Source: a bacterium (GTDB lineage: Bacteria > Patescibacteriota > Saccharimonadia > UBA4664). Taken from it: a DNA stretch of 64,000 nucleotides. The stretch spans positions 328,727-392,726 of the forward strand of contig CP064960.1 of NCBI GenBank assembly GCA_016699105.1, read 5' to 3'. The translations under genes were made by a program, and so were the position numbers. The first letter of the stretch is position 1, and each line of letters begins with the position of its first letter. The notes beneath the pieces are model-generated. The model was not told the DNA's origin. It worked only from the letters and a program-made list of their open reading frames with translations, and searched no databases. Shown in pieces: positions 1 through 64,000 of this stretch.

Positions 1-21
1 TCGACTCAACAGCTCATTGGT

Positions 22-249
22 TTGGCGCCGGTTGGTTATCCATTTATGAAATATGAGGTTTTCGGCGAAGAAGACAAGCGTATTGTTGCACTGCAATGTG
101 ATGGTTATAACGACGAGCAAATCGCCCGGCGAATGCACTTCGATTACACGCAAGTTGTGTCATATCGGTGTAACGCAATGTGTGTGGCGATGGGATCCAG
201 ATACGATTACACGTGGCTATTGTTGGCTGCGATGCTGACGAGAATATGA
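22..249 (+). CDS. LuxR/GerE-type HTH regulator C-terminal fragment (partial at window start)
   Basis: 'RIVALQCDGYNDEQIARRMHFDYTQVVSY' resembles the LuxR-family HTH. The ORF opens at the window edge, so it is probably the 3' end of a longer gene. Confidence 0.3.
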   Translation: MAPVGYPFMKYEVFGEEDKRIVALQCDGYNDEQIARRMHFDYTQVVSYRCNAMCVAMGSRYDYTWLLLAAMLTRI

Positions 250-271
250 GGTGAATGATGAAAGGGTTGTT

Positions 272-322
272 TCCTGAATGAAATATTCGGGAAACAACCC
301 TGTTTTTTGTTTATGATGACAT
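272..322 (+). terminator. Rho-independent terminator
   Basis: Inverted repeat AGGGTTGTTTCC...GGGAAACAACCCT followed by GTTTTTTGTTT. Confidence 0.6.
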
Positions 323-334
323 GTTGTATGAGAT

Positions 335-1318
335 TTGGGTATTTGCTGTGGTTCTGCTACAGTAGCGCCGATGAAACATAATGATGACAATCTAATTCGC
401 TCTGCCACGGGGGCACTTGAGTTGCTCAAAAACGGCGCCATTGGCGTACTGCCGACTGATACGGTGTACGGCCTGGTGGCGCTGGTCATGGACCAAAGTG
501 CTGTGGAGCGCATGTATGCGCTGAAACACCGGAAACATAAGCCCGGTACAGTGATAGCTGCCAGTATTGAGCAATTGATTGAGTTGGGGCTGGATGAGAC
601 GGAGTTACAGCGGGTCCGTCAGTGGTGGCCTGGCGCTTTGAGTGTGGTGATACCGGCACATGAGGATTTAGCGTATTTGCATCAAGGGGTGGGGTCGTTG
701 GCGGTGCGTGTGCCGGGAGACACCCGAGTACGTGAATGGCTGCAGCACACTGGTCCACTGATGACGACTAGTGCCAACCATCCGGGCGAACCGGGTGCGG
801 TATCGGTTGCTAAGGCGCAGAGCTATTTTGATGGGGCGGTTGATTTCTATGTCGATGGTGGCGATTTATCAGGCCGCGAACCTTCGACGGTGGTACGCTG
901 GGAGGAGCGCGGTTTGAAAATATTGCGACAGGGGGCGGTAGAAGTCCGACCAGGGACGTGTGTCTTTTGTCTCGAAAATGGACTACTCAATGGCGATATT
1001 CTGGCTGAGACTACCGAAGTTTTCATGATAGCGGCGGCATCGCGGAACGGTAACTACCTGATAATTCCCAAAGTTCATATTGAGGATCCAGCGCATTTAC
1101 CGGCTAATTGGTGGCGCGGAGTGCGGCAAGTACTGCCGCAGGTGCCAGGCTTGGGCAAGCATTACAATTTGTCGTTTAACGTCGGTCACACGGCGGGACA
1201 GACCGTGCCGCATTTGCATTTGTGGGTGGTACCGCGAACGGCTGGTGGCCAAGACCGGGGCATGGGCCTCGTGGGACTAATCGAGAAAGTTAATACAAAT
1301 GCCGCGACGATCAGCTAA
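335..1318 (+). CDS. tsaC: L-threonylcarbamoyladenylate synthase (TsaC/YrdC domain) fused to a C-terminal HIT (histidine triad) domain
   Basis: N-terminus carries the YrdC/Sua5 hallmarks ('GVLPTDTVYGLVA', 'LMTTSANHPGEP'). C-terminus carries the HIT motif 'NVGHTAGQTVPHLHLWVVPR' (HxHxHxx). Alternative start at M371. Confidence 0.75.
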   Translation: MGICCGSATVAPMKHNDDNLIRSATGALELLKNGAIGVLPTDTVYGLVALVMDQSAVERMYALKHRKHKPGTVIAASIEQLIELGLDETELQRVRQWWPGALSVVIPAHEDLAYLHQGVGSLAVRVPGDTRVREWLQHTGPLMTTSANHPGEPGAVSVAKAQSYFDGAVDFYVDGGDLSGREPSTVVRWEERGLKILRQGAVEVRPGTCVFCLENGLLNGDILAETTEVFMIAAASRNGNYLIIPKVHIEDPAHLPANWWRGVRQVLPQVPGLGKHYNLSFNVGHTAGQTVPHLHLWVVPRTAGGQDRGMGLVGLIEKVNTNAATIS

Positions 1319-3121
1319 AAAGCGGCCGCTTTTGCCACCGAGCGAATACGCGCGGGCACTGTGGGGGGTAGCGCAGATCAGTGCCCAGAGTGCGCCGTTG
1401 GCGGTAGTATTTAAGCTGTCTGGAGCAGTCATTAACTCTGCTCTACCGATAGCAACTACTTATTTTGCGGCTTTGACGACTACTGAGCTGGCACGTGCGT
1501 ATGCTGGTTCGGCAGCAGCTGGTCGTTTGGCCCTGACATATGTCGCAATTACGGCTGGTTTGGGGCTTTTTCAGGTAATTTGGCGGACCGTCGATAACTA
1601 TTTGCAGGAAAAGTTGCGCTATCTGGTGGAATCGCGGGTAAGTGACATGATGTACGATCGTTTCCTGGCTTTGGATTTCTGGCGGTATGATGACAAAGAT
1701 ACGGTAGACCTATACGATCGAGCCCAAAAATTTAGTCAGTTTTTTGCCTATATTTTTGACCGGTTTGCTGGTCTGGCCACCCAAATTATTACGTTGGTAT
1801 TTGCATTGGTGGCATTGGGCGTATTCTTGCCGTGGCTAGCGATGGCTACATTGGTGGCAGTGATACCAAGTATGTATGTGCAATTTAAAGTATCTCGAGC
1901 TCAAATAGAGCATTGGAATAGTCAAGTTGATACCCGGCGGTCTAAATCTTATATTGAGTGGAATTTACTTCAGCCCAAGGCCATTGCCGAGTTGCGCTTG
2001 AATAGCTTGGCACGGCATTTATTAGATTTAAGGGTGAAACTGCGCGAAAAAGACGAACGGCAACGACTCGATTACGAGCGCAAATTCCTTGGGCAGCGAT
2101 TATTGAGTGACGGCTTGCAGGCAATTACCGAGCTAGGCGCATTATTATGGATCGTTGGTCAGATCGCCAATCGGGCTCAACCGATCGGTCAATTTGTGTA
2201 TGTGCAGCAATTGGTTTCGCGGGCATTAGGATCGGCCAGTACCTTTGTAGCGCAACTCGGTACGATTGATGAAGATCTGGCAAATCTCTTTGATTATCGG
2301 ACATTTATGGCGTTGCCCGTCGGTCAGGGTGGTAGCCGGCAGTTGGCAGGTATGCCGGCGGTGGTAGCGTTTAAAAACGTCACATTTCGATATCCTCAGG
2401 CGAAATCTGGCAGTTTGCGTGACGTTAATTTAACAATTAAACGAGGCCAGCATGTGGCGCTTGTGGGCGAGAATGGTGCCGGCAAATCGACGCTGATCAA
2501 ATTGCTGACGGGACTATACGCACCGACTCATGGTGAGGTACTGCTCGATGGTATATCGGTAAGCGAGTATTCCTTGGAAAGTTGGCATGCGCATCTGAGC
2601 GTGTTGCAGCAAGATTTTGACCAATACGCTTTTGCTAGTGTGCGCGACAATATATATTTTGGTGATGTTTCGAAGGCACTTGATACCAAGCAATTACATC
2701 GGGCAATGAGGGCGGCAGAAGCAGCTGGGTTTGTGGCTAAATTGCCATTTGGTGAACAGACTTTGCCCAGTACCTGGATGGAGGATGAACATGGTAATAA
2801 GGGTACAAATCTCTCGGGTGGACAGTGGCAACGGATTGCCTTGGCTCGCAACTTTTACCGTGATAGCGACATGATTATATTGGATGAGCCGACCAGTGCT
2901 ATTGACGCCTTAGCTGAAGCGCGGATATTTAAGCGGTTGTTTGGAGAAAATAATGAAAAACGGTCCTGACCATTAGCCATCGGTTGAGTACCGTCGAACA
3001 GGCAGACTTAATTATTGTATTAACTGACGGGCGCATAGCGGAATCTGGCACGCACACCGAATTGGTGGCTTCTCGTGGTGCATACTATCATTTATTTGAA
3101 GCACAGCTTACGAAAAACTAG
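1299..3121 (+). CDS. ABC transporter, fused permease/ATP-binding (MsbA-like exporter), apparent frameshift near 2960
   Basis: N-terminal TM domain, Walker A 'GENGAGKST', signature '[13 protein letters not shown]', Walker B '[10 protein letters not shown]'. The frame breaks at an A6 run near 2960. The conserved '[21 protein letters not shown]...' continues in another frame to the stop at 3119-3121. Confidence 0.75.
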
Positions 3122-4146
3122 ATCGGTAAACTGGGATTGGTCGTGAGGCTCAGCGGATCGGAGGTACGCCCTGCTAATGCCAAGTGATAGCCCATGGCGC
3201 CAATCATGGCACCATTGTCGGTACAATATTGGATGGGGGCATAATTCATGGTGATTGGTAACTGTGCCGACACTTCTTGGCGCAGCCGGGTATTAGCTGC
3301 CACACCGCCTGCGATAACGACTGATTTGGGCTGATATTGGGTGTAGGCTTTGCCCAGGCTGGCAACTAATGTCTGACAGACGGTGGCCTGGAAACTGGCG
3401 GCCATGTCGGCTTTCTGTTGATCAGTGAGTAAGGCCGGTATCTGTGTTGAGTGCAAGCGGAAATCAGCACCAACGGCGTGCTGGAGTGCGCGCAAGACGG
3501 CAGTTTTGAGGCCGGAAAAACTAAAGTCATACGGATTATCGAGGCGGGCGATTGGTAATTTGAAGGCTGATTCATCGCCCTGGAGAGCGAGCTTGCCGAT
3601 TTGCGGACCGCCAGGATAGGGTAGGCCAATCATGCGGGCGACTTTGTCGAAGGCTTCACCGGCGGCGTCGTCGCGGGCACTCCCCAGCAAGCGGTATTCG
3701 AGCAGGGATTCAAATAATAATAAATGTGAGTGGTTGCCGGAAACGCTCAGTGATAGGAGTGGAAATTGAGGCTCGGGCTCAATTAAAAAGTTGGCAAAGG
3801 TATGAGCAACCACGTGATTGACGGCGTAGAGCGGTTTGCGGTGGGTGAGTGCCAATGTGCGGGCGGTGAGGGTACCAATGAGTAGACTACCCAATAGGCC
3901 AGGTCCATGGGTAACGGCAATGCCATCGATGTCGTCCCAAGAGACTTTAGCGGTGTCGAGGGCTTCGTGAATGACCGGGAGAATTACTTCTATATGGCTG
4001 CGGGCCGCCACTTCCGGTACGACGCCACCATAGGCTTGATGGATATCAATTTGAGATGCCACCACATTTGACATGGCGTGACGGCCGTCTTCAACGACAG
4101 CCGCTGACGTTTCATCACAAGATGTTTCAATTCCGAGAATGCGCAT
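3118..4146 (-). CDS. tsaD: tRNA N6-adenosine threonylcarbamoyltransferase TsaD (Kae1/YgjD)
   Basis: '[21 protein letters not shown]...' and the overall ASKHA/Kae1 pattern; 342 aa. Confidence 0.9.
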
Positions 4147-4267
4147 AACGAGGGGTAGTATAGCCCAGATGAGTATAAAAATGAAGCGCCCGGCTCTCTC
4201 GCACGATTGGGAGAGAGCCGGGCGAATAGTTACAGCGAGGAAACGTAGCGGCTGCAGGATGTTGGTT

Positions 4268-4780
4268 TCAGGCCGGTCGGGGGTCGAGTGTCATACTCAC
4301 GATACTGAGCAGGCTTTCGTGTTTACAGCCGGTATCGTGAACAGCTTTGGCTATTTCGAATTTGCGGTATGGGCTAAGAGTTGGGCTGCATAGGCGTCCC
4401 TGTACCCAAGCAACTGCCTGTGCGTAAACAGGTAGATTGGCGATGTTGTCAGCTTGGATACTTAAAATAGCAACGACTAGCATGAGCGCGCGCCGGTTAT
4501 CCTTGCAATATGGCACATTTGGTGTGGCCTCGTGACTGCCAATCAGTCGGCGGTAGAGGTATTCGAGTGCAAGTCCAACGGCACCGACTAGCCTGATATC
4601 AGCGTAGTTGACTACAATGCTGCAGGCCAGCAGGTCGTAATACTGTAACCTGGCGTTTTCGCCTTGCAAGCTATCACTCAGGGCAGCATTTATGGTGGCG
4701 GCTAACTGGTTCGGATTTGCCGCCGCCAGAAGATCTGTGATGGCTAAATTTAGGGCGGTCGTATCAGAACGAATTGCCAT
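4268..4780 (-). CDS. hypothetical protein
   Basis: 170-aa ORF with no recognisable motifs. Confidence 0.4.
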   Translation of the reverse strand: MAIRSDTTALNLAITDLLAAANPNQLAATINAALSDSLQGENARLQYYDLLACSIVVNYADIRLVGAVGLALEYLYRRLIGSHEATPNVPYCKDNRRALMLVVAILSIQADNIANLPVYAQAVAWVQGRLCSPTLSPYRKFEIAKAVHDTGCKHESLLSIVSMTLDPRPA

Positions 4781-4993
4781 TGTTTGCCTCTCTTATCTGG
4801 ACGGCCGTGAAGGGTGTGTGTTGACCATGTAGATAGCGGGCATGGCGCGACGCACTGGCATGGATGCGATTGTGAGGGTACGCGAATCTATCACTATAAT
4901 TTGCCTCTCGGTCGGAGATGGACACACAAATTCGTTGAGTTATGGTACGGCTACTTCGAGCGCTTGTCAAAGTATAGGTGGTACAATTAGCCT

Positions 4994-5945
4994 ATGAACC
5001 TGCTTGAGATTAAGGATAAGACAGCTTGGAATGATTATGTGAATGCTCATTCTGGCGGCCATCCCTTGCAATTATGGGGTTGGGGTGAATCCAAGCGGCC
5101 TGGTTGGCGTCCAGTGCGACTAGCGCTGGTTGAAGGAGACACTTGGTCTGCGGCGGCTCAGGTGTTGCTTTGGAAAATTCCGCGTATAAAATGGGTGGTG
5201 GCGTACGTTCCGCGAGGTCCAGTTGGTGCGGCTGAAAGTACTGTCACCCAAGAATTGATGGAACAAGTAATAGATTGGGCTCGGCAGCAGGGCGCCATTT
5301 ATGTACGCATTGAGCCAGCGTGGCGCATGTCCGATTTGAAATGGCCAGGTTTGCGGCGGGCAAAGCACCAGTTACAAATGCGCCAAACATATGTAATTGA
5401 CCTGACTAAGCCGCTTGATGAAATACAAGCGGCGATGAGTCGTAAGCACCGGCAATATTCGGGCAAAGCCCTTCGGGATGGTGTTGAAGTTCGGCGGCTC
5501 GAGCCCGGCGTCATCGGTGATATGTACGCTATCTATCTGGCTACGGCTCAACGAGCAGGATTTGGCATTCACGCTCGCGATTATTATTTGAATTTATGTC
5601 GTGAACTGGGCGCAGCCAGTGTGCTGTATGAAGCCCGTTTTGAAAACCAACCAGTGGCATTTTTGTGGCTGGCTACGGGCGGGGGCGACGGCTTATGAAC
5701 TGTATGGTGGCGTTAACGCAACGGGTCAAAAGATGAGAGCCAATTATGCCTTAAAATGGCGAGCCATTACTGATGCGCAGAATGCAGGTTTGAAGTTTTA
5801 TGATTTTAACGGCCGCGTTAGTGATGGAGTCAGTCAATTCAAGGAAGGTTTTGGGCCAGATGAGGTTGATTTTGTTGGTACTTGGGATCGGGCCAATCGT
5901 GCCGGCAGCTTATGCCTTGTGGGAAGGTCTGTGGCCGGTCATTAA
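4994..5945 (+). CDS. FemAB-family peptidoglycan bridge aminoacyltransferase, apparent frameshift near 5690
   Basis: Two ORFs (4994-5698, 5601-5945) are collinear with the intact paralog at 7891-8946 ('...FYDFNGRVSDGVSQFKEGFGPDEVDFVG' vs '...QYDLLGSPNRDKVGTGVSNDGLYTFKSKFNPEI'). The break is at a G5 run. Confidence 0.7.
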
Positions 5946-6374
5946 ACGGGTTGGTCGTGTGCTCAAGGGTCGTCACTAAAGATTAAGATGGCCCTGTTCT
6001 CGAGAAAGAACAGGGCCGGGTGAAGAAATGCCTGCTAGGTCATATCTTGCATCAGTAGGAGTTTGGCAACGCCGATCGTGACTCCGTGGATATGGCTGTC
6101 GGCTCGATACTGAATGATGGTACGGGCGACTAGTACTCGTTCGGACAACGGTTCATCTGAATTGATGAGATAACCGATGATAGATAGTTGCAGAAACGGC
6201 ACTTCCTGGTTGTAGGGGCAGCAATACACCCATGATGGCTTCATCGGACAATTCTGCTATCCGATTCATGCGGAATTTGGCCGCGGCGAGCTCGGCAAAT
6301 GTATTCATATTGCACTCCTATAGGTTGAGTAGGATGAATGCTTGAGCTGCGTATGGATATTACAACCGGTTAGA

Positions 6375-7223
6375 TTAAATGTCGAGTTCGAGACTGATGG
6401 GGCAGTGGTCGATCCCATGATGGCCTGGTGGATGTCGGCGGCTTTGACTTTGTCTTTGAGCGCCGCTGATACCAAGAAATAATCGATGCGCCAGCCGGTG
6501 TTATTGGCGCGGGCATTGCCGAAGTTTGACCACCAGGTGTAGTGGCCGTTGCCCTGATGAAAGAGGCGGAATGTGTCTACAAAACCAGCATCGATGAAAG
6601 CTTGGAAACCGACGCGCTCTTCGTCGGTGAAACCGCGTTTGCCAACATTGGGTTTGGGACGGGCCAAGTCGTCGGGTGTGAGCAACGTTGAGATCGCCGC
6701 AAAAATTGACGGGCTTGGGGTCGTTGCCAAAGGCGCCGACTTCAAGTCCCTGGCAGTATTCGAGAAACGCCGGATCCCAGTGCTGGTTACGCAACGGTAT
6801 GCGCGACAAATCGTCTTTGGCATTGGGCGTATAGACGGTTACCACGTAAAAGTTATCAAATTTAGCCGTGAGTACGCGGCCTTCGGTATCGGGGTCGCCG
6901 TATTTGTCGTCGGTCATGGCGTACTTGGCTTTGATGGCGTCGGGTAGACCATGGTTGGTCTTGAGTGGTTCGATTTTTGCTCAAAATGGCGGTACCAGAA
7001 TAGCCTTTTTGTCGGCTGAGTTGATATAGGTATGGTAGCCATCGGCGTTGGTGATAATTTCTTCCGGCTGGGCTTTGGTCTCCTGGATGCACAAGATGTC
7101 GGGTTGCTCAGATTCGAGAAAGGGGTGAAATAGTTCTTTGCGCATGACGGCACGAATGCCGTTGACGTTCCAGGAATAGAGTTTCATGAAAGTTATTGTA
7201 CTATATTGAAAATGTATATACAA
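6375..7223 (-). CDS. xth: exodeoxyribonuclease III (Xth/AP endonuclease), at least three apparent frameshifts
   Basis: N-terminus '[13 protein letters not shown]...DILCIQETK', middle 'FCGDLNVAH', C-terminus '[10 protein letters not shown]...[15 protein letters not shown]' recovered in a third frame. Three ORF fragments. Confidence 0.7.
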
Positions 7224-7508
7224 TTGTAGTTACAATGAGTGAATACACTGTTACAGTAATCAAAACGGGCAATTCTTATGCGCTGCGAGTGCCTAAGGCG
7301 TATGTGGTTGATGGCGGTCTTGCATTAGGTCAAAAGGTGGAGGTGTCGCTGCCGAAAAACGATCAGGTGCGTATCATCAACAAGATCGTGCAGCCTTTGA
7401 ACAAGCCTTTCAAGAGCTGCAGAAATCGAATCCTTTGGTGACATTGAAGACCCGGTAGCATGGCAGCGTGAGATCAGAAAGGATCGACCTCTGCCGGGTA
7501 GAGATTAA
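7196..7508 (+). CDS. vapB: AbrB/SpoVT-type antitoxin (VapB-like), apparent frameshifts
   Basis: '[24 protein letters not shown]' is an AbrB/MazE swapped-hairpin fold. The C-terminus '...[10 protein letters not shown]...[24 protein letters not shown]' is recoverable across two frame changes. Sits directly upstream of a PIN gene. Confidence 0.6.
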
Positions 7509-7510
7509 CT

Positions 7511-7873
7511 TTGGTTATAGCAGATACCAATATTTTCATTTACATTGCTCAGCATAAACTACCGGCTGATATTTTCGGTGGTCGAGATGTTGGTTTTGCA
7601 TCTGTCACGCGCATCGAAGCCATAGGCTTTGACCGTTTGCCGGTACGTGAAGCCCGCTGGCTGGAAGAAGCATTTAGGTCGCGAGAGCAAATTTACTTGA
7701 GTGAAGCTGTGCTATTGCGGGCAATTGAGATTCGGCAGATCCGGAAAATGAGTCTAGGAGACTCCATAATTGCTGCGACGGCGTTGGTGCAGGAGGCGGA
7801 GTTGTGGACGGCCAATACTGCCGATTTCGCTGGTATAGCAGGCTTAAAAATTCACAATCCATTGTCATCATAG
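7511..7873 (+). CDS. vapC: PIN-domain toxin VapC
   Basis: 'VIADTNIFIY' N-terminal acidic PIN signature, ~120 aa, TTG start 3 nt after the vapB stop. Confidence 0.7.
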   Translation: MVIADTNIFIYIAQHKLPADIFGGRDVGFASVTRIEAIGFDRLPVREARWLEEAFRSREQIYLSEAVLLRAIEIRQIRKMSLGDSIIAATALVQEAELWTANTADFAGIAGLKIHNPLSS

Positions 7874-7890
7874 GGTATAGTTGAGGCACA

Positions 7891-8946
7891 ATGGCAATGC
7901 GACGGGCAACAGAAGACGAAATTTCTCGCTGGGATGAACTGGTGGCGGCTAATCCCGACGGTGGCAACTCGTTGCAAACACGCACCTGGGGTGAGTTTAA
8001 GGCGCGGTGGGGCTGGCAGCCGGCGCAGTTTGTTTATGAGCTAACAGGTGGCCGGCTCGTGGCAGCACAATGGCTGAGCCGGCAGATTCCTGGTTTCGGT
8101 GTTATCTGGTATTGTCCGAAAGGCCCCGGCGTAACGACGCCAGCAGATTATCTGGAGGTAGTCCGGCAGACGAGTGCGGCGGGATTATTGGCAGGCTTGT
8201 GGGCGCGGTTTGAATCGGAAGTATTACACGACGAAATGGATATCTCGTCATTGGCTGAAGCCGGGCTCGTGCGAGCGAATCGGGATCCAGCGAGCAAATC
8301 GACTATCTTCGTTGATCTGAGTCCTGGAGAAGAGGCGCTGTTGGCAAATTTCAGCCAGAGTGCCCGGCGCAATATCCGTAAGGCGCAGGCTGGAGGGGTG
8401 ATCGTAGATGTTGTACCAGCGACAGCCGAAAATTTGGATATCATGTTTGGACTGATGAAGGCGACGGAAGCGCGAGCCAAATATGGCTTACGGCCGCAGA
8501 AATACTTTTTAGATTATTGGCAGGCGCAAATTGCTGCCGGCCAGGGGCAGCTGTTTTTGGCTCATCATGAGGGCGACATATTGGCGGGCTTGTTTTTGAC
8601 GTATCTGGGTGAGCGCGGTTGGTACAAAGACGGCGGATCGTTTGATCTCAAGCGCGAATTGCAGGCACCATATCTGGTGCAGTGGGAAGTTATGCGGTGG
8701 CAGATGCAACAGGGGATTAAACAATACGATCTGTTGGGTTCGCCGAATCGGGACAAAGTTGGTACTGGTGTTTCGAATGACGGATTGTATACGTTTAAGT
8801 CGAAGTTTAACCCGGAAATCACTGAGTTTATGGGCTGCTACGATCTACCTTTGGCGGGAAAACTTGCATATACCGCGTGGCGCAAAGTAGGTGAGCGGGT
8901 GGCGGCTCGGCTCGCCGCACGATCGCCGGAACGATTCTTGTATTAG
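7891..8946 (+). CDS. FemAB-family peptidoglycan bridge aminoacyltransferase (intact paralog)
   Basis: 351 aa, Fem/GNAT-like architecture, paralogous to 4994-5945. Confidence 0.75.
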   Translation: MAMRRATEDEISRWDELVAANPDGGNSLQTRTWGEFKARWGWQPAQFVYELTGGRLVAAQWLSRQIPGFGVIWYCPKGPGVTTPADYLEVVRQTSAAGLLAGLWARFESEVLHDEMDISSLAEAGLVRANRDPASKSTIFVDLSPGEEALLANFSQSARRNIRKAQAGGVIVDVVPATAENLDIMFGLMKATEARAKYGLRPQKYFLDYWQAQIAAGQGQLFLAHHEGDILAGLFLTYLGERGWYKDGGSFDLKRELQAPYLVQWEVMRWQMQQGIKQYDLLGSPNRDKVGTGVSNDGLYTFKSKFNPEITEFMGCYDLPLAGKLAYTAWRKVGERVAARLAARSPERFLY

Positions 8947-9193
8947 TTTAAGTTTCAAATTGACGCCCCGGAGCTATAGCCAATATGTGGGCTGTAGCTC
9001 CGGGGCGATTGCTAGACGATGACGGTCGTAAATGTGCCGGTATATCGGGGATTGTCATGGCGAACTCGGCCCATGGCCGATGTTGGTGACGATTGGTCGC
9101 TCATCTTGGCAGAGTGGACAATTATGGGCTGGATACGTCTGAAGATCAGCGTGGAGGTCAGATGGGTAACAGAGTGCATGCAAGCTGGGGAGC

Positions 9194-9697
9194 TCAAGCT
9201 GGTGGCAGAAATACTCCCCGGTTGAAGATGACACTGCCACCAATGACGGTGGCGCCAGCAGAACGGGCGGCATCAATTACGGCTTTGAGGCTGCCGCCGG
9301 TTGTGAGCATGTCTTTGACTACGAGGACGCATTTGCCGGTAATCAGCCGGTCAAAGCCGCGAGTTAATTTGAAACCACCATCCGTATCTGATTTTTCAGC
9401 CCAAAGTGTTAAAGGCCTAGTCTGTGTTCCGAAGCCAAATCCGGTGTAAATAGCCAAGCTTAATGCCGCCAATAGCCGGTCCCAGAATAATGTCTGGCGC
9501 GTCGTGATAAAACGGAGCGGCCAAGCGGTGACCCAATGTTTCCATTAGTTGGCCGTTACCAAAAGCCGGATCGAGATTGATATAGCTGCCAGCGTGCCGG
9601 CCAGACTTGAGTACAAATGATAGCCGGTATATATGCAGCCGGCGTCGCGTAGGCGATCAACGATAGTGTTGATCGGGTGAGTTATTGTCATCAGATG
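9194..9697 (-). CDS. type I phosphoribosyltransferase (PyrE/orotate PRTase-like), multiple apparent frameshifts
   Basis: PRPP-binding motif 'VLVVKDMLTTGGSLKAVIDAARSAGATVIG'. N-terminal pieces 'MTITHPINTIVDRLRDAGCIYTGYHLYSS...' and 'GNGQLMETLGHRLAA...' lie in other frames. Confidence 0.6.
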
Positions 9698-9735
9698 CTC
9701 CTAGCGGAAAGGTGCGTGACTATTGCCGATGATTG

Positions 9736-10176
9736 CTATTGTAAGACGATAGGGACAGGTTTGACCAGATTGGCGGCACACAACCAAAAGTCGGTCAGTG
9801 CCCGGCGAGTAATACTGTCGACATTGAGTTTGGGTAAATCACGAGGTCCGTGGATGGTCACTAGTTGGGCGGATTGGTGCAGTCGGAGCTGGTCTGGTTG
9901 TTCCACGAGCCGGACAAAAAAATGATGAGGCCAGTAGGTACGCCAGTACATGAGTTTGGCGTTGTCGTGATCGAGATTGGTATGTTGCAAGAGGCTACGA
10001 CTGGCGGCAGCGATGGGTGATTCGTTTGCCCACAGCGCGAGAGACATGGGTCGCACCAATGGAAATTCGGAATGGTGATCGGGCTGGTGTGGGTCGAGTT
10101 GAAGTAAGAGAGACCCATCGGAACGAAGGAGTAGGACACTGGCTTGTGAGGCTATGGTTTGGTCCAGGGTCGTCAT
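9736..10176 (-). CDS. hypothetical protein (weak Nudix-like resemblance)
   Basis: 146-aa ORF with no Nudix box, so the resemblance is low confidence. Confidence 0.35.
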   Translation of the reverse strand: MTTLDQTIASQASVLLLRSDGSLLLQLDPHQPDHHSEFPLVRPMSLALWANESPIAAASRSLLQHTNLDHDNAKLMYWRTYWPHHFFVRLVEQPDQLRLHQSAQLVTIHGPRDLPKLNVDSITRRALTDFWLCAANLVKPVPIVLQ

Positions 10177-11508
10177 AATGCTATTCTACAGCTAATGCTA
10201 CGCAAATTGGTAAAGCTTATTATTCCGGTCGGCGTCTTTCGAGTGGTCGAGCCAACAGGCCATCTTATGGAAGCTATTTTTTGGAACCTGGTGCTCGGTT
10301 TTCCGGCTCGGGGTTTGAAGGTAATAGGTGTAACCGGAACAGACGGCAAAACCACTACCAGTACCATGATCTACACCATGCTCAATGACGCTGGTATCAA
10401 GACTGGACTGATGACGACCATAGGCTACGGTGTGCCGGGGGATTGGCATGATAATCACGTCCATATGACCACTATGCAAACCAAGCCGATGCTGGAGCGT
10501 ATTCGACAACTGCGTCGCGCAGGCATAGAGTGCCTGGTGCTCGAAACAACTAGTCATGCCCTGGCTCAACACCGGGTGTGGGGGATACCGTACAGTGTGG
10601 CGGTAGTGACTAACATCACGCATGAACACCTGGATTACCATGGTACCTATGAACGTTACCGTGAAGCCAAGCTATTACTTTTTCGACAGGTGGCAGTGGG
10701 AAGTGGCCTCAAGATAGGAATTATCAACGCCGATGACTCAAGCGCGCCGTATTGTATGGCTACGGGTGTCAAACCGATGACCTATGGCGTAGTGGCTGCC
10801 AGTGCCGATTTGCGGGCGCGCGAGGTACGCAGTGGTGCCACTGGTAGTACCTACAAACTCAAGTTTGGTGATCAGCTTGCGACGGTTCAGGTCCACTTGC
10901 CAGGATCATTTAATGTCTCAAATTCATTGGCGGCAGCGGCGGTGGGGCAAGCATTGGGACTTTCGGCGCCACAGATTGTGCGTGGTATTGGTGCACTCAA
11001 AACGGTAGAAGGGCGCATGAATCAGATAGACGTTGGTCAAGATTTTGCAGTCATCGTCGATTTTGCTCACACACCGGATAGTTTCGACAAAATATTAGCC
11101 AGTATGCGCGATCTGACGCAAGGACGGTTGATTGTTATGTTTGGCTCTGCTGGCCGGCGAGATGTCAGCAAGCGGGGTAAGCAAGGGGCGATTGCCGGCA
11201 AATGGGCTGATGTAGTGGTGATTACTGAAGAAGATGATCGCGATGTGGACGGGCAAGAAATTATGGATCAGATAGCTGGCGGTGCCGAAAGCGCTGGAAA
11301 AGTGCGTAATACCAATCTGTTTTTGGTGCCTGACCGGACCGATGCCATCAATTTTGCGGTGAACAAAGCACGGTTTGGGCAAGGAGACACGGTACTCCTG
11401 CTCGGTAAGGGTCATGAGAAAACAATTGAACGGGCTGACGGTGAGCATCCCTGGGATGAACTAGATACTGCGCGCCAAGCGGTCAAACAGCGGTTGATGG
11501 CCAAATAG
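10159..11508 (+). CDS. murE: Mur ligase family protein, probably UDP-N-acetylmuramoyl-tripeptide ligase MurE
   Basis: 'VIGVTGTDGKTTTSTM' P-loop of Mur ligases, 449 aa, central and C-terminal Mur ligase domains present. Confidence 0.75.
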   Translation: MVQGRHNAILQLMLRKLVKLIIPVGVFRVVEPTGHLMEAIFWNLVLGFPARGLKVIGVTGTDGKTTTSTMIYTMLNDAGIKTGLMTTIGYGVPGDWHDNHVHMTTMQTKPMLERIRQLRRAGIECLVLETTSHALAQHRVWGIPYSVAVVTNITHEHLDYHGTYERYREAKLLLFRQVAVGSGLKIGIINADDSSAPYCMATGVKPMTYGVVAASADLRAREVRSGATGSTYKLKFGDQLATVQVHLPGSFNVSNSLAAAAVGQALGLSAPQIVRGIGALKTVEGRMNQIDVGQDFAVIVDFAHTPDSFDKILASMRDLTQGRLIVMFGSAGRRDVSKRGKQGAIAGKWADVVVITEEDDRDVDGQEIMDQIAGGAESAGKVRNTNLFLVPDRTDAINFAVNKARFGQGDTVLLLGKGHEKTIERADGEHPWDELDTARQAVKQRLMAK

Positions 11509-12588
11509 ATGAAGTTTGTATACGCTCGGGATCTTGATCTGCAGGATCTGCCGGAATCATCGGCGAGCGCCAATTGGTTAGTGGTTGATGCCGATGGAAA
11601 CATCCGGACTTGGAGCTGGTGGGCATTAATTTTCCTGATGTTGGCGGTGGTAATGAGCATCTTATTCCCGTCGCTCGGTGGCACCATGCAACTGCTCTTC
11701 ATGCTTTGTGTGATGGCGTATGTTTTGGCTGTATGGTTTGCGCAATCAAAGAATGATCGACAAACCGAAGGAGCGCTGTTGGCATTTGCAACCCGCAATC
11801 GTTGGTCATATGAACGTGCTGGACTCGGGGGATTAAATCAATCGAGTTTGCTGTGGCAACCGGATGCACAGTCGACGGTGCGGCATGGCTTGCGCAATCG
11901 AATGTCTGAATGGGATGTGGCTGTTTGGGATCATCAAGTAGTCCGGGGGACGGGCAAATCGCGGCAAGAGTGGCGCTTTACCGTCATTGCAGTGCGCTTA
12001 GATCGTATGGTGCCGCACATAGTCTGCGATAATCGCCATAACAATGGTCAGAATCTACTGGCTTCATTGCCGACACAGTTTGCGGGTAATCAAGAGTTGA
12101 AGCTCGAAGGCGATTTTCCACAACACTTCAAAGTGTATGCACCCAAAGACTACGAGCGCGATGCTTTGGTCTTTTTAACGCCGGATGTCATGCAGGCTTT
12201 GATGGCAACTGAAGTGGCTTGTGATTTTGAGCTGGTCGATAACGTGGCCTATGCCTATGTGCCAGGGGCGTTTCATCCCACTAAGTCAGCGGTGAGTAAA
12301 CTGTTGGCAGTTGTTGAAATGATGCAAAAAGAATTCGGCAAACAAAACCAGGGGTATCAACCGGCAGCGGATGTTAAATCGGTGGCAGCTACGATCGAAC
12401 CGGGTGGCCGACGTTTAAGGCAAACCAACCCGACATTGTATCTGATCATAGCGTCTGTTGGTGTTATGTTGTGGAATGCGACATTTGTCTTGCGACCGTT
12501 CATAGACAATGCATCGCCGTGGCTGATGGTTGTACCATTGTTTCTAGCAGGTTGCGTGGTGCTTGTATTGTGGCACCGCGGGCGTTAG
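11509..12588 (+). CDS. hypothetical membrane protein
   Basis: Hydrophobic segments at both ends. Immediately downstream of the Mur ligase and stops 6 nt before tyrA. Confidence 0.45.
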   Translation: MKFVYARDLDLQDLPESSASANWLVVDADGNIRTWSWWALIFLMLAVVMSILFPSLGGTMQLLFMLCVMAYVLAVWFAQSKNDRQTEGALLAFATRNRWSYERAGLGGLNQSSLLWQPDAQSTVRHGLRNRMSEWDVAVWDHQVVRGTGKSRQEWRFTVIAVRLDRMVPHIVCDNRHNNGQNLLASLPTQFAGNQELKLEGDFPQHFKVYAPKDYERDALVFLTPDVMQALMATEVACDFELVDNVAYAYVPGAFHPTKSAVSKLLAVVEMMQKEFGKQNQGYQPAADVKSVAATIEPGGRRLRQTNPTLYLIIASVGVMLWNATFVLRPFIDNASPWLMVVPLFLAGCVVLVLWHRGR

Positions 12589-12593
12589 GGCAT

Positions 12594-13319
12594 ATGAAAA
12601 CGGTAGGTATTATCGGTTTTGGCGTCTTTGGGGCTTTTATGACGCGGGTATTGGCTCCATACCTCCACGTGACGGTCAGCAGCCGACTAGCCAGCTCCGA
12701 AGCTGTCCAGTCGGTCGGGGGAACGCTGGTGAGTTTTTCTGATGCCTGCCGGGCAGATGTGGTGGTGCCGAGCGTGCCAGTGCAGAATCTGGAGACAGTC
12801 TTGCAGAAGATGGCGCCATTGCTGAAGGCGGGTACCCTTGTGGCAGATGTGGCTAGTGTTAAAACGGTGCCAGTGCAGTTGATGGAGCGCATATTGCCGG
12901 GTGACGTCGACATAGTGGCGACCCATCCATTGTTTGGTCCCCAGAGCGGTGCCAATGGGGTGCAGGGGCTACCGATGGTCATCTGGCCGGTGCGGGTATC
13001 GGATGGCCGTATGTACCGTCTCGAGACGTTTTTGAAGGACTGTCTGAGACTTGATGTGCAGCGAGTGAGTCCCGATGAACATGACCGGGAAATGGCCTAT
13101 GTGCACGCGTTGACGTTTCTGCTGGGTCGGGCTTTTCATGATCTGGATATACCTAACACACCGCTGAAAACCAAGACCTATCAGCATTTATTGGATGTAC
13201 GGCGAATCGTGGAGCATGATACGCCAGAATTATTTGAGACTATCCAAAAGTATAATCCCTATGCTGCCGACATGAGGCGGCGGCTGGTGGGGAGTTGGAA
13301 TCGTTGGAGCGCGAATTAG
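12594..13319 (+). CDS. tyrA: prephenate/arogenate dehydrogenase TyrA
   Basis: 'MKTVGIIGFGVFG' Rossmann fold and 'ATHPLFGPQSG' motif. Start moved to the ATG at 12594, after the upstream stop at 12588. Confidence 0.8.
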   Translation: MKTVGIIGFGVFGAFMTRVLAPYLHVTVSSRLASSEAVQSVGGTLVSFSDACRADVVVPSVPVQNLETVLQKMAPLLKAGTLVADVASVKTVPVQLMERILPGDVDIVATHPLFGPQSGANGVQGLPMVIWPVRVSDGRMYRLETFLKDCLRLDVQRVSPDEHDREMAYVHALTFLLGRAFHDLDIPNTPLKTKTYQHLLDVRRIVEHDTPELFETIQKYNPYAADMRRRLVGSWNRWSAN

Positions 13320-13337
13320 CTGTGGTAGAGTTGAGAC

Positions 13338-13724
13338 ATGAGTAACCACGAAGCAATTATGAAACTGGCCCTAGATGAAGCGGCGCTGGCTGTAAGAGAG
13401 GGCAATGCTCCATTTGCTTGTGTTGTAACTGATGAAGCTGGAAATGTCGTGATCAAAGAACATGACCGGGTAAATGAATATACGGATCCGACAGCCCACG
13501 GAGAAGTGAATGCCATTCGGGCTTTGTGCAAGCAGCTAAACAAACTTTCTCTGCGTGAATTTACTTTCTATACAACATCGGAACCATGTCCCACATGTAT
13601 GACTTGTATGATCAAGGCCAAGGTAGCACAAAACTTTTATGGTGCGAAAACTGAACCGACTGCCTCATTGTCAATTCCGGCTGAAGAGATAGCAAGACAG
13701 TCCAAAAATACCCTATATCAGTAG
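13338..13724 (+). CDS. CMP/dCMP-type nucleoside deaminase (TadA/guanine deaminase-like)
   Basis: 'AHGEVNAI' (HAE) and 'SEPCPTCMTCM' (PCxxC) zinc-binding motifs. Confidence 0.8.
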   Translation: MSNHEAIMKLALDEAALAVREGNAPFACVVTDEAGNVVIKEHDRVNEYTDPTAHGEVNAIRALCKQLNKLSLREFTFYTTSEPCPTCMTCMIKAKVAQNFYGAKTEPTASLSIPAEEIARQSKNTLYQ

Positions 13725-13776
13725 TAGGTGGAATTCTTGCCGACGAATGTCTTGAACAACGCAATCGTTTGCTGTC

Positions 13777-14666
13777 TTAATCTTGCTTGTTTAAAGTCAA
13801 ACTGACGCAGCGGATGCCACCGCCGGTGAGCTTAAATTGGCTAACACTTGTTGTGGACACCTCATAGCCGTGACTGCGCAGGTCGGCGGTTAATTTGGGA
13901 GCGGCATCGGTCATGACGACGGTGCGGCCGGTGCTAACTAAATTGCATGCAAAACCATCACGGGCTTCAGCCTCGTCGACTGAGATTATGGTAACTGGAT
14001 TGACGGGGCGTGTAGCTAAGCTCTGAATAGTTTGGCGGCTGTCGGGTAGAAGGGCGTCGAGGCAGACAGCCAGAACATTGGGAGCTATGACGGCTACGGC
14101 CAGATCGATGTCGTAATAGTAACTATCGGCTAGACCGGTAACAATATTAGTTTGTGGTTGGCCGTGTTCGTCTAATTGCGGCTTTGCCTGAATGGGAATG
14201 GGCGAGATGCCCAGCCAGTCGAAATCTTTGAGTAAAGCCGGCGTTAGCTTGGTGCGGTAGCCGTGTCCAAGAATGGCTTCATGGTCGTTGAATAGTAGAG
14301 TGTCGCCCTGGCCAGAGAAGTAATCGTGCGGCCGACGGCAATGAAACCCGAGTTGTTCGAGTTGGTCTTGGGCATACGGTTCTTCAGACTCGCGGGCATT
14401 GGGTAGTTTCGATAAGAGGGCTTTGCCTTGGTACGTCACGGCCCAATTAGCCGTGTAGACGCCATCTTGACAATCTGGTGGACTGGGAATCTGGACGACA
14501 TTGATACCGGCGGCTTTGATGGCAGATTGATATGTTCAAACTGCTGCTGAGCGTTGCGGCGATCGGGGCCATGATGAGTATCTTCATAGGCATTAATTCC
14601 GGCGATGCCGATGTGGTTCGGATCAGTCATCAGGATGTGGTGATTGAGCATTGGTTGCTCAGTCAT
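13777..14666 (-). CDS. amidinotransferase/DDAH-family protein (dimethylarginine dimethylaminohydrolase-like), one apparent frameshift near 14465
   Basis: C-terminal '[10 protein letters not shown]' matches the catalytic Cys region of DDAH and arginine deiminase. Two ORFs join across a single-nucleotide shift. Confidence 0.6.
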
Positions 14667-15248
14667 GCTTGGATATGATCATGAACGAGGTGAAGTTAAA
14701 CTTGAGGTCTTGGATGCTCGGCTCGAGGATCTCCAAGCCATATAGCTTGGCGGCGGTGGCAGAGGCAATGACGGCCACATTTGCTCTAGCTTGCCTTCGG
14801 CGAGATCCTTAGCAGCTAATGCGGTGTCAGCATATTCGACATGCTCAATTTTGGGCCAACTGCGGCGCAGGTAAAATTTACATTGGGCCAAGGCTTGATG
14901 ATGCGACACAATCTTTTGAATAGTTTCACGCTTGCTGCCTGGTTTGACGATCAGATTTTGGTGAACATCAATCTCTAATATACCTTCGATATGGTAGAGA
15001 AAATCGGCTGAGGCGTAGACGGTTTCAACGACAATGCCTCCATTGGAATTCTCCAGAGGCACCACGCCGTACTGTACCTTGCCAGTGGCGACCATTTCCA
15101 TGGTATCGCGGGCGGTGGTGGCATAGACCGTTTCAGCCTGGAGGCTTTCAACGCGCATAAACTTGGCAGCGGCTTCTTCCGAAAAACTGCCGGCAATACC
15201 GGAAATAGCGATCTTTGGTAGATTTGAGTTTGATTCTGCTTGTGCCAT
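14659..15248 (-). CDS. pheA: prephenate dehydratase (PDT domain only, no ACT domain), apparent frameshift near 14800
   Basis: '[15 protein letters not shown]' and '[12 protein letters not shown]' PDT motifs. The true C-terminus '[40 protein letters not shown]' is recovered in another frame. Its stop overlaps the ATG of the downstream gene within 'ATGACTGA'. Confidence 0.7.
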
Positions 15249-15404
15249 TGCTATAACGGTACCAGATGAGCTGGAATTTGGGTATAGCGCTGGCTGTACG
15301 CAATACTGATAAATCGCTGATTTGAGGCGGAAGATTTAGAAGATTGCCAGACGATCGTGCGCGAGCTTAGAGAGATAATCGGACAACGCTTAATCTAACG
15401 GGAG

Positions 15405-15716
15405 GTGTGTATGAAGAAGTTACTTATGCAAATGGCTGGTGGCGGTGCTCTAGCGCTAGCATTTGGATTGGTGTCAGCTGGTGGTGCGGCGGCATCCGAC
15501 GGCCATAAAGAGTATAAGCATGATTGCGATCGTGGCAAGGTAGAGCAGCGCGATTGGAATCATGCCGACAAAGCCAAGTGGCATCACTGGAAGCAGGGTG
15601 AGCACAAATATCAGATGGTAAGCTACCGTCATGACAAAGATTGTGACCCCAAGGTAACGTATGCCAAGTATGAAGCCAAGCACGACAATTGGTCGAAGGA
15701 TCGCGACTGCGATTAA
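15405..15716 (+). CDS. small secreted His/Lys/Asp/Trp-rich protein with three DCD motifs
   Basis: Signal peptide 'MKKLLMQMAGGGALALAFGLVSAGGAAAS', then the repeated motifs KHDCDRGK, RHDKDCDPK and KDRDCD. GGAGG RBS upstream. Confidence 0.55.
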   Translation: MCMKKLLMQMAGGGALALAFGLVSAGGAAASDGHKEYKHDCDRGKVEQRDWNHADKAKWHHWKQGEHKYQMVSYRHDKDCDPKVTYAKYEAKHDNWSKDRDCD

Positions 15717-15749
15717 GCCGGCTGGCTGACAACTCAATCAACCTTGGTA

Positions 15750-15781
15750 CCCCGCCCCTCTATACCAGAGGGGCGGGCGGC
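15750..15781 (+). terminator. GC-rich stem-loop, probably a terminator
   Basis: CCCCGCCCCTCT...AGAGGGGCGGG perfect inverted repeat after the small secreted ORF. No T-run follows. Confidence 0.4.
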
Positions 15782-15795
15782 GTATAATAGGTGAT

Positions 15796-17159
15796 ATGAA
15801 TTTTGTTGAATCTATCTTTAAAGCGTATGACGTTCGAGGAATTTCTGGTGAAGAGTTAACTGACGAAGTAGCACGAGCCTACGGGCGGGCAGCAGCCGAT
15901 TGTCTACCACATAAGGGTCCAGTGATTGTTGGACGTGATATGAGAGTAGATTCAGAAAGTTTGGCAGCTGCAGTCATCGATGGTTTGACGCAGCAAGGCC
16001 GCGACGTCTGGGATATTGGTCTGGTTACGACCGATATGGTATATTTTGCGGCTGGGAAATTTGCCGAAACTGCCGGTGGAATCATGGTGACAGCCAGCCA
16101 CAACCCCGGAAAATACAACGGCATCAAAATGGTTGGTCATGGCTCGGTGCCCATGGGAGCCGCCAATGGCCTTTTGGATATCAAGCAAAAACTGGTTGAT
16201 GATGATTTCGCGCCACCAGCGCCAAACCGCGGCCAAGTGACCAAGAAAACTATCCATGACGATTGGGTTGATCAAATCCTGACGTTTATGAATCTAGACG
16301 CACTCAAGCCTTACCACATAGCTGTTGATGCCGGTAATGGTATGGGCGGGGCAATATTCCCTCATTTGGGGGCAAGATTGCCTTTAAGGTGGAGGAAATG
16401 TACTTTGAGCTTGACGGGACGTTTCCTAATCACATAGCCAATCCTCATCTCTATGAGACGCTGACCGATTTGTGTAATAAGGTGCGCCAGGGAAAACTTG
16501 ATTTTGGTTTAGCTTTTGACGGTGATGGCGACCGCGGCGGGATAGTGGATGAATCTGGCCGACCAGTGCCTGAGCACGTGATGGGAGCAATGCTCGTTGC
16601 CTATTTTTTGAAGAACCATCCTGGAGCCTCCATTGTGTATGATTTGCGGACGAGTCATATCGTCAAAGATACGATTGTGGCGCACGGCGGACAGGCATTG
16701 CGTTGCAAAGTTGGTAATGATGCGATCAAAACCATGATGCGCCAAAGTGGTGCGGTGCTGGGTATCGAAGCATCGGGTCACTATTACTTCCGAGACGATT
16801 ATTACAGTGACTCTGGCATTATTGCCGTCATGAGCGTGGTCAGTATTTTGGCTGAGTCGGGCAAACGATTGAGTGAACTAGTCAAAGAATATGAGTCGGT
16901 TTACGCGACAGCACATGAAACTAATCTTGAAGTCGATAATGCAGCTATGGTAACGACCAAGCTGGCCGAAACTTTTGCTGATGGACAGCAGGATAGACTA
17001 GATGGATTAACGGTGACATTTCCCGATTGGTGGTTTAACTTGCGGGCCAGTAATACGGAACCAGTGGTCAGGCTAAATATTGAAGCGAGTAATGAAGACT
17101 TACTCGCCGAAAAAAAGGCAGCAGTTGAGGCCGTGATAGGAGGTCGGGTACATGGCTAA
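15796..17159 (+). CDS. phosphomannomutase/phosphoglucomutase (alpha-D-phosphohexomutase), apparent frameshift near 16390-16437
   Basis: 'KAYDVRGI' and active-site 'TASHNPGKYNGIKM'. Two overlapping ORFs are collinear with the PMM/PGM family. Confidence 0.75.
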
Positions 17160-18704
17160 TCTACGTGATAGTCTCTCGTATGATCCCAAAGAAATGGGAT
17201 TTGGTACTTCGGGCTTGCGGGACCTGGTAACTGTTATGACTGATCTGGAATGTTATATCAATACGACAGGATTTCTCACTTTCTTGAGTGAATCTGGGCA
17301 AATTAAAGCTGATGATGTCGTGTATGTGGCAGGCGATCTCCGCGAAAGTACGCCGCGGATAATCCGCGCAGTGATGCAAGCCATCATCGATGCGGGATAC
17401 CGAGTTGAATATAACGGGTTTATTCCCACGCCGGCGCTGGCTTATCGGTCCTTTACCAGGGAGCTGGCATCATGGTTACGGGTAGCCATATTCCGGCAGA
17501 TCGTAATGGTATTAAGTTTAATAAACCAGATGGTGAAGTACTTAAACCAGATGAAGCTGGAATTCACGCAGCGGTATCGGTGGTGCGGGCGCGGCTTTAC
17601 TCGCAAGATATCCAACAATCTGCCTTCGACGGACAGGGTATGCTCAAACAAACACCCTCACTACCAGAGATAGTTAATGCCGGCCGTGCATATAATGAGC
17701 GTTATACTCATATTTTTGCAGACCAACCATTGGCTGGTAAAAAAGTAATCTTCTATCAACATTCAGCCGTGGGCCGAGATTTGTTGGTGGAATTACTGCG
17801 TGAACTCGGCGCCGATGTGGAACCAGTCGGAAGATCCGACCATTTCATCCCGATTGATAGCGAAAATGTAAAACCCGAGCACCGGGCTTATTTCAAGGAG
17901 TTAGCTGAGCAATACCCAGGATCTTTGGCGATTGTATCAACTGACGGTGATAGTGACCGCCCATTTGTGGTCGATGAAACCGGAGAATTTCACCGCGGGG
18001 ATATCTTGGGGGCGGTGGTGGCGCATTGGCTCAAAGCTGATTTCGCAGCTTATCCAATCAGTAACAGTGATGCGGCCGATATCTGGCTCGGACAGCAAGG
18101 AGTGCCAATTAATCATACGAAAATCGGGTCGCCCTTTGTGATCGCGGCAATGAACGAAGCGGAAGCTGCCGGAAAGACAAAAGTAGTCGGTTGGGAAGCT
18201 AATGGTGGCTTCTTGATTGGATCAGACTTGGATGTGCGAGGCCGGAAAATGACGGCGTTGGCGACACGTGACGCCATACTGCCGATTATCGTAGCTTTGG
18301 TAGCGGCTAGTGAGGCTGGTCAGACAATTTCGGAGCTATTTGCTGGTCTGCCTCAGCGTTATACACAGTCGGGATTGATCGACGATTTTCCAGCTGATGT
18401 ATACCGGCACATGGTCGAACGATTTGGGCAAGACACGCCGGAAGCCAAAGTACTGCTAGCAAGATTCTTTGGGTCCGACAATGGTTTTGGCGATATCACG
18501 AAGATCAATACGCTTGATGGTATTCGGATGTACTTTGAGAACGGTGATATTGCGCATTTACGCCAGTCGAGCAACGCGCCGCAACTTCGTATCTATACCG
18601 TGGCCAATACTCAGGACCGGGCGAATGAAATGGCCGCACAGGCATTAGCCGAACCAGATGGAATTTTTAGACAAATTCAGAAGCTGATTGAATCTGGCGG
18701 CTAA
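17152..18704 (+). CDS. second alpha-D-phosphohexomutase family paralog, apparent frameshift near 17465
   Basis: 'GTSGLRDLV' N-terminus, then 'GIMVTGSHIPADRNGIKF' active-site serine loop and an 'ISTDGDSDR' metal-binding loop. Confidence 0.7.
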
Positions 18705-18716
18705 GCAGCGGGTGAG

Positions 18717-19016
18717 CTAGCGATTCTGATAGTCATTGAATAGGCGTAATTCAAGCTGCGCTCCAGGTAGGGCATGGGTGATTCGTAAAAGTAGATTAAT
18801 ACTTGGGTTGCCTTGGCCGGCTTCGATTTGAGCTATGACCGATTGGGTAGTGCCGGCGAGCTGGGCAACGTATTTTTGCGATAATGACCAAGTTTGACGA
18901 CGCTCTCTGATGCGTATGCCAAATTGTGTTAATTGGCGTCTTGTTTGTTTATGGCTGCTTTCTAATATGGCTTGCTGGCGAGCTTGGACGAAGTTATTGG
19001 TAATTTTTGCAGGCAT
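18717..19016 (-). CDS. XRE-family HTH transcriptional regulator
   Basis: 'LSQKYVAQLAGTTQSVIAQIEAG' HTH_3 motif. Divergent from groES. Confidence 0.7.
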   Translation of the reverse strand: MPAKITNNFVQARQQAILESSHKQTRRQLTQFGIRIRERRQTWSLSQKYVAQLAGTTQSVIAQIEAGQGNPSINLLLRITHALPGAQLELRLFNDYQNR

Positions 19017-19049
19017 TGGGTGAACCTTTCAGGTATAAAACTGGAATTG

Positions 19050-19098
19050 ATATGCTACAGCATATACATTTCATATGCTACAACATATCATTTTCATG
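19050..19098. promoter_or_regulatory. two palindromic direct repeats, candidate operators
   Basis: ATATGCTACAGCATAT and ATATGCTACAACATAT, 25 nt apart, in the promoter region of the XRE regulator. Confidence 0.4.
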
Positions 19099-19157
19099 TT
19101 TTACTTAAAGTTGCTTCATAAACCCTTTGTGAATAATAGGGCGCGACGACAGCCCTC

Positions 19158-19218
19158 TTGACGCCAAAAACGCATAACGCTATCGTAAGGGCTGGCACTC
19201 GTGCTAAGAGAGTGCTAA
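19158..19218 (+). promoter_or_regulatory. groES promoter (TTGACG-N17-TATCGT) plus CIRCE operator
   Basis: CIRCE 'CTGGCACTC-GTGCTAAGA-GAGTGCTAA' (19192-19218) matches the HrcA consensus TTAGCACTC-N9-GAGTGCTAA with 2 left-arm mismatches. -35/-10 elements lie just upstream. Confidence 0.75.
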
Positions 19219-19286
19219 AGTAGATACACAAGGGTGGCGACACCCTTATTCAATCTTATAAACGAAAAATAACCAAGGAGTGTGGT

Positions 19287-19556
19287 ATGACGTTACAACC
19301 GCTCGGCGACAGAATTGTAGCCGAACCAGTAGAGGCCCAAACCAAGACGGCAGCCGGTATCTTATTGCCGGATCAAGCTAAAACCAAGACTCAGCAAGCC
19401 AAAGTGTTGGCGGTGGGCAAAGAGGTCAAAGAAGTGAAAGTCGGTGATATCATCGTGCACACCGAGTATGGTCCTAACCACTTCAAGCAAGATGCCAACA
19501 AAGAGCTGCTTATCGTCAAAGAAGAAGACGTACTGGCAGTAGTTAAGACCAAATAA
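19287..19556 (+). CDS. groES: co-chaperonin GroES
   Basis: '[27 protein letters not shown]' GroES signature, 89 aa. Confidence 0.9.
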
Positions 19557-19573
19557 GGAGTAGATTACCAGAT

Positions 19574-21230
19574 ATGGCAAAGAAGATTTTTTATGATGAC
19601 GATGCCCGCGGCCGGGTACTAGCCGGGGCCAAAGAACTGTATGAGGCCGTGCGTGTAACCATGGGCCCGAAAGGCCGCAATGTGGTGGTATCCAAGAGCT
19701 ACGGTGGACGAGCGTGACTCACGATGGTGTGAGTGTGGCTAAGGCCGTGGAAATTGAAGCGCGCAATGACGAGACATTGGGTCGCGGTGTGGGTGCTGAA
19801 CTGATTAAATCGGCGGCTTCCAAGACTGCCGACAACGTCGGTGATGGTACGACGACCTCAACCGTATTGACCTACCACATCTTGGCTGAGGCCAACAAGT
19901 TGATTGCCGCCGGACACAACCCCATGGATCTCAAGAAAGGCTTAGATCAGGCCGCTGAGATAGTATTGGCTGGTGTACCTGGCATGACCGAGAAGATTGC
20001 TGGCAACCGGGCTAAGATTGCCCAGGTGGCTACTATTTCAGCTGGTGACGGTGAGATTGGTGATCTGATCGCCGAAGTTATTGAAGCTGTAGGTGAAGAC
20101 GGTACGGTGACTGTTGAGCAATCGCAAGGTTTGGCTCTAGAAAAGGAAGTTGTCGAAGGATTCAAGATCGATCGGGGATACGTTAGCCAATATATGGTGA
20201 CCGATCCTGCTCGCATGGAAGCTGTCTACGAGAAGCCCATGATCCTGGTAACCGACAAAAAAATTGGTGGTATCCAAGAGATTTTGCCACTGCTCGAGAA
20301 AATGGCTCAGGGTGGTAAGAAAGACCTGGTCATCGTAGCTGAAGATGTGGAAGGTGAAGCATTGGCCACTTTGGTACTCAACAAGCTCAAGGGTGTATTC
20401 AACACCTTGGCTATTAAGGCGCCGGCTTTTGGTGACCGTCGCAAAGCTATCTTGCAAGATATCGCCGAGCTGACGGGTGCAACGGTGATTACTTAAGAGC
20501 AAGGCTATACCTTCGAAAACGCTACCTTGGCCATGCTAGGTAGTGCCCGCAAGGTGATTGCTGGTAAAGACGACACCACTATTATTGAAGGTTATGGTGA
20601 CGCCAAGAGCGTGACAGCCCGGATTGCAGAAATTCGCGCCCAGATCGACAATGCAACCAGCGAGTATGACAAAGAAAACCTAGAGAAGCGCCTGAGCGCC
20701 TTGGCCGGCAAAGTAGCCGTCATCAAGGTCGGTGGTGCCACCGAGACTGAAATCAACGAAAGAAAGACCGCGTCGATGACGCTGTAGCCGCTACCAAGGC
20801 AGCTGTAGCTGAAGGTATCGTGCCTGGCGGCGGTGTGACTCTGGTAGACCTGAGCAAGAAGCTGACGGTTGAGCCAACCAAGATTGGTTCCAGCGCCGAA
20901 GCTGGTCACTTGGTGCTCAAGCGCGCCTTGGTGCAGCCTTTCCGTGAACTCATGCGCAACGCTGGTTTTAACCCGGACGAGAAGCTACCGGCCGTATTGG
21001 CTGCCAAGACCGGGGGACAGGGCTTTGACGTAACGGCTGCCGGTGCGTTGGTTGACCTCAAGGCCAAAGGAATTGTCGACCCAGCCAAGGTGGTACGTGA
21101 AGCCGTGCAGAACGCGGTATCGATCGCCGGTACTGCCATGACCATGGGTGCGCTCATTGTAGACATCCCCGAAGAGAAGAGTGCTGCCGGTGGTGGTATG
21201 CCGGGTGGTATGGGTGGTATGGACTATTAA
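19574..21230 (+). CDS. groEL: chaperonin GroEL, at least three apparent frameshifts
   Basis: Starts '[38 protein letters not shown]'. Four collinear ORF pieces end in a 'GGMGGMDY' tail. Confidence 0.85.
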
Positions 21231-21377
21231 GTAAGTAATATAGGCTGCGCGAACAGCCATGCTCGATTGCCTTGCGAAACTCACTGAAGTTCGAACATTC
21301 TCAGGCTTCTCCAGCATAACTGTTCGCTAGCCGTCGCTTACTGCCCACGTTCGTAAAAGTAAAAATGTGCAGGTATT

Positions 21378-21410
21378 AAAAGAGGCCCCTGGTGGAGTGG
21401 GCCTCTTTTA
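21378..21410 (+). terminator. groEL terminator
   Basis: AAAGAGGCCC-CTGGTGGAGT-GGGCCTCTTTTAT hairpin followed by T-run. Confidence 0.6.
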
Positions 21411-21444
21411 TAATTGATTATTTATGTTTATTGTGACATAAGTG

Positions 21445-21473
21445 TTGACAATTGTAACTACTTATGCTATTAT
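21445..21473 (+). promoter_or_regulatory. consensus sigma70-type promoter for the high-GC module
   Basis: TTGACA (21445-21450), 17-nt spacer, TATTAT (21468-21473), in an AT-rich stretch ~105 nt upstream of the ATG at 21578. Confidence 0.55.
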
Positions 21474-21577
21474 GTCTGACATGCTCGTTTGGTGCTCATG
21501 AAGATTCGTCTTCCTCTGATCATTAAACCGGCGTACCCCGACATCACGCAAGTTCACACACGAACAGGAGTCCGACC

Positions 21578-22711
21578 ATGACTGCTCAGACCACCACCCA
21601 GCCCACCAACACGTCGACCGACGCCGAGGTGGCGCAGGAGGTCCAGGAGCCCACGGCGGCTCCCAAGGACTTCTTCGCTCCGCCGCTGGCGGCTCACGAG
21701 GGCCTCGCTGCTCTGGTCGACCAGCTCAACAACGTCGGCGCCGAGATGGCGCCCGAGGCGACCCAGAAGCCCGACCCGCACGCGCAGCTCAAGCTGCGTC
21801 GTGAGACGTACTGGGCCAAGCTCCGTGAGGAGCAGGGCCTGGCCGACGATGTCATGCCCGACTTCGATGCAGTGATGTTCCAGCCCGCCAAGGGCCGGGA
21901 ATCCATCCACCTGGTCGAGAAGGACATCGACGCGTTGAAGACCATGAAGCTGACCGGCAACATCGCCGGGCGGCTGAAGTGGCTGCTCGACCGCCTGCTG
22001 GTGGACGAGAGGGTCGGCAAGCCGGCCGGACCCAAGTCCGGTGCGACCAAGGCTCCGGCCAAGGCCACCAAGTTGCAGTACCCCGTCGTGCCCCCCATCT
22101 CTTCCGAGTGGGACAAGGAGCGCCGGGACTTCTACCGACAGGTGGTCCGCGCGTGGGACTGGAAGACCTGCGAGTCGTTCCAGGCCAACTTCGCCCGCCA
22201 GAAGGGTCTCCCCCAGGAGATCTGGTTCATGCTCAATTTCAAGAAGTGTGGCCAGTTCATCGAGGCGGTTCTGCGCCAGGCTCTGGTTCTCGCGCTCGTC
22301 GAGCGCGAGCGGCAGGCCGGCAAGGAGGACGAGTACCTCGCCCTTGCCGCCGGCATCGAGGGGGCTCGCGCCTCCGAGGCTGCCAAGCTGGCGGAATTGG
22401 CCGACTGCGGCCGGGTCGTCGACCCGACCAAGACGGTCAACCCTGTCCACCGAGTCGAGGTCACCGCTGACCGCACTCCGGAGGAGATCGAGCAGGAGCG
22501 CATTGCCTTCTGGTCGAGCGTGCCGCGCGAGCTCCGCGAGGAGTTCAAGGCACGCGCTGCCAAGGACTTCGCCGCCGCCATGCTGGTGGTGCGCAAGCCC
22601 AAGAAGGTGTACACCCCCGAGCGGATCCAGGAGATGGTCTCGGCCATCTCCGTCGCGGAGCGTCTGCTCCGCGTGATCCAGCGTGAGCACGCTCAGGCCG
22701 ACCAGGCCTAA
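21578..22711 (+). CDS. hypothetical protein encoded in ~68% GC DNA (foreign-type composition)
   Basis: 377 aa with an AGGAG RBS 8 nt upstream. Codon usage has a high-GC third position, unlike its neighbours. No recognisable domain. Confidence 0.6.
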   Translation: MTAQTTTQPTNTSTDAEVAQEVQEPTAAPKDFFAPPLAAHEGLAALVDQLNNVGAEMAPEATQKPDPHAQLKLRRETYWAKLREEQGLADDVMPDFDAVMFQPAKGRESIHLVEKDIDALKTMKLTGNIAGRLKWLLDRLLVDERVGKPAGPKSGATKAPAKATKLQYPVVPPISSEWDKERRDFYRQVVRAWDWKTCESFQANFARQKGLPQEIWFMLNFKKCGQFIEAVLRQALVLALVERERQAGKEDEYLALAAGIEGARASEAAKLAELADCGRVVDPTKTVNPVHRVEVTADRTPEEIEQERIAFWSSVPRELREEFKARAAKDFAAAMLVVRKPKKVYTPERIQEMVSAISVAERLLRVIQREHAQADQA

Positions 22712-22728
22712 GCGTCTCACCGCACTGC

Positions 22729-22778
22729 GGGGAGGAGTGGAAGGCTTACATGCCCCCACTCCTCCCCAACCCGATTTT
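22729..22778 (+). terminator. Rho-independent terminator
   Basis: GGGGAGGAGTGG...CCACTCCTCCCC stem then AACCCGATTTT. Confidence 0.55.
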
Positions 22779-22897
22779 AGAACTTGCGTGATGTCTCTCA
22801 CCTGAATTTTCAAAGGAAACTTTGAAGATTGAGGCGAGATTGGCAGATCCGATCTCGAGGTTCATCGAAAAATCCATCCCCGTCAGAGGAGTAACGC

Positions 22898-23185
22898 ATG
22901 ACCACGTATGTGACCGAGCGGCTCGTCAGTATCGAAGAGCGGCTCGGACGAGCCACCCGAGTGATCGGGCGACCGCAGGTCGTGGCGACGCGCGAGCAGG
23001 TGCTCGCGGATCGTGCCGTCTACATGGCGGGGCGTCCGTTGTCCAATGTCTGGTTGGCCGCCGGCCGCCAGCAGATCAGGCCGTCGGAAGCGCAGGAACA
23101 CCTGCTCACCGCTTCCGCCGGCCAGCTCGACCTCGACCAGATCGGGGAGCTGTACAAGCTCCTGGGCAAGGTGGTCCGCGGCTGA
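22898..23185 (+). CDS. small hypothetical protein encoded in high-GC DNA
   Basis: 95 aa with GAGGAG RBS. Same composition as 21578-22711. Confidence 0.5.
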   Translation: MTTYVTERLVSIEERLGRATRVIGRPQVVATREQVLADRAVYMAGRPLSNVWLAAGRQQIRPSEAQEHLLTASAGQLDLDQIGELYKLLGKVVRG

Positions 23186-23210
23186 CAGAGCCGCTGATTC
23201 ACCAACACCC

Positions 23211-23252
23211 CCGGGGAGGGGCGGTTTCGACCGCCTCTCCCCATCTTCTTTT
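23211..23252 (+). terminator. Rho-independent terminator
   Basis: GGGGAGGGGCGG-TTTCGA-CCGCCTCTCCCC then ATCTTCTTTTAT. Confidence 0.65.
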
Positions 23253-23275
23253 ATACATGTGGTACGCTTAGTACT

Positions 23276-24109
23276 ATGAAAACGCTTGCGGTTAATACTA
23301 CGAGATTGGCTGAAGAAACGTGGCGGCAGCGAGTCGATCAGACTCCAGCCCAGCCGGATGAATTTGCGCGTTTGGCGTTGGCAATCGTTGAATCAATTGA
23401 GCAACATCGTGATGAGCATGGTTTAAACGAGGCTATCAGCCAGGCTAAAGAAGATTTAGTTGATGCGTTGACCAATCAGGAACTCAAACATTTTGGCGAA
23501 GTGGTCGTGGGCGCACGACGCCAGGCCAAGTTGCAGGAATGGTTGGATGCCGACCGTGATAAATTGCACAGTGGACAGCTTGATCATCAAGAGCGGGTGA
23601 GTGTCGGCCATCAGTATGAGGCTTTGCGGCATGAAGCGTGCGAGTACAATCATCATTTGCGCAGTGTAATCGAACTTTCGGGACATCATTTTGACCGTGA
23701 GGACTTAACGAATTGGCTCGTGGACGTCAGCCAGGGCCGGCATGAATGGGCGGTAGCCGAGATCCAGGGTGCGGTCAGTGAAGTGGCGCTTCACGCAGCC
23801 CTACAAGGTGTGCCCGAACTTGCAGGTGTGCGCTATGGCAGTGTGGCCGAAGATCTAGCCGGTTATGATTTTATCGCTGAATTGAATGGTAAATTACTGA
23901 CAGTTGATGCTAAAACCGGCAAATATTGGCCGTTGGATGAACGCAAGCACGGGCACCGGCACCTGGAAGTGAGTGTGCCCCACGAGGCTGTTAATGGTTT
24001 TTGGATCAAACGACCGGCGATGGAACGACTACGCACCGAAATCCGGCAGGCCTTGCAGATACCGCATCATGTCGAACACACTTGGCGATTGACGCCAGTA
24101 CAAGCATAA
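23276..24109 (+). CDS. hypothetical protein (possible C-terminal PD-(D/E)xK-like motif)
   Basis: 277 aa at host-like GC. 'GYDFIAELNGKLLTVDAKTGKY' could be a D...DxK nuclease core, but this is weak evidence. Confidence 0.45.
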   Translation: MKTLAVNTTRLAEETWRQRVDQTPAQPDEFARLALAIVESIEQHRDEHGLNEAISQAKEDLVDALTNQELKHFGEVVVGARRQAKLQEWLDADRDKLHSGQLDHQERVSVGHQYEALRHEACEYNHHLRSVIELSGHHFDREDLTNWLVDVSQGRHEWAVAEIQGAVSEVALHAALQGVPELAGVRYGSVAEDLAGYDFIAELNGKLLTVDAKTGKYWPLDERKHGHRHLEVSVPHEAVNGFWIKRPAMERLRTEIRQALQIPHHVEHTWRLTPVQA

Positions 24110-24147
24110 TAGATTACAGAACCTTCATAACAGACTCGTGACTGAAA

Positions 24148-24717
24148 GTGGAGGTGGTTCAAGTGATATGGCCGATATTGCTGACCGGACTGACGTTTGC
24201 GCAGCTCCATGGGCTGTATGATGTCACTCGCGACGCGATCGATGACGATATCGGAATGCCCCGATTGCTGGGAAGTCACTTGCTGGCGCTCGGGATATCT
24301 CAGGAGTCGTGGCCGGATGAACTCAACAGCGCAATGGTGGTTGATACTGCCGGAAGTGAACGCAATTGGCTCCTGGAATCGGTAGCACTCGATCTCATCG
24401 TCCTACTCGAAGACATTGCCATGTGCCATCTCGGCTACAACGCCTGGTATCTGGTATCGGAATTGACTCGCTACCGTGAGCAGACTCGTGATTTCATTCA
24501 AGATTCCCGTGCTGTCAGTGTCGACCGCAAAACTGTCGAATTTGATCTGTGGCGTATCTGTTGCCGCTACGGAGGTATGGAGCGATTGAAAGTGTGGATG
24601 CCTTATACCCTGACTAGCAACCGTTCGCGCATATCATACACCATCGTTTTGCGAGAATTGGCACAGGCAATCCGCAGACTCGATCAAGCGGGCATGCCGA
24701 TATTTCGGACTTCTTAA
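24148..24717 (+). CDS. hypothetical protein
   Basis: 189-aa ORF with no recognisable motifs. Confidence 0.4.
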   Translation: MEVVQVIWPILLTGLTFAQLHGLYDVTRDAIDDDIGMPRLLGSHLLALGISQESWPDELNSAMVVDTAGSERNWLLESVALDLIVLLEDIAMCHLGYNAWYLVSELTRYREQTRDFIQDSRAVSVDRKTVEFDLWRICCRYGGMERLKVWMPYTLTSNRSRISYTIVLRELAQAIRRLDQAGMPIFRTS

Positions 24718-24756
24718 GAGAAAGGAGTGAGTTTGCGAATGGGGGGTTACCAATCG

Positions 24757-24789
24757 GGCCCGGGGCAGCGCATGAGGCCGCCCCGGGCC
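24757..24789. terminator. GC-rich palindrome, probably a terminator
   Basis: GGCCCGGGGC...GCCCCGGGCC 10-bp stem. Confidence 0.4.
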
Positions 24790-24810
24790 TCAATCATGTA
24801 GAATACACAT

Positions 24811-25839
24811 ATGAGTATGCTAGACGAAGTCGATTTTCGAGCCCGATATGATAAGGATGATTGCATTGGTTTGATCGGTCGCCAACTAGAACAGTTGGCC
24901 AGTGATTTAGTACAGCCTGTAGGGCTGGATCCGGTGCGGGTCAAACGGGTGCTCGTAGCCGGAATGGGCGGGTCAGCCTTAGCTAGTGAATTAGCTCGAG
25001 TGTTGTGGCGCGACCGACTGCCATGGCCGGTTGATATCTGTAAAGACTACGATTTACCGGCCTATGTGGACGATCAAACATTGGTAATTTGTTCAAGTTA
25101 TTCGGGTACAAGCGAAGAGACCTTGGCGGCACTAACGACTGCTCGGTCGGCAGGTGCCCAAGTGGTATGTATTACGGCCGGAGGAAAGCTGTTGGCGACG
25201 GCGCAAACTGAAAAATTGCCATTTGTGGCGCTACCAAGCGGTATTCAGGGTCGGTATGGGGTATTGTCGGGCTTGATGGCTTGGGCGGTGGTGGCGCAAG
25301 CTTTGGGCGTAAAGGGTCTGGTTGACGAGTTACAGGCAGCTGGCAGGGCAGTAGTGGAGGCGGCGGCGTCGTGGGCGCCAGAAGTACCGGCTGCAGACAA
25401 CGATGCCAAGAAATTAGCCGAAGCATTACTGGGCAAACCAATCATTTTGTATGCCGGGCCGACGATGTCCGCAATCGCCCAAAAGTGGAAAGTTGATTTC
25501 AATGAGAATGCCAAGCACACGGCTTGGTGGAATGTGTTGCCGGAGATGAATCACAATGAATTGTCAGGCTGGGGCCACCCGCGGGAGCATGGATTGAGGG
25601 TGGTAGAACTCCGCAGCGAGCTCGACCACGAGCAAGTGCGCAAGCGGTTTGAGGTAATGAACCGGCTGATAAGCGACCGGTGGGCGCCCGTGGAAGTGTA
25701 CGTAGTGGGCAAGACGGCGGCCGAGCAAACGGTGTGGGCGTTTATGCTGGGAAGTTACGTAAGTGGCTATTTGGCGATTTTGAATCAAGTAGAGATTGCG
25801 ACCTTGCCGTTAGTTGACAAGCTTAAGAGTCAACTATAA
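24811..25839 (+). CDS. bifunctional phosphoglucose/phosphomannose isomerase (SIS domain)
   Basis: Double-SIS architecture with 'VLVAGMGGSALASEL'. 342 aa is typical of archaeal-type PGI/PMI. Confidence 0.7.
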   Translation: MSMLDEVDFRARYDKDDCIGLIGRQLEQLASDLVQPVGLDPVRVKRVLVAGMGGSALASELARVLWRDRLPWPVDICKDYDLPAYVDDQTLVICSSYSGTSEETLAALTTARSAGAQVVCITAGGKLLATAQTEKLPFVALPSGIQGRYGVLSGLMAWAVVAQALGVKGLVDELQAAGRAVVEAAASWAPEVPAADNDAKKLAEALLGKPIILYAGPTMSAIAQKWKVDFNENAKHTAWWNVLPEMNHNELSGWGHPREHGLRVVELRSELDHEQVRKRFEVMNRLISDRWAPVEVYVVGKTAAEQTVWAFMLGSYVSGYLAILNQVEIATLPLVDKLKSQL

Positions 25840-25927
25840 GAAGGTGAGCAACCCCTCGCGCTTCGTTTCACTTCGTTCAAAGGCGCAGCGAGTGGGTCAC
25901 TCACCCTCTTAAAAAAGATTTAAAGAA

Positions 25928-27157
25928 TTATAAGGCCTTCAATGCTTGAATCGGCCGTTTGCGGGCTGCTTGAATGGCCGGTGCAATGCCGAAGACGATG
26001 CCGACGGCTGCCGAGACGCCAACGGCTAAGAGGATTGATTCGGGCGTAAATACTGGACTAATTTTGGCCGCATTACCGATGGCAGTGGCTAGTCCGACCG
26101 CGGTTGCAATGCCAAGCCCACCACCAAACAAGCTCAAGACGACAGCTTCAATCATAAACTGGCTCAAGACGGTAAACGATGAGGCGCCAATAGCTTTGCG
26201 CAGGCCAATTTCTCGGGTGCGCTCAGTGACCGATACGAGCATGATATTCATGATTCCAATACCGCCGACGAGCAGGCTGATGGCAGCAATTGCCACGATA
26301 AAGCTGGTGAGTAAATTGAGTACCGAATCGATGGTCGACAAGATATCTTTTTGGGTGAGGACGGTGAAATCATCTTGGCCGCCGTGAGACGTTTTAATAG
26401 CTTCGCGCATGGCGTCGGCGGTGGAGTTTACGTTGGCAGCATCATCAATTTGGGCGATGATTCTGATGATGGGAGGGGAACTACCAGTAAGAGTAGCGGC
26501 AGTCGAGATAGGCAAATAAACGGCGTTTTCTAGGCTGGGGCCGCTCGAAATGGCGCTAGCTGCGGCATCAGATGCTTGCAAGACCCCGATGACTTTGAAG
26601 TCAGATCCGCGGATTTTGATGGTAGCGCCCAGCGCTTCTTTGTCGCCAAAGAGTTCTTGTTTGGCACTGCCGCCCAGGATAGCTACGCGCTGGTTGGTGT
26701 CTTGCTCTTCGAGGAAGCGACCACCAACAAACTTGAGTGTCTGAGTCTGACCAAAAGCCGGGGTAGTGGCCAAGATGAGGCTATTTTGGGTAGTGACTGA
26801 GCCATTGGCGACTAATCCCGAAATAAAGCTCAAGGGGGCGACGGCGGAAATGTGTTTGACGTTTTTGAGGGCGTTTACGTCGGCGGGTGTGAGGGTGGAT
26901 GCACCAACACTGGAAGCGGCGCTACCGCCACTACTGGATTTACCGACGGCGATTTTACCAGAGGCTACGGCGATAGCGTTGGCATTTACAACACCGGTGA
27001 TCTGATCGCGGACGGCTTGCTTGACGCCTTCGCCGATAGCCAAAATAGCAACGACAGCAGCTACTCCGATAATAATGCCAAGCATGGTCAGGAAACTGCG
27101 CAGTTTGGCGCTGCCCAATGACACGAAGGCCATTTTGAGATTTTCCCAAAACATCAT
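25928..27157 (-). CDS. ABC transporter permease (FtsX/MacB-like)
   Basis: N-terminal TM helix, large periplasmic domain, C-terminal FtsX 4-TM bundle. Confidence 0.75.
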   Translation of the reverse strand: MMFWENLKMAFVSLGSAKLRSFLTMLGIIIGVAAVVAILAIGEGVKQAVRDQITGVVNANAIAVASGKIAVGKSSSGGSAASSVGASTLTPADVNALKNVKHISAVAPLSFISGLVANGSVTTQNSLILATTPAFGQTQTLKFVGGRFLEEQDTNQRVAILGGSAKQELFGDKEALGATIKIRGSDFKVIGVLQASDAAASAISSGPSLENAVYLPISTAATLTGSSPPIIRIIAQIDDAANVNSTADAMREAIKTSHGGQDDFTVLTQKDILSTIDSVLNLLTSFIVAIAAISLLVGGIGIMNIMLVSVTERTREIGLRKAIGASSFTVLSQFMIEAVVLSLFGGGLGIATAVGLATAIGNAAKISPVFTPESILLAVGVSAAVGIVFGIAPAIQAARKRPIQALKAL

Positions 27158-28009
27158 GAGTGGTGTCCTCCAGATAGAGTATCAATACTATGGCCGCGCG
27201 GGCGATGTGGCTTGGTGGCGGGTTTTACTGGGGCGACAGTTTCTGGTACTGTTTCAGGCTCTGGGTCGGCGGCAATCGGGTGAGCAGGCTTATTGGCGGT
27301 ATCAGACACAATCTGGCCATCGCGGACGGTAATGGTGCGGTCGGTAAGCTCGGCGATTTCGGGATTATGGGTAACGATGACAATAGTAGCACCGGTTTCC
27401 TGGTTGAGGCGGCGCAGTTCGGCAATAATTGCGGCAGACGATTTGGAATCAAGGTTGCCGGTGGGCTCATCGGCCAAAAATGAGGCTCGGTTCGTTGGCG
27501 AGTGCCCGGGCGATGGCTACCCGCTGGGTTTGGCCGCCTGAGATCTGATTGGGGCGGTAACCGGCGCGGTCTTTGATGCCGACAAGGTCAAGTAAATGCA
27601 GGGCGCGGGCTTTGCGCTGGCTTTTGGGTAGCCGGGCATACACCATGGGAAGCTCGACGTTGGCGCGCACACTCAAACGCGGTAGGAGATTAAAGCTTTG
27701 GAAAATAAAGCCAATTTTATCGCGGCGGACATTGGATAGTTTGCGGTCTGATAGACCAGCGACCTCTTGACCGTCGAGCAGGTACTGACCTTCGCTCGGG
27801 CTGTCGAGCAGGCCGATAATATTCATAAGGGTTGATTTACCAGATCCAGAAGGGCCAATGATAGCCACAAATTCACCGGGAGCAATGGTGAGCTCCACGC
27901 CGGTTAGGGCGACTGTCGGTTCGGCGCGGTCGGTAAAGGTTTTGGCGATGCCGTGCAGCTCGATGACATTGGTAGTGCTTTCAGGCATATTGGTAGAGCT
28001 ATCGATCAT
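27154..28009 (-). CDS. ABC transporter ATP-binding protein (MacB/LolD-type), apparent frameshift near 27470
   Basis: Walker A 'GPSGSGKST', signature 'ISGGQTQRVAIARAL', then Walker B 'ADEPTGNLD' in the second ORF. Confidence 0.8.
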
Positions 28010-28113
28010 GCTTATGATTGTAGCAGGTATGAGGGTAAGGGTCGAAATAGTTAGTAATAAAGGGTTCCCAGGAGGAACCGCACGATGGTGCTGTGCGGTT
28101 CCTCCCGTGGGGG

Positions 28114-28435
28114 TTAGTGCGGAAGGCGGTAGTTGGTTTGGTCTACCTGGATGTCGGCCTCAATTCTGGCTTCGGCTAGCTTCTGCCTGTAGGCTGAGTC
28201 ATCTTCGTGAATGACGGCGATTTCGCGATCGGGATCTGCAAATACTTCTTTGCCTTTGATCCAGACCGATCGACGCAGTATGACGTGCGTATTGCCTTCG
28301 TTGTCGACAAATTCTGATCGTCGCCATACGGTCTTCTTGAGCCGAGAATTTCTAACTTCCTTAAGTGCCTGGTTTACGAGGTAAACCAAGGCTCCGATCA
28401 GGACAATTAGAATGAGGATCGCTATACCTCGCATG
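28114..28435 (-). CDS. small membrane protein downstream of the SPFH gene
   Basis: 'MRGIAILILIVLIGALVYLV' TM helix. Partner of the SPFH protein. Confidence 0.45.
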
Positions 28436-28444
28436 TTCGACTCA

Positions 28445-29440
28445 TTACTTCGCCGCTGGCGCAGCCTGTGAGGGCTGCGTGATGGCAAAGCCACTGCCCG
28501 GCGCATACGTGGTGACGTTTGGCGGGATGGCCTTGAGCATGTCGATCTGCGCACAAGCCGGGCAGGTTTCATAGCCCCTCTGCTTGGCAGCGTTGGCGGT
28601 TGCTTCAGCTTCTGCTGTCGCGATCTTGGCCTGGGCCTCAGTCACGGACGCAAAGGCAGTCTGGGCGCTGGTAATGGCGTCCTGAATCTTCGGCGGCAAC
28701 GTGATCCGGGTGAGGCTGAACCTCACGTCAGTGATGAACGGTCCGCCCAACTGAGTATTGAAGTCAGCTGTCAGACGGGCGTTGATTCTGTCCTGGATCT
28801 TGGCGATCTGGATATTGGTCTGACCTGGTTTGGTCTTGGCCGTTGCATCGACAGCCTCAATTGCCTCCTTCAGACTGGAATTCTGAATGAGCGCACAAGA
28901 CGCCTGCAGATCGACACACTTGACCTCACCGATAGCCTGACGCAGTCCGCCACTGATGACGGGTCGGACGATCTGATTCAAGAATGTCTGCCAAGCCTCT
29001 TCGTCCTGCCAAGCGTATTTGTACTCAATTTCGCCGTTGGCTTTGGTGATCTTGTATGTACGGGTGCCGTACTTGTCGTCGAAACTGATGAGGGCAGCCG
29101 GATCAGTATTGAGTCCGAGATAGATAGTGCCCTCGACTCCGACCTCGACACCGTCAGACGTAGGTGTGTTTTCGATGTCAATGCCACCCTTATCGCCATT
29201 TGGCGAAATGGTGTAGAACCTCTGATTGGCAGAGTAAGGATGCATCTTGGACATCGCACCCACCCAGGTCAAACCTGAGTTTGGCTGGATGACCGTGCGC
29301 ACATCACGCGCGCTGAACGGACCGCCGTTGCGGACGACGATGACGGTTCCTGCATCTGGTTTCTCGAATGCGGTGAAGAACCCGGTGACGCCAAAGACCA
29401 ACATAAGTAGCGTCAGGATTCCAAGAACTTTGCGTCTCAT
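28445..29440 (-). CDS. SPFH/band-7 (prohibitin/HflC-like) domain protein
   Basis: N-terminal TM, SPFH core, Ala/Glu-rich coiled-coil tail. Confidence 0.65.
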   Translation of the reverse strand: MRRKVLGILTLLMLVFGVTGFFTAFEKPDAGTVIVVRNGGPFSARDVRTVIQPNSGLTWVGAMSKMHPYSANQRFYTISPNGDKGGIDIENTPTSDGVEVGVEGTIYLGLNTDPAALISFDDKYGTRTYKITKANGEIEYKYAWQDEEAWQTFLNQIVRPVISGGLRQAIGEVKCVDLQASCALIQNSSLKEAIEAVDATAKTKPGQTNIQIAKIQDRINARLTADFNTQLGGPFITDVRFSLTRITLPPKIQDAITSAQTAFASVTEAQAKIATAEAEATANAAKQRGYETCPACAQIDMLKAIPPNVTTYAPGSGFAITQPSQAAPAAK

Positions 29441-29675
29441 GAGAACTAACCTTTCATGTCGAAGAACTCGGAGATAGGCATCCCCGAACGTAATATTTAT
29501 ACATTATAAGTAGTATTAAGTCAATATAATCATCTTACTAGTGATCTAATGTAATCCAGTTGTATTTTTGATTGGCTGGAGGGCATCTATGATAGCTGGG
29601 AATTTATAAAGTTTTAGTTGGGAGAGGCTGTCGGGCGACAGCCTCTCCCAAACTTGAAGCAAGATGAAACTAGAG

Positions 29676-30737
29676 TTACCAGGGTCGTTCGGTGAGTTCG
29701 GTGGGTCGGACGTAGAATACGCCCATTCCAGATCGAAGGATCGTGTCGGGAGACCATGTAAACACCCGTCGGCGATCGCCGTCGACGGTTTCCTGGAAGC
29801 CAAAGCAGCCAGCACCGCGCTCCATTAGCCATACTACAATTTCCCGTACCGTGAGCGTATTCAGTAGCTCAGGGGGTAGGGTCATGAGGTAGGCGTTTCC
29901 ATCATCTCCATGAATGGCTCCACCTGTATAGGCGATTTCCGACATGGCTTCGCCAATACCAGGGTAGCGGGCACTGCGAGCGGCCACGCCGGGGTCGGCG
30001 TCGACACATTCGATCTCATGGTCATGCTGACTGACCATCTGGAGCTTCGGGGCATTTCTCATATCTCTCAGCACTGCCACTACATGGACGGCGGTATTGA
30101 CGTGACGAACTGCCAGTAGCCACGATTGCGTTACTAGATCGTCATTACCGTTAATGATGACTGCCAGCGGTGCATGCTTGGCGTCGAGGCAGGCTCGCAG
30201 GTACGGGTCGGCTAGGCCTAGGTCGCCGGAAACGAAGTGTACGTCTGACCAGGTGTCTGGGAAAGGATTCTCCTGAAGCTGGTCGGATGGGGCGCACACA
30301 ACAATTCGCGTATTGGCCGAACGAAGCTGCCCTACGAGCTGCTCGGTATAGCCGGGTGTATACCCAGCAATTACAAAGTGATCGGTAAGATCGAGTTGCT
30401 GTGTTCCCATTCTCATCTTCCTCCGATATTCGATAAATGCCACACCCACCTTTGTCAGGATGAGGGCAAAAATTGGTAAAGAGATGGAAGTTGTCACAAA
30501 GTACGTCAGGCGTCCACCAAATGTTTTGGGTGACAAGTCACCAAATCCGATTGTCTTGCCGGCGACGTCGTAGAAGTACCAATATGCCTTGACGAGGTCG
30601 GGATTCGCCCGCCACTCAAAAAGAGCCATGATTGGCCAGGTGAACAACATCCATCCGAAATACAGCAGAAAAAGCGTTCTCATTCGTTGGTTTAGCAGTT
30701 GGGCTGCCAACTTTCGAATCTGATCAAATAGCAGCAT
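29676..30737 (-). CDS. potassium channel with RCK/TrkA-N domain
   Basis: Two TM helices flanking the selectivity filter 'TIGFGD'. 'HFVIAGYTPG' is Rossmann-like RCK. Start at the ATG after an AAGGAG RBS. Confidence 0.7.
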   Translation of the reverse strand: MLLFDQIRKLAAQLLNQRMRTLFLLYFGWMLFTWPIMALFEWRANPDLVKAYWYFYDVAGKTIGFGDLSPKTFGGRLTYFVTTSISLPIFALILTKVGVAFIEYRRKMRMGTQQLDLTDHFVIAGYTPGYTEQLVGQLRSANTRIVVCAPSDQLQENPFPDTWSDVHFVSGDLGLADPYLRACLDAKHAPLAVIINGNDDLVTQSWLLAVRHVNTAVHVVAVLRDMRNAPKLQMVSQHDHEIECVDADPGVAARSARYPGIGEAMSEIAYTGGAIHGDDGNAYLMTLPPELLNTLTVREIVVWLMERGAGCFGFQETVDGDRRRVFTWSPDTILRSGMGVFYVRPTELTERPW

Positions 30738-30793
30738 ACGTGCTCCTTTAAAAAGAAAGCCGGCGTCCGCGCAAGGCGGACGCCGGCTGGGGG

Positions 30794-31706
30794 TCACTGC
30801 ACGATGGCAGGTACTCCCAGTTGGCTGACGATGACAGTAGCGATAGCCGAAATGGTGATGAACGAGCCGCCTAGCACGACCATGCCGGCGTAGGCGTTGT
30901 TCTCAATCAGATCGGATACGGTGCAACTCGTCAAGATGTACTTGTCGACCAGCCACCGCCCCAGGTACAGAATGACCAGTCCGGCGGCAAAGTTGAGCAG
31001 GAAGCTCTTGATATCGGGCACCCAGTCGGTGAAATCACCGGATACGGCGTAGCGCAAGGGCAGGCTGATGGCTACTAGGACGGCACCGCTTTCGATGCCG
31101 CTGCTGGCCAGACCGTCGCGGAGGCCCTGTCGCACGTTATAGCGTGTCATACCCTCATGTGCGAAGTACACCAGGATGAGTGAGACGAGCGCCAGACCGG
31201 TGAACAATAGGCTAGACTTGAAGCCGGTTTGCCAATCGGTGGCTTCTCCCTTGAGTGTTCCGCCGAGAATGAGGCCGAAACCAAGGAAGTACCCAGATTC
31301 AAGGAAGCCGACGCCCAAGTTGCCTTCAATGAGCGCTTGGTGGTTGCTGATCTTCCACAGGACCACCCAGTCGACGATCTTGCGCACGATCAGTAGCAGA
31401 GCGAAGATCCACAGACCCTCTCCGGCCATCCAGGCCAAATTGTCCCAGCCGTTGCCGTAATAGGGTTCGAGCACCCATCATGCCGATGCCTTGGGCGGCC
31501 GTGAGAGCGGTCCGCTGAGCACCATAGGCCAGATTGTGCTTGTTCACGATTTCATCGTGGTCGTCGACACGGGTGATGCGATTGATGAAGTGCCACATTG
31601 CTACCATGAAGGCGACAATGATCATAAGTGAGCCAATTGCGGTCAAGGCCTCGCCTACCGTGATATTCACGATAGCGATGTCCATGAAACTTCGCAGGGA
31701 ATCCAC
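30794..31706 (-). CDS. DUF350-family membrane protein (YjfL-like), apparent frameshift near 31470
   Basis: Repeated DUF350-like hydrophobic modules. Two collinear ORFs. Confidence 0.55.
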
Positions 31707-31747
31707 TGGTTACCCCATTCTTGATAGTGTAGTTGGTTTTTGATTGA

Positions 31748-33055
31748 CTAGGCGGAAAACCCGATGGTTTGGGGGACGAAGTACGACAAATTGTTGGTAA
31801 CAATGGCGTTTGCGTCGCCACGGCTTTCGCGGATTCCGCAGCCGTAAGGTTCGCAGTCGATTGCCCACAGCCCCAATACAGGGTAGTGAAACTCCTCGGT
31901 CAGCGGGTTCAGATAGGCCGGTGGTGCGGCTAGTGCCTGCACAATCGAACCTTCCTTACCATACCGGCCAGGCATACTAACAACTACTTCGCCGTTACGA
32001 ATCACGGTGAGGCTGGCGCCTTCGCGCGAGAATATGGGCTTAATGACATAATTGTCGTCATTGAAGCCCAGCGGCATCTCGTCTTGGAAATAGCTTGGTA
32101 GGAGGTATTTACCATACCTTGAGTCGGTACCAAACAGCTTCCAGAGCACTGGCAGCATGGCCTTGTTGCTCCAGAGTAGCTTGTAGTACGGTTCGATCCA
32201 GGCTGTGCCACCGTTCGGGCCGACTCCCCGGACGATGTCGTCCACGAGTGGCTTACCAAAATTATCGGCAAAGGTCATTTCCCACGGATAGAGGGCAAAG
32301 ACCACGTCGAGATGTTGACCGGTCGGGGCATAGAACCGCCCGTCCTGGTCGCTGCGGACAATGTCCTCCATCCAAATGAGCTGGACCTCATAACCTGCCT
32401 GTCGGCAGGTGTCCATGAGGTACGCCACGTTGAGCAGGTCTTCGCCCGAGTCATCCCAATTGGACGGTGCGAACCAGACAATAGGTTTGTAGCCCAGACG
32501 GGCTTCTACCATGGCCAGGTTGCGTTGCCACGCGGCAATGAGTGCCTCGTGCAGACCATTCCATTGATCCTTGGCTTCAAGTCGCGTCTTCAGTTCCTCG
32601 AACCACTGCCACTGAGTGAGAGCAGATTCGGGGAGACTAGTAGGTGTCTGAGCATTGAACTCATAGAGCTTTGGCACGAGCAGTGTAGGATCACGTTCGG
32701 CTGCTGCGCACGCTCCACCATAGCGGATGTCGAAGCGACTATAAACGCTGGGCGATGTGCCATCGAAGTCGAGCCATGAGTGCTCGACGGCTTTCTGGGC
32801 CCACGGCGGAATGCCGAAACGTTCCCAGAGACCAGATTCAAGTACGTGGTCACCAGCTTCGATGTACATTTCGATAAGGTCAGCGACTGTCTGTTCGAGC
32901 ATTGTCACTTCCTCACTCGTGAACTGATAGTGACCGCCGACATCAAAGTACGAAACCATTTTGCCACTCGGCAATTCGGTCTGGAAATAGGGCAGCCCCT
33001 GACGGAGCTTTTCTTCCCAGTCTGGCCAGTCTGGCGCACTGAATATGCGTTGCAT
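31748..33055 (-). CDS. glutathionylspermidine synthase-like ATP-grasp protein (YgiC/YjfC family)
   Basis: 435 aa. 'WFAPSNWDDSGEDLLNVAYLMDTCRQAGY' and 'YVIKPIFSREGASLTVIRNGEV' resemble the GspS pre-ATP-grasp family. Confidence 0.65.
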   Translation of the reverse strand: MQRIFSAPDWPDWEEKLRQGLPYFQTELPSGKMVSYFDVGGHYQFTSEEVTMLEQTVADLIEMYIEAGDHVLESGLWERFGIPPWAQKAVEHSWLDFDGTSPSVYSRFDIRYGGACAAAERDPTLLVPKLYEFNAQTPTSLPESALTQWQWFEELKTRLEAKDQWNGLHEALIAAWQRNLAMVEARLGYKPIVWFAPSNWDDSGEDLLNVAYLMDTCRQAGYEVQLIWMEDIVRSDQDGRFYAPTGQHLDVVFALYPWEMTFADNFGKPLVDDIVRGVGPNGGTAWIEPYYKLLWSNKAMLPVLWKLFGTDSRYGKYLLPSYFQDEMPLGFNDDNYVIKPIFSREGASLTVIRNGEVVVSMPGRYGKEGSIVQALAAPPAYLNPLTEEFHYPVLGLWAIDCEPYGCGIRESRGDANAIVTNNLSYFVPQTIGFSA

Positions 33056-33101
33056 TTAGGGCTCCTTCGCTAGTATGAAGACAAGTTGGATTAGATAATC
33101 G

Positions 33102-33569
33102 TCAGCTGCCTCCACCAGCGTGGCCGCCGCCGGCATTGCCGGCATTGCCACCGCCGAAACCACCGAATCCACCCTTGGCACCACTACCAGCACCAGATGC
33201 GGCGCGGATGCCGGTGCCGAAACCGCCAGAACTACCCTTGACTACGCCCGTCGCTGGCAGTCCAGCATTCGTGCGGGCGGCCTGGTCAGACACTCTGATG
33301 GACCTGCCGTTCGAATACGGCACGACATAACCCTTGGGATACGAGGAGTGGCTTCCACCATGTCCGATCCACAAAATGTGGGTACTGTCGTTGGCGTCGG
33401 TACAGTCGTCTGGGTCATCAACCTCTCCGGTGCGCTGATCGATGCAGTAGACGTAGTCGTCGTCTTGGGGATCGACAGCGGGGCTTGAGCTTCCGCAGCC
33501 GGTCAGACTTTCGGTAATGAGGGCTGCAGCTACAGCCCAATACAGAGGTGCTCTTCTCTTGAGACTCAT
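33102..33569 (-). CDS. Gly-rich lipoprotein
   Basis: Signal peptide with lipobox 'LTGC', then a long Gly/Ala/Ser-rich tail. Confidence 0.55.
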   Translation of the reverse strand: MSLKRRAPLYWAVAAALITESLTGCGSSSPAVDPQDDDYVYCIDQRTGEVDDPDDCTDANDSTHILWIGHGGSHSSYPKGYVVPYSNGRSIRVSDQAARTNAGLPATGVVKGSSGGFGTGIRAASGAGSGAKGGFGGFGGGNAGNAGGGHAGGGS

Positions 33570-33907
33570 CTGGTCCGATCTCCAATCGGTATAGATTGTC
33601 AAGGATTCACTTGTATCGAGCTAGCGGATGCCAGCTCGGGTCCATTAGTTGCGCGAACGAACAGGCCCGAACCGATCCCTTGGGGGCAATATCATAGCCT
33701 ATCCAGATATAAATCAGATACGTGAAATACGATAGTATATAAATGCTATTTTGTCAATTTACTCGTAATAGTACAAAGGTCATGAACTAATTCCGTAGAC
33801 AGAGCGTGGGTACGAAAAAGCGGTCAAGCGCATGTGGCTTAACCGCTAGGGTGGGGAGTCCGATCATCTCCCGCCTGCCCTTTGTCATCTCCGTACTACC
33901 AGAGTGT

Positions 33908-34489
33908 TCAGGAAACGCGTCGTGCACGCTCCGCATCGGCGACGGGACGGACTTGTTCGACCAACGCTACCAATTGGTCCTCCTCGAATTGCTGTTTCTG
34001 GCGATTGCGGTCTTGGTACCGGCTGAGGTGGCTACGCACCTCGGCACGCACCTCGCGATTGTCCGCATTGGTGTAGAGGGTGTATGCGACGATGTAGATT
34101 TTGCGGAAGAGCGGGCCATGAGACTCGCTCGCCGTGGTGAAGGCGTGAGACAGTTCGTGGATGAGTGTCTCCGTTTCGTCCCATCGGCCCAGTCGAGCGT
34201 CTACCCAGACTCGGCGGGAGTGAGGCCGGCCGCGGTGGTCATCACGTGACCAGCAGAGACCGAGGTAGCCTTTGTGGACAGAGTTGTCGACTAAGACATC
34301 ATAGATTTTTGCTTCCCAGGCCGGGCTGTCCAAGTGGTGGGCGACCCATCGGACATGCGCCTCGATGCTCGCGATGATCTCGGGAGTGAGGTCGGCGTTG
34401 TTGGCCAATCGAAATCGATGGTGCTCCCGTCGGGTGCTCGGTTTGGTGTCCCGTGCGGGACCGAATAGGAAGTCAAACAAACGGCCCAT
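33908..34489 (-). CDS. putative zinc metalloprotease (HExxH)
   Basis: The 'LIHELSHAF' HEXXH motif is the only evidence. Confidence 0.4.
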   Translation of the reverse strand: MGRLFDFLFGPARDTKPSTRREHHRFRLANNADLTPEIIASIEAHVRWVAHHLDSPAWEAKIYDVLVDNSVHKGYLGLCWSRDDHRGRPHSRRVWVDARLGRWDETETLIHELSHAFTTASESHGPLFRKIYIVAYTLYTNADNREVRAEVRSHLSRYQDRNRQKQQFEEDQLVALVEQVRPVADAERARRVS

Positions 34490-34622
34490 CGGGACGCCTT
34501 TCGCTCGAAGGGGGTACTCAGATGAGTTTATATATTATAGCACATAAAGCTTAATAATGCAATGTTATTGACCGTGTTGAGGCTGGCCAAGGCATAAGTT
34601 TACGGGTATAATGGCCGGGTTC

Positions 34623-34712
34623 GGAGAGGTCGCATAGTGGCCGAGTGCGCTCGCTTGGAAAGCGGGTATGGGGGCAACTCCATCGAGGGTTCGAATCCCT
34701 CCCTCTCCGCCA
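34623..34712 (+). tRNA. tRNA-Ser (anticodon GGA)
   Basis: Acceptor GGAGAGG/CCTCTCC, discriminator G, genomically encoded CCA, anticodon loop TTGGAAA, long variable arm (class II), T-arm GAGGGTTCGAATCCCTC. Confidence 0.85.
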
Positions 34713-34729
34713 GGAATTATAATGATTGT

Positions 34730-35362
34730 ATGAAAAAACGGCGGGTCATCATTGCTCACGGCTGGAATGACGGCAGTACCAACCAATGGCTCAATTGGTT
34801 GGCTCGTGAGTTGACTGCGCGCGGGTATGAGGTGGTGCAGCCGGTATTTTCGACGGTGCATGTGCCAAATCCCCAGAAGTGGCTGGCGGAATTGGCGGCC
34901 GCTGCCGGCGAACTCGATCAGCAGACGGTGATTGTTGGTTATTCACTCGGAGTACCGACGGTGTTGCGCTACCTGCATGATTATCAGCCATCGGTGCGGA
35001 TAGCTGGATTGGTGTTGGTAGCTGGTTTTGGCGATGGCGTTGGTGGGCGGCCGGCAGCTTTGTTTGCTCCGCCACTCGATTGGGAGCGGTTGCAGAGGCG
35101 GTCGCGGTCGCGCATCTGTATATATGCGGATAATGATTACTTGGTGGCGCCTCATCGCTCCCAGGAGCTGGCGCGCAATTTGGCCGCTCGGGAAATATTG
35201 GTGGTTGGAGGCGGGCATTTGATTGGGATGCCCATTTGGCCAGGTAGTCTCAAACAATTTCCGGCTGTGCTGACAGCATTGGAAGATTGCTACACGTGGA
35301 GCGCCCGCCGGTGGTGGTATGATGTTCGTCTATGGATGAAGCTGCATTTAAGCAAAAATTGA
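34730..35362 (+). CDS. alpha/beta hydrolase (YdeN/RBBP9-like serine hydrolase)
   Basis: 'VIIAHGW', nucleophile elbow 'GYSLG', ~210 aa. Start taken at the ATG after the tRNA. Confidence 0.6.
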   Translation: MKKRRVIIAHGWNDGSTNQWLNWLARELTARGYEVVQPVFSTVHVPNPQKWLAELAAAAGELDQQTVIVGYSLGVPTVLRYLHDYQPSVRIAGLVLVAGFGDGVGGRPAALFAPPLDWERLQRRSRSRICIYADNDYLVAPHRSQELARNLAAREILVVGGGHLIGMPIWPGSLKQFPAVLTALEDCYTWSARRWWYDVRLWMKLHLSKN

Positions 35363-35727
35363 CGCCGGAACAGTACCGAGTATTGCGCGAAAAGGGGACC
35401 GAAGCACCCGGATCGGGCAAATATGTTGATACCTTTGATGATGGTATGTATCATTGTGCTGCTTGTGGCCAGGCGTTGTTTTCGAGCGATGCAAAATATG
35501 AGAGTACGACTCCGGGGTTGGTGGGTTGGCCGGCGTTTTCAGATTTGGCGAGCAATGAAGCAGTACATTTGCAGTCAGATGACGCTTTGGGGATGCAACG
35601 CACCGAAGTGACATGTTCACAATGTGGCTCGCATCTGGGGCATTTTTTTGAAGGAGATCCGGCTGCTCCGAACGGCAAACATTATTGCATCAATTCGTGT
35701 GCTTTGGATTTTCAGGCCGAAAAATAG
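35332..35727 (+). CDS. msrB: peptide-methionine (R)-S-oxide reductase MsrB
   Basis: 'HCAACGQALFSS', 'CSQCGSHLGHFFEGDP', 'YCINSCAL' are the SelR motifs with both CxxC pairs. Confidence 0.85.
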   Translation: MDEAAFKQKLTPEQYRVLREKGTEAPGSGKYVDTFDDGMYHCAACGQALFSSDAKYESTTPGLVGWPAFSDLASNEAVHLQSDDALGMQRTEVTCSQCGSHLGHFFEGDPAAPNGKHYCINSCALDFQAEK

Positions 35728-36636
35728 GTGGACCAGCAGGATCTCAAGGTTTTTCGAGCTAAAGTTTGGGCTTTTTATCATGAATATGGGCGCCATGATT
35801 TGCCGTGGCGGGTTGATACCTCGCCATATTCGGTGCTGGTGAGCGAAGTCATGTTGCTGCAACAAACCCAAGTATCGCGGGTTATAGGCAAGTACGCTGA
35901 GTGGATGAAAACGTTTCCAGATATGCATAGCTTGGCAGGGGCAAGCGGTACTGACGTACTTGGAACATGGCAGGGCTTGGGTTATAACCGGCGGGGTTTG
36001 TGGTTGCGGGAAGCGGCCCGGCGGGTGGTGTCAGATTATGACGGGCATTTGCCTGGTGATCCGACTGAGTTGGTGAAATTGCCGGGAATTGGGCCGAATA
36101 CGGCTGGAAGTATTGCGGCCTTTGCATATAACCGGCCGGTGGTGTTTATTGAGACTAATATTCGGCGGGTGTTTATTCATGAGTTTTTTGGAGGAAGCTC
36201 CGATGTGACTTCGACTGGTCGGCGAACGCTACCCGTGACTTTACCTGAAGTATTTTCAGAACCTACACCGACTGGCGTCTCAGTCACACCTAATGCTTTA
36301 CTTCATATTTCAGATGAACAGCTCAAACCTTTTATCGAAGCGACGCTCGATCACGAGCATCCGCGAGAGTGGTACTGGGCGCTGATGGATTATGGAGCTG
36401 ATTTGGTCAAAAAAGTGACCGATCCGAACCGCCAAAGCCGGCATTTTGCCAAACAATCCAAGTTCGAAGGCAGTGCGCGGCAAATTCGCGGCGAAGTATT
36501 GCGACGGCTGCTTGATGGACCAAAGCGACGCTCGGCGTTGGAAATAGACGATGAGCGCTTGGAACGTGTACTGGAAGGTTTGGCCAACGATGGACTCATT
36601 GAGCAGATACAAGGTACGTGGAGCTTGGTGAAATAG
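35728..36636 (+). CDS. HhH-GPD base-excision DNA glycosylase (MutY/Nth-like), no 4Fe-4S cysteine cluster seen
   Basis: 'LPGIGPNTAGSIAAFAY' HhH-GPD motif. No C-x6-C-x2-C-x5-C signature. Confidence 0.65.
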   Translation: MDQQDLKVFRAKVWAFYHEYGRHDLPWRVDTSPYSVLVSEVMLLQQTQVSRVIGKYAEWMKTFPDMHSLAGASGTDVLGTWQGLGYNRRGLWLREAARRVVSDYDGHLPGDPTELVKLPGIGPNTAGSIAAFAYNRPVVFIETNIRRVFIHEFFGGSSDVTSTGRRTLPVTLPEVFSEPTPTGVSVTPNALLHISDEQLKPFIEATLDHEHPREWYWALMDYGADLVKKVTDPNRQSRHFAKQSKFEGSARQIRGEVLRRLLDGPKRRSALEIDDERLERVLEGLANDGLIEQIQGTWSLVK

Positions 36637-36673
36637 AGCTGCCCCATCCGGATAAACCAGATGGGGCACGTAA

Positions 36674-36929
36674 TCAGTGATCAGATTGATACTCAAGCAA
36701 CTGGAGTAGAGTGCGGTATCTTTCTCTAAACTCCTTGTCATTGGCTGCCCGAATCTTCTCAATAAGCATCTCGAGGTTTTCGGGGCTGGTGTGTTTAGCA
36801 AATTCATCGATGGCGGTTTGGGCAGCTTGGCGAATGAACTCAGAGGCGGTAGTGCCAGTCAAAGCTGCAACAGCTTCAATAGCAGCCTTAAAATCCGGTT
36901 CTGCTCGAAAGGTTACAACGACCTTCATC
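36674..36929 (-). CDS. ribbon-helix-helix (CopG/antitoxin-like) protein
   Basis: 'MKVVVTFRAEPDFKAAIEAVAALTG' beta-strand plus helix. Confidence 0.45.
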
Positions 36930-36947
36930 GTCAGTCTCCCTTTTGAT

Positions 36948-37088
36948 CTATGATTGGTAGAATATACTGAGAGCCTGCAGGCTGTCTGCGCGTTTGGCTT
37001 CGTATTGTTCTTGGGTGGCGGCAATTAAAGCCATAGCTTTGAGTGCGTCGTTGAGATCAGTGGGCATGCGCATCGTAAAAGTAGCCAT
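36948..37088 (-). CDS. small ribbon-helix-helix protein
   Basis: 'MATFTMRMPTDLNDALKA' RHH N-terminus, 46 aa. Confidence 0.4.
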   Translation of the reverse strand: MATFTMRMPTDLNDALKAMALIAATQEQYEAKRADSLQALSIFYQS

Positions 37089-37177
37089 TCCATGACTCCT
37101 TTGCTCGATAGTCGTTATCAAAGTTCGATGCGCTCGCGAGTATATCACACTCCAAACCACAATGATAAGATGAGCGC

Positions 37178-38197
37178 ATGACAAAACCAGACCTAAAATT
37201 TGAATCACTCCACTCACATACCACCCTTAGTGATGGGGTAATGAAACATGGTGAGGTGCTGGCGGCGGCTGAAGCCTTGGGGGTAGGCGTAATAGGTTTT
37301 GCGGATCATGATGCCTTGCCCGACCAGGAGGCGCTGGCGGCGGTGCGCGCCTATGCGGGGCCGGTGCAATGGACGCTGGGAGTAGAACTTTCCAGCTATG
37401 TGCCCGCGTCTGTCGGAGGACCGGAACGAGGCGCCGTCCACATTTTAGGTCTGTTTGTAGATATCCAAAATCGCGCTTTGGTGGAGTTTTGTGCAGCAGC
37501 CGAAGCCAGCCGGCTGGACCGGATGAAAGCCTATGTGAAGCATTTGCAAAGTTTGGGTTTTGTAATCAGTGAAGCTGATGTGTTGGCAGTAGCGCCCAGT
37601 AAGAATATTGCCAGCCCGCATATGGTCAAAGCTTTGGCACTGCATACTGATAATAAAGTGGTGATGGCCCGGATCGAACGCGAGTTTCGGGAGGCGGCGG
37701 CCCATGATGATGTATTGGCGACGAAACTGGCCCAAACATTAGCTGATGGGCCAAACCAGTGGCCCTATACGCTGTTTATGGGGTCGAGATCGTTTCGGCC
37801 GGCGCCAGTGGTGAAGTCGAGTGCGCTGCTGCCGTATGAAGATTCGGTGAAATTGATCAGGGCGGCAGGTGGGCTGGCAGTGGCGGCCCATTGGTATCTG
37901 GAGCCTGATAAAATGACCGAAGCTGATCTGGAAGCGGTGATCAAAGCTGGTGGGTTAGACGGCATCGAAATTGAAGTCGAAAACGTGATCAATGATCGCG
38001 ATTTGACCGACGGGGCGATTGCCAGCCGAAAGTTGGTGGACCGCTATGGTTTGATACCGACTTGGGGCTCTGATAGCCATACCCGGGCGGATCTGGAAGC
38101 TTTTGTAAAATCGCATGTGGCACAAGACAGTATTGGTCAAACGGCTCGGTTGTTGGAACGACATGATGTGAGTCTGCGCTGGAGCCATCTGCACTAG
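37178..38197 (+). CDS. PHP-family metal-dependent phosphoesterase
   Basis: 'LHSHTTLSDG', 'FADHD'. Confidence 0.65.
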   Translation: MTKPDLKFESLHSHTTLSDGVMKHGEVLAAAEALGVGVIGFADHDALPDQEALAAVRAYAGPVQWTLGVELSSYVPASVGGPERGAVHILGLFVDIQNRALVEFCAAAEASRLDRMKAYVKHLQSLGFVISEADVLAVAPSKNIASPHMVKALALHTDNKVVMARIEREFREAAAHDDVLATKLAQTLADGPNQWPYTLFMGSRSFRPAPVVKSSALLPYEDSVKLIRAAGGLAVAAHWYLEPDKMTEADLEAVIKAGGLDGIEIEVENVINDRDLTDGAIASRKLVDRYGLIPTWGSDSHTRADLEAFVKSHVAQDSIGQTARLLERHDVSLRWSHLH

Positions 38198-38217
38198 TTT
38201 GGTACAATGCCGGCCAG

Positions 38218-38718
38218 GTGAGCACCTTTCGATCCGATATTAAGGGGTACGACATGGAGCCAACGACTGTAAGTGCTTGGTCATATCTTGATGAACTGGT
38301 GAGTAGCGTTCCGGGACTTGAAGAGGCTGTAGTGCGCTATCAGCAACTGAGACTCCAACAATTGGGCCGGGAGCAACCGGGAATGTCATATCTTGATTGG
38401 CCAGACTCCGAAATAGCCCAAATGACTGTTGGAGAAGGTGGATTGATGCAGACACTTATTGACGAATTGGCTGGACGTCAGTTTGAGCAACCAGCTGATG
38501 AAGTTACACATTTGATTGCCCGAATGTTTGTGAATTTGGCCAAAATTCAAGCGGCAATGCGGGCGGTAACTGATGCCGAGCCAAGTATTCGTCGCTTGGT
38601 CTCAGATCGTTTATTTGGACACGTGCAGAGGTTGGTGGTGCGTTGGTCAATACATCAATGCCCAGATCCAGATTGCCTTGGTGGTTGTCGACCGCCGTTT
38701 CGGGACATTTATAATTAA
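38218..38718 (+). CDS. hypothetical protein
   Basis: 166-aa ORF with no recognisable motifs. Confidence 0.4.
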   Translation: MSTFRSDIKGYDMEPTTVSAWSYLDELVSSVPGLEEAVVRYQQLRLQQLGREQPGMSYLDWPDSEIAQMTVGEGGLMQTLIDELAGRQFEQPADEVTHLIARMFVNLAKIQAAMRAVTDAEPSIRRLVSDRLFGHVQRLVVRWSIHQCPDPDCLGGCRPPFRDIYN

Positions 38719-38788
38719 GGGCTGGGTGACGGAATTGGTACATTCGCATTTTGTTCGCAAGATCTGATGGCGGGCGTATAATACAGAT

Positions 38789-40570
38789 ATGGATGAAGTG
38801 GCAGAGGTCAAAGCGCGCTTGGAAATAACCGAAGTGGTGTCGGGCTATTTGCCATTGAAACAAGCGGGTCGCAATCTCAAGGCGCCGTGCCCGTTTCACG
38901 AAGAAAAATCGGCTAGTTTTATGGTCAGCCCCGAGAAGGGCATTTATCATTGCTTCGGTTGTGGCGAGGGTGGCGATATCTTCAATTTTGTCATGAAAAT
39001 GGAAGGCCTGGACTTCCGGTCGGCTTTGGAACTTTTGGCGCGCAAGGCTGGAATTGAGCTTAAGGCTAAATCGGGTGAAGGTCGTCAGGTTCAAAAACTA
39101 CGCGACCGGTTGCTGGCGGCTCATGCTCTGGCGCTGCGCTATTATCAAGCGACGCTGATCAAGAACACTAAAGCGCTCGAGTATGTGCGTAAACAACGGG
39201 GCCTCGACAAAGAGACTATTCGAGATTTTGGCATCGGCTATGCGCCCGATAGTTGGGAGGCCTTGAGTCACTTTTTGCTCGGACAAGGTTTCACCCAACG
39301 GGAATTATTGCAGGGCGGACTGGCTGGTCAAAAAGAAGGCCGGACGACTGTGTACGACATGTTTCGGGGCCGGATTATGTTTCCAATTTGTGACCGCGAT
39401 GGGCGGCCGATCGGATTTACCGCCCGGGTGCTTGATGATGGATTGCCGAAGTATCTGAACACCCCACAGACGCCGCTGTATGACAAATCGCAGGCAATTT
39501 ATGGGCTTCATTTGGCTAAAGCAGACATTCGGACGACCAATGAAGTGGTGTTGGTGGAAGGCAATATGGCTGTGGTGGCCAGTCATCAGGCGGGCGTGCG
39601 ACAAGTAGTGGCGGCCAGCGGTACGGCCTTAACGCTGGAACAACTGCGGTCATTGAGTAAATTGACCAAGACGGTGAAGCTGGCTTTTGATAGTGATCGG
39701 GCGGGGTTGGCAGCCACTGAGCGAGCGATTGATTTAGGTCAGAAACTGGGTTTGACCTTGCGAATGGTGGTACTGCCGGACGGCATCAAAGATGCTGATG
39801 AGCTCATCAAGGCTCAGGGGGCAGAGGCGTGGTCAGCGGCCATAGCCAATGCTCAATACATTGTAGATTATTTGTTTGAGCGGTTTGAGCGCGACTTTGA
39901 TCTAGCGTCGGCGATGGGTAAAAGGGGTTATACCGATCGACTGGTCGGGACGCTGCAACGGCTCGGTGACCCGGTCGAGCAAGACCATTACATCAAGCTC
40001 TTGGCCGAAAAAACAGGGGTAGCCGAAGCGGCGGTCCGGGCAAAAGTGGAAGGTAAAGCAAAGGTTGCTTCCGACAATACCGATGCGTCGGTGTCCCGGG
40101 TCGATGAAGCTTCGGCTCGTCGGGCGGTTGAGCAAGTGAGTGGCAAACGCGGCGTCAGACAGCAGCACGAAGATCTACTACTCGGATTGACGTTACTGAT
40201 GCCAGGCGTGCGAGCATGCCTAACCGATCTGCAATCGGCTGATTTTTCGCATGCTCCGGCGCGGGCGGTATTTGATGCGCTGCGTAAGCATCGGGCGCTG
40301 GCTGGTGAGAAGTTGGTTGAAAAAATGGCGGAAGCGGAAAATTACGCCAAAGGACTATTGCTGGTGGCCGAAGAGGAATTTGGCGGGATTGAAGAATTGC
40401 CCTTGCAACAGCAGGCTTTTGAACTGGCTCGCACCGTCTTGCTCGAAGCTAATGCTGAGCACAAAAATCGCTTGAGTGCGGAGATCAGATCGGCTGAAGC
40501 GAGTGGTAACGATGCCTTAAAAACCGAATTGTTACGGGAATTTCAGCGCATTATTGAATCCGAAGCTTAA
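38789..40570 (+). CDS. dnaG: DNA primase DnaG
   Basis: Zinc ribbon 'CPFHEEKSASFMVSPEKGIYHCFGCGEGGD', TOPRIM 'VVLVEGNMAV...DSDRAG'. Confidence 0.9.
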   Translation: MDEVAEVKARLEITEVVSGYLPLKQAGRNLKAPCPFHEEKSASFMVSPEKGIYHCFGCGEGGDIFNFVMKMEGLDFRSALELLARKAGIELKAKSGEGRQVQKLRDRLLAAHALALRYYQATLIKNTKALEYVRKQRGLDKETIRDFGIGYAPDSWEALSHFLLGQGFTQRELLQGGLAGQKEGRTTVYDMFRGRIMFPICDRDGRPIGFTARVLDDGLPKYLNTPQTPLYDKSQAIYGLHLAKADIRTTNEVVLVEGNMAVVASHQAGVRQVVAASGTALTLEQLRSLSKLTKTVKLAFDSDRAGLAATERAIDLGQKLGLTLRMVVLPDGIKDADELIKAQGAEAWSAAIANAQYIVDYLFERFERDFDLASAMGKRGYTDRLVGTLQRLGDPVEQDHYIKLLAEKTGVAEAAVRAKVEGKAKVASDNTDASVSRVDEASARRAVEQVSGKRGVRQQHEDLLLGLTLLMPGVRACLTDLQSADFSHAPARAVFDALRKHRALAGEKLVEKMAEAENYAKGLLLVAEEEFGGIEELPLQQQAFELARTVLLEANAEHKNRLSAEIRSAEASGNDALKTELLREFQRIIESEA

Positions 40571-40595
40571 TTACTCGATCTTTGCCCCCGGCATT

Positions 40596-40624
40596 TTTGA
40601 CAATTTGGCGTTTTTTGCGTAAGA
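40596..40624 (+). promoter_or_regulatory. candidate sigma70 promoter upstream of rpoD
   Basis: TTGACA-N17-TAAGAT. Confidence 0.4.
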
Positions 40625-40832
40625 TATAGCTATCTGGGATAAGCAGGGGTTCGCTGACCTTATCTCTGGCAGACCGCAGGACGTTAGACTTCCTGAATGA
40701 CGGCTGCACGCGACATACGAACTGGTTCAACATTTATAGATATCATATTTAACGACAGACGCGTGATAGCAGGGGAATGGGCTATGCGCGCGCTTCGTGC
40801 ATAACCACACGTTTTATTAAGAGGAGTAGATT

Positions 40833-41941
40833 TTGGCAAAAGCAGCGCCAGTACCAGAAGATCAAGAAGCCAGGACCGGGGCAGCCTATACCCCGGAGGT
40901 TGAGCGATTAATTACCAAGGGTAAAGAACAAGGCTATGTCACACAGCAAGAAATTGCTGCTGCCATGCCAGAAGCCGAGGAAAATCTCGAAGAGCTCGAC
41001 GAGCTGTATGGCGCGTTGGCCGAGCAGGGTGTGGAAGTAACCGATCAAAAAGACGCCCTCATCTGGGATAAAGACGACGAAGAGCCCATTGATACCAGCG
41101 AAGATTACATCAAGGATATTGCGGACGATAGTGTGCGGCTGTATCTGCGGAAATCGGTAAGATTCCGCTCCTTACCAGTGAGCAAGAAGTCACTTTAGCG
41201 AAGCGCATCGAAGCCGGCGACAAAGCCGCCAAGATGCTATGGCCGAAGCCAATATGCGTTTGGTGGTCAGTATTGCCAAAAGTACATTGGCCGTGGGTTA
41301 GACCTGCTTGATCTGATTCAAGAAGGTAACACTGGATTGCTGCGCGCCGTCGAAAAGTTTGATTACTCCAAAGGATTCAAGTTTTCGACCTACGCTACCT
41401 GGTGGATTCGCCAAGCTATTACCCGGGCGATTGCCGACCAAGCCCGAACCATTCGTATTCCGGTGCATATGGTAGAAACCATAAACAAATTGATCCGGAC
41501 CCAGCGTCGGTTGGTGCAAGAACTCGGTCGTGAGCCGCTGCCTGAGAAATTGCCGCCGAGATGGAAATGGACGTCGATAAGGTCAACCATATCCTCAAGA
41601 TTAAACAAGACATCGTGTCGCTCGAAGCCCCAGTTGGTGAAGAAGAAGATTCCCAACTGGGTGACTTTATTGCTGACGAAGATTCGTTGACGCCGGAAGA
41701 AGCCGCCACGCACCAGTTGCTCAAAGAGCACGTTAATCAGGTGTTAGCGCTACTGACGCCGCGCGAACAAAAAATCTTGCGCATGCGCTTTGGTCTCGAA
41801 GATGGCCGCTCGCATACCTTGGAAGAGGTGGGCCAGGAGTTTGGTGTTACCCGTGAGCGTATCCGGCAGATTGAGGCCAAAGCCTTAGCCAAACTGCGCA
41901 AGCACCGCGAGAGCAAGAAACTCCGCGATTATTTGCGGTAG
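40833..41941 (+). CDS. rpoD: RNA polymerase sigma-70 factor RpoD, at least three apparent frameshifts
   Basis: Region 2 '[54 protein letters not shown]', region 4 '[26 protein letters not shown]'. The acidic region-1 N-terminus lies in ORF 40833-41198. Confidence 0.8.
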
Positions 41942-42164
41942 GGTGGTGAAGAATGTCACAGATTTAGGCGGTGGTGTTTGATTTCTATGGGGTGATCTCT
42001 GCGCTATTATATTGGCTGGTGATTGCCGAGATTGTTGGCTTGTTCGATGAGCAGATAGTGTCATCGGAGGTGAGGCAGACTAAACCTGACCCGACTCAAC
42101 TGCGACGCGAATTTGGGTAACTAGAAGTGATTCCATCTGGTCGCTGATGCGGTAAGATGGTGGT

Positions 42165-44492
42165 ATGAGCGAACAGGTAGGGGTAGAGCAGGGGGTTGGC
42201 CTAGCGGGGGATAGTTCCGTTTGGGCAAATTCTATGCGTGAGCTTGATCAGCCTGAGACGGCACCAAATGAGCCGAGCTCCCGTGAGCAGGCGCAGCCAG
42301 TGGTTGACCAGTTTAAGCAACTTGAGCACGATTTTTGTGAGGCGTCCAAAATCATTCGTGCTGAGGAGCTGTTGGAGGGCCACTATGAAGATAGCGACGA
42401 ACCATCGGTAGAGTTAATCGCACATCGACGTGAGGCATTGATGGCAGAAATGGGACGCTTGCGCCAAGCATGCCAGGCTGATCATCCCTTAATTGCTTTA
42501 CGGGCAGAATACCTTACAGTTTGCCTATATGGTCGTATCGATCACAGCTATACCGATGATCGCTTACTCGATGATGATCTACGGCAAGAATTTGATTCGT
42601 ATCGTGACAAGTACGGCAATGGCTATTTTGATGATCAGCCAGAGTCGCTGGATGAGGACGAGAGCCAGAGTTTCAATCTACCCTTTGTTGACGTTTCGGG
42701 TAAAGTAGTCCTACCAGAGCAAGTATACGAGATGGCCAAGAAAGATCGCCCAAGTTTCGTAGGCGTTAAAGCGTTTCAGGTAGCCCGAGATGGAGTAGTA
42801 TTCCTGGCCGAATCGTTGCCGAGAGGTGGCTATGATGCCGTGAACGTGGTGGCGGAGGCCAGGTTAGATGCGCAGCAATTAGACCAAGCCGAAACGGTAA
42901 AACTGCAGCCTTCGCAGTTAGCGCGTTTTGAGTCTGTAGTGCAGCATGGTCGTCTCGATGTTTTGCGCGAATTACTCCAATGGGGGCCAGAGTTCTTGGA
43001 GAAGGGACACATACCATGGCAAAGCCAAGATCGACAAACTGCTACAGAACGGCGTCGTTACTGGGAAGAGCGGATACCAACATTAGATAGTGCTGAGTGG
43101 CGGCTCGTGTATGAGTCAACTGCGGATAGACAATATGATGAGGACAAACCTGTGTCCGTGGATGATTTCCTGCGTGAGGCATCGCTCGGCGAATATCTGA
43201 CTGAGTTAGGGATTGATTCGGGCAAGGCAAACCAGATGCAGGATCAAATGACAACGTATTTGCGCCAGGTACATCAACAACAAAACAAAGAGTTGGCGCC
43301 GGTGTTTGAGGTACATGCCCTTGATACTTCCAATGATACAACGATGCTCTGGCGTGATTTCTTTTTAGAGCCGGGAATGCAAGAAGCGTTGAGTAAACAG
43401 TTTGAACTCGATATGACCTCGATGTCTTTGGCTGCGCAACGACAGCTCGTGGCTTATCTGGGGCGCAGCACAATTGTGGAATTTAACCGGCTTAAACAGA
43501 TAGTTTCTGGGCGGGATGACGAATCAAAGCTTAGCTTGTTTGAATCGTTTTTAGCTTTAGAGCATGGTGACGAGTTTGGTGATAGCCTACTGACGATTGT
43601 CGAGCAATTACCAGAGGAAACATCGCAAGAAATCCTGAGCGAATTGGCAAATATTCGCCAATTGGCACATGAAAACGGTCAAGAATACCACGATTTTGAC
43701 CCTGAGTTTGCACAGCAATTTGAGCAAGCTTGGGTGTCGCGAACAACGCAGGTATTGTTGAATGCCCAAGAACTAGCCGAGGGGCGCACCCCGAGCGTTA
43801 CTAGGTATGATGGAACAGTCAAAACTATTAGCTCGATCGGTGAGGTAACCTGGGGATTACGATTGCTTAGGGACCGGCTGAGCCGGGAGCTGAGTCATTT
43901 ACGCGATGGTGGTGGCGTGATTGAGCGCCAAGACAGTACAACTACTACTATTCGAATGCCTGATGGTGGGTTGGAGCAATTGCGGCCGTATGCCGCTGAG
44001 CAAGATCAGCACGATGAAGAGCATCATTTTGATGATGAGGCACGCGCTAACTCATTGGCCAGTACTGATAGCTGGCCATTTACAGAATCTCGGAATGACC
44101 CCGCCAGAGTTCGGGCGTTAAGTATTCGGATTGATCGTGAGGGTATCTGGAGAAATGAGGCAGGCGAACCGCTGCGGGATCGTCAAAACAAACTCGTAAA
44201 CTTGCCGACAGGCGAGTATGGCTGGGTCTCATTAGATATTGGTGGATTGGTGGGTGAACCGGATGATCCCAATGTGCGTATTGGGGCGTTGATGGCAGCA
44301 GGGGCTGCTATATTTGCCAATCGTCGGGGTCAGGTTTCTCATCAGCATCATGTGAGAGAGGTGTTTGCTGAGCGCTTTGGTCGGAAAGAGGAGTTTGCGC
44401 GCTTGGTTCGCTTTCGGCAGGAGAGGTTGCTGCGACAGATATCGAAGACTGTTTCGCGCCCCGCTTCATCAGAGCAAAAACTTGCCTCATAG
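42165..44492 (+). CDS. large acidic hypothetical protein (775 aa)
   Basis: No recognisable motifs; strongly acidic. Confidence 0.5.
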   Translation: MSEQVGVEQGVGLAGDSSVWANSMRELDQPETAPNEPSSREQAQPVVDQFKQLEHDFCEASKIIRAEELLEGHYEDSDEPSVELIAHRREALMAEMGRLRQACQADHPLIALRAEYLTVCLYGRIDHSYTDDRLLDDDLRQEFDSYRDKYGNGYFDDQPESLDEDESQSFNLPFVDVSGKVVLPEQVYEMAKKDRPSFVGVKAFQVARDGVVFLAESLPRGGYDAVNVVAEARLDAQQLDQAETVKLQPSQLARFESVVQHGRLDVLRELLQWGPEFLEKGHIPWQSQDRQTATERRRYWEERIPTLDSAEWRLVYESTADRQYDEDKPVSVDDFLREASLGEYLTELGIDSGKANQMQDQMTTYLRQVHQQQNKELAPVFEVHALDTSNDTTMLWRDFFLEPGMQEALSKQFELDMTSMSLAAQRQLVAYLGRSTIVEFNRLKQIVSGRDDESKLSLFESFLALEHGDEFGDSLLTIVEQLPEETSQEILSELANIRQLAHENGQEYHDFDPEFAQQFEQAWVSRTTQVLLNAQELAEGRTPSVTRYDGTVKTISSIGEVTWGLRLLRDRLSRELSHLRDGGGVIERQDSTTTTIRMPDGGLEQLRPYAAEQDQHDEEHHFDDEARANSLASTDSWPFTESRNDPARVRALSIRIDREGIWRNEAGEPLRDRQNKLVNLPTGEYGWVSLDIGGLVGEPDDPNVRIGALMAAGAAIFANRRGQVSHQHHVREVFAERFGRKEEFARLVRFRQERLLRQISKTVSRPASSEQKLAS

Positions 44493-45194
44493 CTTGGGCG
44501 ATCTGGGGACTTTCGATGATTGTGCCCATGGCTTCATGCCCAAATGAGATGAACGCGACTTTGTCACCGTAAATATCGATTTCGACAGGCGCTTGATAAT
44601 CTTGTGGCTCGTACCAGGTACGGTTGAGCAGATGTTGTGCATCAATATTTGGGTCACGATTCGCATCTGGTATACGGGGAGTAAGAGCTTCGACGGTAAT
44701 GTTGAGTTTGGTTCGTTTGGCGATGTACTGACTCATGAACTGCGAACCCAGAAAGTCATTTTCAGCCGGTGTACGCATCAGGCTAATAGGTTGGCGGGTA
44801 CGCAGCATATCCTCGTATATCTGGATCAAGCCGGTTTTACCCTGATAGAAGCGGACACCAGGTTGCTCGAAAACGTATAAAAATAGGTCATGAGTTGGGG
44901 CATGAAGTTGCGCAGTCGGGTTTCGTGCTCAATTACCTGATTGCGACGGGATTCCATGAGCTTTTCCAGATTGGCAGGGTTTTCAGGGCGATAGGTCAAT
45001 TTGGAGCCAGTGCCGGATTTGACGGCGAGCGTGAGCTCTTCCAGTTGTTTAAGGACTTCATAAGCGTTGGTGCGAGTAATCTGGATCTTATCTGATAATT
45101 GTGGTGGTGTGAGGGTGCCGTTTGAGATTAGCGCCAGATAGGCGCGGGCTTGGGTTGTGTTGAGGCCGATTTGTTCGAGAAGTGAAGCGTCCAT
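44308..45194 (-). CDS. TrmB-family transcriptional regulator (HTH plus C-terminal sugar-binding-like domain), apparent frameshift near 44828
   Basis: N-terminal winged-helix 'LNTTQARAYLALISNGTLTPPQLSDKIQITRTNAYEVLKQL' and a TrmB-like C-terminal domain in the adjacent ORF. Confidence 0.55.
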
Positions 45195-46055
45195 AGGTGT
45201 AAGTTAGCACAAGCGGGATAAATTGTCAATGAGAAATTGACAGAAAATGGTTTGTTTTTATATCTGTTAGAATGTAATACGCGAGTGACTAATTGACATA
45301 TTAAAGTCCTTGTGGTAAAGTGTGTTCATTCGATGAGGCAGACATAAAATACCTACTCTCGAAAGTCAAGCTAACAATTACATACGTACACATTTGGTAA
45401 GACACGTTCTAGGGTCAGAAGCTCGAAAACGGTCCAAATATAGGTTGAGCCCTTGGGTGTTCCCTGTATCTGGATCGCGAGCGTGTCTTTCTATCGTTTT
45501 AAGGGCAGTTTTAGGACCTTTAAAACCACTAATTGAGATGATCTAGAACTCGGTTAGTACCCGCGAAGGTGCATCTAGTAACGGGTAACAGACGATTAAT
45601 GGACTATTCCTTGGTCCGTCGCACCAAGTACGCGCTTTGTAGCGAGATATCCGCGTGATGATCAGAAGGCATCATGAATGCAGGTTGGCGAAACTATTTG
45701 TTCGCCCGTCACGCGCTATCTCTCTGGAAAGAGAGAAATTTAAAAATCGATCACAAATTTTTGAGCGGAAGCTGCCTCTCGTAATCAATAGTCCCACGCC
45801 AACATGAATACCTGCGCGATCGGATGTACTAGAAGGAATACGGGAGACAGGTTCCACTGAAGGAACCAGTATTTGGGCGAAAGTCCAAAAAAGTACCTTT
45901 TGAAAAGTTGTTTGAATATGGTCGCTGGTCGGCGTTGCGGAAACGTATACGATGGTGTTTTCCCAAGGGGTATCGATGAGAATCGACGCTCGCTGGGGAG
46001 ACGCCAACGGGGCGGATCCAACAATGGGGCAGATGTGCTCCGGAAGGAGGTGGTC

Positions 46056-46463
46056 TTCGTGATCACCCAGACGACCGAGACCACGACCCCGACCGCCCCG
46101 GTGACAGGGCGGCTGGTTCCGCGGCCGCCCGCGGGCCGCAAGGGGGTCGTCAACCCCCGGACCCACGCGGCCACCCGCGAGGCGGCGCTGCTGGACCAAC
46201 TGGCGGCCGAGCTGACCGCCCACCAGGCGGAGGCCGCCGAGGCGGCGACCCGGCAGGGTTTGATCCTGCCACCCGTCGGCCGGGTCATTGACCCGGCCAC
46301 CCTCCGCGAGGAGGGTCTGCCCGAGATCGTGGGGCAGACCCGGACGGTGCAGTCGGCACGGCCTGCGACGCCGCGGCGTCAACCGATGATGCCCCGTAAC
46401 GGGGGGCGTCGCTACAATGGCCCGCTTACGCGGGCCGAGCTGGCGGCAAGGGTCGCCAGCTGA
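46056..46463 (+). CDS. Thr/Pro/Arg-rich hypothetical protein in the high-GC island
   Basis: GGAAGGAGG then GTG start. ~135 aa at ~70% GC. Confidence 0.4.
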   Translation, partial: FVITQTTETTTPTAPVTGRLVPRPPAGRKGVVNPRTHAATREAALLDQLAAELTAHQAEAAEAATRQGLILPPVGRVIDPATLREEGLPEIVGQTRTVQSARPATPRRQPMMPRNGGRRYNGPLTRAELAARVAS

Positions 46464-46764
46464 CAACCAGCCGCAGGTGAGGCAGCTGCGGGATATAAAT
46501 TCCTGCCTCAACGTTCGAGCCGGGTTGACGGCTATGAGCGGGCCAGCGCGAAAGCGCCCGACCGCATCACCATGGGTTGTTTTGACCCAGATCGTTTGAA
46601 CATTTTGTTCACAAGTTCGTTTGTGCCCGCCGAGAGCTTTTCTCGGTAGTACCACAAGGAAATCGTTTCGCGACTTTTTTCGAAAATCGCTGAACGATGT
46701 GGTGCGCCACACTTGTACATTTTTGTACGAATCGGGGAGGTCGGCCAACCGGCCGCTACCTCCC

Positions 46765-46819
46765 CCTGACTTCCGTGGATGCGTATCTGCGTTGATGAGT
46801 CCGAAAGGACGAAAAGTCA
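46765..46819 (+). ncRNA. type-III hammerhead ribozyme motif, copy 1 (C3U variant)
   Basis: Helix III CUGACU/AGUCAG, cleavage triplet UUC, helix I hairpin CGUGGAU-GCGU-AUCUGCG, core 'UUGAUGA' (U at position 3 instead of C), helix II GUCC-GAAA-GGAC, then GAAA. Confidence 0.5.
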
Positions 46820-46934
46820 GACCAGTACTTTGATTAGTGATAGATGTTCCGGACTGGATATTTGTTATTGAGATACACCGATGACAGGTATCCGGTCCGG
46901 GAAGCGCCCAGACCACAAATCCCCTGGAGGGGTC

Positions 46935-47174
46935 ATGCTTTGGAAGACCACGTATCAGGAATCACCGTATGAGAGTACGGGACAGTATGGAGTGTATGTT
47001 TGGCACCGGTTTTTCGGCCGGTGCCAAACAGGATGGCAGGTGGTGCCAATCGCCTGCCATCCTGATGGCGAAAAAAGAATGGATGCCTTTTTGGCTTTCA
47101 TTCGCCAACCGCGGCGGTTCGCCGCGGTGGAAAGGAGGGCAAAAGAGTTGGGCTTCAGACTTGACAAGGTCTAA
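46935..47174 (+). CDS. small hypothetical protein (79 aa) after conserved leader
   Basis: 'CCCCUGGAGGGGUCAUGC' leader/RBS conserved downstream of all three hammerheads. Confidence 0.35.
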   Translation: MLWKTTYQESPYESTGQYGVYVWHRFFGRCQTGWQVVPIACHPDGEKRMDAFLAFIRQPRRFAAVERRAKELGFRLDKV

Positions 47175-47224
47175 CTCTGGCCGCTGATCTGTCGGCTTCA
47201 GGTCAAACGCTGCGCCGAGGGGTG

Positions 47225-47420
47225 TTCAAATCCTCGGAAGTACCAAAGGAACTCAGGTTTAGAACCCGAGTGGTGCGAGACGGGTAACCGGGAGCAACCC
47301 ATAATATGCTCCCCACTCAACCCGAGTGTTTCATATCTTCTGCGTTCCTACCGCCGATTACCGCGTAATCGGCGGGTGAGAGGGGTGATGAAACACTCAG
47401 GCTGGGTGAAAGCTCAGAAA
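47225..47420 (+). repeat. repeat B copy 1 (diverged)
   Basis: Shares 'GCTCCCCAC..AACCCGAG...TTCA.A.CTTCTGC.TTC', 'GTGAGAGGGGT' and 'TCAGGCTGGG' with copies at ~50072 and ~52217. Contains an 11-bp perfect hairpin CCGCCGATTAC-CGC-GTAATCGGCGG (47352-47376). Confidence 0.5.
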
Positions 47421-47496
47421 TGTACCTTCAGTACTAAGTTCACGCGGATGGTCCGCGTGGTGCGTACATGCGCATGGATCACCCTTAGGAGGTGAA

Positions 47497-48423
47497 ATGA
47501 CTGCGTATATGGCATTGGATCCTCGTCCGGCGGCTCGACAGACAATGCTCGAGCTTCTCTCCACCCCGACCTTTGGGGTGGAGGTGACGGTGCCCGAGCT
47601 GGGGTCGGCGTGCCTTCTGGGCAATGCTGACCCCCAGCACACCGGGGGGCGGGCAGATATGTCAGCCATCGAGGGCCTTGCCGCGTTGTTTCGCGGTGAG
47701 GCACAGGTAGCCACCGTGCTGCCTGACCTCGATAGCCTTGGTTCCATGGCGGTGCTGGACATCGCCATGGACGCCATTGCCCAGCTCGGTGCGTTGGCAG
47801 GAGAGATCCTGCGGCGCATCGAGCTAATCGGCCGTGCTGATCGCTTCGAGAGAGGCGAATGGCCCGGTCGGCGACCCCTGCCGACCCTCGACCAGCCGTG
47901 GTCGGACGTGCTTTCGGGCGCGTCAGACACACGCGAGCTTGCGGCCATGGGGGCCGTTGTCGCGGACCACCGGCTGCCGGTGGAGGAGCGGGTGCGTTTG
48001 CTGCGCATCTGGCTCTCCACCGGCGAGGAGCCGTTGGAGTATCGCCAGCGAGTTGAGGCTGAACGGGCCGAGATGCTGGCTGCCCTGACGGGTGGCGAGA
48101 TCTTGGTTCGCGAGGCTGCCAAGGGCCATATCGCCACGGTGGTTTCAACCCACCGGGCTGGCATGGCCATTGGCTACCACCGGGCTCCGGTGGTAGTGGC
48201 GCAGAACCCGGCTTTTAGTTTTAAGGGTTCGGCGCCGGTCGTTAAGTTCACGATAGCCCAGTTCAGAGTGGGTTACGTGGATCTGTCGGCCGCTCTGACT
48301 GAGCTGGCCGGACGTGAGCCCGGCTGGGGCGGATCGCCAACGATTGGCGGCTCACCCCAGGGGGTCTCGTCGGGCTTGTCGCTCGACGAGGTTGTAGCGG
48401 TCGTGGAGGCTCATCTCCTCTGA
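47497..48423 (+). CDS. hypothetical protein (308 aa) in the high-GC island
   Basis: AGGAGGTGA RBS with 8-nt spacing; no recognisable domain. Confidence 0.5.
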   Translation: MTAYMALDPRPAARQTMLELLSTPTFGVEVTVPELGSACLLGNADPQHTGGRADMSAIEGLAALFRGEAQVATVLPDLDSLGSMAVLDIAMDAIAQLGALAGEILRRIELIGRADRFERGEWPGRRPLPTLDQPWSDVLSGASDTRELAAMGAVVADHRLPVEERVRLLRIWLSTGEEPLEYRQRVEAERAEMLAALTGGEILVREAAKGHIATVVSTHRAGMAIGYHRAPVVVAQNPAFSFKGSAPVVKFTIAQFRVGYVDLSAALTELAGREPGWGGSPTIGGSPQGVSSGLSLDEVVAVVEAHLL

Positions 48424-48456
48424 CTGCGCCCATTCGAATCGAGCCTTCGGAAGGAG

Positions 48457-48648
48457 GTGAAAGAAATGAGAGGGCCACTGTTCGTGATCGCCCTGGGGGC
48501 CGCTATGGCGACCTTCGGGTGGTGGGTAGAAAGGAAGCATCAGGCGGCGGTGGGGCCGGTTGATCCGGCTTGCGCTCTGATGCTCCTGGGAGGGGTTATA
48601 GCTTTTCTTGGCGCTGCTGCCTTTGGGGCAGCGGTCGTCAGTGGGTGA
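48457..48648 (+). CDS. small two-TM membrane protein (63 aa)
   Basis: AGGAGGTGA RBS; two hydrophobic helices. Confidence 0.4.
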   Translation: MKEMRGPLFVIALGAAMATFGWWVERKHQAAVGPVDPACALMLLGGVIAFLGAAAFGAAVVSG

Positions 48649-48733
48649 GCACTGCCTTCCAACCCCAACTGCACCGGCAGTCATCCGGGACAAGGCGCTC
48701 AAAAGGAAATTGGCCAACAGTGCCAATGCGCGC

Positions 48734-48890
48734 CAGGGAGCGACTCCTCAAGACGCTGAACCACGGTTAATACCCGTTGGTCACTGTCATCGCGACAACA
48801 ACAGGTTTGCCGGTTTCCTCCGCAAGGAAATAACCGGTGCAACTCGGCGGATGTGTATCCGCCCTGACGAGTCCGAAAGGACGAAAGTTG
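48734..48890 (+). ncRNA. ~157-nt structured repeat A, copy 2, ending in a canonical type-III hammerhead ribozyme (48839-48890)
   Basis: Helix III GCAAC/GUUG(G), cleavage after CUC (C48845), helix I GGCGGAU-GUGU-AUCCGCC, core CUGACGA, helix II GUCC-GAAA-GGAC, GAAA. Upstream ~100 nt is near-identical to copy 3. Confidence 0.65.
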
Positions 48891-49028
48891 GCTGTTCTTT
48901 AAAGAGATTCCTCGATATTCGGTTGGTTCTGAGAGTAATTGCCAGGTCGGATATTCGCTATTGCGTGGAGCGATGGCAGATATCCGGTCTGGGGGAATAG
49001 CTCAGGCTACGAGATCCTTGGAGGGGTC

Positions 49029-49493
49029 ATGCGAGTTTTTCGAGAGTTCCGTGTTCGTGCCGGAAGCACGTTAGAGACGGATGGGGTGCGATTCGACGCC
49101 CCTGGACCTTGGGGATGGAGCACCCAGATCCCGTATCCGCGCGGTGGACGTGCCGCGGGTGTGGGGTTAGTGGAAAGTCCAAGTACTTTCCACGGCGAGA
49201 GCCTTGGTTGGCTGTGCAGCGAGAAATCGCTGCGTCTCGGTGCAAGATTTGCACCGAGCTTGACCACAACCCAGCCTTTACCAGGCTGGAAGGATCGGCT
49301 GGCCGAGCTGAGGGGGCTCGAGCAGACAATGCTGGACGCTCTGGTAGCGCTGCTCAGCTGCGAACGGCCCGTAGACCTGCGGGTTGAGTCCCTTGAGCGG
49401 GCGGGGCTGCTCGTGGTGGGGGCGGTATCGTGCTCACGAAGCACGAGCCGGATATCGCCCGACGATTGGGCCTACTGTTCCGTAAGGAGGTAA
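49029..49493 (+). CDS. hypothetical protein (155 aa) after conserved leader
   Basis: The 'CCUUGGAGGGGUCAUGC' leader is the only support. Length is uncertain given assembly indels. Confidence 0.35.
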   Translation: MRVFREFRVRAGSTLETDGVRFDAPGPWGWSTQIPYPRGGRAAGVGLVESPSTFHGESLGWLCSEKSLRLGARFAPSLTTTQPLPGWKDRLAELRGLEQTMLDALVALLSCERPVDLRVESLERAGLLVVGAVSCSRSTSRISPDDWAYCSVRR

Positions 49494-49795
49494 TTGAAGT
49501 TGTCTCCTGCGTCGAGGAGCACGCAATCGGGGGGTACCTCAAGGTCCTCTGCCGAAGGTCGCGGGCCCAGGGGTGCCCTCATACGGTTGGTCTGTTTACT
49601 CAGACGGACCAGAGGGGGCTTACTCCCTCCTCGGTAAGGAGGATTACTTCCCAGGAGCAATCAGGAGCTGGGACAGTCTCCTGAAGCAGTTTGCTCAAAT
49701 CGTGGAGGGCCGCGCATCCGCAGCGACGACATCTGTCGGCTGAGGCGCGAACTCAACGAGCCTTTGAAAGGAGGTGGAACGAATCGGTCCACCAA

Positions 49796-50229
49796 TGCTG
49801 TTTCTTGGCACGGTGATGGCTGTGCGGGCTGTCTGGGCTCTATGTAGTGGAAGCTACAAGGGTAAGCCAGCCCGGCGGGGATCGCCAATATGGTATCCAT
49901 TGTGGTTTGCGCTTGCCGCAAGCGTGAGCGTTGCCGTGATGGGGCCATATTTATCGGCTCCGAATGATTCGGGCCCACCGTCAGACGGCTTCTGGCAAAA
50001 CCCGCCCTCTGATCGCGGATCGAAAAGATCAGAACTGCCACATAAGGACTTCGCGAACGCGGAGGTGGCGCAAAACGTATTTACGGTAAAGGGGAGTCGC
50101 CTAAGAGCTCCCCACCCAACCCGAGGGCTTCACACCTTCTGCATTCCGACAACTCATTTGAGCAATCGGAGGGTGGTCGGAGTGGTGGAGCTCTCAGGCT
50201 GGGCGCCAATCAGGTTCCCAGTAGTTTGA
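49796..50229 (+). CDS. small hydrophobic hypothetical protein (extent uncertain)
   Basis: GAAAGGAGGTGG RBS. The N-terminal two-TM segment resembles the 48457 ORF. The 3' part may be out of frame. Confidence 0.3.
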
Positions 50230-50250
50230 AACACCCGTGAGAGGGGTAAG
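50072..50250 (+). repeat. repeat B copy 2
   Basis: 'GGTGGCGCAAAACGTATTTACGGTAAAGGGGAGTCGCCTAAGAGCTCCCCACCCAACCCGAGGGCTTCACACCTTCTGCATTCCGAC...' shows ~90% identity over ~85 nt to copy 3. Includes the GGGGAG-N11-CTCCCC hairpin. Confidence 0.55.
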
Positions 50251-50252
50251 CG

Positions 50253-50537
50253 ATGAACGTCGTCTTCGGTACCGTGAAATTCGTCAACGCCGAACGAGGG
50301 TTTGGCTTCGTCCGTCTCGATGGGGGCGCCGGAGATGTCCACTTCTGGCTCGATCGCGGATTTACCTCCGCAGTGGGCTGGCGGGCGGACCCAATGGGTG
50401 CCATGCGAAGCGGTGAAAACTTTGGTCGGCTGGAAATCGTTCGACCGGCGACACCAAAGCCTGGCGAACGTCTGGCCCTGAGTATTATCTGCCGGAACCG
50501 CACAGACTCGCCGCGGTCAGACCCAAGCGAAAGCTAA
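50253..50537 (+). CDS. cold-shock-domain-like small protein (degenerate CSD)
   Basis: 'GTVKFVNAERGFGFV' resembles the CspA RNP1 motif 'GTVKWFNAEKGFGFI'. The rest diverges. Confidence 0.4.
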   Translation: MNVVFGTVKFVNAERGFGFVRLDGGAGDVHFWLDRGFTSAVGWRADPMGAMRSGENFGRLEIVRPATPKPGERLALSIICRNRTDSPRSDPSES

Positions 50538-50563
50538 GGGCCCGACTGCCGAGTGGTGGGCGT

Positions 50564-51322
50564 TTGAAGTGCCCTGGAAGGCGGCGCAGGCCGAAATCGA
50601 AGCCCGAAAAGAGCAGTACCCGGTTGGTCTGTATTACTGGCCGATCGAGTATGGAGACGGACGCGCTGCACGTGTCATACCGGTGCCCAGGGAGCACGAA
50701 ACGTATACGAGCCACTACGATTACGGCCGTGTACCTGCTCACTGGGCGGTGGTGGAGCGTGCAGGGAGTTACCGCACGAGTCGTTTGCCCGTGGGATGGT
50801 TCCGGCGGATTGGGACACTTATTTGTCGCCGGGCTTGCTCGAGCGTTTCTCGATTGTTCGGGGCGAGCTGAGTATGTGGCTGCCCTGCGATCCGAACTGA
50901 CTGACCTAGAGGATCGTGTTGTGGTTGCCGAGCGCGCGTCGGGTCCGAAGAGGGCGAAGCCAAAATTGCGGCTGGATGGCGTCGGAAACGGCGAGATCCA
51001 CTACATGGGGGTAAGCCTTCAAGTGACAGGTTTTCGTATCACAACGGGCAAGAAGGAAGGCTTCAGTTGGCCTGGCGACCCTGACGACCCAGAGTACACC
51101 GAGGTCACCTATAGCATCGAGCTGGGTGGCCATGAAGTCTCGGCCCTACCAGGTCCGGTGGTGGTGTTGGCGAGAGCCGCCGAGAAGAAGGAAGACGTGC
51201 GTGATAGCTGGGATATCTTGATATCTGAGCTCAGCCGGGGAGTACAACACGACCTTAGCTGGATGAGAAAGCGAGTTGTTGCGATTCACGCCGAGATCGA
51301 ACGCCAGGAGGCCTCAGAGTAG
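50564..51322 (+). CDS. hypothetical protein (frame ambiguous; alternative ORF 50569-50871)
   Basis: Two overlapping long ORFs in different frames. High GC makes ORF calls unreliable. Confidence 0.3.
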   Translation: MKCPGRRRRPKSKPEKSSTRLVCITGRSSMETDALHVSYRCPGSTKRIRATTITAVYLLTGRWWSVQGVTARVVCPWDGSGGLGHLFVAGLARAFLDCSGRAEYVAALRSELTDLEDRVVVAERASGPKRAKPKLRLDGVGNGEIHYMGVSLQVTGFRITTGKKEGFSWPGDPDDPEYTEVTYSIELGGHEVSALPGPVVVLARAAEKKEDVRDSWDILISELSRGVQHDLSWMRKRVVAIHAEIERQEASE

Positions 51323-51370
51323 GAATTCTGGGACAAAACGCGCATAAGGACCAGCTCGTGAGCTGGGCGT

Positions 51371-51528
51371 CAGGGGAGCGACTCCTCAAGACGTTGAACC
51401 ACGGTTAATACCCGTTGGTCACTGTCATCGTGACAACCAAAGGTTTGCCGGTTTCCGCCGCAAGGAAATAACCGGTGCAACTCGGCGGATGTGTATCCGC
51501 CCTGACGAGTCCGAAAGGACGAAAGTTG
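51371..51528 (+). ncRNA. ~158-nt structured repeat A, copy 3, ending in a canonical type-III hammerhead ribozyme (51477-51528)
   Basis: Hammerhead core identical to copy 2. 8 substitutions over ~157 nt between the copies. Confidence 0.65.
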
Positions 51529-51577
51529 TCAGCCAGTTGGTCCGGGAAACGCCCAGACCACGAGGCCCTGGAGGGTC

Positions 51578-51811
51578 ATGCTGCAGCTGGTTTCGATTCA
51601 TTGGGGTCCGCTCGACGAGCCCCACGAGGACGTCATCATTCACGATGGAGTCCCGGCGCGGCGACTTGCCGTGCCGAACTACTACGATGAAGGGCAGACG
51701 GTCGAGGAGTCGATCTTCTGCCCGAGCACAAGGTGGGCAGCAAGTTACATCGCTGCCCTCGTGGCGCGGGGCTATCCCGGCCGGAGCCACATGGCACGGA
51801 TCTTGAGATGA
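51578..51811 (+). CDS. small hypothetical protein (77 aa) after conserved leader
   Basis: The 'CCCUGGAGGGUCAUGC' leader is the only support. Confidence 0.35.
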   Translation: MLQLVSIHWGPLDEPHEDVIIHDGVPARRLAVPNYYDEGQTVEESIFCPSTRWAASYIAALVARGYPGRSHMARILR

Positions 51812-51912
51812 GGGCGTTTGGCCGCGCGCTGCCGAATTCTGACCGAGCGTCCCCAGTTAGGATAACTGCCAAACTCCTGATCTCGCAATTCGATTTTAAG
51901 GAGGGATGGGAA

Positions 51913-52044
51913 ATGTTTCTGACTGGACAGCCTGATGACTGTGGCTGCCCGGTTAGAGCAGGAGGTAGTCTCGGCCAGGATGAGCGAAACTGGAGCTTCG
52001 AGTGCCATCTTTGCGGAGCAAGTGGTGTCGCGTACGGGTTTTAG
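51913..52044 (+). CDS. Cys-rich small protein (43 aa, CxC...CxxC zinc-ribbon-like)
   Basis: AAGGAGGGA RBS 6 nt upstream; 'DCGCPV...ECHLCG'. Confidence 0.35.
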   Translation: MFLTGQPDDCGCPVRAGGSLGQDERNWSFECHLCGASGVAYGF

Positions 52045-52216
52045 ATATCCGTATGACGCCCAGGCTTTTCTGGAGACCCATCCCGAGGCTCAGCGAATGT
52101 AGTAGAGCTGGCCGCACCAGGAATCCGGCTGCACTACCTCCCGGAGGTGCAGTACCAGACCAATACGCCGGAAAGCGTTGAATTTTCCGGAAGTGCCAAA
52201 GGAACCCGTCAAGGAA

Positions 52217-52360
52217 TGGGTGGCGCAAAATCGTTCTACGGTAAAGGGAGTCGCCTAAGAGCTCCCACCTAACCCGAAGGCTTCATACCTTCTGCATTCT
52301 GACTGCTTTATGAAATATCAGCGAGCAGTTGGAGTGATGGAGCCTTCAGGTTTGGTTGAC
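52217..52360 (+). repeat. repeat B copy 3 at right edge of the high-GC island
   Basis: Near-identical to copy 2 over ~85 nt. GC drops to host level immediately downstream. Confidence 0.55.
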
Positions 52361-52435
52361 CAAAATCAGATTGATTGTTCGCAGCCAAAATTGATACTAT
52401 TGGCGAACTTGTAACTACGACAATATCTACTTAAG

Positions 52436-53875
52436 TTGCCAGACGGCGCCGAGGAGCCTACCATAGAACTAGACGTTTGCGGGGGTATTTTGGCCGATTT
52501 GACCGAAAAATGTGGCGTTTTTGGCGCTGTTACTGAGCATAGTTATACCGCTCGGGTGACGTATTATGGGCTGTGGGCACTGCAGCACCGCGGCCAAGAG
52601 GGCAGTGGTATCGCTAGTTGGGATGGCCAGCGCATGCACTCTCGTGTGGGCGCGGGACTGGTGGCGCACGTGTATGATCCAGGAGATCTCGAGCGGCTTG
52701 ATGGGTGCATAGCTATTGGCCACAATCGATATTCGACATCTGGTGCCGATGGCGGGGCACATGCTCAGCCGGTAATTGACCGAGATTTAGATCTGGCTTT
52801 CGCACATAATGGTAATTTGCCTTCTACTAAGGCGCTGGAAGCGTTTTTGCGCAAACACCATATCAATCCACGCCCATTGAATGATTCCGAAATGATGACA
52901 CGGGCAATTGGTGTGTATTTGCGTGACGGGATGAGTCTTGAAGATGCAGTTGTGGCGGCATGGCCGTTGTTTACTGGCGCTTTTTCGTGCGTGGTCATGC
53001 AAGAAGGTCATTTGGTGGCATTTCGAGATGAGTGCGGGATTCGGCCATTGGCTCTGGGAAAACTTGAGGATGGTTACTGTGTATCGAGTGAATCGTGTGC
53101 CTTTGATACAGTGGGCGCCGCTTTTTGCGCGAAGTGAAGCCTGGAGAACTTTGTCAGTCTGACGGCTGAAAAGTGACGGCACGCCAAGTGGTGACGGCTC
53201 GACCCAAATTGGATGTGTTTGAGTTGGTCTATTTTGCCCGCCCTGATAGTTTGATCGCTGGCCGCAAAGTTAATGAAGTCCGGCGGGAAATGGGCAGACA
53301 GTTGGCTCGAGAATTTCCAGTTGTCGCTGATGTTGTCATACCAGTGCCCGATTCGGGGATTCCGATGGCCCTAGGATACAGTGAGCAGAGTGGGGTGCGA
53401 TTTGATCATGGTTTTATCAAAAACCGCTATATTCACCGGACGTTTATTAAAGCCGACACAAGTAATGCGGAGCGGGATGTGCGAGTAAAGCTCAATCCCG
53501 TGCCGGAAGTAGTCATGGGTAAAAGCGTGGTGGTAATCGATGATTCCATAGTGCGAGGAACCACAACCGGGCAAATCGTTGGCATGCTGTATGGAGCCGG
53601 TGCTCAGTGTTCATGTTCTGGTGAGTTCGCCGCCGGTTTTGTACCCAGACTTTTATGGAATCAACACGCCGAGCCAGACAGAATTGATAGCCGCCAATCG
53701 CAGCGTTGAAGAAATTCGGGAGCATATCGGTGCGGATAGCTTGGGCTACCTGTCGGTGACTGGTATGGTAAAAGCAACCGGATTGGCACGTCAAAAGTTG
53801 AACCTGTCGTGTTTACTGGTGAATATCCGATTGATATCGGTGAGCGGGCGCTCACTATTCAAAAAGTTTTACTAG
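52436..53875 (+). CDS. purF: amidophosphoribosyltransferase PurF, at least three apparent frameshifts
   Basis: 'CGVFGAV' N-terminal nucleophile region, 'IGHNRYSTSG', PRTase motif 'VVVIDDSIVRGTT'. Four collinear ORF pieces; start uncertain. Confidence 0.8.
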
Positions 53876-53940
53876 ACAAGAAGCCGGTACTCGTCTAGAA
53901 TGGCTCGTTACGCTATGATAGACAAAGGAAATTTATAGAT

Positions 53941-54838
53941 ATGAAATTACGACAAATCATTGGAATCGCAGTCATCATTTTAATGGCTGCGGGAGGCGTG
54001 GCCTTGGTGCGGTCGCAGCCAGCGGGTGCACCAGAAAATAGATTGAAGGTAGCGGCCAGCTATTATCCGTTTTATGAAGTTGCCGCTAGAGTAGGCGGCG
54101 ATCATGTGGTCGTATCCAACCTAACGCCTGCAGGAGCGGAACCCATGATTTCGAACCATCAGCCCAAGATCTAGCTGGGGCTCAAGATTCGGCGGTTTTT
54201 GTATATAATGGTGTCGGCTTTGAACCATGGGTAGAAGGATTCGTTCGTGATTACAAAGGTGCTGCCGTTAAGGGTAGTGACAAGATAGAGCTGCGGACTT
54301 CGGCTGAGGGCGTGGTTGATCCTCACTATTGGCTCGATCCGGTCTTGATGCAGCAGGTAGTTGATACGGTCAGAGAAGCTTTGGCCAAGGCCGATCCCGC
54401 CAACGCTGGTTACTACCAGACAAAAGCAGATGAGTATAAGGGCAGTTGGACGATCTCGATAATCGTATGGGTTTGAGCTTGGCACGCTGTCAAACCAGCG
54501 TTATTGTGACAAATCATGCGGCATTCAATTATTTGGCGTACCGCTATGGGTTAACGAGTCAGGCAATTACCGGCTTATCGCCAGAAGCCGAGGCTAGTCC
54601 AGAGCAGCTGGCAGCACTATCGACGCTCGTAAAAGAACAAGGCATCAAATATGTCTTTATGGAAAAATTAGCATCACCCAAATTGGCTGAAACATTAGCT
54701 CAAGAAGCAGGAGTTCAAGTAGGTGTGCTTGATCCCATTGAAGGCTTAACGACTGCGGATATAGCCGCCGGAAAGGATTACTCGAGTGTCCAAAAAGAAA
54801 ATTTGGCAGCCCTCCAACGAGCCCTTACATGCCGGTAA
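53941..54838 (+). CDS. znuA: metal (Zn/Mn) ABC transporter substrate-binding protein, TroA/ZnuA family, apparent frameshifts
   Basis: Signal peptide, 'VAASYYPFYEVA', then '...HDFEPSAQDLAGA...VVDPHYWLDP' in shifted frames. Confidence 0.7.
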
Positions 54839-55529
54839 GCAACAACTGCTGCTAGACCTTGATGATGTGACAGTTGAATTGGGTGGTCAAAAGGTCTTGG
54901 CCGACATAAATTTGTGTATTCATCGCGGTGAATTTATTGGGCTCATTGGCCCCAATGGGGCAGGCAAAACGACTCTCTTGCGAGTGATGCTGGGCTTGCT
55001 TCAGCCAAGCAAAGGTCGAGTCGATTTTGCGGATAGCACCAAGGTGGCGTATGTGCCACAGCGTGGAGCGGCCATGGGAGGAGCGGTGCCGGTAAGCGTG
55101 TCAGAAGTTGTAAGTATGGGAAGTACTGATCGAGAGGCGGTGTCACAGGCGCTAGCCGATGTTGATTTGAGTGAGCTGGCGACTAAGCGGTTTGGTGAGC
55201 TGAGCGGTGGCCAACAGCAGCGGGTGCTGATCGCGCGGGCGCTAGCTGGTCAGGCGCACATGCTGATACTCGACGAACCAACAACCGGTATCGATGATGC
55301 TACTGAAATAGATTTCTTTAATATTCTGAAACGGCTCAAGAAACTGGGCGTTACGATCTTGATGGTATCGCATGATCTAGAAGCGGTACTTGAGGAGGCT
55401 GGCAGAGTAATTTGTCTGAATAGGCGAGTGCTGTACGATGGTTTGCCGCAGCAATTTGAAGTCAGCAGTATTGGCCCGATATGTATGCGGCCAAGCATCG
55501 GCAGTTGCATCATCAACATCCGGAGGTAG
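54786..55529 (+). CDS. znuC: metal ABC transporter ATP-binding protein (ZnuC-like); start uncertain
   Basis: Walker A 'GPNGAGKTT', 'LSGGQQQRVLIARAL', Walker B 'LILDEPTTGID'. Confidence 0.8.
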   Translation: MSKKKIWQPSNEPLHAGKQQLLLDLDDVTVELGGQKVLADINLCIHRGEFIGLIGPNGAGKTTLLRVMLGLLQPSKGRVDFADSTKVAYVPQRGAAMGGAVPVSVSEVVSMGSTDREAVSQALADVDLSELATKRFGELSGGQQQRVLIARALAGQAHMLILDEPTTGIDDATEIDFFNILKRLKKLGVTILMVSHDLEAVLEEAGRVICLNRRVLYDGLPQQFEVSSIGPICMRPSIGSCIINIRR

Positions 55530-55532
55530 CGG

Positions 55533-56327
55533 GTGTTTGAGTTATTTCAATATGAATTTATGGTACGGGCCATGGTGGCAGGAATCCTGGCTGCAGTAAT
55601 GTTGCCGGTACTCGGTAGTTTTCTGGTGGCACGGCGGTATTCGCTGATGGCCGATAGTTTGGCCCATGTTAGTTTAGCAGGTATAGGTTTGGGTTTACTG
55701 GTAGGTTCATCGCCAATTTTGTGGGCGGTGCCCGTAGCTATCGCCGGCGGGATAATGCTAGAACACTTGCGGCAAAGCGGCCGGCTGAGTGGTGAAAATG
55801 GATTAGCTGTTCTCATGAGCGGAGGTTTGGCGATAGCCGTCGTTTTGGCTGGATTGGCGCAAAACCAATCAGTGAATTTTGCGAGTTATCTATTTGGGAG
55901 TATCACCACGACGACGTGGTCGGATGTATTGTTGCTGAGTGGACTGGCGGTAATTATTTTGGGAGTGGTTGGTTTTAATTATCGGCAACTGGTTCATATG
56001 GTGTTTGATGAAGACGGCGCCCGCATCATGGGTTATCGTGTACAGTTTTTGAACTATCTATTGGTGAGCTTGGCTGCCGTGGCGGTTGTTTTGGCCATGC
56101 GCGTGGTCGGTGGATTACTGATCGGCGCGTTGCTGGTGATTCCAGTGCTAGCTGCCAGTCAATTAGCGCGTAGTTTTCGGGGCACTATCTGGTGGTCGGT
56201 GGTTCTGGGTGTACTGGCGGTTCTAGGAGGCTTGGCGGTGGCGTTTTATGCCGGGCTGGCGGCCGGCGGTGCCATAGTACTAGCCGCATTGGTGCTATTT
56301 GGCTTAGCTCTTCTGTTACGACCCTAG
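55533..56327 (+). CDS. znuB: metal ABC transporter permease (ZnuB-like)
   Basis: Multi-TM protein directly downstream of znuC. Confidence 0.75.
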   Translation: MFELFQYEFMVRAMVAGILAAVMLPVLGSFLVARRYSLMADSLAHVSLAGIGLGLLVGSSPILWAVPVAIAGGIMLEHLRQSGRLSGENGLAVLMSGGLAIAVVLAGLAQNQSVNFASYLFGSITTTTWSDVLLLSGLAVIILGVVGFNYRQLVHMVFDEDGARIMGYRVQFLNYLLVSLAAVAVVLAMRVVGGLLIGALLVIPVLAASQLARSFRGTIWWSVVLGVLAVLGGLAVAFYAGLAAGGAIVLAALVLFGLALLLRP

Positions 56328-56345
56328 CACGTATCAGGTATACTA

Positions 56346-59207
56346 GTGGGTATGAAGACACCCAAGCGACCAATTTTAGTACTGGTAGATGGTTCGGCGG
56401 TATTCCACCGGGGCTTTCATGCCATTCCGCATCTTTCGAACAGTGCAGGTGAGCCGACCAATGCCATTTATGGCTTTGTGACGATTTTGCTCAAGGTTTT
56501 GGCTGATCTCCAACCGGCCTACATGATCGTGGCCTGGGATAAGTCGAGTAAAACATTTCGCAAAGACATGTATCCCGAGTACAAAGCGACCAGAACTGCT
56601 ATGCCGCCTGAGTTGCGGGCTCAAATTGAGCCGACCAAAGAATTGGTACAGACGTTGCGCTTGCCGTTCATAGAAGTTGAGAATTATGAGGCTGACGACA
56701 TCATTGGCACCTTGGCGCGCAAAGCTGAAGCAACTGGTGAATTAGACGTAGTAATTGCTACGGGTGATCGGGATCAGCTTCAGTTGATTGATGAGCACAC
56801 AGTAGTCGACTTGTTTAATCCCCGTGGTTTGGAGCCGACTCGATACGATTTGGCTAAAATGATTGATAAATATGGCCTGACTCCAACACAATTCATTGAT
56901 TACAAAGCGATTGTCGGTGACTCAAGTGATAACATTCCCGGTGTGAAGGGGATAGGCGATAAGGGTGCCCAGAAATTGTTGGCTGACTACAAAACTTTGG
57001 AGGGCGTTTACCAACATGCCGACGAAGTGGCGGGCAAAATGGGTGAGTATTTGCGGTCGAGTAAAGACATCGCTTTTTTGAGTCGGCAGCTGTCAGAAAT
57101 CGTTTGTGACATGCCGATTGAACTCGACTTAGATGCAGCTAAGGTGGGTCAATATGACCAAGAAGAAGTGCACAAGTTATTTGCTCGTTTTGACTTTCGT
57201 AGCTCTCTATTAAGTAAACTTAATGATGCTCATAATGGTGAAAAAGCGCAACTTCAAGCGGTGCAAAAGGATATTGAAACGACCAAAACAGAAGTAAAGA
57301 CAGGTGTGAGTGGACAAGCACAGAGCTTGTTTTCTGGGGTGACGTTGGGCGGTCAAACTGACACTGAGAAGCCGCGCCGGGACCACTTACAAAAAGCGGA
57401 TTATCAAATGATCAGTACGCCAAAAGAACTTCAAAAACTCATGGAACAAGTCCGGCAGCAAAAGGTAATCGCCATCGATACGGAAACAACTTCGGTGGAT
57501 GTGACTGTCGCCAAGCTTGTTGGGGTGAGCTTGTGCTGGCAGAGTGGGGTGGCCTATTACATTCCGGTTGGTCATACGGCCGGTGATCAGTTGAGTTGGC
57601 AGGAGGTCAAAGAGCAGCTTTTATCTGAACTTGAGCGAGCTGATCTGGTCAAAGTCGGACACAATATCAAATACGACTATCAAGTGTTACGGAGGCATGG
57701 TGTAACGCTGGGTCCCATCGGATTTGATACGATGGTTGCCAACTTTTTGCTCAACCCCTTGGGTAGGGCTCAATCACTTGATGATTTGGCCTTCCGCGAG
57801 TTGGCTGTAGATATGATTCCCATTACTGAGCTGATAGGTACGGGCAAAAACCAGACATCATTTGCTGATGTGCCGGTAGCGGAAGCTACGACGTATGCCG
57901 CCGAAGATGCCGATATGACGTGGCGGTTGTACGAAATATTGTCTGAGCGGTTAGCCAAAAAAACCGACAAAACACCGCAAGGGTGGAGTATGAAGCGACT
58001 GGCCGATGACATTGAGTGGCCGATTATACCAGTACTGGGAGAAATGGAACTGGATGGCATATTACTCGATACCAAGGTATTGCAAACATATGGCAAAAAG
58101 TTAGATGAGCGCTTAGCACAGCTGAAACAACAGATATTCGATCTTGCTGGTGAAGAGTTTAATCTGAACAGTCCAGCACAACTGGGACAGATATTGTATG
58201 GCCGGTTAGGCTTGTCGTCGGCTGGACTAAAAAAGGGCAAAAATGGCGGTTTTACAACGGCTGTAGACGCTCTCGAGAAGCTGCGAGATGCGCATCCGAT
58301 GATACCGTTGCTGATGGAATTTCGGGAGCTAGATAAGCTGACCAATACGTACGTGAAGGCTCTGCCTGAAATGGTACGTGAAGATGGACGGATTCACACC
58401 AGTTTTAGTCAGGTAATTGCCCAAACCGGACGGTTGTCGAGCTCAAATCCAAACTTGCAGAATATTCCCGTTCGCACCGATGCTGGCCGGGAAATTCGAC
58501 GAAGCTTTGTAGCAAGCAGTGGGCATAAATTGGTAACGGCCGATTATTCCCAGATAGAGCTACGCGTGGCAGCGGCTTTGGCTAATGACGCTGAGATGAT
58601 CAAAACTTTTCGGGAAGGAGCCGACCTTCATCAGCAGACGGCGGCCCTGTTATACGGCGTGGCGATGGATGCCGTGACTAAAAATATGCGTAACGCTGCT
58701 AAAACCATCAACTTTGGTGTGCTGTACGGGATGAGTGCTCATGGACTCAGTGTGGCGACAGGTATGGATGGTAAAGAGGCAGTGGCTTTCATTGAAAAGT
58801 ACTTCGAAGTGCGGCCAAAGCTACGCCAGTACATTGCTGACATCAAGACGTTTGCTTACCAGAATGACTTCACTGAAACGATGTTTGGCCGGAGACGACC
58901 CTGTCCCGAGGTGCACTCGAGTAACTTTAATATTAGGTCGGGAGCGGAGCGGGTGGCTGTGAATGTACCAATCCAAGGTACAGCGGCTGATATCTATAAA
59001 TTAGCTATGATTGAACTAGCGGGTAGACTTGATAACGATTGCCGCTTGTTGCTACAGATTCACGATGAGCTTATCGTTGAAACACCGACGGCCAAGGCTG
59101 AAGCAGTGGCCGCATTGATGCGTGAGGTGATGGAAGGCGTGATCGACATTGGAGTACCATTAGCGGTAGATACAGCAATTGGCGATAACTGGGGAGAGCT
59201 GAAATGA
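56346..59207 (+). CDS. polA: DNA polymerase I
   Basis: 5'-3' exonuclease N-terminus, 3'-5' exo 'DTETT', polymerase motifs 'DYSQIELR' and 'QIHDEL'; 953 aa. Confidence 0.92.
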   Translation: MGMKTPKRPILVLVDGSAVFHRGFHAIPHLSNSAGEPTNAIYGFVTILLKVLADLQPAYMIVAWDKSSKTFRKDMYPEYKATRTAMPPELRAQIEPTKELVQTLRLPFIEVENYEADDIIGTLARKAEATGELDVVIATGDRDQLQLIDEHTVVDLFNPRGLEPTRYDLAKMIDKYGLTPTQFIDYKAIVGDSSDNIPGVKGIGDKGAQKLLADYKTLEGVYQHADEVAGKMGEYLRSSKDIAFLSRQLSEIVCDMPIELDLDAAKVGQYDQEEVHKLFARFDFRSSLLSKLNDAHNGEKAQLQAVQKDIETTKTEVKTGVSGQAQSLFSGVTLGGQTDTEKPRRDHLQKADYQMISTPKELQKLMEQVRQQKVIAIDTETTSVDVTVAKLVGVSLCWQSGVAYYIPVGHTAGDQLSWQEVKEQLLSELERADLVKVGHNIKYDYQVLRRHGVTLGPIGFDTMVANFLLNPLGRAQSLDDLAFRELAVDMIPITELIGTGKNQTSFADVPVAEATTYAAEDADMTWRLYEILSERLAKKTDKTPQGWSMKRLADDIEWPIIPVLGEMELDGILLDTKVLQTYGKKLDERLAQLKQQIFDLAGEEFNLNSPAQLGQILYGRLGLSSAGLKKGKNGGFTTAVDALEKLRDAHPMIPLLMEFRELDKLTNTYVKALPEMVREDGRIHTSFSQVIAQTGRLSSSNPNLQNIPVRTDAGREIRRSFVASSGHKLVTADYSQIELRVAAALANDAEMIKTFREGADLHQQTAALLYGVAMDAVTKNMRNAAKTINFGVLYGMSAHGLSVATGMDGKEAVAFIEKYFEVRPKLRQYIADIKTFAYQNDFTETMFGRRRPCPEVHSSNFNIRSGAERVAVNVPIQGTAADIYKLAMIELAGRLDNDCRLLLQIHDELIVETPTAKAEAVAALMREVMEGVIDIGVPLAVDTAIGDNWGELK

Positions 59208-59311
59208 GCGAGCATATGCTGAACCGACCGGATGGTGCTGGGCGAGATGGGGGCATATACCGGAAGCTATTCAGGAATTTGTAAAAAATTGATCCACTAG
59301 CTGTACCAGAA

Positions 59312-59797
59312 TTGAGCCATCAACTGAGGGTTCAAGCAGCGCCAGATATTCTCGAATGGGAACGAGATATGCAGTCGCCAGAGCAAGAATCGATTAACCC
59401 TGAAAATATAGCTGCAGAAATCGAAAAGACAGTAAATGAATTAACTGCAGTACTGAACAAATTCTTCGATTCGAGTAGTCGAGTTCAATCAGAGGAATCA
59501 GGCGGAATTATTTCGCAACAGGTTGAATTAGAGTCGGTTTCTGATGGATTGGGTGACATTTCTAAATTAGATGATTCAAAGGTGCTCATTAGTCGTTCAT
59601 TCGAGCAATCGAACAAGAGAGAAATGGATAAAGATTGTTTCTACACCATTGAACTGATTGAAGATAATGATCACACACTTATATTTCTTGAATCAGAAGA
59701 CCTCGTAATCCATCAGTGGTATATGCGCAAAGGGAAAAAGCTGGTGCTTCTACGCGGGCGTCAGGACCGGAAGACGTTTATATGTTGCAGAGATTAA
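59312..59797 (+). CDS. acidic hypothetical protein
   Basis: 161-aa ORF with no recognisable motifs. Confidence 0.4.
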   Translation: MSHQLRVQAAPDILEWERDMQSPEQESINPENIAAEIEKTVNELTAVLNKFFDSSSRVQSEESGGIISQQVELESVSDGLGDISKLDDSKVLISRSFEQSNKREMDKDCFYTIELIEDNDHTLIFLESEDLVIHQWYMRKGKKLVLLRGRQDRKTFICCRD

Positions 59798-59845
59798 CTA
59801 ATGTTGTACGCGATCTCGATTCAGTCAGACCATTGAAAGACCCCG

Positions 59846-60732
59846 ATGCCTGAAGGGCCTGAGGTCGAGACAATCAGGCGGGGGCTGACCGATACGCTGA
59901 TAGGCCAGCAATTGGTGGCGGTCGAAGTGCTGTGGATGGGCAGTTGGCGGTCGGCAGACGGGTCGGTGGCATCGATTTCGACTACTGAGGCGTTGGTGGG
60001 CGCACGAGTGCGGGTGGTCGAGCGGCGAGCGAAGGTACTGCTTATTGAGTTTGATTTGGATCAGACGCTGATGGTTCATCTGAAAATGACGGGTCAAATG
60101 GTATTGGTGCAAGCAAGTGGCCACAGGCTGGCTGGCGGTCATCCAACGAGCAGTATGGCCGACCAGTTGCCCGATAAAAGTACCCGGATCGTTTTCATTT
60201 TGCCAGTGGTGACAGTTTGTACTTCAATGATCAGCGTAAATTTGGTTGGGTGAAATTGGTACCGTCACCAGATGTAATGGCCGATACATTGGTAGCCAAA
60301 CTGGGACCCGAGGTAGATACGTCTGAATTTTCGGTGGACTATTTGCAGACGCAGTTGACCAGGCGCAAGAAATCGCCGGTCAAAGCGGTGATACTTGATC
60401 AAACAGTTTTGAGTGGAATAGGTAATATCTATGCCGATGAATCGTTACATTTGGCGAAAATTCACCCTGAACGTCGGGCGGGTACATTATTGCCGGTAGA
60501 GACTAAGCGGTTGCATGCGGCGGTCAAAACGATCATGGCAGCGGGTATTACTCACGGTGGTACCAGTTTCTCCCGCTATGTGAATGCGCTCGGTGGCACT
60601 GGTGACTATTTGGACCAAGCCCGGGTGTTTCGACGTCAAGGACTGACGTGTGGTGTCTGTGGCAGTGTAATTATAAAAACGCGGGTATCTGGACGCGGTA
60701 CGCATCTGTGCCCGAAGAGTCAGTTGCTATGA
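59846..60732 (+). CDS. fpg: formamidopyrimidine-DNA glycosylase Fpg/MutM, apparent frameshift near 60230
   Basis: 'MPEGPEVET' N-terminus, 'YFNDQRKFGW', C-terminal zinc finger 'CGVCGSVI...LCPKSQ'. Confidence 0.8.
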
Positions 60733-61673
60733 CGATATTTCTCTATGGGAGCGGACAATATGAGCTGCGACGCAACGTGGCTCAGATGACGGCGGCTTAT
60801 ATCAAGAAAAACGGATCCGATATGGGTATCGAGCGCGTAGACGGGTCGGTTGCAAAATTTGATCAATTGGCTGGTGATCTGGCAGCAGTGCCATTTTTGG
60901 CATCCAGCAGGCTGGTGATTATTGATGACGTGTTGACCAATAAAGTAGTCGCCGAAAAGATAGCTGACTTGCTAGCGCTTATTCCCAAGACGACTGTGGC
61001 GCTATTCGTGGAGCGAACCGTGGACGGTCGGACAAGCGCATTCAAGACACTCAAAACAGCCGATAAAGTAGTGAAGTTTGATCCGGTAACGGGTCCGAAG
61101 CTCGTGAATTGGATTAAAGCGGAAGTGCAGATGCTCGGCGGCACCATAGACCATACGGTTGCCAAGATGTTGGCAGACCGGGCTAAGGAGGATCAGTGGC
61201 GGTTGGTGGGGGAGATCGCCAAGCTGGTTACCTATGATCCGACTGTGACAGCTGAGACTGTTGAACAGCTAGTGGCACCAACGATTGAGCGAACTGTATT
61301 TGAGTTGATTGAAGCAGTGGCGGTTGGTCGTGTAGCTGTGGCCATGGAAGCACTTGAGGCATTACGGGCAGCCCGGGAAAGCGATGTGTATGTGCTTAAT
61401 ATGATTCAGTGGCAGTTGCGTAATTTGCTATTGGTAAAGCTGGCACCACCTGCCATGAGTCCAGCTGATGTTGCACAGGCGACGGGTATAAACAGTTTTG
61501 TGGCTAGTAAGGCGGCTGCTATCGTGGTTCGGTTGCCGGAAGCTGGATTAAAGCGGGCGTTTACCGAAAGCGTCGCGGCTGAATATCTGATCAAATCGGG
61601 CAGCCGGCCAGCTGATGTGGCAGTAGAACTATTAATTATCAAGATAGCCGAGTTGGTTAAACCAGCTCAATAA
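60732..61673 (+). CDS. holA: DNA polymerase III delta subunit HolA
   Basis: 'IFLYGSGQYELRRNV...' typical delta N-terminus, ~313 aa. Confidence 0.65.
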   Translation, partial: TIFLYGSGQYELRRNVAQMTAAYIKKNGSDMGIERVDGSVAKFDQLAGDLAAVPFLASSRLVIIDDVLTNKVVAEKIADLLALIPKTTVALFVERTVDGRTSAFKTLKTADKVVKFDPVTGPKLVNWIKAEVQMLGGTIDHTVAKMLADRAKEDQWRLVGEIAKLVTYDPTVTAETVEQLVAPTIERTVFELIEAVAVGRVAVAMEALEALRAARESDVYVLNMIQWQLRNLLLVKLAPPAMSPADVAQATGINSFVASKAAAIVVRLPEAGLKRAFTESVAAEYLIKSGSRPADVAVELLIIKIAELVKPAQ

Positions 61674-61879
61674 CCTGATTCGGCATCGTTAGCCTTGATA
61701 TCGTTGAGGAGTGTTTCGAGATCACTGAGAGTGGTCATGAGAGCCTGTAATTCGGCTTTGGCTAGCCAGGCATTACCCGGTACCGACGCAAAGTCACGCA
61801 AGGCGTTTTGGCGCATGGCAGCGTCGTCGAGGAGTTCGAGCAGTTTGATGCGCAGGGGATCGGGGGGAGTTTTGGACAT
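61667..61879 (-). CDS. small hypothetical protein
   Basis: 70-aa ORF with no recognisable motifs. Confidence 0.3.
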   Translation of the reverse strand: MSKTPPDPLRIKLLELLDDAAMRQNALRDFASVPGNAWLAKAELQALMTTLSDLETLLNDIKANDAESGY

Positions 61880-61900
61880 GATTTGATCATACCATCTTAG

Positions 61901-62477
61901 GGCTTGATGGCGCGCAAGGCAGTATAGGTTTTGGAGCGGCCCAAGATTTCGTAATTGCCGAAATATTCGGTGAGGTGGCGTTTCATGTAGTCTTTGAGGC
62001 CGGAGATGACGACAATTGCGATTTGACCGCCTGGCTTGAGGTGGTCACGGTATCATACAGGAAAATTTGGAGTAATTCGGTGCCAATTTTGGCCGGCACA
62101 TTAGAGATAACGGCGTCAAATTTAGTGTCGGCTGGTACCTGGCTAAAACCATTAGATAGGTATGCTTTGACATTGGTCAGACCATTGGCCTGGGCGTTTT
62201 TGGCGGCCAGTTCAACGGCAATGAAGTCTTTGTCGACTAAGTGGGCTGTTCCTTGAGGGGCGAGCTTGGCGGCGACCAGACCCAGGGGCCCATACCCGCA
62301 ACCAAGATCGAGAATTGTGGCGGTAGCCGGCAGATCGAGCCGATCTGCTAATAGTTGCGTGCCTTCATCGATGGCCTTGGGACTAAAGACACCCCAGGTA
62401 GAATGAAATACCAACTGGTGTCCATGCAAACGGGCCTCAAATTTGAGGCCCGTTTTGAGTTCGGCGATAGTGGCCAT
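61901..62477 (-). CDS. class I SAM-dependent methyltransferase (small-domain RsmC/RlmG-like), apparent frameshift near 62045
   Basis: 'ILDLGCGYGPLG' motif I, 'ISNVP' motif IV. C-terminus 'HLKPGGQIAIVV...' in another frame. Confidence 0.7.
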
Positions 62478-62535
62478 TACTCGCTTTTGCTAGCTGCCTT
62501 AGGTGCAGGAGCTTTGGCTTTGGTGGCTTTAGGGG

Positions 62536-62951
62536 CTACTTTTTGGCAGCAGCAGTAGATTTAGCGGCTACAGTCTTGGCAGCAGTTTTCTTGGTGGTAG
62601 CTTTTTTGGCAGCGGGCTTTTTGGCAGCAACTTTTTTGGCTGGAGACTTGGTAGTAGCTTTGGCGGCTTTAGCTGGAGCGGCTTCTTCGGTTGAAACCTT
62701 AGCAGCTGCTTGAGCGAGCACGCTCTTCTTGCGAGCAGCGGTGTTTTTGTGAAGGGTGCCTTTTTGACAGCCCGGTCGATTTGCGAATAGGCCATGCTTA
62801 AACTGGAGGTGATATTTTCGGCTTCACCAGTGCTAATAGCAGTATAAAGGGCAGTGATGTCCTGCTTGATGGCGCGCTTCACTTGGAGGTTGCGCGAGCG
62901 GCGGGTAATGGTCTGGCGAGCACGCTTGATAGCGGATTTGATGATGGGCAT
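62536..62951 (-). CDS. rpsT: 30S ribosomal protein S20 with Lys/Ala-rich C-terminal extension, apparent frameshift near 62750
   Basis: 'MPIIKSAIKRARQTITRR' is the S20 N-terminus. A ~45-aa 'AAKVSTEEAAPAKAAKATTKSPAKKVAAKKPAAKKATT...' tail continues in the adjoining frame. Confidence 0.75.
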
Positions 62952-63054
62952 GAGAATTCCTAAAAAGTACCAGTGGACTATAGCTGATTTCTGCCAGATT
63001 GTAAAGGTTTAGTAATCTAGCAGGGTGCAAGATAGGGTGAAGCACAAGCGAAAT

Positions 63055-63083
63055 CTTGACAAAGTAAGCGAAATGGTGTATGC
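63055..63083 (+). promoter_or_regulatory. candidate sigma70 promoter
   Basis: TTGACA-N17-TATGCT upstream of the DHH gene. Confidence 0.4.
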
Positions 63084-63093
63084 TCTACGAACT

Positions 63094-64000
63094 ATGGATT
63101 TAACTCCCAAGCAGCAAACTTCTGAAGCTATCCGCCAAGCGGAAAACATTTTAATTATTACTGGCCAACGTCCGTCAGTTGACCAGACTGTGTCGGTATT
63201 GGCGCTGACGATGATCTTGCGCAAATTTGGTAAGCAAGCGACAGCTGTCGTGACTGACCAACTACCATCTGCAGTGGCACCATTAGCTAATGGTATTATC
63301 GACAAGAATTTGGGGGAGTCCGCGATTTTATTCTCAAGCTCGATACGAGTAAGGCCGAAGTCGACAAATTGCGCTACGAAATGGTGGATGGCAAGCTCAA
63401 CGTCGTCATTACACCCTTCAAAGGCAACTTCGCGCCTAGTGATGTGACTTTTGGCTATGGCGAGTCGGCGGCCGGTGGATACGATGTGATTGTAGTTATC
63501 GGTGTACCGGGCAAAGCGCGTATTGATAAAATTTATGACCAAAATGCCCAACTGTTAGCTCAAGTGCCGGTGATTAATTTCGACTTTCATCGTTCAAACG
63601 AAGGTTACGGTGCCATTAATATGATTGATGGCAACGCTTCGTCTTTGAGCGAAATGCTCATTGCCCTCAGCGAGAGCCTGCAAAGTGGCTTGATTGACGC
63701 TGACATTGCGACACCATTATTGATGGGTATCGTATCGGCAACTGATAGGTTTACGGCTACTCATACTACGTCCAAGAGCTTAACTGTAGCGGCCCAAATG
63801 ATGGCAGCCGGCGCTTCTCAGCCTCAAGTCATCCGGGCTTTATACCGTGGTGGCGATGGCAGTCGCGACGCTGCGCGCGAACCAAACCGAGACAGCAACC
63901 GCCCACCCGCATCACGTGATGGTGGCAATCGTGACCGGACTGAACGCCCAGCACGGGTAGAACGAACAGAACGAACCGAGCGACCAGAACGAACTGAGCA
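63094..64000 (+). CDS. DHH/DHHA1-family phosphoesterase (NrnA-like), frameshifted, partial at window end
   Basis: 'ILIITGQRPSVDQTVSVLAL' DHH N-terminal region; a later region resembles DHHA1. Ends in an Arg/Glu/Pro/Thr-rich repeat tail that runs off the window. Confidence 0.5.

Follow-up and report, generated by a model that had tools for sequence, protein, structure and literature searches.

A subfamily of type III hammerhead ribozymes concentrated in Patescibacteria and its proposed role in dividing an accessory operon transcript

Three hammerhead ribozymes lie on the + strand of a 64-kb stretch of bacterial DNA (the window), at 46.8, 48.8 and 51.5 kb, between the ORFs of one GC-rich + strand operon. 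Judged from their sequences, copies 2 and 3 are real type III hammerheads, predicted to cleave themselves. We consider it probable, though by a fair distance not certain, that the three ribozymes cut one long + strand transcript in cis into insulated, end-protected mRNAs that each carry a block of genes. Their classification is unchanged by this proposal: they are ordinary hammerheads in a kind of bacterial arrangement (clustered hammerheads flanking variable genes) that has been known since 2011, here represented by a member of a large subfamily. What genome-encoded hammerheads do in bacteria is still largely an open question (PMC6765202).

Copy 2 (48839 to 48890, + strand) reads GCAACUC|GGCGGAUGUGUAUCCGCC CUGACGA GUCCGAAAGGAC GAAA GUUG and recurs base for base as copy 3 (51477 to 51528, + strand). 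As in copy 1, helices I and II are capped by loops and helix III is open, which is the type III topology. All core positions of copies 2 and 3 are canonical (C3 U4 G5 A6 C7 G8 A9, G12 A13 A14), as are A15.1-U16.1, G10.1-C11.1 and H17, which is C. The predicted cuts fall after this C17, at C48845 in copy 2 and C51483 in copy 3. An earlier, sequence-only reading of this DNA had described the type III hammerhead, its core, cleavage triplet and cut sites, and the exact second copy, and all of these were correct when the sequence was read again. The helix III of copy 2 comprises 5 bp and that of copy 3 comprises 6, including a terminal G-U. The MFE fold of copy 3 is the hammerhead junction; that of copy 2 taken alone favors an alternative over its 5-bp helix III, and in a 234-nt context of copy 2 the strand GCAAC pairs with GGUUUG of an upstream hairpin, not with helix III.

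The sequence-only reading had also held that two identical cores argue against chance. Copies 2 and 3, however, lie inside a direct repeat (48727 to 48890 versus 51364 to 51528, 165 nt, 95% identity), and because both are ends of this one duplication, which is recent, their identity is not independent evidence. The conclusion survived where the argument did not: real support for the ribozymes comes from the family described below and from copy 1 (46766 to 46821, + strand; predicted cut after C46773), whose helix III (CUGACUU/AAGUCAG) is wholly unlike that of copies 2 and 3 and yet fully paired. The MFE fold of copy 1 is a three-way junction, and position 17 is C in all three window copies. Copy 1 departs from the core at a single position, with U3 opposite G8 (UUGAUGA). 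The family search pattern permitted C or U at core position 3, and U occurred in 3 of about 149 matches; since U3 is this rare, copy 1 may be slow or decaying.

Scored against the Rfam hammerhead model, the window copies fell short. The curated gathering threshold of RF00008 is 48.5 bits, and no window match reached it: copy 2 scored 40.5 bits and copy 3 scored 43.3 bits, with an E value of about 1e-6 over 18 kb, and copy 1 was unreported by Rfam at E≤1. The alignments nevertheless spanned model positions 1 to 54, end to end. The earlier reading had named RF00008 as a check and a miss at threshold as one part of what would count against the ribozymes; on its own terms the shortfall is half a refutation, and the assignment is rescued because the stems covary across the family. 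In 15 related loci, at least 41 family copies likewise all fell below the gathering score. These scores reflect a model tuned to longer loops, not the absence of a defining structural feature.

The same hammerhead core, searched as an exact pattern, was present in 117 genome stretches, of which 79% are labeled Patescibacteria/CPR. We built a covariance model from 120 members, and it returned copies 1, 2 and 3 at 68.7, 68.5 and 70.6 bits (E of about 1e-20), compared with 10.8 bits for the next best match in the 64 kb; across the fetched DNA it gave more than 200 matches at E≤0.01. Among the 120 relatives, stem I was 99.8% paired and 6 of its 7 pairs covaried. Helix III likewise covaried at 6 of 7 pairs, its inner pairs being 100% paired with up to five pair types. 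The family covariation score was 0.728, compared with at most 0.118 for slid controls, in a set that had been prefiltered for paired stems (126 to 127 of 137 instances passed the filter). Stem II covariation was seen in L007 and elsewhere, among copies found with the model. U16.1 and A15.1 were invariant in 120 of 120 aligned members, and N17 was C, U or A in 135 of 137 instances. Given the same core in 117 stretches and the strong covariation of stems I and III, we concluded that the family is real. The pattern of substitution indicates that its fold is under strong purifying selection with compensatory changes. This is a large, coherent type III subfamily concentrated in Patescibacteria that is systematically missed at the Rfam threshold, so routine annotation undercounts ribozymes in this group.

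These results also bear on whether the window copies are inactive relics or chance resemblances, which we regard as extremely improbable. The subthreshold RF00008 scores and the core substitution in copy 1 could be read in that way, as could the frameshifted trmB-, purF- and znuA-like neighbor genes in the window, which would point to a degraded assembly or genome. Against this stand the perfect core of copies 2 and 3 and the compensated helix III of copy 1, and the reading is effectively refuted by the family-wide covariation of the stems together with the family-model scores.

The earlier reading had further called the stems minimal, without loop-loop contacts, and expected modest activity; here the loops tell otherwise. 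Natural hammerheads dock through a UNmYN motif in loop 1 and an RNnA motif in loop 2 (Dufour et al., PMC2632901). Stem I can be read as 6 bp closed by the hexaloop UGUGUA, in which case loop 1 fits UN3YN; by sequence, the GAAA of loop 2 matches RNnA/GNRA. Conservation exceeds 90% at the loop 1 positions family-wide though the stems vary freely, and loop 2 is only ever GAAA or AAAA, the two classes named in PMC2632901. The window ribozymes are probably tertiary-stabilized hammerheads, with docking predicted from their loop sequences. They share this docking motif with the type III hammerheads of sTRSV(+), sLTSV(+) and CChMVd, along with the topology, a stem I hairpin whose loop of 6 to 7 nt starts with U, and a 4-bp stem II that starts from G10.1-C11.1 and ends in a GNRA tetraloop (PMC2632901). 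Plant satellite and viroid hammerheads process rolling-circle multimers of small noncoding replicons, whereas the operon that holds the window copies is chromosomal and protein coding and shows no trace of an RNA replicon. Three IMG/VR records (L125, L126 and L136) also contain the exact core and stem II string; their lengths, 322 to 457 nt, match those of virusoid or satellite RNAs.

The ribozymes belong to an island whose GC content is foreign to its surroundings in the GC profile and whose flanks hold housekeeping genes (DnaG, PurF, ZnuABC and PolA). Divergent from the ribozyme operon is a gene for a TrmB-family transcriptional regulator (44308 to 45194, - strand; Pfam PF01978, 43.2 bits versus a cutoff of 25.6), which is split by a frameshift near 44830 to 44870. 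The divergent gap beside it contains the one promoter-like site, a sigma-70-like sequence with an extended -10 (TTGACA-17-TAAAGT, 45293 to 45321, + strand) that matched 10 of 12 positions in a scan for the consensus, and a palindrome, TTGTCAAT..ATTGACA, was read at about 45221 to 45242. Terminator-like sites were not in excess across the GC-rich island. The GC-rich accessory operon is probably a single transcription unit.

The first island ORF (45873 to 46463, + strand; 196 amino acids [aa], GC3 of about 0.9 in the frame plot) had no match in Pfam, PADLOC or PHROGs. The ORFs that follow, all on the + strand, are ORF A (46935 to 47174, 79 aa), ORF B (47497 to 48423, 308 aa), ORF C (49029 to 49493, 154 aa, with coding signal in the distal half of the frame plot), ORF D (50253 to 50537), ORF E (50564 to 51322, with coding signal from about 50800) and ORF F (51578 to 51811, 77 aa, AUG at 51578, supported by the frame plot). 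Searches of the unit ORFs against Pfam, PADLOC and PHROGs yielded nothing beyond a weak cold-shock-domain match of ORF D (Pfam CSD, E of 9e-4, below cutoff; PHROG cold shock, E of 1.6e-3). ORF B belongs to a conserved uncharacterized family with at least 490 homologs, none of which carries a Pfam domain. Its predicted structure (AF2 pLDDT of 92) retrieved RecJ and pAp phosphatase in Foldseek with a probability of 1.0 and TM scores of 0.30 to 0.35, and a profile search against PDB sequences gave nothing significant, so that the fold comparison is the only lead. From this structural model, ORF B appears to have a DHH/DHHA1-like (RecJ/NrnA-like) fold and would represent a DHH-like phosphoesterase family without a Pfam domain.

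A stable hairpin lies upstream of every window ribozyme; downstream of each come another hairpin, a Shine-Dalgarno (SD) site and a start codon. Upstream of copy 1, the hairpin (46734 to 46765, + strand, -26 kcal/mol) ends 8 nt before the cut site. Copies 2 and 3 follow noncoding elements that form copies a and b of the 165-nt repeat (48727 to 48838 and 51364 to 51476, + strand). The last hairpin of copy a (48804 to 48844, -16.8 kcal/mol) ends 1 nt before the cut and, when folded, takes up the GCAAC strand of helix III; the terminal hairpin of copy b spans 51442 to 51482 (-15.6 kcal/mol). This is a property of the family as well: the last 45 nt of the 5' product had a median of -11.5 kcal/mol, versus -7.6 kcal/mol for background (p = 7e-11), compared with -26, -16.8 and -15.6 kcal/mol in the window. 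Downstream, alignment and folding defined three + strand leaders. Leader 1 (46856 to 46939) comprises hairpins, the SD site GGAGGGG and the AUG of ORF A, and contains repeat families D5/D6; leader 2 (48949 to 49032) comprises hairpins, an SD site and the AUG of ORF C; and leader 3 (51539 to 51580) comprises the hairpin GGUCCGGGAAACGCCCAGACC, the SD site GGAGGG (51570 to 51575) and the AUG of ORF F. Of the family members, 64% were intergenic, versus 17% for random 56-mers (p = 2e-24); 67% versus 34% had the start of a co-oriented ORF within 400 nt downstream (p = 3e-11).

Based on this organization, we propose that a transcript would start near 45.3 kb, beside the divergent TrmB-type regulator, and run to about 52.4 kb through the accessory genes. 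Each ribozyme would fold behind the passing RNA polymerase and cut after C17 (C46773, C48845 and C51483). At the 3' end of the upstream fragment, a stable hairpin would lie within a few nucleotides of the 2',3'-cyclic phosphate, and at copies 2 and 3 the freed GCAAC strand would fold back into the upstream hairpin and so prevent re-ligation. The downstream fragment would carry a 5'-OH and open with the compact ribozyme body; next would come, at copy 2 only, a boxA-like antitermination signal, and then a hairpin, an SD site and the following start codon. Each gene block would thereby become a separate mRNA whose ends are defined and protected and whose translation context does not depend on the upstream RNA, and cutting may affect transcript stability and translation. 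The consistency of the module (3'-end hairpin, ribozyme, often a boxA-like motif, hairpin, SD site and AUG) turns the idea of mRNA processing into an insulator model with predicted RNA ends.

By functional analogy, the order of ribozyme, hairpin, ribosome binding site (RBS) and gene resembles RiboJ, in which the sTRSV hammerhead and a 23-nt hairpin upstream of the RBS raised transcript levels about 2-fold and protein levels 2- to 10-fold (PMC6206723). Cleavage in RiboJ strips off upstream RNA and leaves a structured 5' end, and expression is higher and context independent (PMC6206723). RiboJ is engineered and placed after a promoter, whereas the window module is natural, is repeated within an operon, and comes with a 3'-end hairpin upstream and, in some cases, a boxA-like motif.

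The same upstream hairpin could instead sequester GCAAC before cleavage, so that cutting would depend on conditions or transcription speed and tune the proportion of polycistronic to processed RNA. Such a conditional switch, which we think distinctly unlikely, would be in keeping with a helix III of just 5 to 6 bp and with the pairing of GCAAC in the 234-nt context of copy 2. That hairpin is, however, equally explained as a post-cleavage 3'-end structure, and thermodynamic folding leaves out the tertiary docking that stabilizes the active fold. Moreover, in copy 1 and most relatives the hairpin adjoins helix III without overlapping it, and no ligand-binding or sensor element is evident.

The boxA-like motif GTTCTTTAAAG (48894 to 48904, + strand) begins 4 nt past helix III of copy 2 and is found at that copy alone among the three. 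It matches the boxA consensus GYTCTTTAANA (PMC5725501) at 10 of 11 positions, this consensus being gamma-proteobacterial and perhaps not that of the host. GYTCTTTRA occurs once on the + strand of the 64 kb, after copy 2, and downstream of family members the motif is enriched, with GTTCTT within 40 nt in 36 of 147, mostly at offsets of 5 to 9. We considered whether the downstream GUUCUUU might pair with AAAGGAC of loop and stem II after cleavage, and rejected this, as 14 of 24 ribozymes whose stem II differs still have the motif. BoxA and Nus factors mediate antitermination on long, poorly translated transcripts such as rRNA and CRISPR arrays (PMC5725501, PMC7665894). Like those systems, the window motif belongs to an untranslated leader, no more than 135 nt from a start codon, in a long region that is noncoding in part; it is present at one of three copies. 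The motif may be used by Nus factors. If this link is true, an upstream Nus complex would lose its RNA tether through self-cleavage, and the signal would need to be resupplied after every cut. No rRNA operon was present within the window or the fetched loci. That the GC-rich, ORF-poor 46- to 52-kb region might itself be an rRNA operon, given its boxA-like motifs, was rejected: neither the window nor 15 related loci gave an Rfam match to rRNA, and the frame plot revealed real coding segments.

The closest precedent is the report by Perreault et al., which describes clustered bacterial hammerheads that flank variable genes and cleave native transcripts of about 2 kb in vitro and in vivo, lie in prophage-like regions, and are proposed to process polycistronic RNA into gene-length mRNAs (PMC3088659). 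As in those clusters, several hammerheads on one strand within a few kilobases bracket variable genes or short blocks, and a MarR/TrmB-type regulator is nearby, as in at least one of those clusters. In the window, three co-oriented intergenic hammerheads are clustered on the + strand, and the flanking genes are variable family-wide; TrmB regulator homologs adjoin hammerheads in 11 other loci. Those clusters differ from ours in two respects: all window copies are type III and of one narrow subfamily (stem II GUCC-GAAA-GGAC, loop 1 UGUGUA), and the host locus is probably a Patescibacteria chromosome with no recognizable prophage. In this neighborhood, a phage megablast of 44.5 to 54.5 kb returned no match, and PHROGs gave only the weak cold-shock match. 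Neither the upstream hairpin nor the frequent boxA-like motif of the window and family modules appears in the passages of the report that were consulted.

The direct repeats around copies 2 and 3 invite comparison with another known class. Retrozymes are nonautonomous retroelements of plants and animals with type III hammerheads in direct repeats. As in those elements, the repeats here bracket a unit that double self-cleavage could excise, in this case a 2,638-nt RNA between cuts 2 and 3 (48846 to 51483) that might be joined into a circle. The excised RNA would have the ribozyme body at its 5' end and a matching GCAACUC strand at its 3' end, so that the hammerhead could re-form, and joining could occur through the ribozyme's own ligation or an RtcB-type ligase, as with plant retrozymes and viroid-like RNAs. 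Helix III was also cross-compatible in 23 of 34 adjacent within-locus pairs, versus 17% between loci, and in L007 it was the same in 8 of 8 copies, with covariation in stems I and II. We nonetheless judge circularization very unlikely. Within loci, helix III was not clearly more conserved than stem I (0.27 versus 0.30 differences per site), so paralogy would account for its compatibility; helix III could not re-form in the unit that cuts 1 and 2 bound; and the 3' strand freed at copies 2 and 3 is predicted to fold into the upstream hairpin. Retrozymes are noncoding, eukaryotic, circularized and retrotransposed, whereas the window unit is bacterial and holds ordinary-looking genes with SD sites, with no circle evident and no reverse transcriptase or replication function nearby. 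Perreault et al. report finding no circular or spliced products when they searched comparable bacterial clusters for them (PMC3088659).

Beyond the window, L007 carries at least 10 hammerheads that bracket units of about 80 and 220 to 250 nt, which hold a conserved three-hairpin RNA, and the array surrounds a gene with a match to DinG, the helicase associated with type IV-A CRISPR systems. One could imagine from this that the family is a general RNA excision system of Patescibacteria, in which the 2.6-kb RNA of the window would circularize, arrays in sister genomes would release small structured RNAs, and those of L007 might be guide-like RNAs replacing Cas6-processed crRNA; we hold this to be improbable. 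Hammerheads abutting tRNA 3' ends in viral contigs were confirmed for L121 only, in a 12-tRNA array; in L123, L128 and L135, where the same was suspected, there is a hairpin alone.

The ribozyme is linked to variable cargo of accessory or conflict type, including Csx3, RadC, MazF, type IV DinG and the DHH-like phosphoesterase family. The genes that follow it are very diverse (135 ORFs in 120 clusters), with MoxR, helicases and methyltransferases among them. Within-locus copies are more alike than between-locus copies, and presence is patchy even among close ORF B relatives: the four loci with the closest ones (L137 to L140, 58 to 71% identity) lack the hammerhead, so the ribozyme is dispensable for ORF B. 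In L137 a TrmB homolog lies beside the ORF B homolog, and L138 adjoins a TraG-like coupling protein. The diversity of the genes, the likeness of within-locus copies, the patchy presence and the foreign GC content of the island would suit a selfish or recombinational repeat, in which the hairpin-hammerhead(-boxA) module spreads among Patescibacteria accessory islands as a junction for cassette shuffling and any effect on expression is secondary. As the main explanation this seems unlikely to us. A DNA repeat needs no purifying selection on a catalytic fold with compensatory changes, and the modules are strictly co-oriented with downstream genes, intergenic and fixed in position just 5' of an SD site and AUG; an unsystematic look found no transposase or integrase tied to them. 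The selfish-repeat reading and our preferred reading, in which the ribozymes cut the operon transcript, are compatible and not mutually exclusive.

The operon contains a second repeated structure, module X, a small hairpin followed by a long irregular hairpin of about 95 nt. Copy 1 (47290 to 47420, + strand; -63.4 kcal/mol, z of -6.6) lies 77 nt upstream of ORF B, copy 2 (50064 to 50215, + strand; -63.3 kcal/mol, z of -4.75) lies 38 nt upstream of ORF D, and copy 3 (52219 to 52365, + strand; -56.7 kcal/mol, z of -6.2), at the end of the GC-rich island, lies 71 nt upstream of a purF-like gene. The copies differ by compensatory changes. We rejected another ribozyme class for module X, as it had no Rfam match at E≤1. 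A degenerate 29-nt probe retrieved nothing from metagenome or viral collections, and the module X sequence had no match in any fetched locus. The base of its stem carries ACCCAAC, which allows an attC-like reading.

Two identical hammerhead sequences are present in the window at 48839-48890 (copy 2) and 51477-51528 (copy 3), and their assignment to type III by the sequence-only reading is correct, as all core positions are canonical (C3 U4 G5 A6 C7 G8 A9, then G12 A13 A14 A15.1). In both copies the 5′ strand of helix III reads G16.6 (tentatively), C16.5 A A C16.2 U16.1 against a 3′ strand of GUUG, stem I is GGCGGA(U)/(A)UCCGCC, and stem II is G10.1UCC-GAAA-GGAC11.1. The cuts proposed after C48845 and C51483 agree with the conventional numbering, which predicts cleavage after C17. 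The Rfam search proposed as confirmation gave a more mixed outcome. At the curated threshold, the whole window returned tRNA-Ser alone (tRNA-Ser(GGA), 34623-34712, the sole RNA gene called) and no hammerhead. Under permissive settings Hammerhead_3 (RF00008) was recognizable over its full length, but copy 2 scored 40.5 bits and copy 3 scored 43.3 bits, both under the gathering score of 48.5 bits, and this check does not hold up as evidence.

The identity of the two copies had been offered as an argument in its own right. Repeat analysis revealed that both are the 3′ ends of one 165-nt direct repeat (48727-48890 and 51364-51528, 95% identical), so they are identical because they were recently duplicated rather than independently conserved, and the argument fails. 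The 110 nt directly 5′ of each copy (48727-48838 and 51364-51476) form a noncoding multihairpin element that was coduplicated at 95% identity; this element was not found 5′ of copy 1 or in any other locus. Copy 1 is a third hammerhead, detected by the same analysis at 46766-46821. Its helix III (CUGACUU/AAGUCAG) is fully paired, yet shares none of its variable positions with GCAACU/AGUUG(C), and its stem I carries G-U changes. Within its core a U replaces C3 (UUGAUGA), which turns the C3-G8 pair into a U-G. A pattern permitting C or U at core position 3 produced ∼149 matches, three of them with U; the other two are related loci L075 and L105, which have the same sequence as each other. Rfam did not report copy 1 at an E value of ≤1. 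Copy 1 may be a slow or decaying ribozyme, or may reflect a base-calling error.

The stems had also been described as minimal and free of loop-loop contacts, which appears to be wrong judging by the loops themselves. For natural hammerheads, Dufour et al. (PMC2632901) define a docking motif in which loop 1 is UNmYN (most commonly the hexaloop UN3YN) and loop 2 is RNnA (most commonly a GNRA or AAAA tetraloop), with the 3′ A of loop 2 contacted by the 5′ U and penultimate pyrimidine of loop 1. Parsed as a 6-bp stem I with the hexaloop UGUGUA and a 4-bp stem II with GAAA, the window ribozymes fit this motif exactly. Across the family described below, loop 1 is >90% conserved while the stems vary freely, and loop 2 is GAAA or AAAA only. 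By these sequence criteria, the window hammerheads would be tertiary stabilized and should cleave rapidly at physiological Mg2+.

Exact matches to YTGANGAGTCCGAAAGGACGAAA were found in 117 stretches from a collection with one genome per species, and 19 viral contigs contain it too. According to their record titles, 93 of the 117 stretches come from Patescibacteria/CPR lineages, and the rest are either unclassified (9) or labeled otherwise (15); in at least 2 of these last 15, the sequence flanking the match is identical to a CPR contig. Two pairs of loci, L005 and L047 (labeled as Phycisphaerales and Wolfebacteria MAGs) and L075 and L105 (Acidobacteria and Taylorbacteria MAGs), have identical hammerhead matches and identical flanks, suggesting that contigs in these pairs are misbinned and that the non-CPR share of the family is therefore probably overstated. 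Among 137 parsed instances, stem I has at least 5 bp in 126 and helix III at least 4 bp in 127, and at N17, C predominates (99), followed by U (20), A (16), and G (2). We then aligned 120 distinct members without gaps. In this alignment, 99.8% of stem I cells are paired, and 6 of the 7 pairs change on both sides. The four inner positions of helix III are paired without exception and show as many as five pair types. Covariation scored 0.728, compared to 0.08 to 0.12 after sliding partners by 1 to 3 columns; the covariation figures are somewhat inflated by prefiltering of the alignment set for paired stems, which 92% of raw instances passed. A covariance-model search of the fetched loci yielded 168 matches in L001 to L100 and a further 48 in the other 40 loci searched. 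The stem II variants among them (GCUC/GAGC, GUCG/CGAC, GCCG/CGGC, and GCCC/GGGC) are all paired, and stem II therefore covaries too. When the window was scanned with a covariance model built from relatives, exactly three matches were found in 64 kb (70.6, 68.7, and 68.5 bits), and the next best reached 10.8 bits. This separation and the family covariation exclude a chance resemblance or a relic. None of at least 41 family copies in 15 loci reached the Rfam threshold, and these sequences constitute a real, large hammerhead subfamily overlooked by standard annotation.

Five loci (L002, L014, L037, L026, and L063) hold 4 to 7 hammerheads within 8 kb, and since the exact-pattern search counted each locus once, per-genome copy numbers are underestimated. 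A dense array, at positions 2400 to 6700 of L007 (JANLIU010000041.1), contains at least 10 family hammerheads at spacings alternating between ∼80 and 220 to 250 nt, with no ORFs between hammerheads, and these flank 5 to 7 copies of a conserved ∼90-nt three-hairpin RNA. The array encloses a 592-aa gene with a full-length match to the model of the type IV-A CRISPR-associated DinG helicase (E value of 1.3e-40). No CRISPR repeats were seen in the region, and the locus may encode an array of small RNAs or guides that the ribozymes process. In a phage array of 12 tRNA genes (L121, IMGVR_UViG_3300001605_000031, positions 422 to 1578), a hammerhead core string begins 3 nt past tRNA-Gln (end, 1435) and ahead of tRNA-His (start, 1504). 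It scores only 34.9 bits with the family model and may be a variant in which tRNA-adjacent sequence serves as stem I.

The genes of the window include TsaC, MurE, DnaG, PolA, and HolA, along with archaeal-type GlmM and PGI/PMI, and belong to a bacterial chromosome. This mix of genes, together with their relatives, suggests a patescibacterial host. All three hammerheads lie in a plus-strand accessory gene region, here called the island (∼45.9 to 52.35 kb), with ∼60% GC compared to ∼50% in its flanks. Frame-plot periodicity marks plus-strand coding segments at 45873-46463 (ORF G, GC3 ∼0.9), 47497-48423 (ORF B), the distal part of 49029-49493 (ORF C), 50253-50537 (ORF D), ∼50800-51322 (ORF E), and 51578-51811 (ORF F). 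Apart from a weak cold-shock-domain match for ORF D, these segments had no match in Pfam, PADLOC, or PHROGs. A frameshifted TrmB-family regulator (PF01978; 44308-45194, minus strand) is divergent from the island, and the intervening gap contains a palindrome and, at 45293-45321, a sigma-70-like promoter with an extended −10. Terminator-like sites showed no excess over shuffled sequence. The simplest reading is that one long plus-strand transcript spans the island. Its elements are ordered in three blocks: ORF G, hairpin, copy 1, leader, ORF A, module X1 (the first copy of a repeated long-hairpin element), and ORF B; preelement, copy 2, boxA-like motif, leader, ORF C, module X2, and ORFs D and E; and preelement, copy 3, leader, ORF F, module X3, and purF.

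The last 45 nt of the predicted 5′ product form a strong hairpin (−26, −16.8, and −15.6 kcal/mol for copies 1, 2, and 3). In copies 2 and 3 this hairpin takes the GCAAC strand of helix III back up and so extends to 1 nt from the cut. Such sequestration of GCAAC could regulate cleavage as a conditional switch, but the postcleavage structure accounts for the same hairpin equally well. Family-wide, the 3′-terminal structure of the 5′ product has a median of −11.5 kcal/mol, compared to −7.6 kcal/mol for background (p ∼7e-11), and 64% of ends are at or below −10 kcal/mol, versus 33%. On the 3′ side, each copy precedes a leader, related among the three, that consists of a hairpin (GGUCCGGG...CCCAGACC), the Shine-Dalgarno (SD) sequence GGAGGGG, and AUG, with cut-to-AUG spacings of 162, 184, and 95 nt (copies 1, 2, and 3). 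The ORF starts after the ribozymes (46925-46937, 49019-49031, and 51568-51580) share (C)CUGGAGGG(G)UCAUGC, and the ORFs look unrelated. At these starts the SD is predicted to pair with CCC(C) immediately 5′, which could form a small translational control hairpin.

Four nucleotides past helix III of copy 2, GTTCTTTAAAG matches 10 of 11 positions of the gammaproteobacterial boxA consensus GYTCTTTAANA (PMC5725501), and this is the single plus-strand occurrence of GYTCTTTRA in the 64 kb. GTTCTT lies within 40 nt downstream of 36 of 147 family members, mostly at offsets of 5 to 9. We rejected the GUUCUUU motif as an alternative partner of the loop/stem II AAAGGAC, as it is kept in 14 of 24 ribozymes with another stem II. 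Family members are clear of any ORF of ≥100 aa in 64% of cases, compared to 17% of random 56-mers (p 2e-24); 67% have a co-oriented ORF start within 400 nt downstream, compared to 34% (p 3e-11), and in many an SD and AUG lie 20 to 40 nt or less past the ribozyme.

We propose that each ribozyme would fold during transcription and cleave after C17. The upstream RNA would retain a terminal stem-loop and a 2′,3′-cyclic phosphate, protecting it from 3′ exonucleases, and in copies 2 and 3 the terminal hairpin would take up the substrate strand and block religation. The downstream RNA would begin with a 5′-OH and the compact stem I/stem II body, followed by a hairpin and then the ribosome-binding site (RBS); in copy 3, the freed GUCAG may pair with core CUGAC, giving two stacked 5′ hairpins. 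The same architecture is found in RiboJ, an sTRSV-derived hammerhead plus hairpin ahead of an RBS, which strips upstream RNA and raises transcript ∼2-fold and protein 2- to 10-fold (PMC6206723). BoxA recruits NusB/NusE in rRNA and CRISPR leaders (PMC7665894), and the boxA-like motif, if it does likewise, would shield the downstream RNA, which is long and in part untranslated, from Rho. The placement of the motif directly behind the cut suggests that cleavage may sever the tether of any upstream Nus complex and that the signal would then need to be resupplied.

The window ribozymes belong to the already known clustered operon hammerheads, for which Perreault et al. (PMC3088659) describe a proposed and partly demonstrated cutting of polycistronic RNA into gene-length mRNAs, complete cleavage of ∼2-kb native transcripts of three bacteria, and in vivo cleavage of an Agrobacterium cluster. 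A 2019 review (PMC6765202) still lists the purpose as unresolved. We infer that the window ribozymes are active in vivo, with the consequences proposed here. Alternatively, both ends of the 48846-51483 unit could re-form a hammerhead, and the unit become a circle. The unit from cut 1 to cut 2 is incompatible with this, helix III is no more conserved within loci than stem I (0.27 versus 0.30 differences per site), and in the experiments on circles described in the earlier work (PMC3088659) none were detected. The present loci add three points: the subfamily is centered on Patescibacteria and falls under the Rfam threshold, its module (hairpin, ribozyme, boxA-like motif, and leader) is well defined, and the ribozyme is linked to variable conflict-type cargo.

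Clustering the first downstream ORFs of 135 family members by sequence produced 120 clusters. Annotated cargo includes Csx3 (2), DEAD and ResIII helicases, radical SAM enzymes, RadC, MazF/PemK, NUDIX, MoxR of ternary systems, M23 peptidase, and methyltransferases. This diversity and a patchy distribution fit a mobile or recombinational repeat, which may hold alongside a processing role but leaves selection on the catalytic fold unexplained. In the island, ORF B belongs to a well-conserved family of at least 490 proteins (∼305 to 310 aa) with no Pfam domain, in which the members with a named source belong to Patescibacteria. AlphaFold modeled ORF B with confidence (pLDDT 92), and Foldseek matched the model to DHH/DHHA1 phosphoesterases (RecJ and NrnA-type pAp phosphatase; probability 1.0, TM 0.30 to 0.35), consistent with the DPQH, D..D, and Gly-rich motifs that are invariant in the alignment; the predicted fold suggests that ORF B could act on nanoRNA or cyclic nucleotides. 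Its closest relatives (58 to 71% identity) occupy similar settings, one adjoining a divergent TrmB regulator and a large helicase (L137) and another following RadC near a TraG-like coupling protein (L138). A covariance-model search found no hammerhead in the loci of these closest relatives; the ribozyme is therefore an optional, portable 5′-UTR module on accessory cargo and is tied to no single gene's function.

Island genes reach a GC3 of 0.9 (45873-46463 and 47497-48423) in a genome of ∼50% GC. The ORF B homologue in L137 (3786-4721) also coincides with a local GC spike (0.6 to 0.7 versus 0.45), and high GC therefore travels with the gene; one homologue occurs in the actinobacterium Nesterenkonia flava. 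The composition suggests that the island genes were recently acquired horizontally from a GC-rich donor. Broken genes lie beside the island: the TrmB gene has one frameshift, a PurF-like gene (52436-53875, plus strand) is in three pieces, and a ZnuA-like gene (53941-54838, plus strand) consists of fragments covering only profile positions 1 to 32 and 142 to 263. Larger genes nearby are intact (a 775-aa gene and PolA at 953 aa), and the broken genes represent either assembly indel errors or real pseudogenization. Module X has three noncoding copies (47290-47420, 50064-50215, and 52219-52365), with no match in Rfam, metagenome, or viral collections or in the fetched loci. Each copy comprises a small hairpin and a ∼95-nt long irregular hairpin (−57 to −63 kcal/mol, z −4.8 to −6.6), and seven pairs are changed on both sides between copies. 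The copies lie 38 to 77 nt 5′ of a gene (ORF B, ORF D, and purF), the last one ending the GC-rich island, and could be RNase III sites, other processing elements, or recombination sites.

Follow-up and report, generated by a model that had tools for sequence, protein, structure and literature searches.

Clustered hammerhead ribozymes of bacteria and prophages flank variable genes and cleave polycistronic RNA (Perreault et al. 2011, PMC3088659). Constructs of about 2 kb carrying such clusters were cleaved at every ribozyme in vitro, and a triple cluster from Agrobacterium was also cleaved upon expression in E. coli (PMC3088659). The locus described here resembles these clusters in that three predicted type III hammerheads on the same strand separate single genes or short blocks of variable identity. 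It differs in its host, being an island in the chromosome of a member of the Saccharimonadia (CPR) that is not an obvious prophage, and in that two of its three ribozymes are preceded by a near-identical tract of 105 nt (herein repeat A), a feature unreported for the clusters of PMC3088659 and absent in 11 other multi-hammerhead CPR loci. The PolA of the host is 100% identical to a protein of a MAG, and the named matches that come next (65-71% identical) carry the label Saccharimonadia. These clusters are the closest known system, and the locus is best regarded as a Saccharimonadia variant of them, to which a species-specific, recently homogenised upstream tract has been added. The purpose of bacterial hammerheads has been in question since 2011, and the island offers a tractable place to probe it.

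The island varies between strains and occupies about 45.9-52.35 kb of the window (the whole 64-kb stretch of DNA that was analysed), between a TrmB-like regulator and purF, and has 60% GC in a genome of 50% GC. It consists of three similar two-gene cassettes, each split by one hammerhead linker. The units are laid out as upstream gene(s), hammerhead linker, leader with downstream gene(s) and a hairpin element of about 140 nt (D3). The linkers of units 2 and 3 have repeat A as their upstream part; identity between the remaining paralogous stretches of these two cassettes is only 74-87%. Searches of the island proteins against Pfam, PHROGs and NCBIfam returned no matches save a weak cold-shock-like N-terminus. 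In a consensus scan, the sole sigma-70-like site was located at 45293-45321, upstream of the island, and no promoter was found within the island or within repeat A. A scan of 45000-53000 gave no intrinsic terminator at 48809-48845 or 51447-51483; the hairpin that closes repeat A (H4, described below) precedes GCAACUC and no U-run, and so lacks the form of an intrinsic terminator. A single sigma-70-like site upstream, together with the lack of a terminator in the linkers, fits a polycistronic transcript.

Hammerheads were assessed for the core C3-U4-G5-A6-N7-G8-A9 ... G12-A13-A14, an A15.1-U16.1 pair and a residue H17 other than G. Against RF00008, hammerhead 2 (48839-48892, + strand) scored 40.5 bits (E 9e-6 in a 24-kb scan and 9.8e-8 in a 261-nt scan) and hammerhead 3 (51477-51530, + strand) scored 43.3 bits (E 1.5e-6). 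Both scores are under the gathering threshold of the model (48.5 bits), a shortfall explained by the short stem III and the shorter stem II loop. Matches to the Hammerhead_3 model span 48838-48892 and 51476-51530. Every core nucleotide is canonical in both ribozymes (CUGACGAG ... CGAAA, with U-C before the predicted cut) and the topology is that of type III, with a stem I of 7 bp, a stem II of 4 bp with a GAAA loop, and an open stem III (CAAC/GUUG). Judged from these features, hammerheads 2 and 3 are type III hammerheads, with self-cleavage predicted after C48845 and C51483, sites 2,638 nt apart. Hammerhead 2 is 100% identical both to hammerhead 3 and to its ortholog in the strain contig L147. 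Hammerhead 1 (46766-46822, + strand) is 84% identical to the other two (84-87% in comparisons with hammerhead 2), carries U3 in place of C3 and has its predicted cleavage site after C46773.

The linker of cassette 1 (46734-46822, + strand; repeat family D2) is made of a hairpin (GGGGAGG...CCUCCCC, 46734-46765) followed directly by hammerhead 1, and is without repeat A. In units 2 and 3 the linker runs from a short conserved box with a hairpin, through the repeat A spacer with H4 at its end, to a type III hammerhead and then to a leader with a hairpin, an RBS and an ATG. Leader 2 (48893-49028, + strand), which lies 3' of hammerhead 2, ends in a hairpin and CCUUGGAGGGGUCAUG (RBS and start codon); its paralogs, of the repeat families D4 and D5, are at 46823-46934 and 51531-51577. 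The D3 element that closes the units is composed of a small hairpin, RYYYAAC and a bulged hairpin of about 90 nt, and is covarying; D3 also closes a wholly different cassette in a related species.

Copy 1 of repeat A (48734-48838, + strand) and copy 2 (51371-51476, + strand) are high-identity tracts located 5' of hammerheads 2 and 3, respectively. The direct repeats 48736-48890 and 51374-51528 are 97% identical over 155 nt, and by blastn 48727-48890 aligns to 51364-51528 with 95.2% identity and one gap over 165 nt. Within repeat A the copies differ by five substitutions (48756 C/T, 48793 C/T, 48800 A/C, 48802 C/A and 48819 T/G) and by a 1-nt indel in a G-run, and there is one further difference at 48891. 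The original prediction, of 8 substitutions over about 157 nt, was thus right as to near-identity but not as to the count, which is 6-7 differences with the indel and position 48891 included. It also had both copies begin right after the stop codon of the preceding ORF, whereas the start of the tract is 86 nt from the stop at 48648 in copy 1 and 49 nt from the stop at 51322 in copy 2, and even the weak homology farther upstream starts 38 nt and 4 nt past them. Its other two statements on the arrangement were borne out: the ORFs that flank the two copies are unrelated, and each copy is fused to its ribozyme, running straight into a type III hammerhead. By a check of three frames, the segment is non-coding. 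The upstream genes are not duplicates of each other.

Upstream of the high-identity tract, weakly homologous extensions were found on the + strand at 48686-48733 and 51326-51370 (about 75% identical). That of copy 1 has the box UCCGGGACAAGGCGCUCAAAAGGA followed by the hairpin H0 (48709-48727, AUUGGC-CAACAGU-GCCAAU); that of copy 2 begins 4 nt past the stop of the upstream gene and has the hairpin H0' (51351-51366, CCAGCU-CGUG-AGCUGG). H0 and H0' are different 6-bp hairpins at the same position. Identity between the copies fades gradually upstream, with no sharp 5' boundary, and stops exactly at the 3' end of the ribozyme. No terminal inverted repeats or target duplications were found at repeat A. 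A covariance model of repeat A scored 130.5 bits for copy 1 and 134.6 bits for copy 2, and located no copies beyond these two in the 64-kb window. Repeat A is also present in the independent assemblies L147 and L149 and is therefore not an assembly artefact. Logan contigs end about 20 nt into it, as expected for a repeat that exceeds k.

Copy 1 contains the hairpins H1 (48737-48749), H2 (48754-48790) and H4. Nested hairpins had been proposed for the segment; GGAG-CGA-CUCC and CCGGUU...AACCGG are indeed present, but they lie side by side, and a third helix, GUCAC...GYGAC, is a perfect helix of 5 bp in copy 2 only, copy 1 having an A.C mismatch and an MFE structure that pairs differently. H4 of copy 1 (48809-48838, + strand) has an outer stem GCCGGUU/AACCGGU, an inner stem UCC/GGA and a GCAA loop (-13.7 kcal/mol, z -3.6), and ends 1 nt ahead of stem III of the hammerhead. 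In H4 of copy 2 (51447-51476, + strand), the change U51457G weakens the inner stem (-12.5 kcal/mol, z -2.5). The outer stem is invariant across all strain copies, and in the shuffle test H4 was the only significantly stable part of repeat A. The first 75 nt (H1-H3) folded no better than dinucleotide shuffles (z -0.5 and -1.1), and z was -1.5 and -1.6 for the whole 105 nt. A check for covariation had been proposed, and on alignment of five distinct strain copies no compensatory pair was found among the 26-29 pairs of two candidate structures, a comparison of low power for sequences that are 94-99% identical. Five pairs vary, all of them by breaking: 48745 (H1), 48778 (H2), 48783 and 48793 (H2/H3) and 48819 (inner H4).

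Repeat A was searched for in several collections. With Rfam, cmscan of 48640-48900 at E<=10 returned Hammerhead_3 alone (48838-48892) and nothing for 48734-48838, and a scan of the window at the gathering thresholds returned only a tRNA at 34623. No match was found in phage and plasmid collections, nor in viral contigs with two exact patterns, and the 20-mer GGTTAATACCCGTTGGTCAC gave a single chance match among JGI metagenome contigs, in an unrelated contig of 1 kb. The GTDB representative genomes were scanned with a pattern for the stem II and core of the ribozyme, which gave at least 118 loci; among the GTDB matches listed, nearly all are from Patescibacteria (CPR) MAGs, and many loci have multiple ribozymes. 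Against these loci (at least 118), blastn of repeat A and D3 produced only chance matches of 16-22 nt. The covariance model R1, run over about 1.1 Mb of hammerhead loci, recovered the strain copies only, the best non-strain match (15.5 bits, E 0.4) not being beside a ribozyme. Across these collections, repeat A is confined to strains of one Saccharimonadia (CPR) species.

Related loci carry other sequences in its place. At the syntenic locus L143, where the neighbouring 308-aa protein is 72% identical, a gene, a small membrane ORF, a spacer of about 250 nt ending in a long hairpin, and a hammerhead are all kept, and the spacer could not be aligned to repeat A. A 72-kb contig of a related species (L158; PolA 81% identical) has other genes in the slot, with neither hammerhead nor repeat A. 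No credible alignment was obtained of repeat A with the pre-hammerhead regions of L143, L144 or cassette 1, and homology was judged unprovable from a shared 9-mer, CAAGACGCU. A tRNA-like reading, with a 7-nt UUAAUAC loop as anticodon loop, was also rejected, there being no T-arm and no match to a tRNA model.

Strain contigs, which come from other samples and carry the same island, were retrieved by exact match to the 60-aa ORF and to a homolog of the 252-aa ORF; the proteins of the two ORFs 3' of the ribozymes had no exact match, probably owing to frameshifts in the window. The window and L147 are 94.3% identical overall, in a strongly mosaic pattern: the hammerheads are 100% identical, leader 2 is 89.6% and the downstream gene 71%. 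Copy 1 of repeat A is 94.3% identical between the two, with six substitutions and one indel within 105 nt; no substitution is found in its flanks, either in the 269 nt before it or in the 54 nt after it. Of the seven differences, five match the state of the other copy. Haplotypes were defined at 48800, 48802 and 48819 as X (AAC..U) and Y (CAA..G). Given in the order copy 1 site (c1), copy 2 site (c2), the window is (X,Y), and L147 and L149 are (Y,X). Among contigs with a single copy, c1 is X in L148, L151 and L152 (partial) and Y in L153, L156 and L157. Since X and Y are each found at both sites, sequence has moved between the copies since the strains diverged. Copy 2 is absent from L148 and L151, and some strains are without copy 2, hammerhead 3 and the downstream gene together. 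The haplotype at c1 and the downstream gene's allele are linked (identity classes of 71% and 98%), which places a strain-level breakpoint in or next to repeat A; the breakpoints of the replacement in L148 are at 50889 (upstream ORF) and 52268 (D3 hairpin), outside of it.

The tight identity of the copies was thereby shown to reflect recent gene conversion or homologous recombination, and the figure of 97% is to be read as its product and not as a sign of long-term constraint. Recent conversion likewise explains why hammerheads 2 and 3 are identical even in the stems and loops that are free to vary. The window carries probable indel errors, and short-read assemblies can misphase variants in repeats; however, several independent assemblies agree with each other. 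In the strain contigs, a linker that contains a ribozyme is seen to evolve in concert over the time in which strains diverge, and this cautions that identity within a genome need not mean selection.

The explanation that we favour, and hold with moderate confidence, is that a paralogous ribozyme linker has repeat A as its upstream (3'-UTR) portion, that the copies of repeat A were homogenised recently, and that repeat A most likely forms the 3' tail of the cleaved upstream mRNA. The island would be transcribed from left to right as a polycistron, and each hammerhead would cut the polycistronic message at its own site. Repeat A would then become the 3' end of the upstream fragment, terminating in H4 and GCAACUC with a 2',3'-cyclic phosphate; a hairpin lying just before the cut would be left at the 3' terminus of the upstream product. 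There, H4 may shield the end from 3' exonucleases, keep upstream sequence off the folding of the ribozyme, or both. The downstream fragment would start at a 5'-OH that lies within the folded ribozyme and would go on into the conserved leader and the RBS. The first 75 nt or so of repeat A (H1-H3) would most likely be passengers in the converted tract, and any use of repeat A probably lies only in the hairpin at its end and in its being joined to the ribozyme. A role in processing or stability, as originally proposed, is plausible in this weaker form, for the terminal hairpin with the ribozyme. The original prediction had also named the finding that would speak against a functional RNA, namely a 3' UTR of a duplicated gene with no covariation; what was found comes near to it, the segment being like a 3' UTR and free of covariation, although the gene is not a duplicated one. 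Several observations count against the favoured explanation, among them the energy-based test and the alternative fold described below. The replacement of H0 by a different hairpin is a hint that structure is under selection across the wider linker. In addition, paralogs in the other multi-hammerhead CPR loci (n=11) share 20-40 nt upstream of the core, so that a shared tract of 105 nt is unusual.

Hairpins in the position of H4 are common. Among the GTDB matches listed, a perfect hairpin with a stem of at least 6 bp ends no more than 5 nt from stem III in 47 of 120 hammerheads (39%), as compared with a background of 3.3% of positions on the same strands (p ~1e-37). An energy-based test of structure just 5' of the ribozyme gave values not above those of control windows 80-200 nt farther upstream, and the claim of a hairpin before the hammerhead therefore rests on the perfect-stem test. 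Paralogous and orthologous examples retain the pre-hammerhead hairpin with altered stems, and in phage contigs the hammerhead is preceded by hairpins or by the 3' ends of tRNAs. H4 fits this general architecture. No paper on hammerheads in CPR was found in the literature. The pattern suggests that the abundant CPR hammerheads set the ends of mRNAs and protect them in small genomes that encode few RNases.

The original prediction took the tight conservation as a sign that the RNA itself is functional, and a rival reading of that kind can be drawn from the predicted folds. Repeat A would be a functional RNA domain, either gating the hammerhead by alternative pairing or being freed by cleavage as a protein-binding or small-RNA module. 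GGUU (48804-48807) can pair to AACU (48841-48844), and a decoy CAAC (48796-48799) to the 3' strand of stem III; in copy 2 the decoy helix, UGACAAC/GUUGUCA, reaches 7 bp. The MFE structure of both copies takes the alternative pairing, the fold with an active hammerhead being less stable by 3.0 kcal/mol in copy 1 and by 4.3-5.3 kcal/mol in copy 2. With the 5' strand of stem III sequestered in this manner, repeat A might be more than a passive tail and could modulate the ribozyme. However, such an advantage is ordinary: among the matches listed, ddG is <= -3 in 22% of hammerheads and <= -5 in 8%, and a regulated ribozyme is retained just as a rival reading since ordinary CPR hammerheads in the top fifth show fold advantages of this size. 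Almost no copy varies within two stretches, of 36 nt and about 70 nt, and a hairpin is kept at H0 with a different sequence in each; the invariance is accounted for by recent conversion. Moreover, covariation is nil, the changes at paired positions are all disruptive, H1-H3 are no more stable than shuffles, homologs are absent outside one species and the syntenic spacer of L143 is unrelated. The step from tight conservation to functional RNA therefore fails on four counts (one species, zero covariation, a first 75 nt close to shuffles, and exchange between copies), and a functional domain is considered unlikely.

A role at the level of DNA was regarded as equally doubtful. Repeat A and the hammerhead would here be a portable block of homology, conserved for recombination and used in the exchange, excision or acquisition of cassette halves. 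This is in line with the swapping of haplotypes between sites across strains, the tie between c1 haplotype and downstream allele (the 71% and 98% classes), the joint loss of copy 2, hammerhead 3 and the downstream gene in some strains, and the end of identity exactly at the 3' end of the ribozyme. Yet RecA-type recombination can use any repeat of 160 nt as a substrate, whatever purpose the repeat serves, and the block has no terminal inverted repeats, target duplications or sharp 5' boundary. The L148 breakpoints (50889 and 52268) fall outside repeat A, no recombinase gene was found among the ORFs of the island and its neighbourhood that were scanned, and the D3 hairpins fit a site-specific role better. 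The recombination site of the original prediction is thus upheld solely as a substrate for homologous recombination. A conserved C-terminal coding end or small ORF common to two genes is very improbable and effectively refuted, with no conserved frame and no synonymous bias: no stop interrupts one of the frames in either copy (ORF 48608-49000), but this frame is without a start codon in copy 2 and has three of five changes non-synonymous, another frame closes with ...ERLLKTLNHG* in each copy, the two differing there by one synonymous change, but is not common upstream, the copies being frame-shifted relative to the DNA alignment, and gene callers place no gene there on the strain contigs.

In the explanation favoured here, that of a homogenised 3' tail ending in a hairpin and a ribozyme, the linker recalls several systems besides the clustered hammerheads. 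Integrons hold unrelated, promoterless-looking cassettes at one slot, variable by strain and species and closed by a conserved imperfect hairpin, and the island is similar in these respects, D3 and not repeat A being the closing hairpin. An attC site was taken to have R'' (RYYYAAC) and R' (GTTRRRY) boxes paired at the base of an imperfect hairpin. Repeat A does not have this form, being internal to the cassettes and without R/L boxes at its ends. D3 has RYYYAAC in three of three copies, and on the R' side GCTGGGT, GCTGGGC and GTTTGGT, each one mismatch away from GTTRRRY; it also differs from the spacer geometry of attC by an 8-nt one-sided bulge. The D3 hairpins are nonetheless better candidates for site-specific elements than repeat A. 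Searches of the ORFs in 42.1-53.7 kb (Pfam, PHROGs and NCBIfam) returned no recombinase domain or IntI. The slot upstream of purF might conceivably be an integron-like array without an adjacent integrase, made of D3-ended cassettes, in which the linker both cuts the halves at the RNA level and supplies DNA homology for gene swaps; we regard this as improbable. If true, it would be a modular cassette system punctuated by ribozymes, of a type previously undescribed. The interest of repeat A comes mainly from this context of cassettes that are split by ribozymes, closed by covarying hairpins and variable across strains and species.

The arrangement also resembles retrozymes and viroid-like RNAs, in which direct repeats that each carry a type III hammerhead could give cuts of unit length (here 2,638 nt). 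The units differ in being protein-coding and encoded as DNA in a bacterial chromosome, the island extends past the outer ribozymes, and no sign of circular RNA or reverse transcription is seen. In the relative L144, a GC-rich islet of 2.1 kb lies between two hammerheads that have the same stem III. The sequence of the ribozyme (stem I loop GAUGUGUAUC, stem II UCC-GAAA-GGA) is also present in L008, L009 and L019, three records from a viral collection that, at 322-457 nt, were taken by their size for viroid or satellite RNAs.

RiboJ is a ribozyme insulator, in which a satellite-RNA hammerhead and an adjacent hairpin standardise the ends of neighbouring mRNAs. The linker shares with it a self-cleaving hammerhead (here predicted) beside a stable hairpin. 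They differ in that the hairpin of RiboJ is downstream and serves the downstream gene, whereas H4 is upstream and would end the upstream fragment. REP/BIME repeats and the RNase III sites of phage T7 are punctuation of operon mRNAs that stabilises 3' ends. As with REP/BIME elements, repeat A is a non-coding repeat with hairpins, located between genes of what would be one transcription unit and homogenised within a genome, for which protection of the 3' end of the upstream mRNA is proposed; it differs in having only two copies in 64 kb, an end that would be made by a ribozyme rather than by a nuclease or a terminator, and no sequence similarity to them. Repeat A belongs to no described RNA family and, by analogy, would act most like these 3'-end-stabilising hairpin repeats or a natural insulator.

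Each of the three two-gene cassettes of the GC-rich island ends, on the forward strand, in a hairpin element designated D3 (window 47270-47410, 50064-50203 and 52219-52350), the last copy of which forms the border between the island and purF. In D3 a small hairpin precedes an RYYYAAC box, which reads ACTCAAC, ACCCAAC and ACCTAAC in the three window copies, and an imperfect hairpin of ~90 nt follows the box; the one-sided bulge of this longer hairpin, ACCUUCUG, is invariant. The fold scored z = -4.4, and compensatory changes were found at 11 pairs when the 3 copies were compared; the element is absent from Rfam. In a related species (72-kb contig L158, 5760-5895) the D3 hairpin is 90% identical and closes a wholly different cassette in the same slot, and between strain contigs L148 and L149 homology restarts precisely between CTAAC and CCGAAGG of D3. 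Possible roles of the element are those of an attC-like recombination site or an RNase III-type processing hairpin.

At the left border of the array, a segment of ~109 nt (window 45761-45868) is 80% identical between species (L158 2456-2564) and ends with the hairpin GGUUCC-ACUGAA-GGAACC. In both species it lies directly left of the first variable cassettes, and it could be an array entry site or a promoter region.

Four genes of the window are split by frameshifts (49029-49745, 50253-51322, 51578-52105 and 52436-53950, the last being purF) and are intact in the strain contigs, with lengths of 238, 358, 175 and 488 aa, respectively. In the 8.6-kb alignment of the window with strain contig L147, 47 columns contain gaps, and blastn counts 43 gap openings. 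This suggests homopolymer indel errors of long-read assembly and not pseudogenes.

Hammerhead 1 (window 46766-46822; UUGAUGAG), in which U3.G8 replaces C3-G8, was missed by Rfam at E<=1 and is 100% conserved in L147. Patescibacteria/Saccharibacteria MAGs are very rich in type III hammerheads with a UCC-GAAA-GGA stem II and GAUGUGUAUC as the loop of stem I; a scan of GTDB genome contigs returned at least 118 loci (L020-L137), frequently with 2-3 hammerheads each, spaced 0.7-2.7 kb apart. A full-text literature search found no paper connecting hammerheads with CPR bacteria. Many of the hammerheads among the loci listed are followed, 5-40 nt 3', by a GTTCTTT(G/A)A motif, a strict pattern being present at 20% of the hammerheads listed vs ~1% in the background, and 8-mers containing GTTCTTT are by far the most frequent words downstream. 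Hammerhead 2 of the window also carries the motif (GTTCTTTAAAG, 48895-48905).

The 308-aa protein gene (window 47497-48423, forward strand) encodes a member of a large CPR family without a Pfam domain and with DxD, D, H and GGSPQG-type motifs among its invariant residues. The AlphaFold model (pLDDT 90.7) is closest to the DHH/DHHA1 phosphoesterase fold, as seen in RecJ/RecJ2, PAP phosphatase and the C-terminal domain of AlaRS (Foldseek E 7.5e-4, TM 0.33). In other genomes, homologs adjoin hammerheads (L120, L143 and L144) or RadC and a type IV coupling protein (L139). In L144, from a relative, the homolog (310 aa) is encoded, together with a 157-aa ORF, in a 2.1-kb islet that is GC-rich within AT-rich DNA beside ppdK. 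Type III hammerheads lie on both sides of this islet (346-400 and 2477-2531) and have an identical stem III (UCCGUC...GAAACGGA); in the first, C replaces U4.

Window positions 50889-52268 are replaced in L148 (6407-6949) by an unrelated segment of 543 nt, and likewise in L151; in these strains the 358-aa gene lacks its original C-terminal part, and linker copy 2 (the intergenic repeat preceding hammerhead 3), hammerhead 3 itself and the 175-aa gene are missing. A variable C-terminus and the downstream gene are thereby exchanged as one block, which recalls polymorphic toxin/immunity loci.
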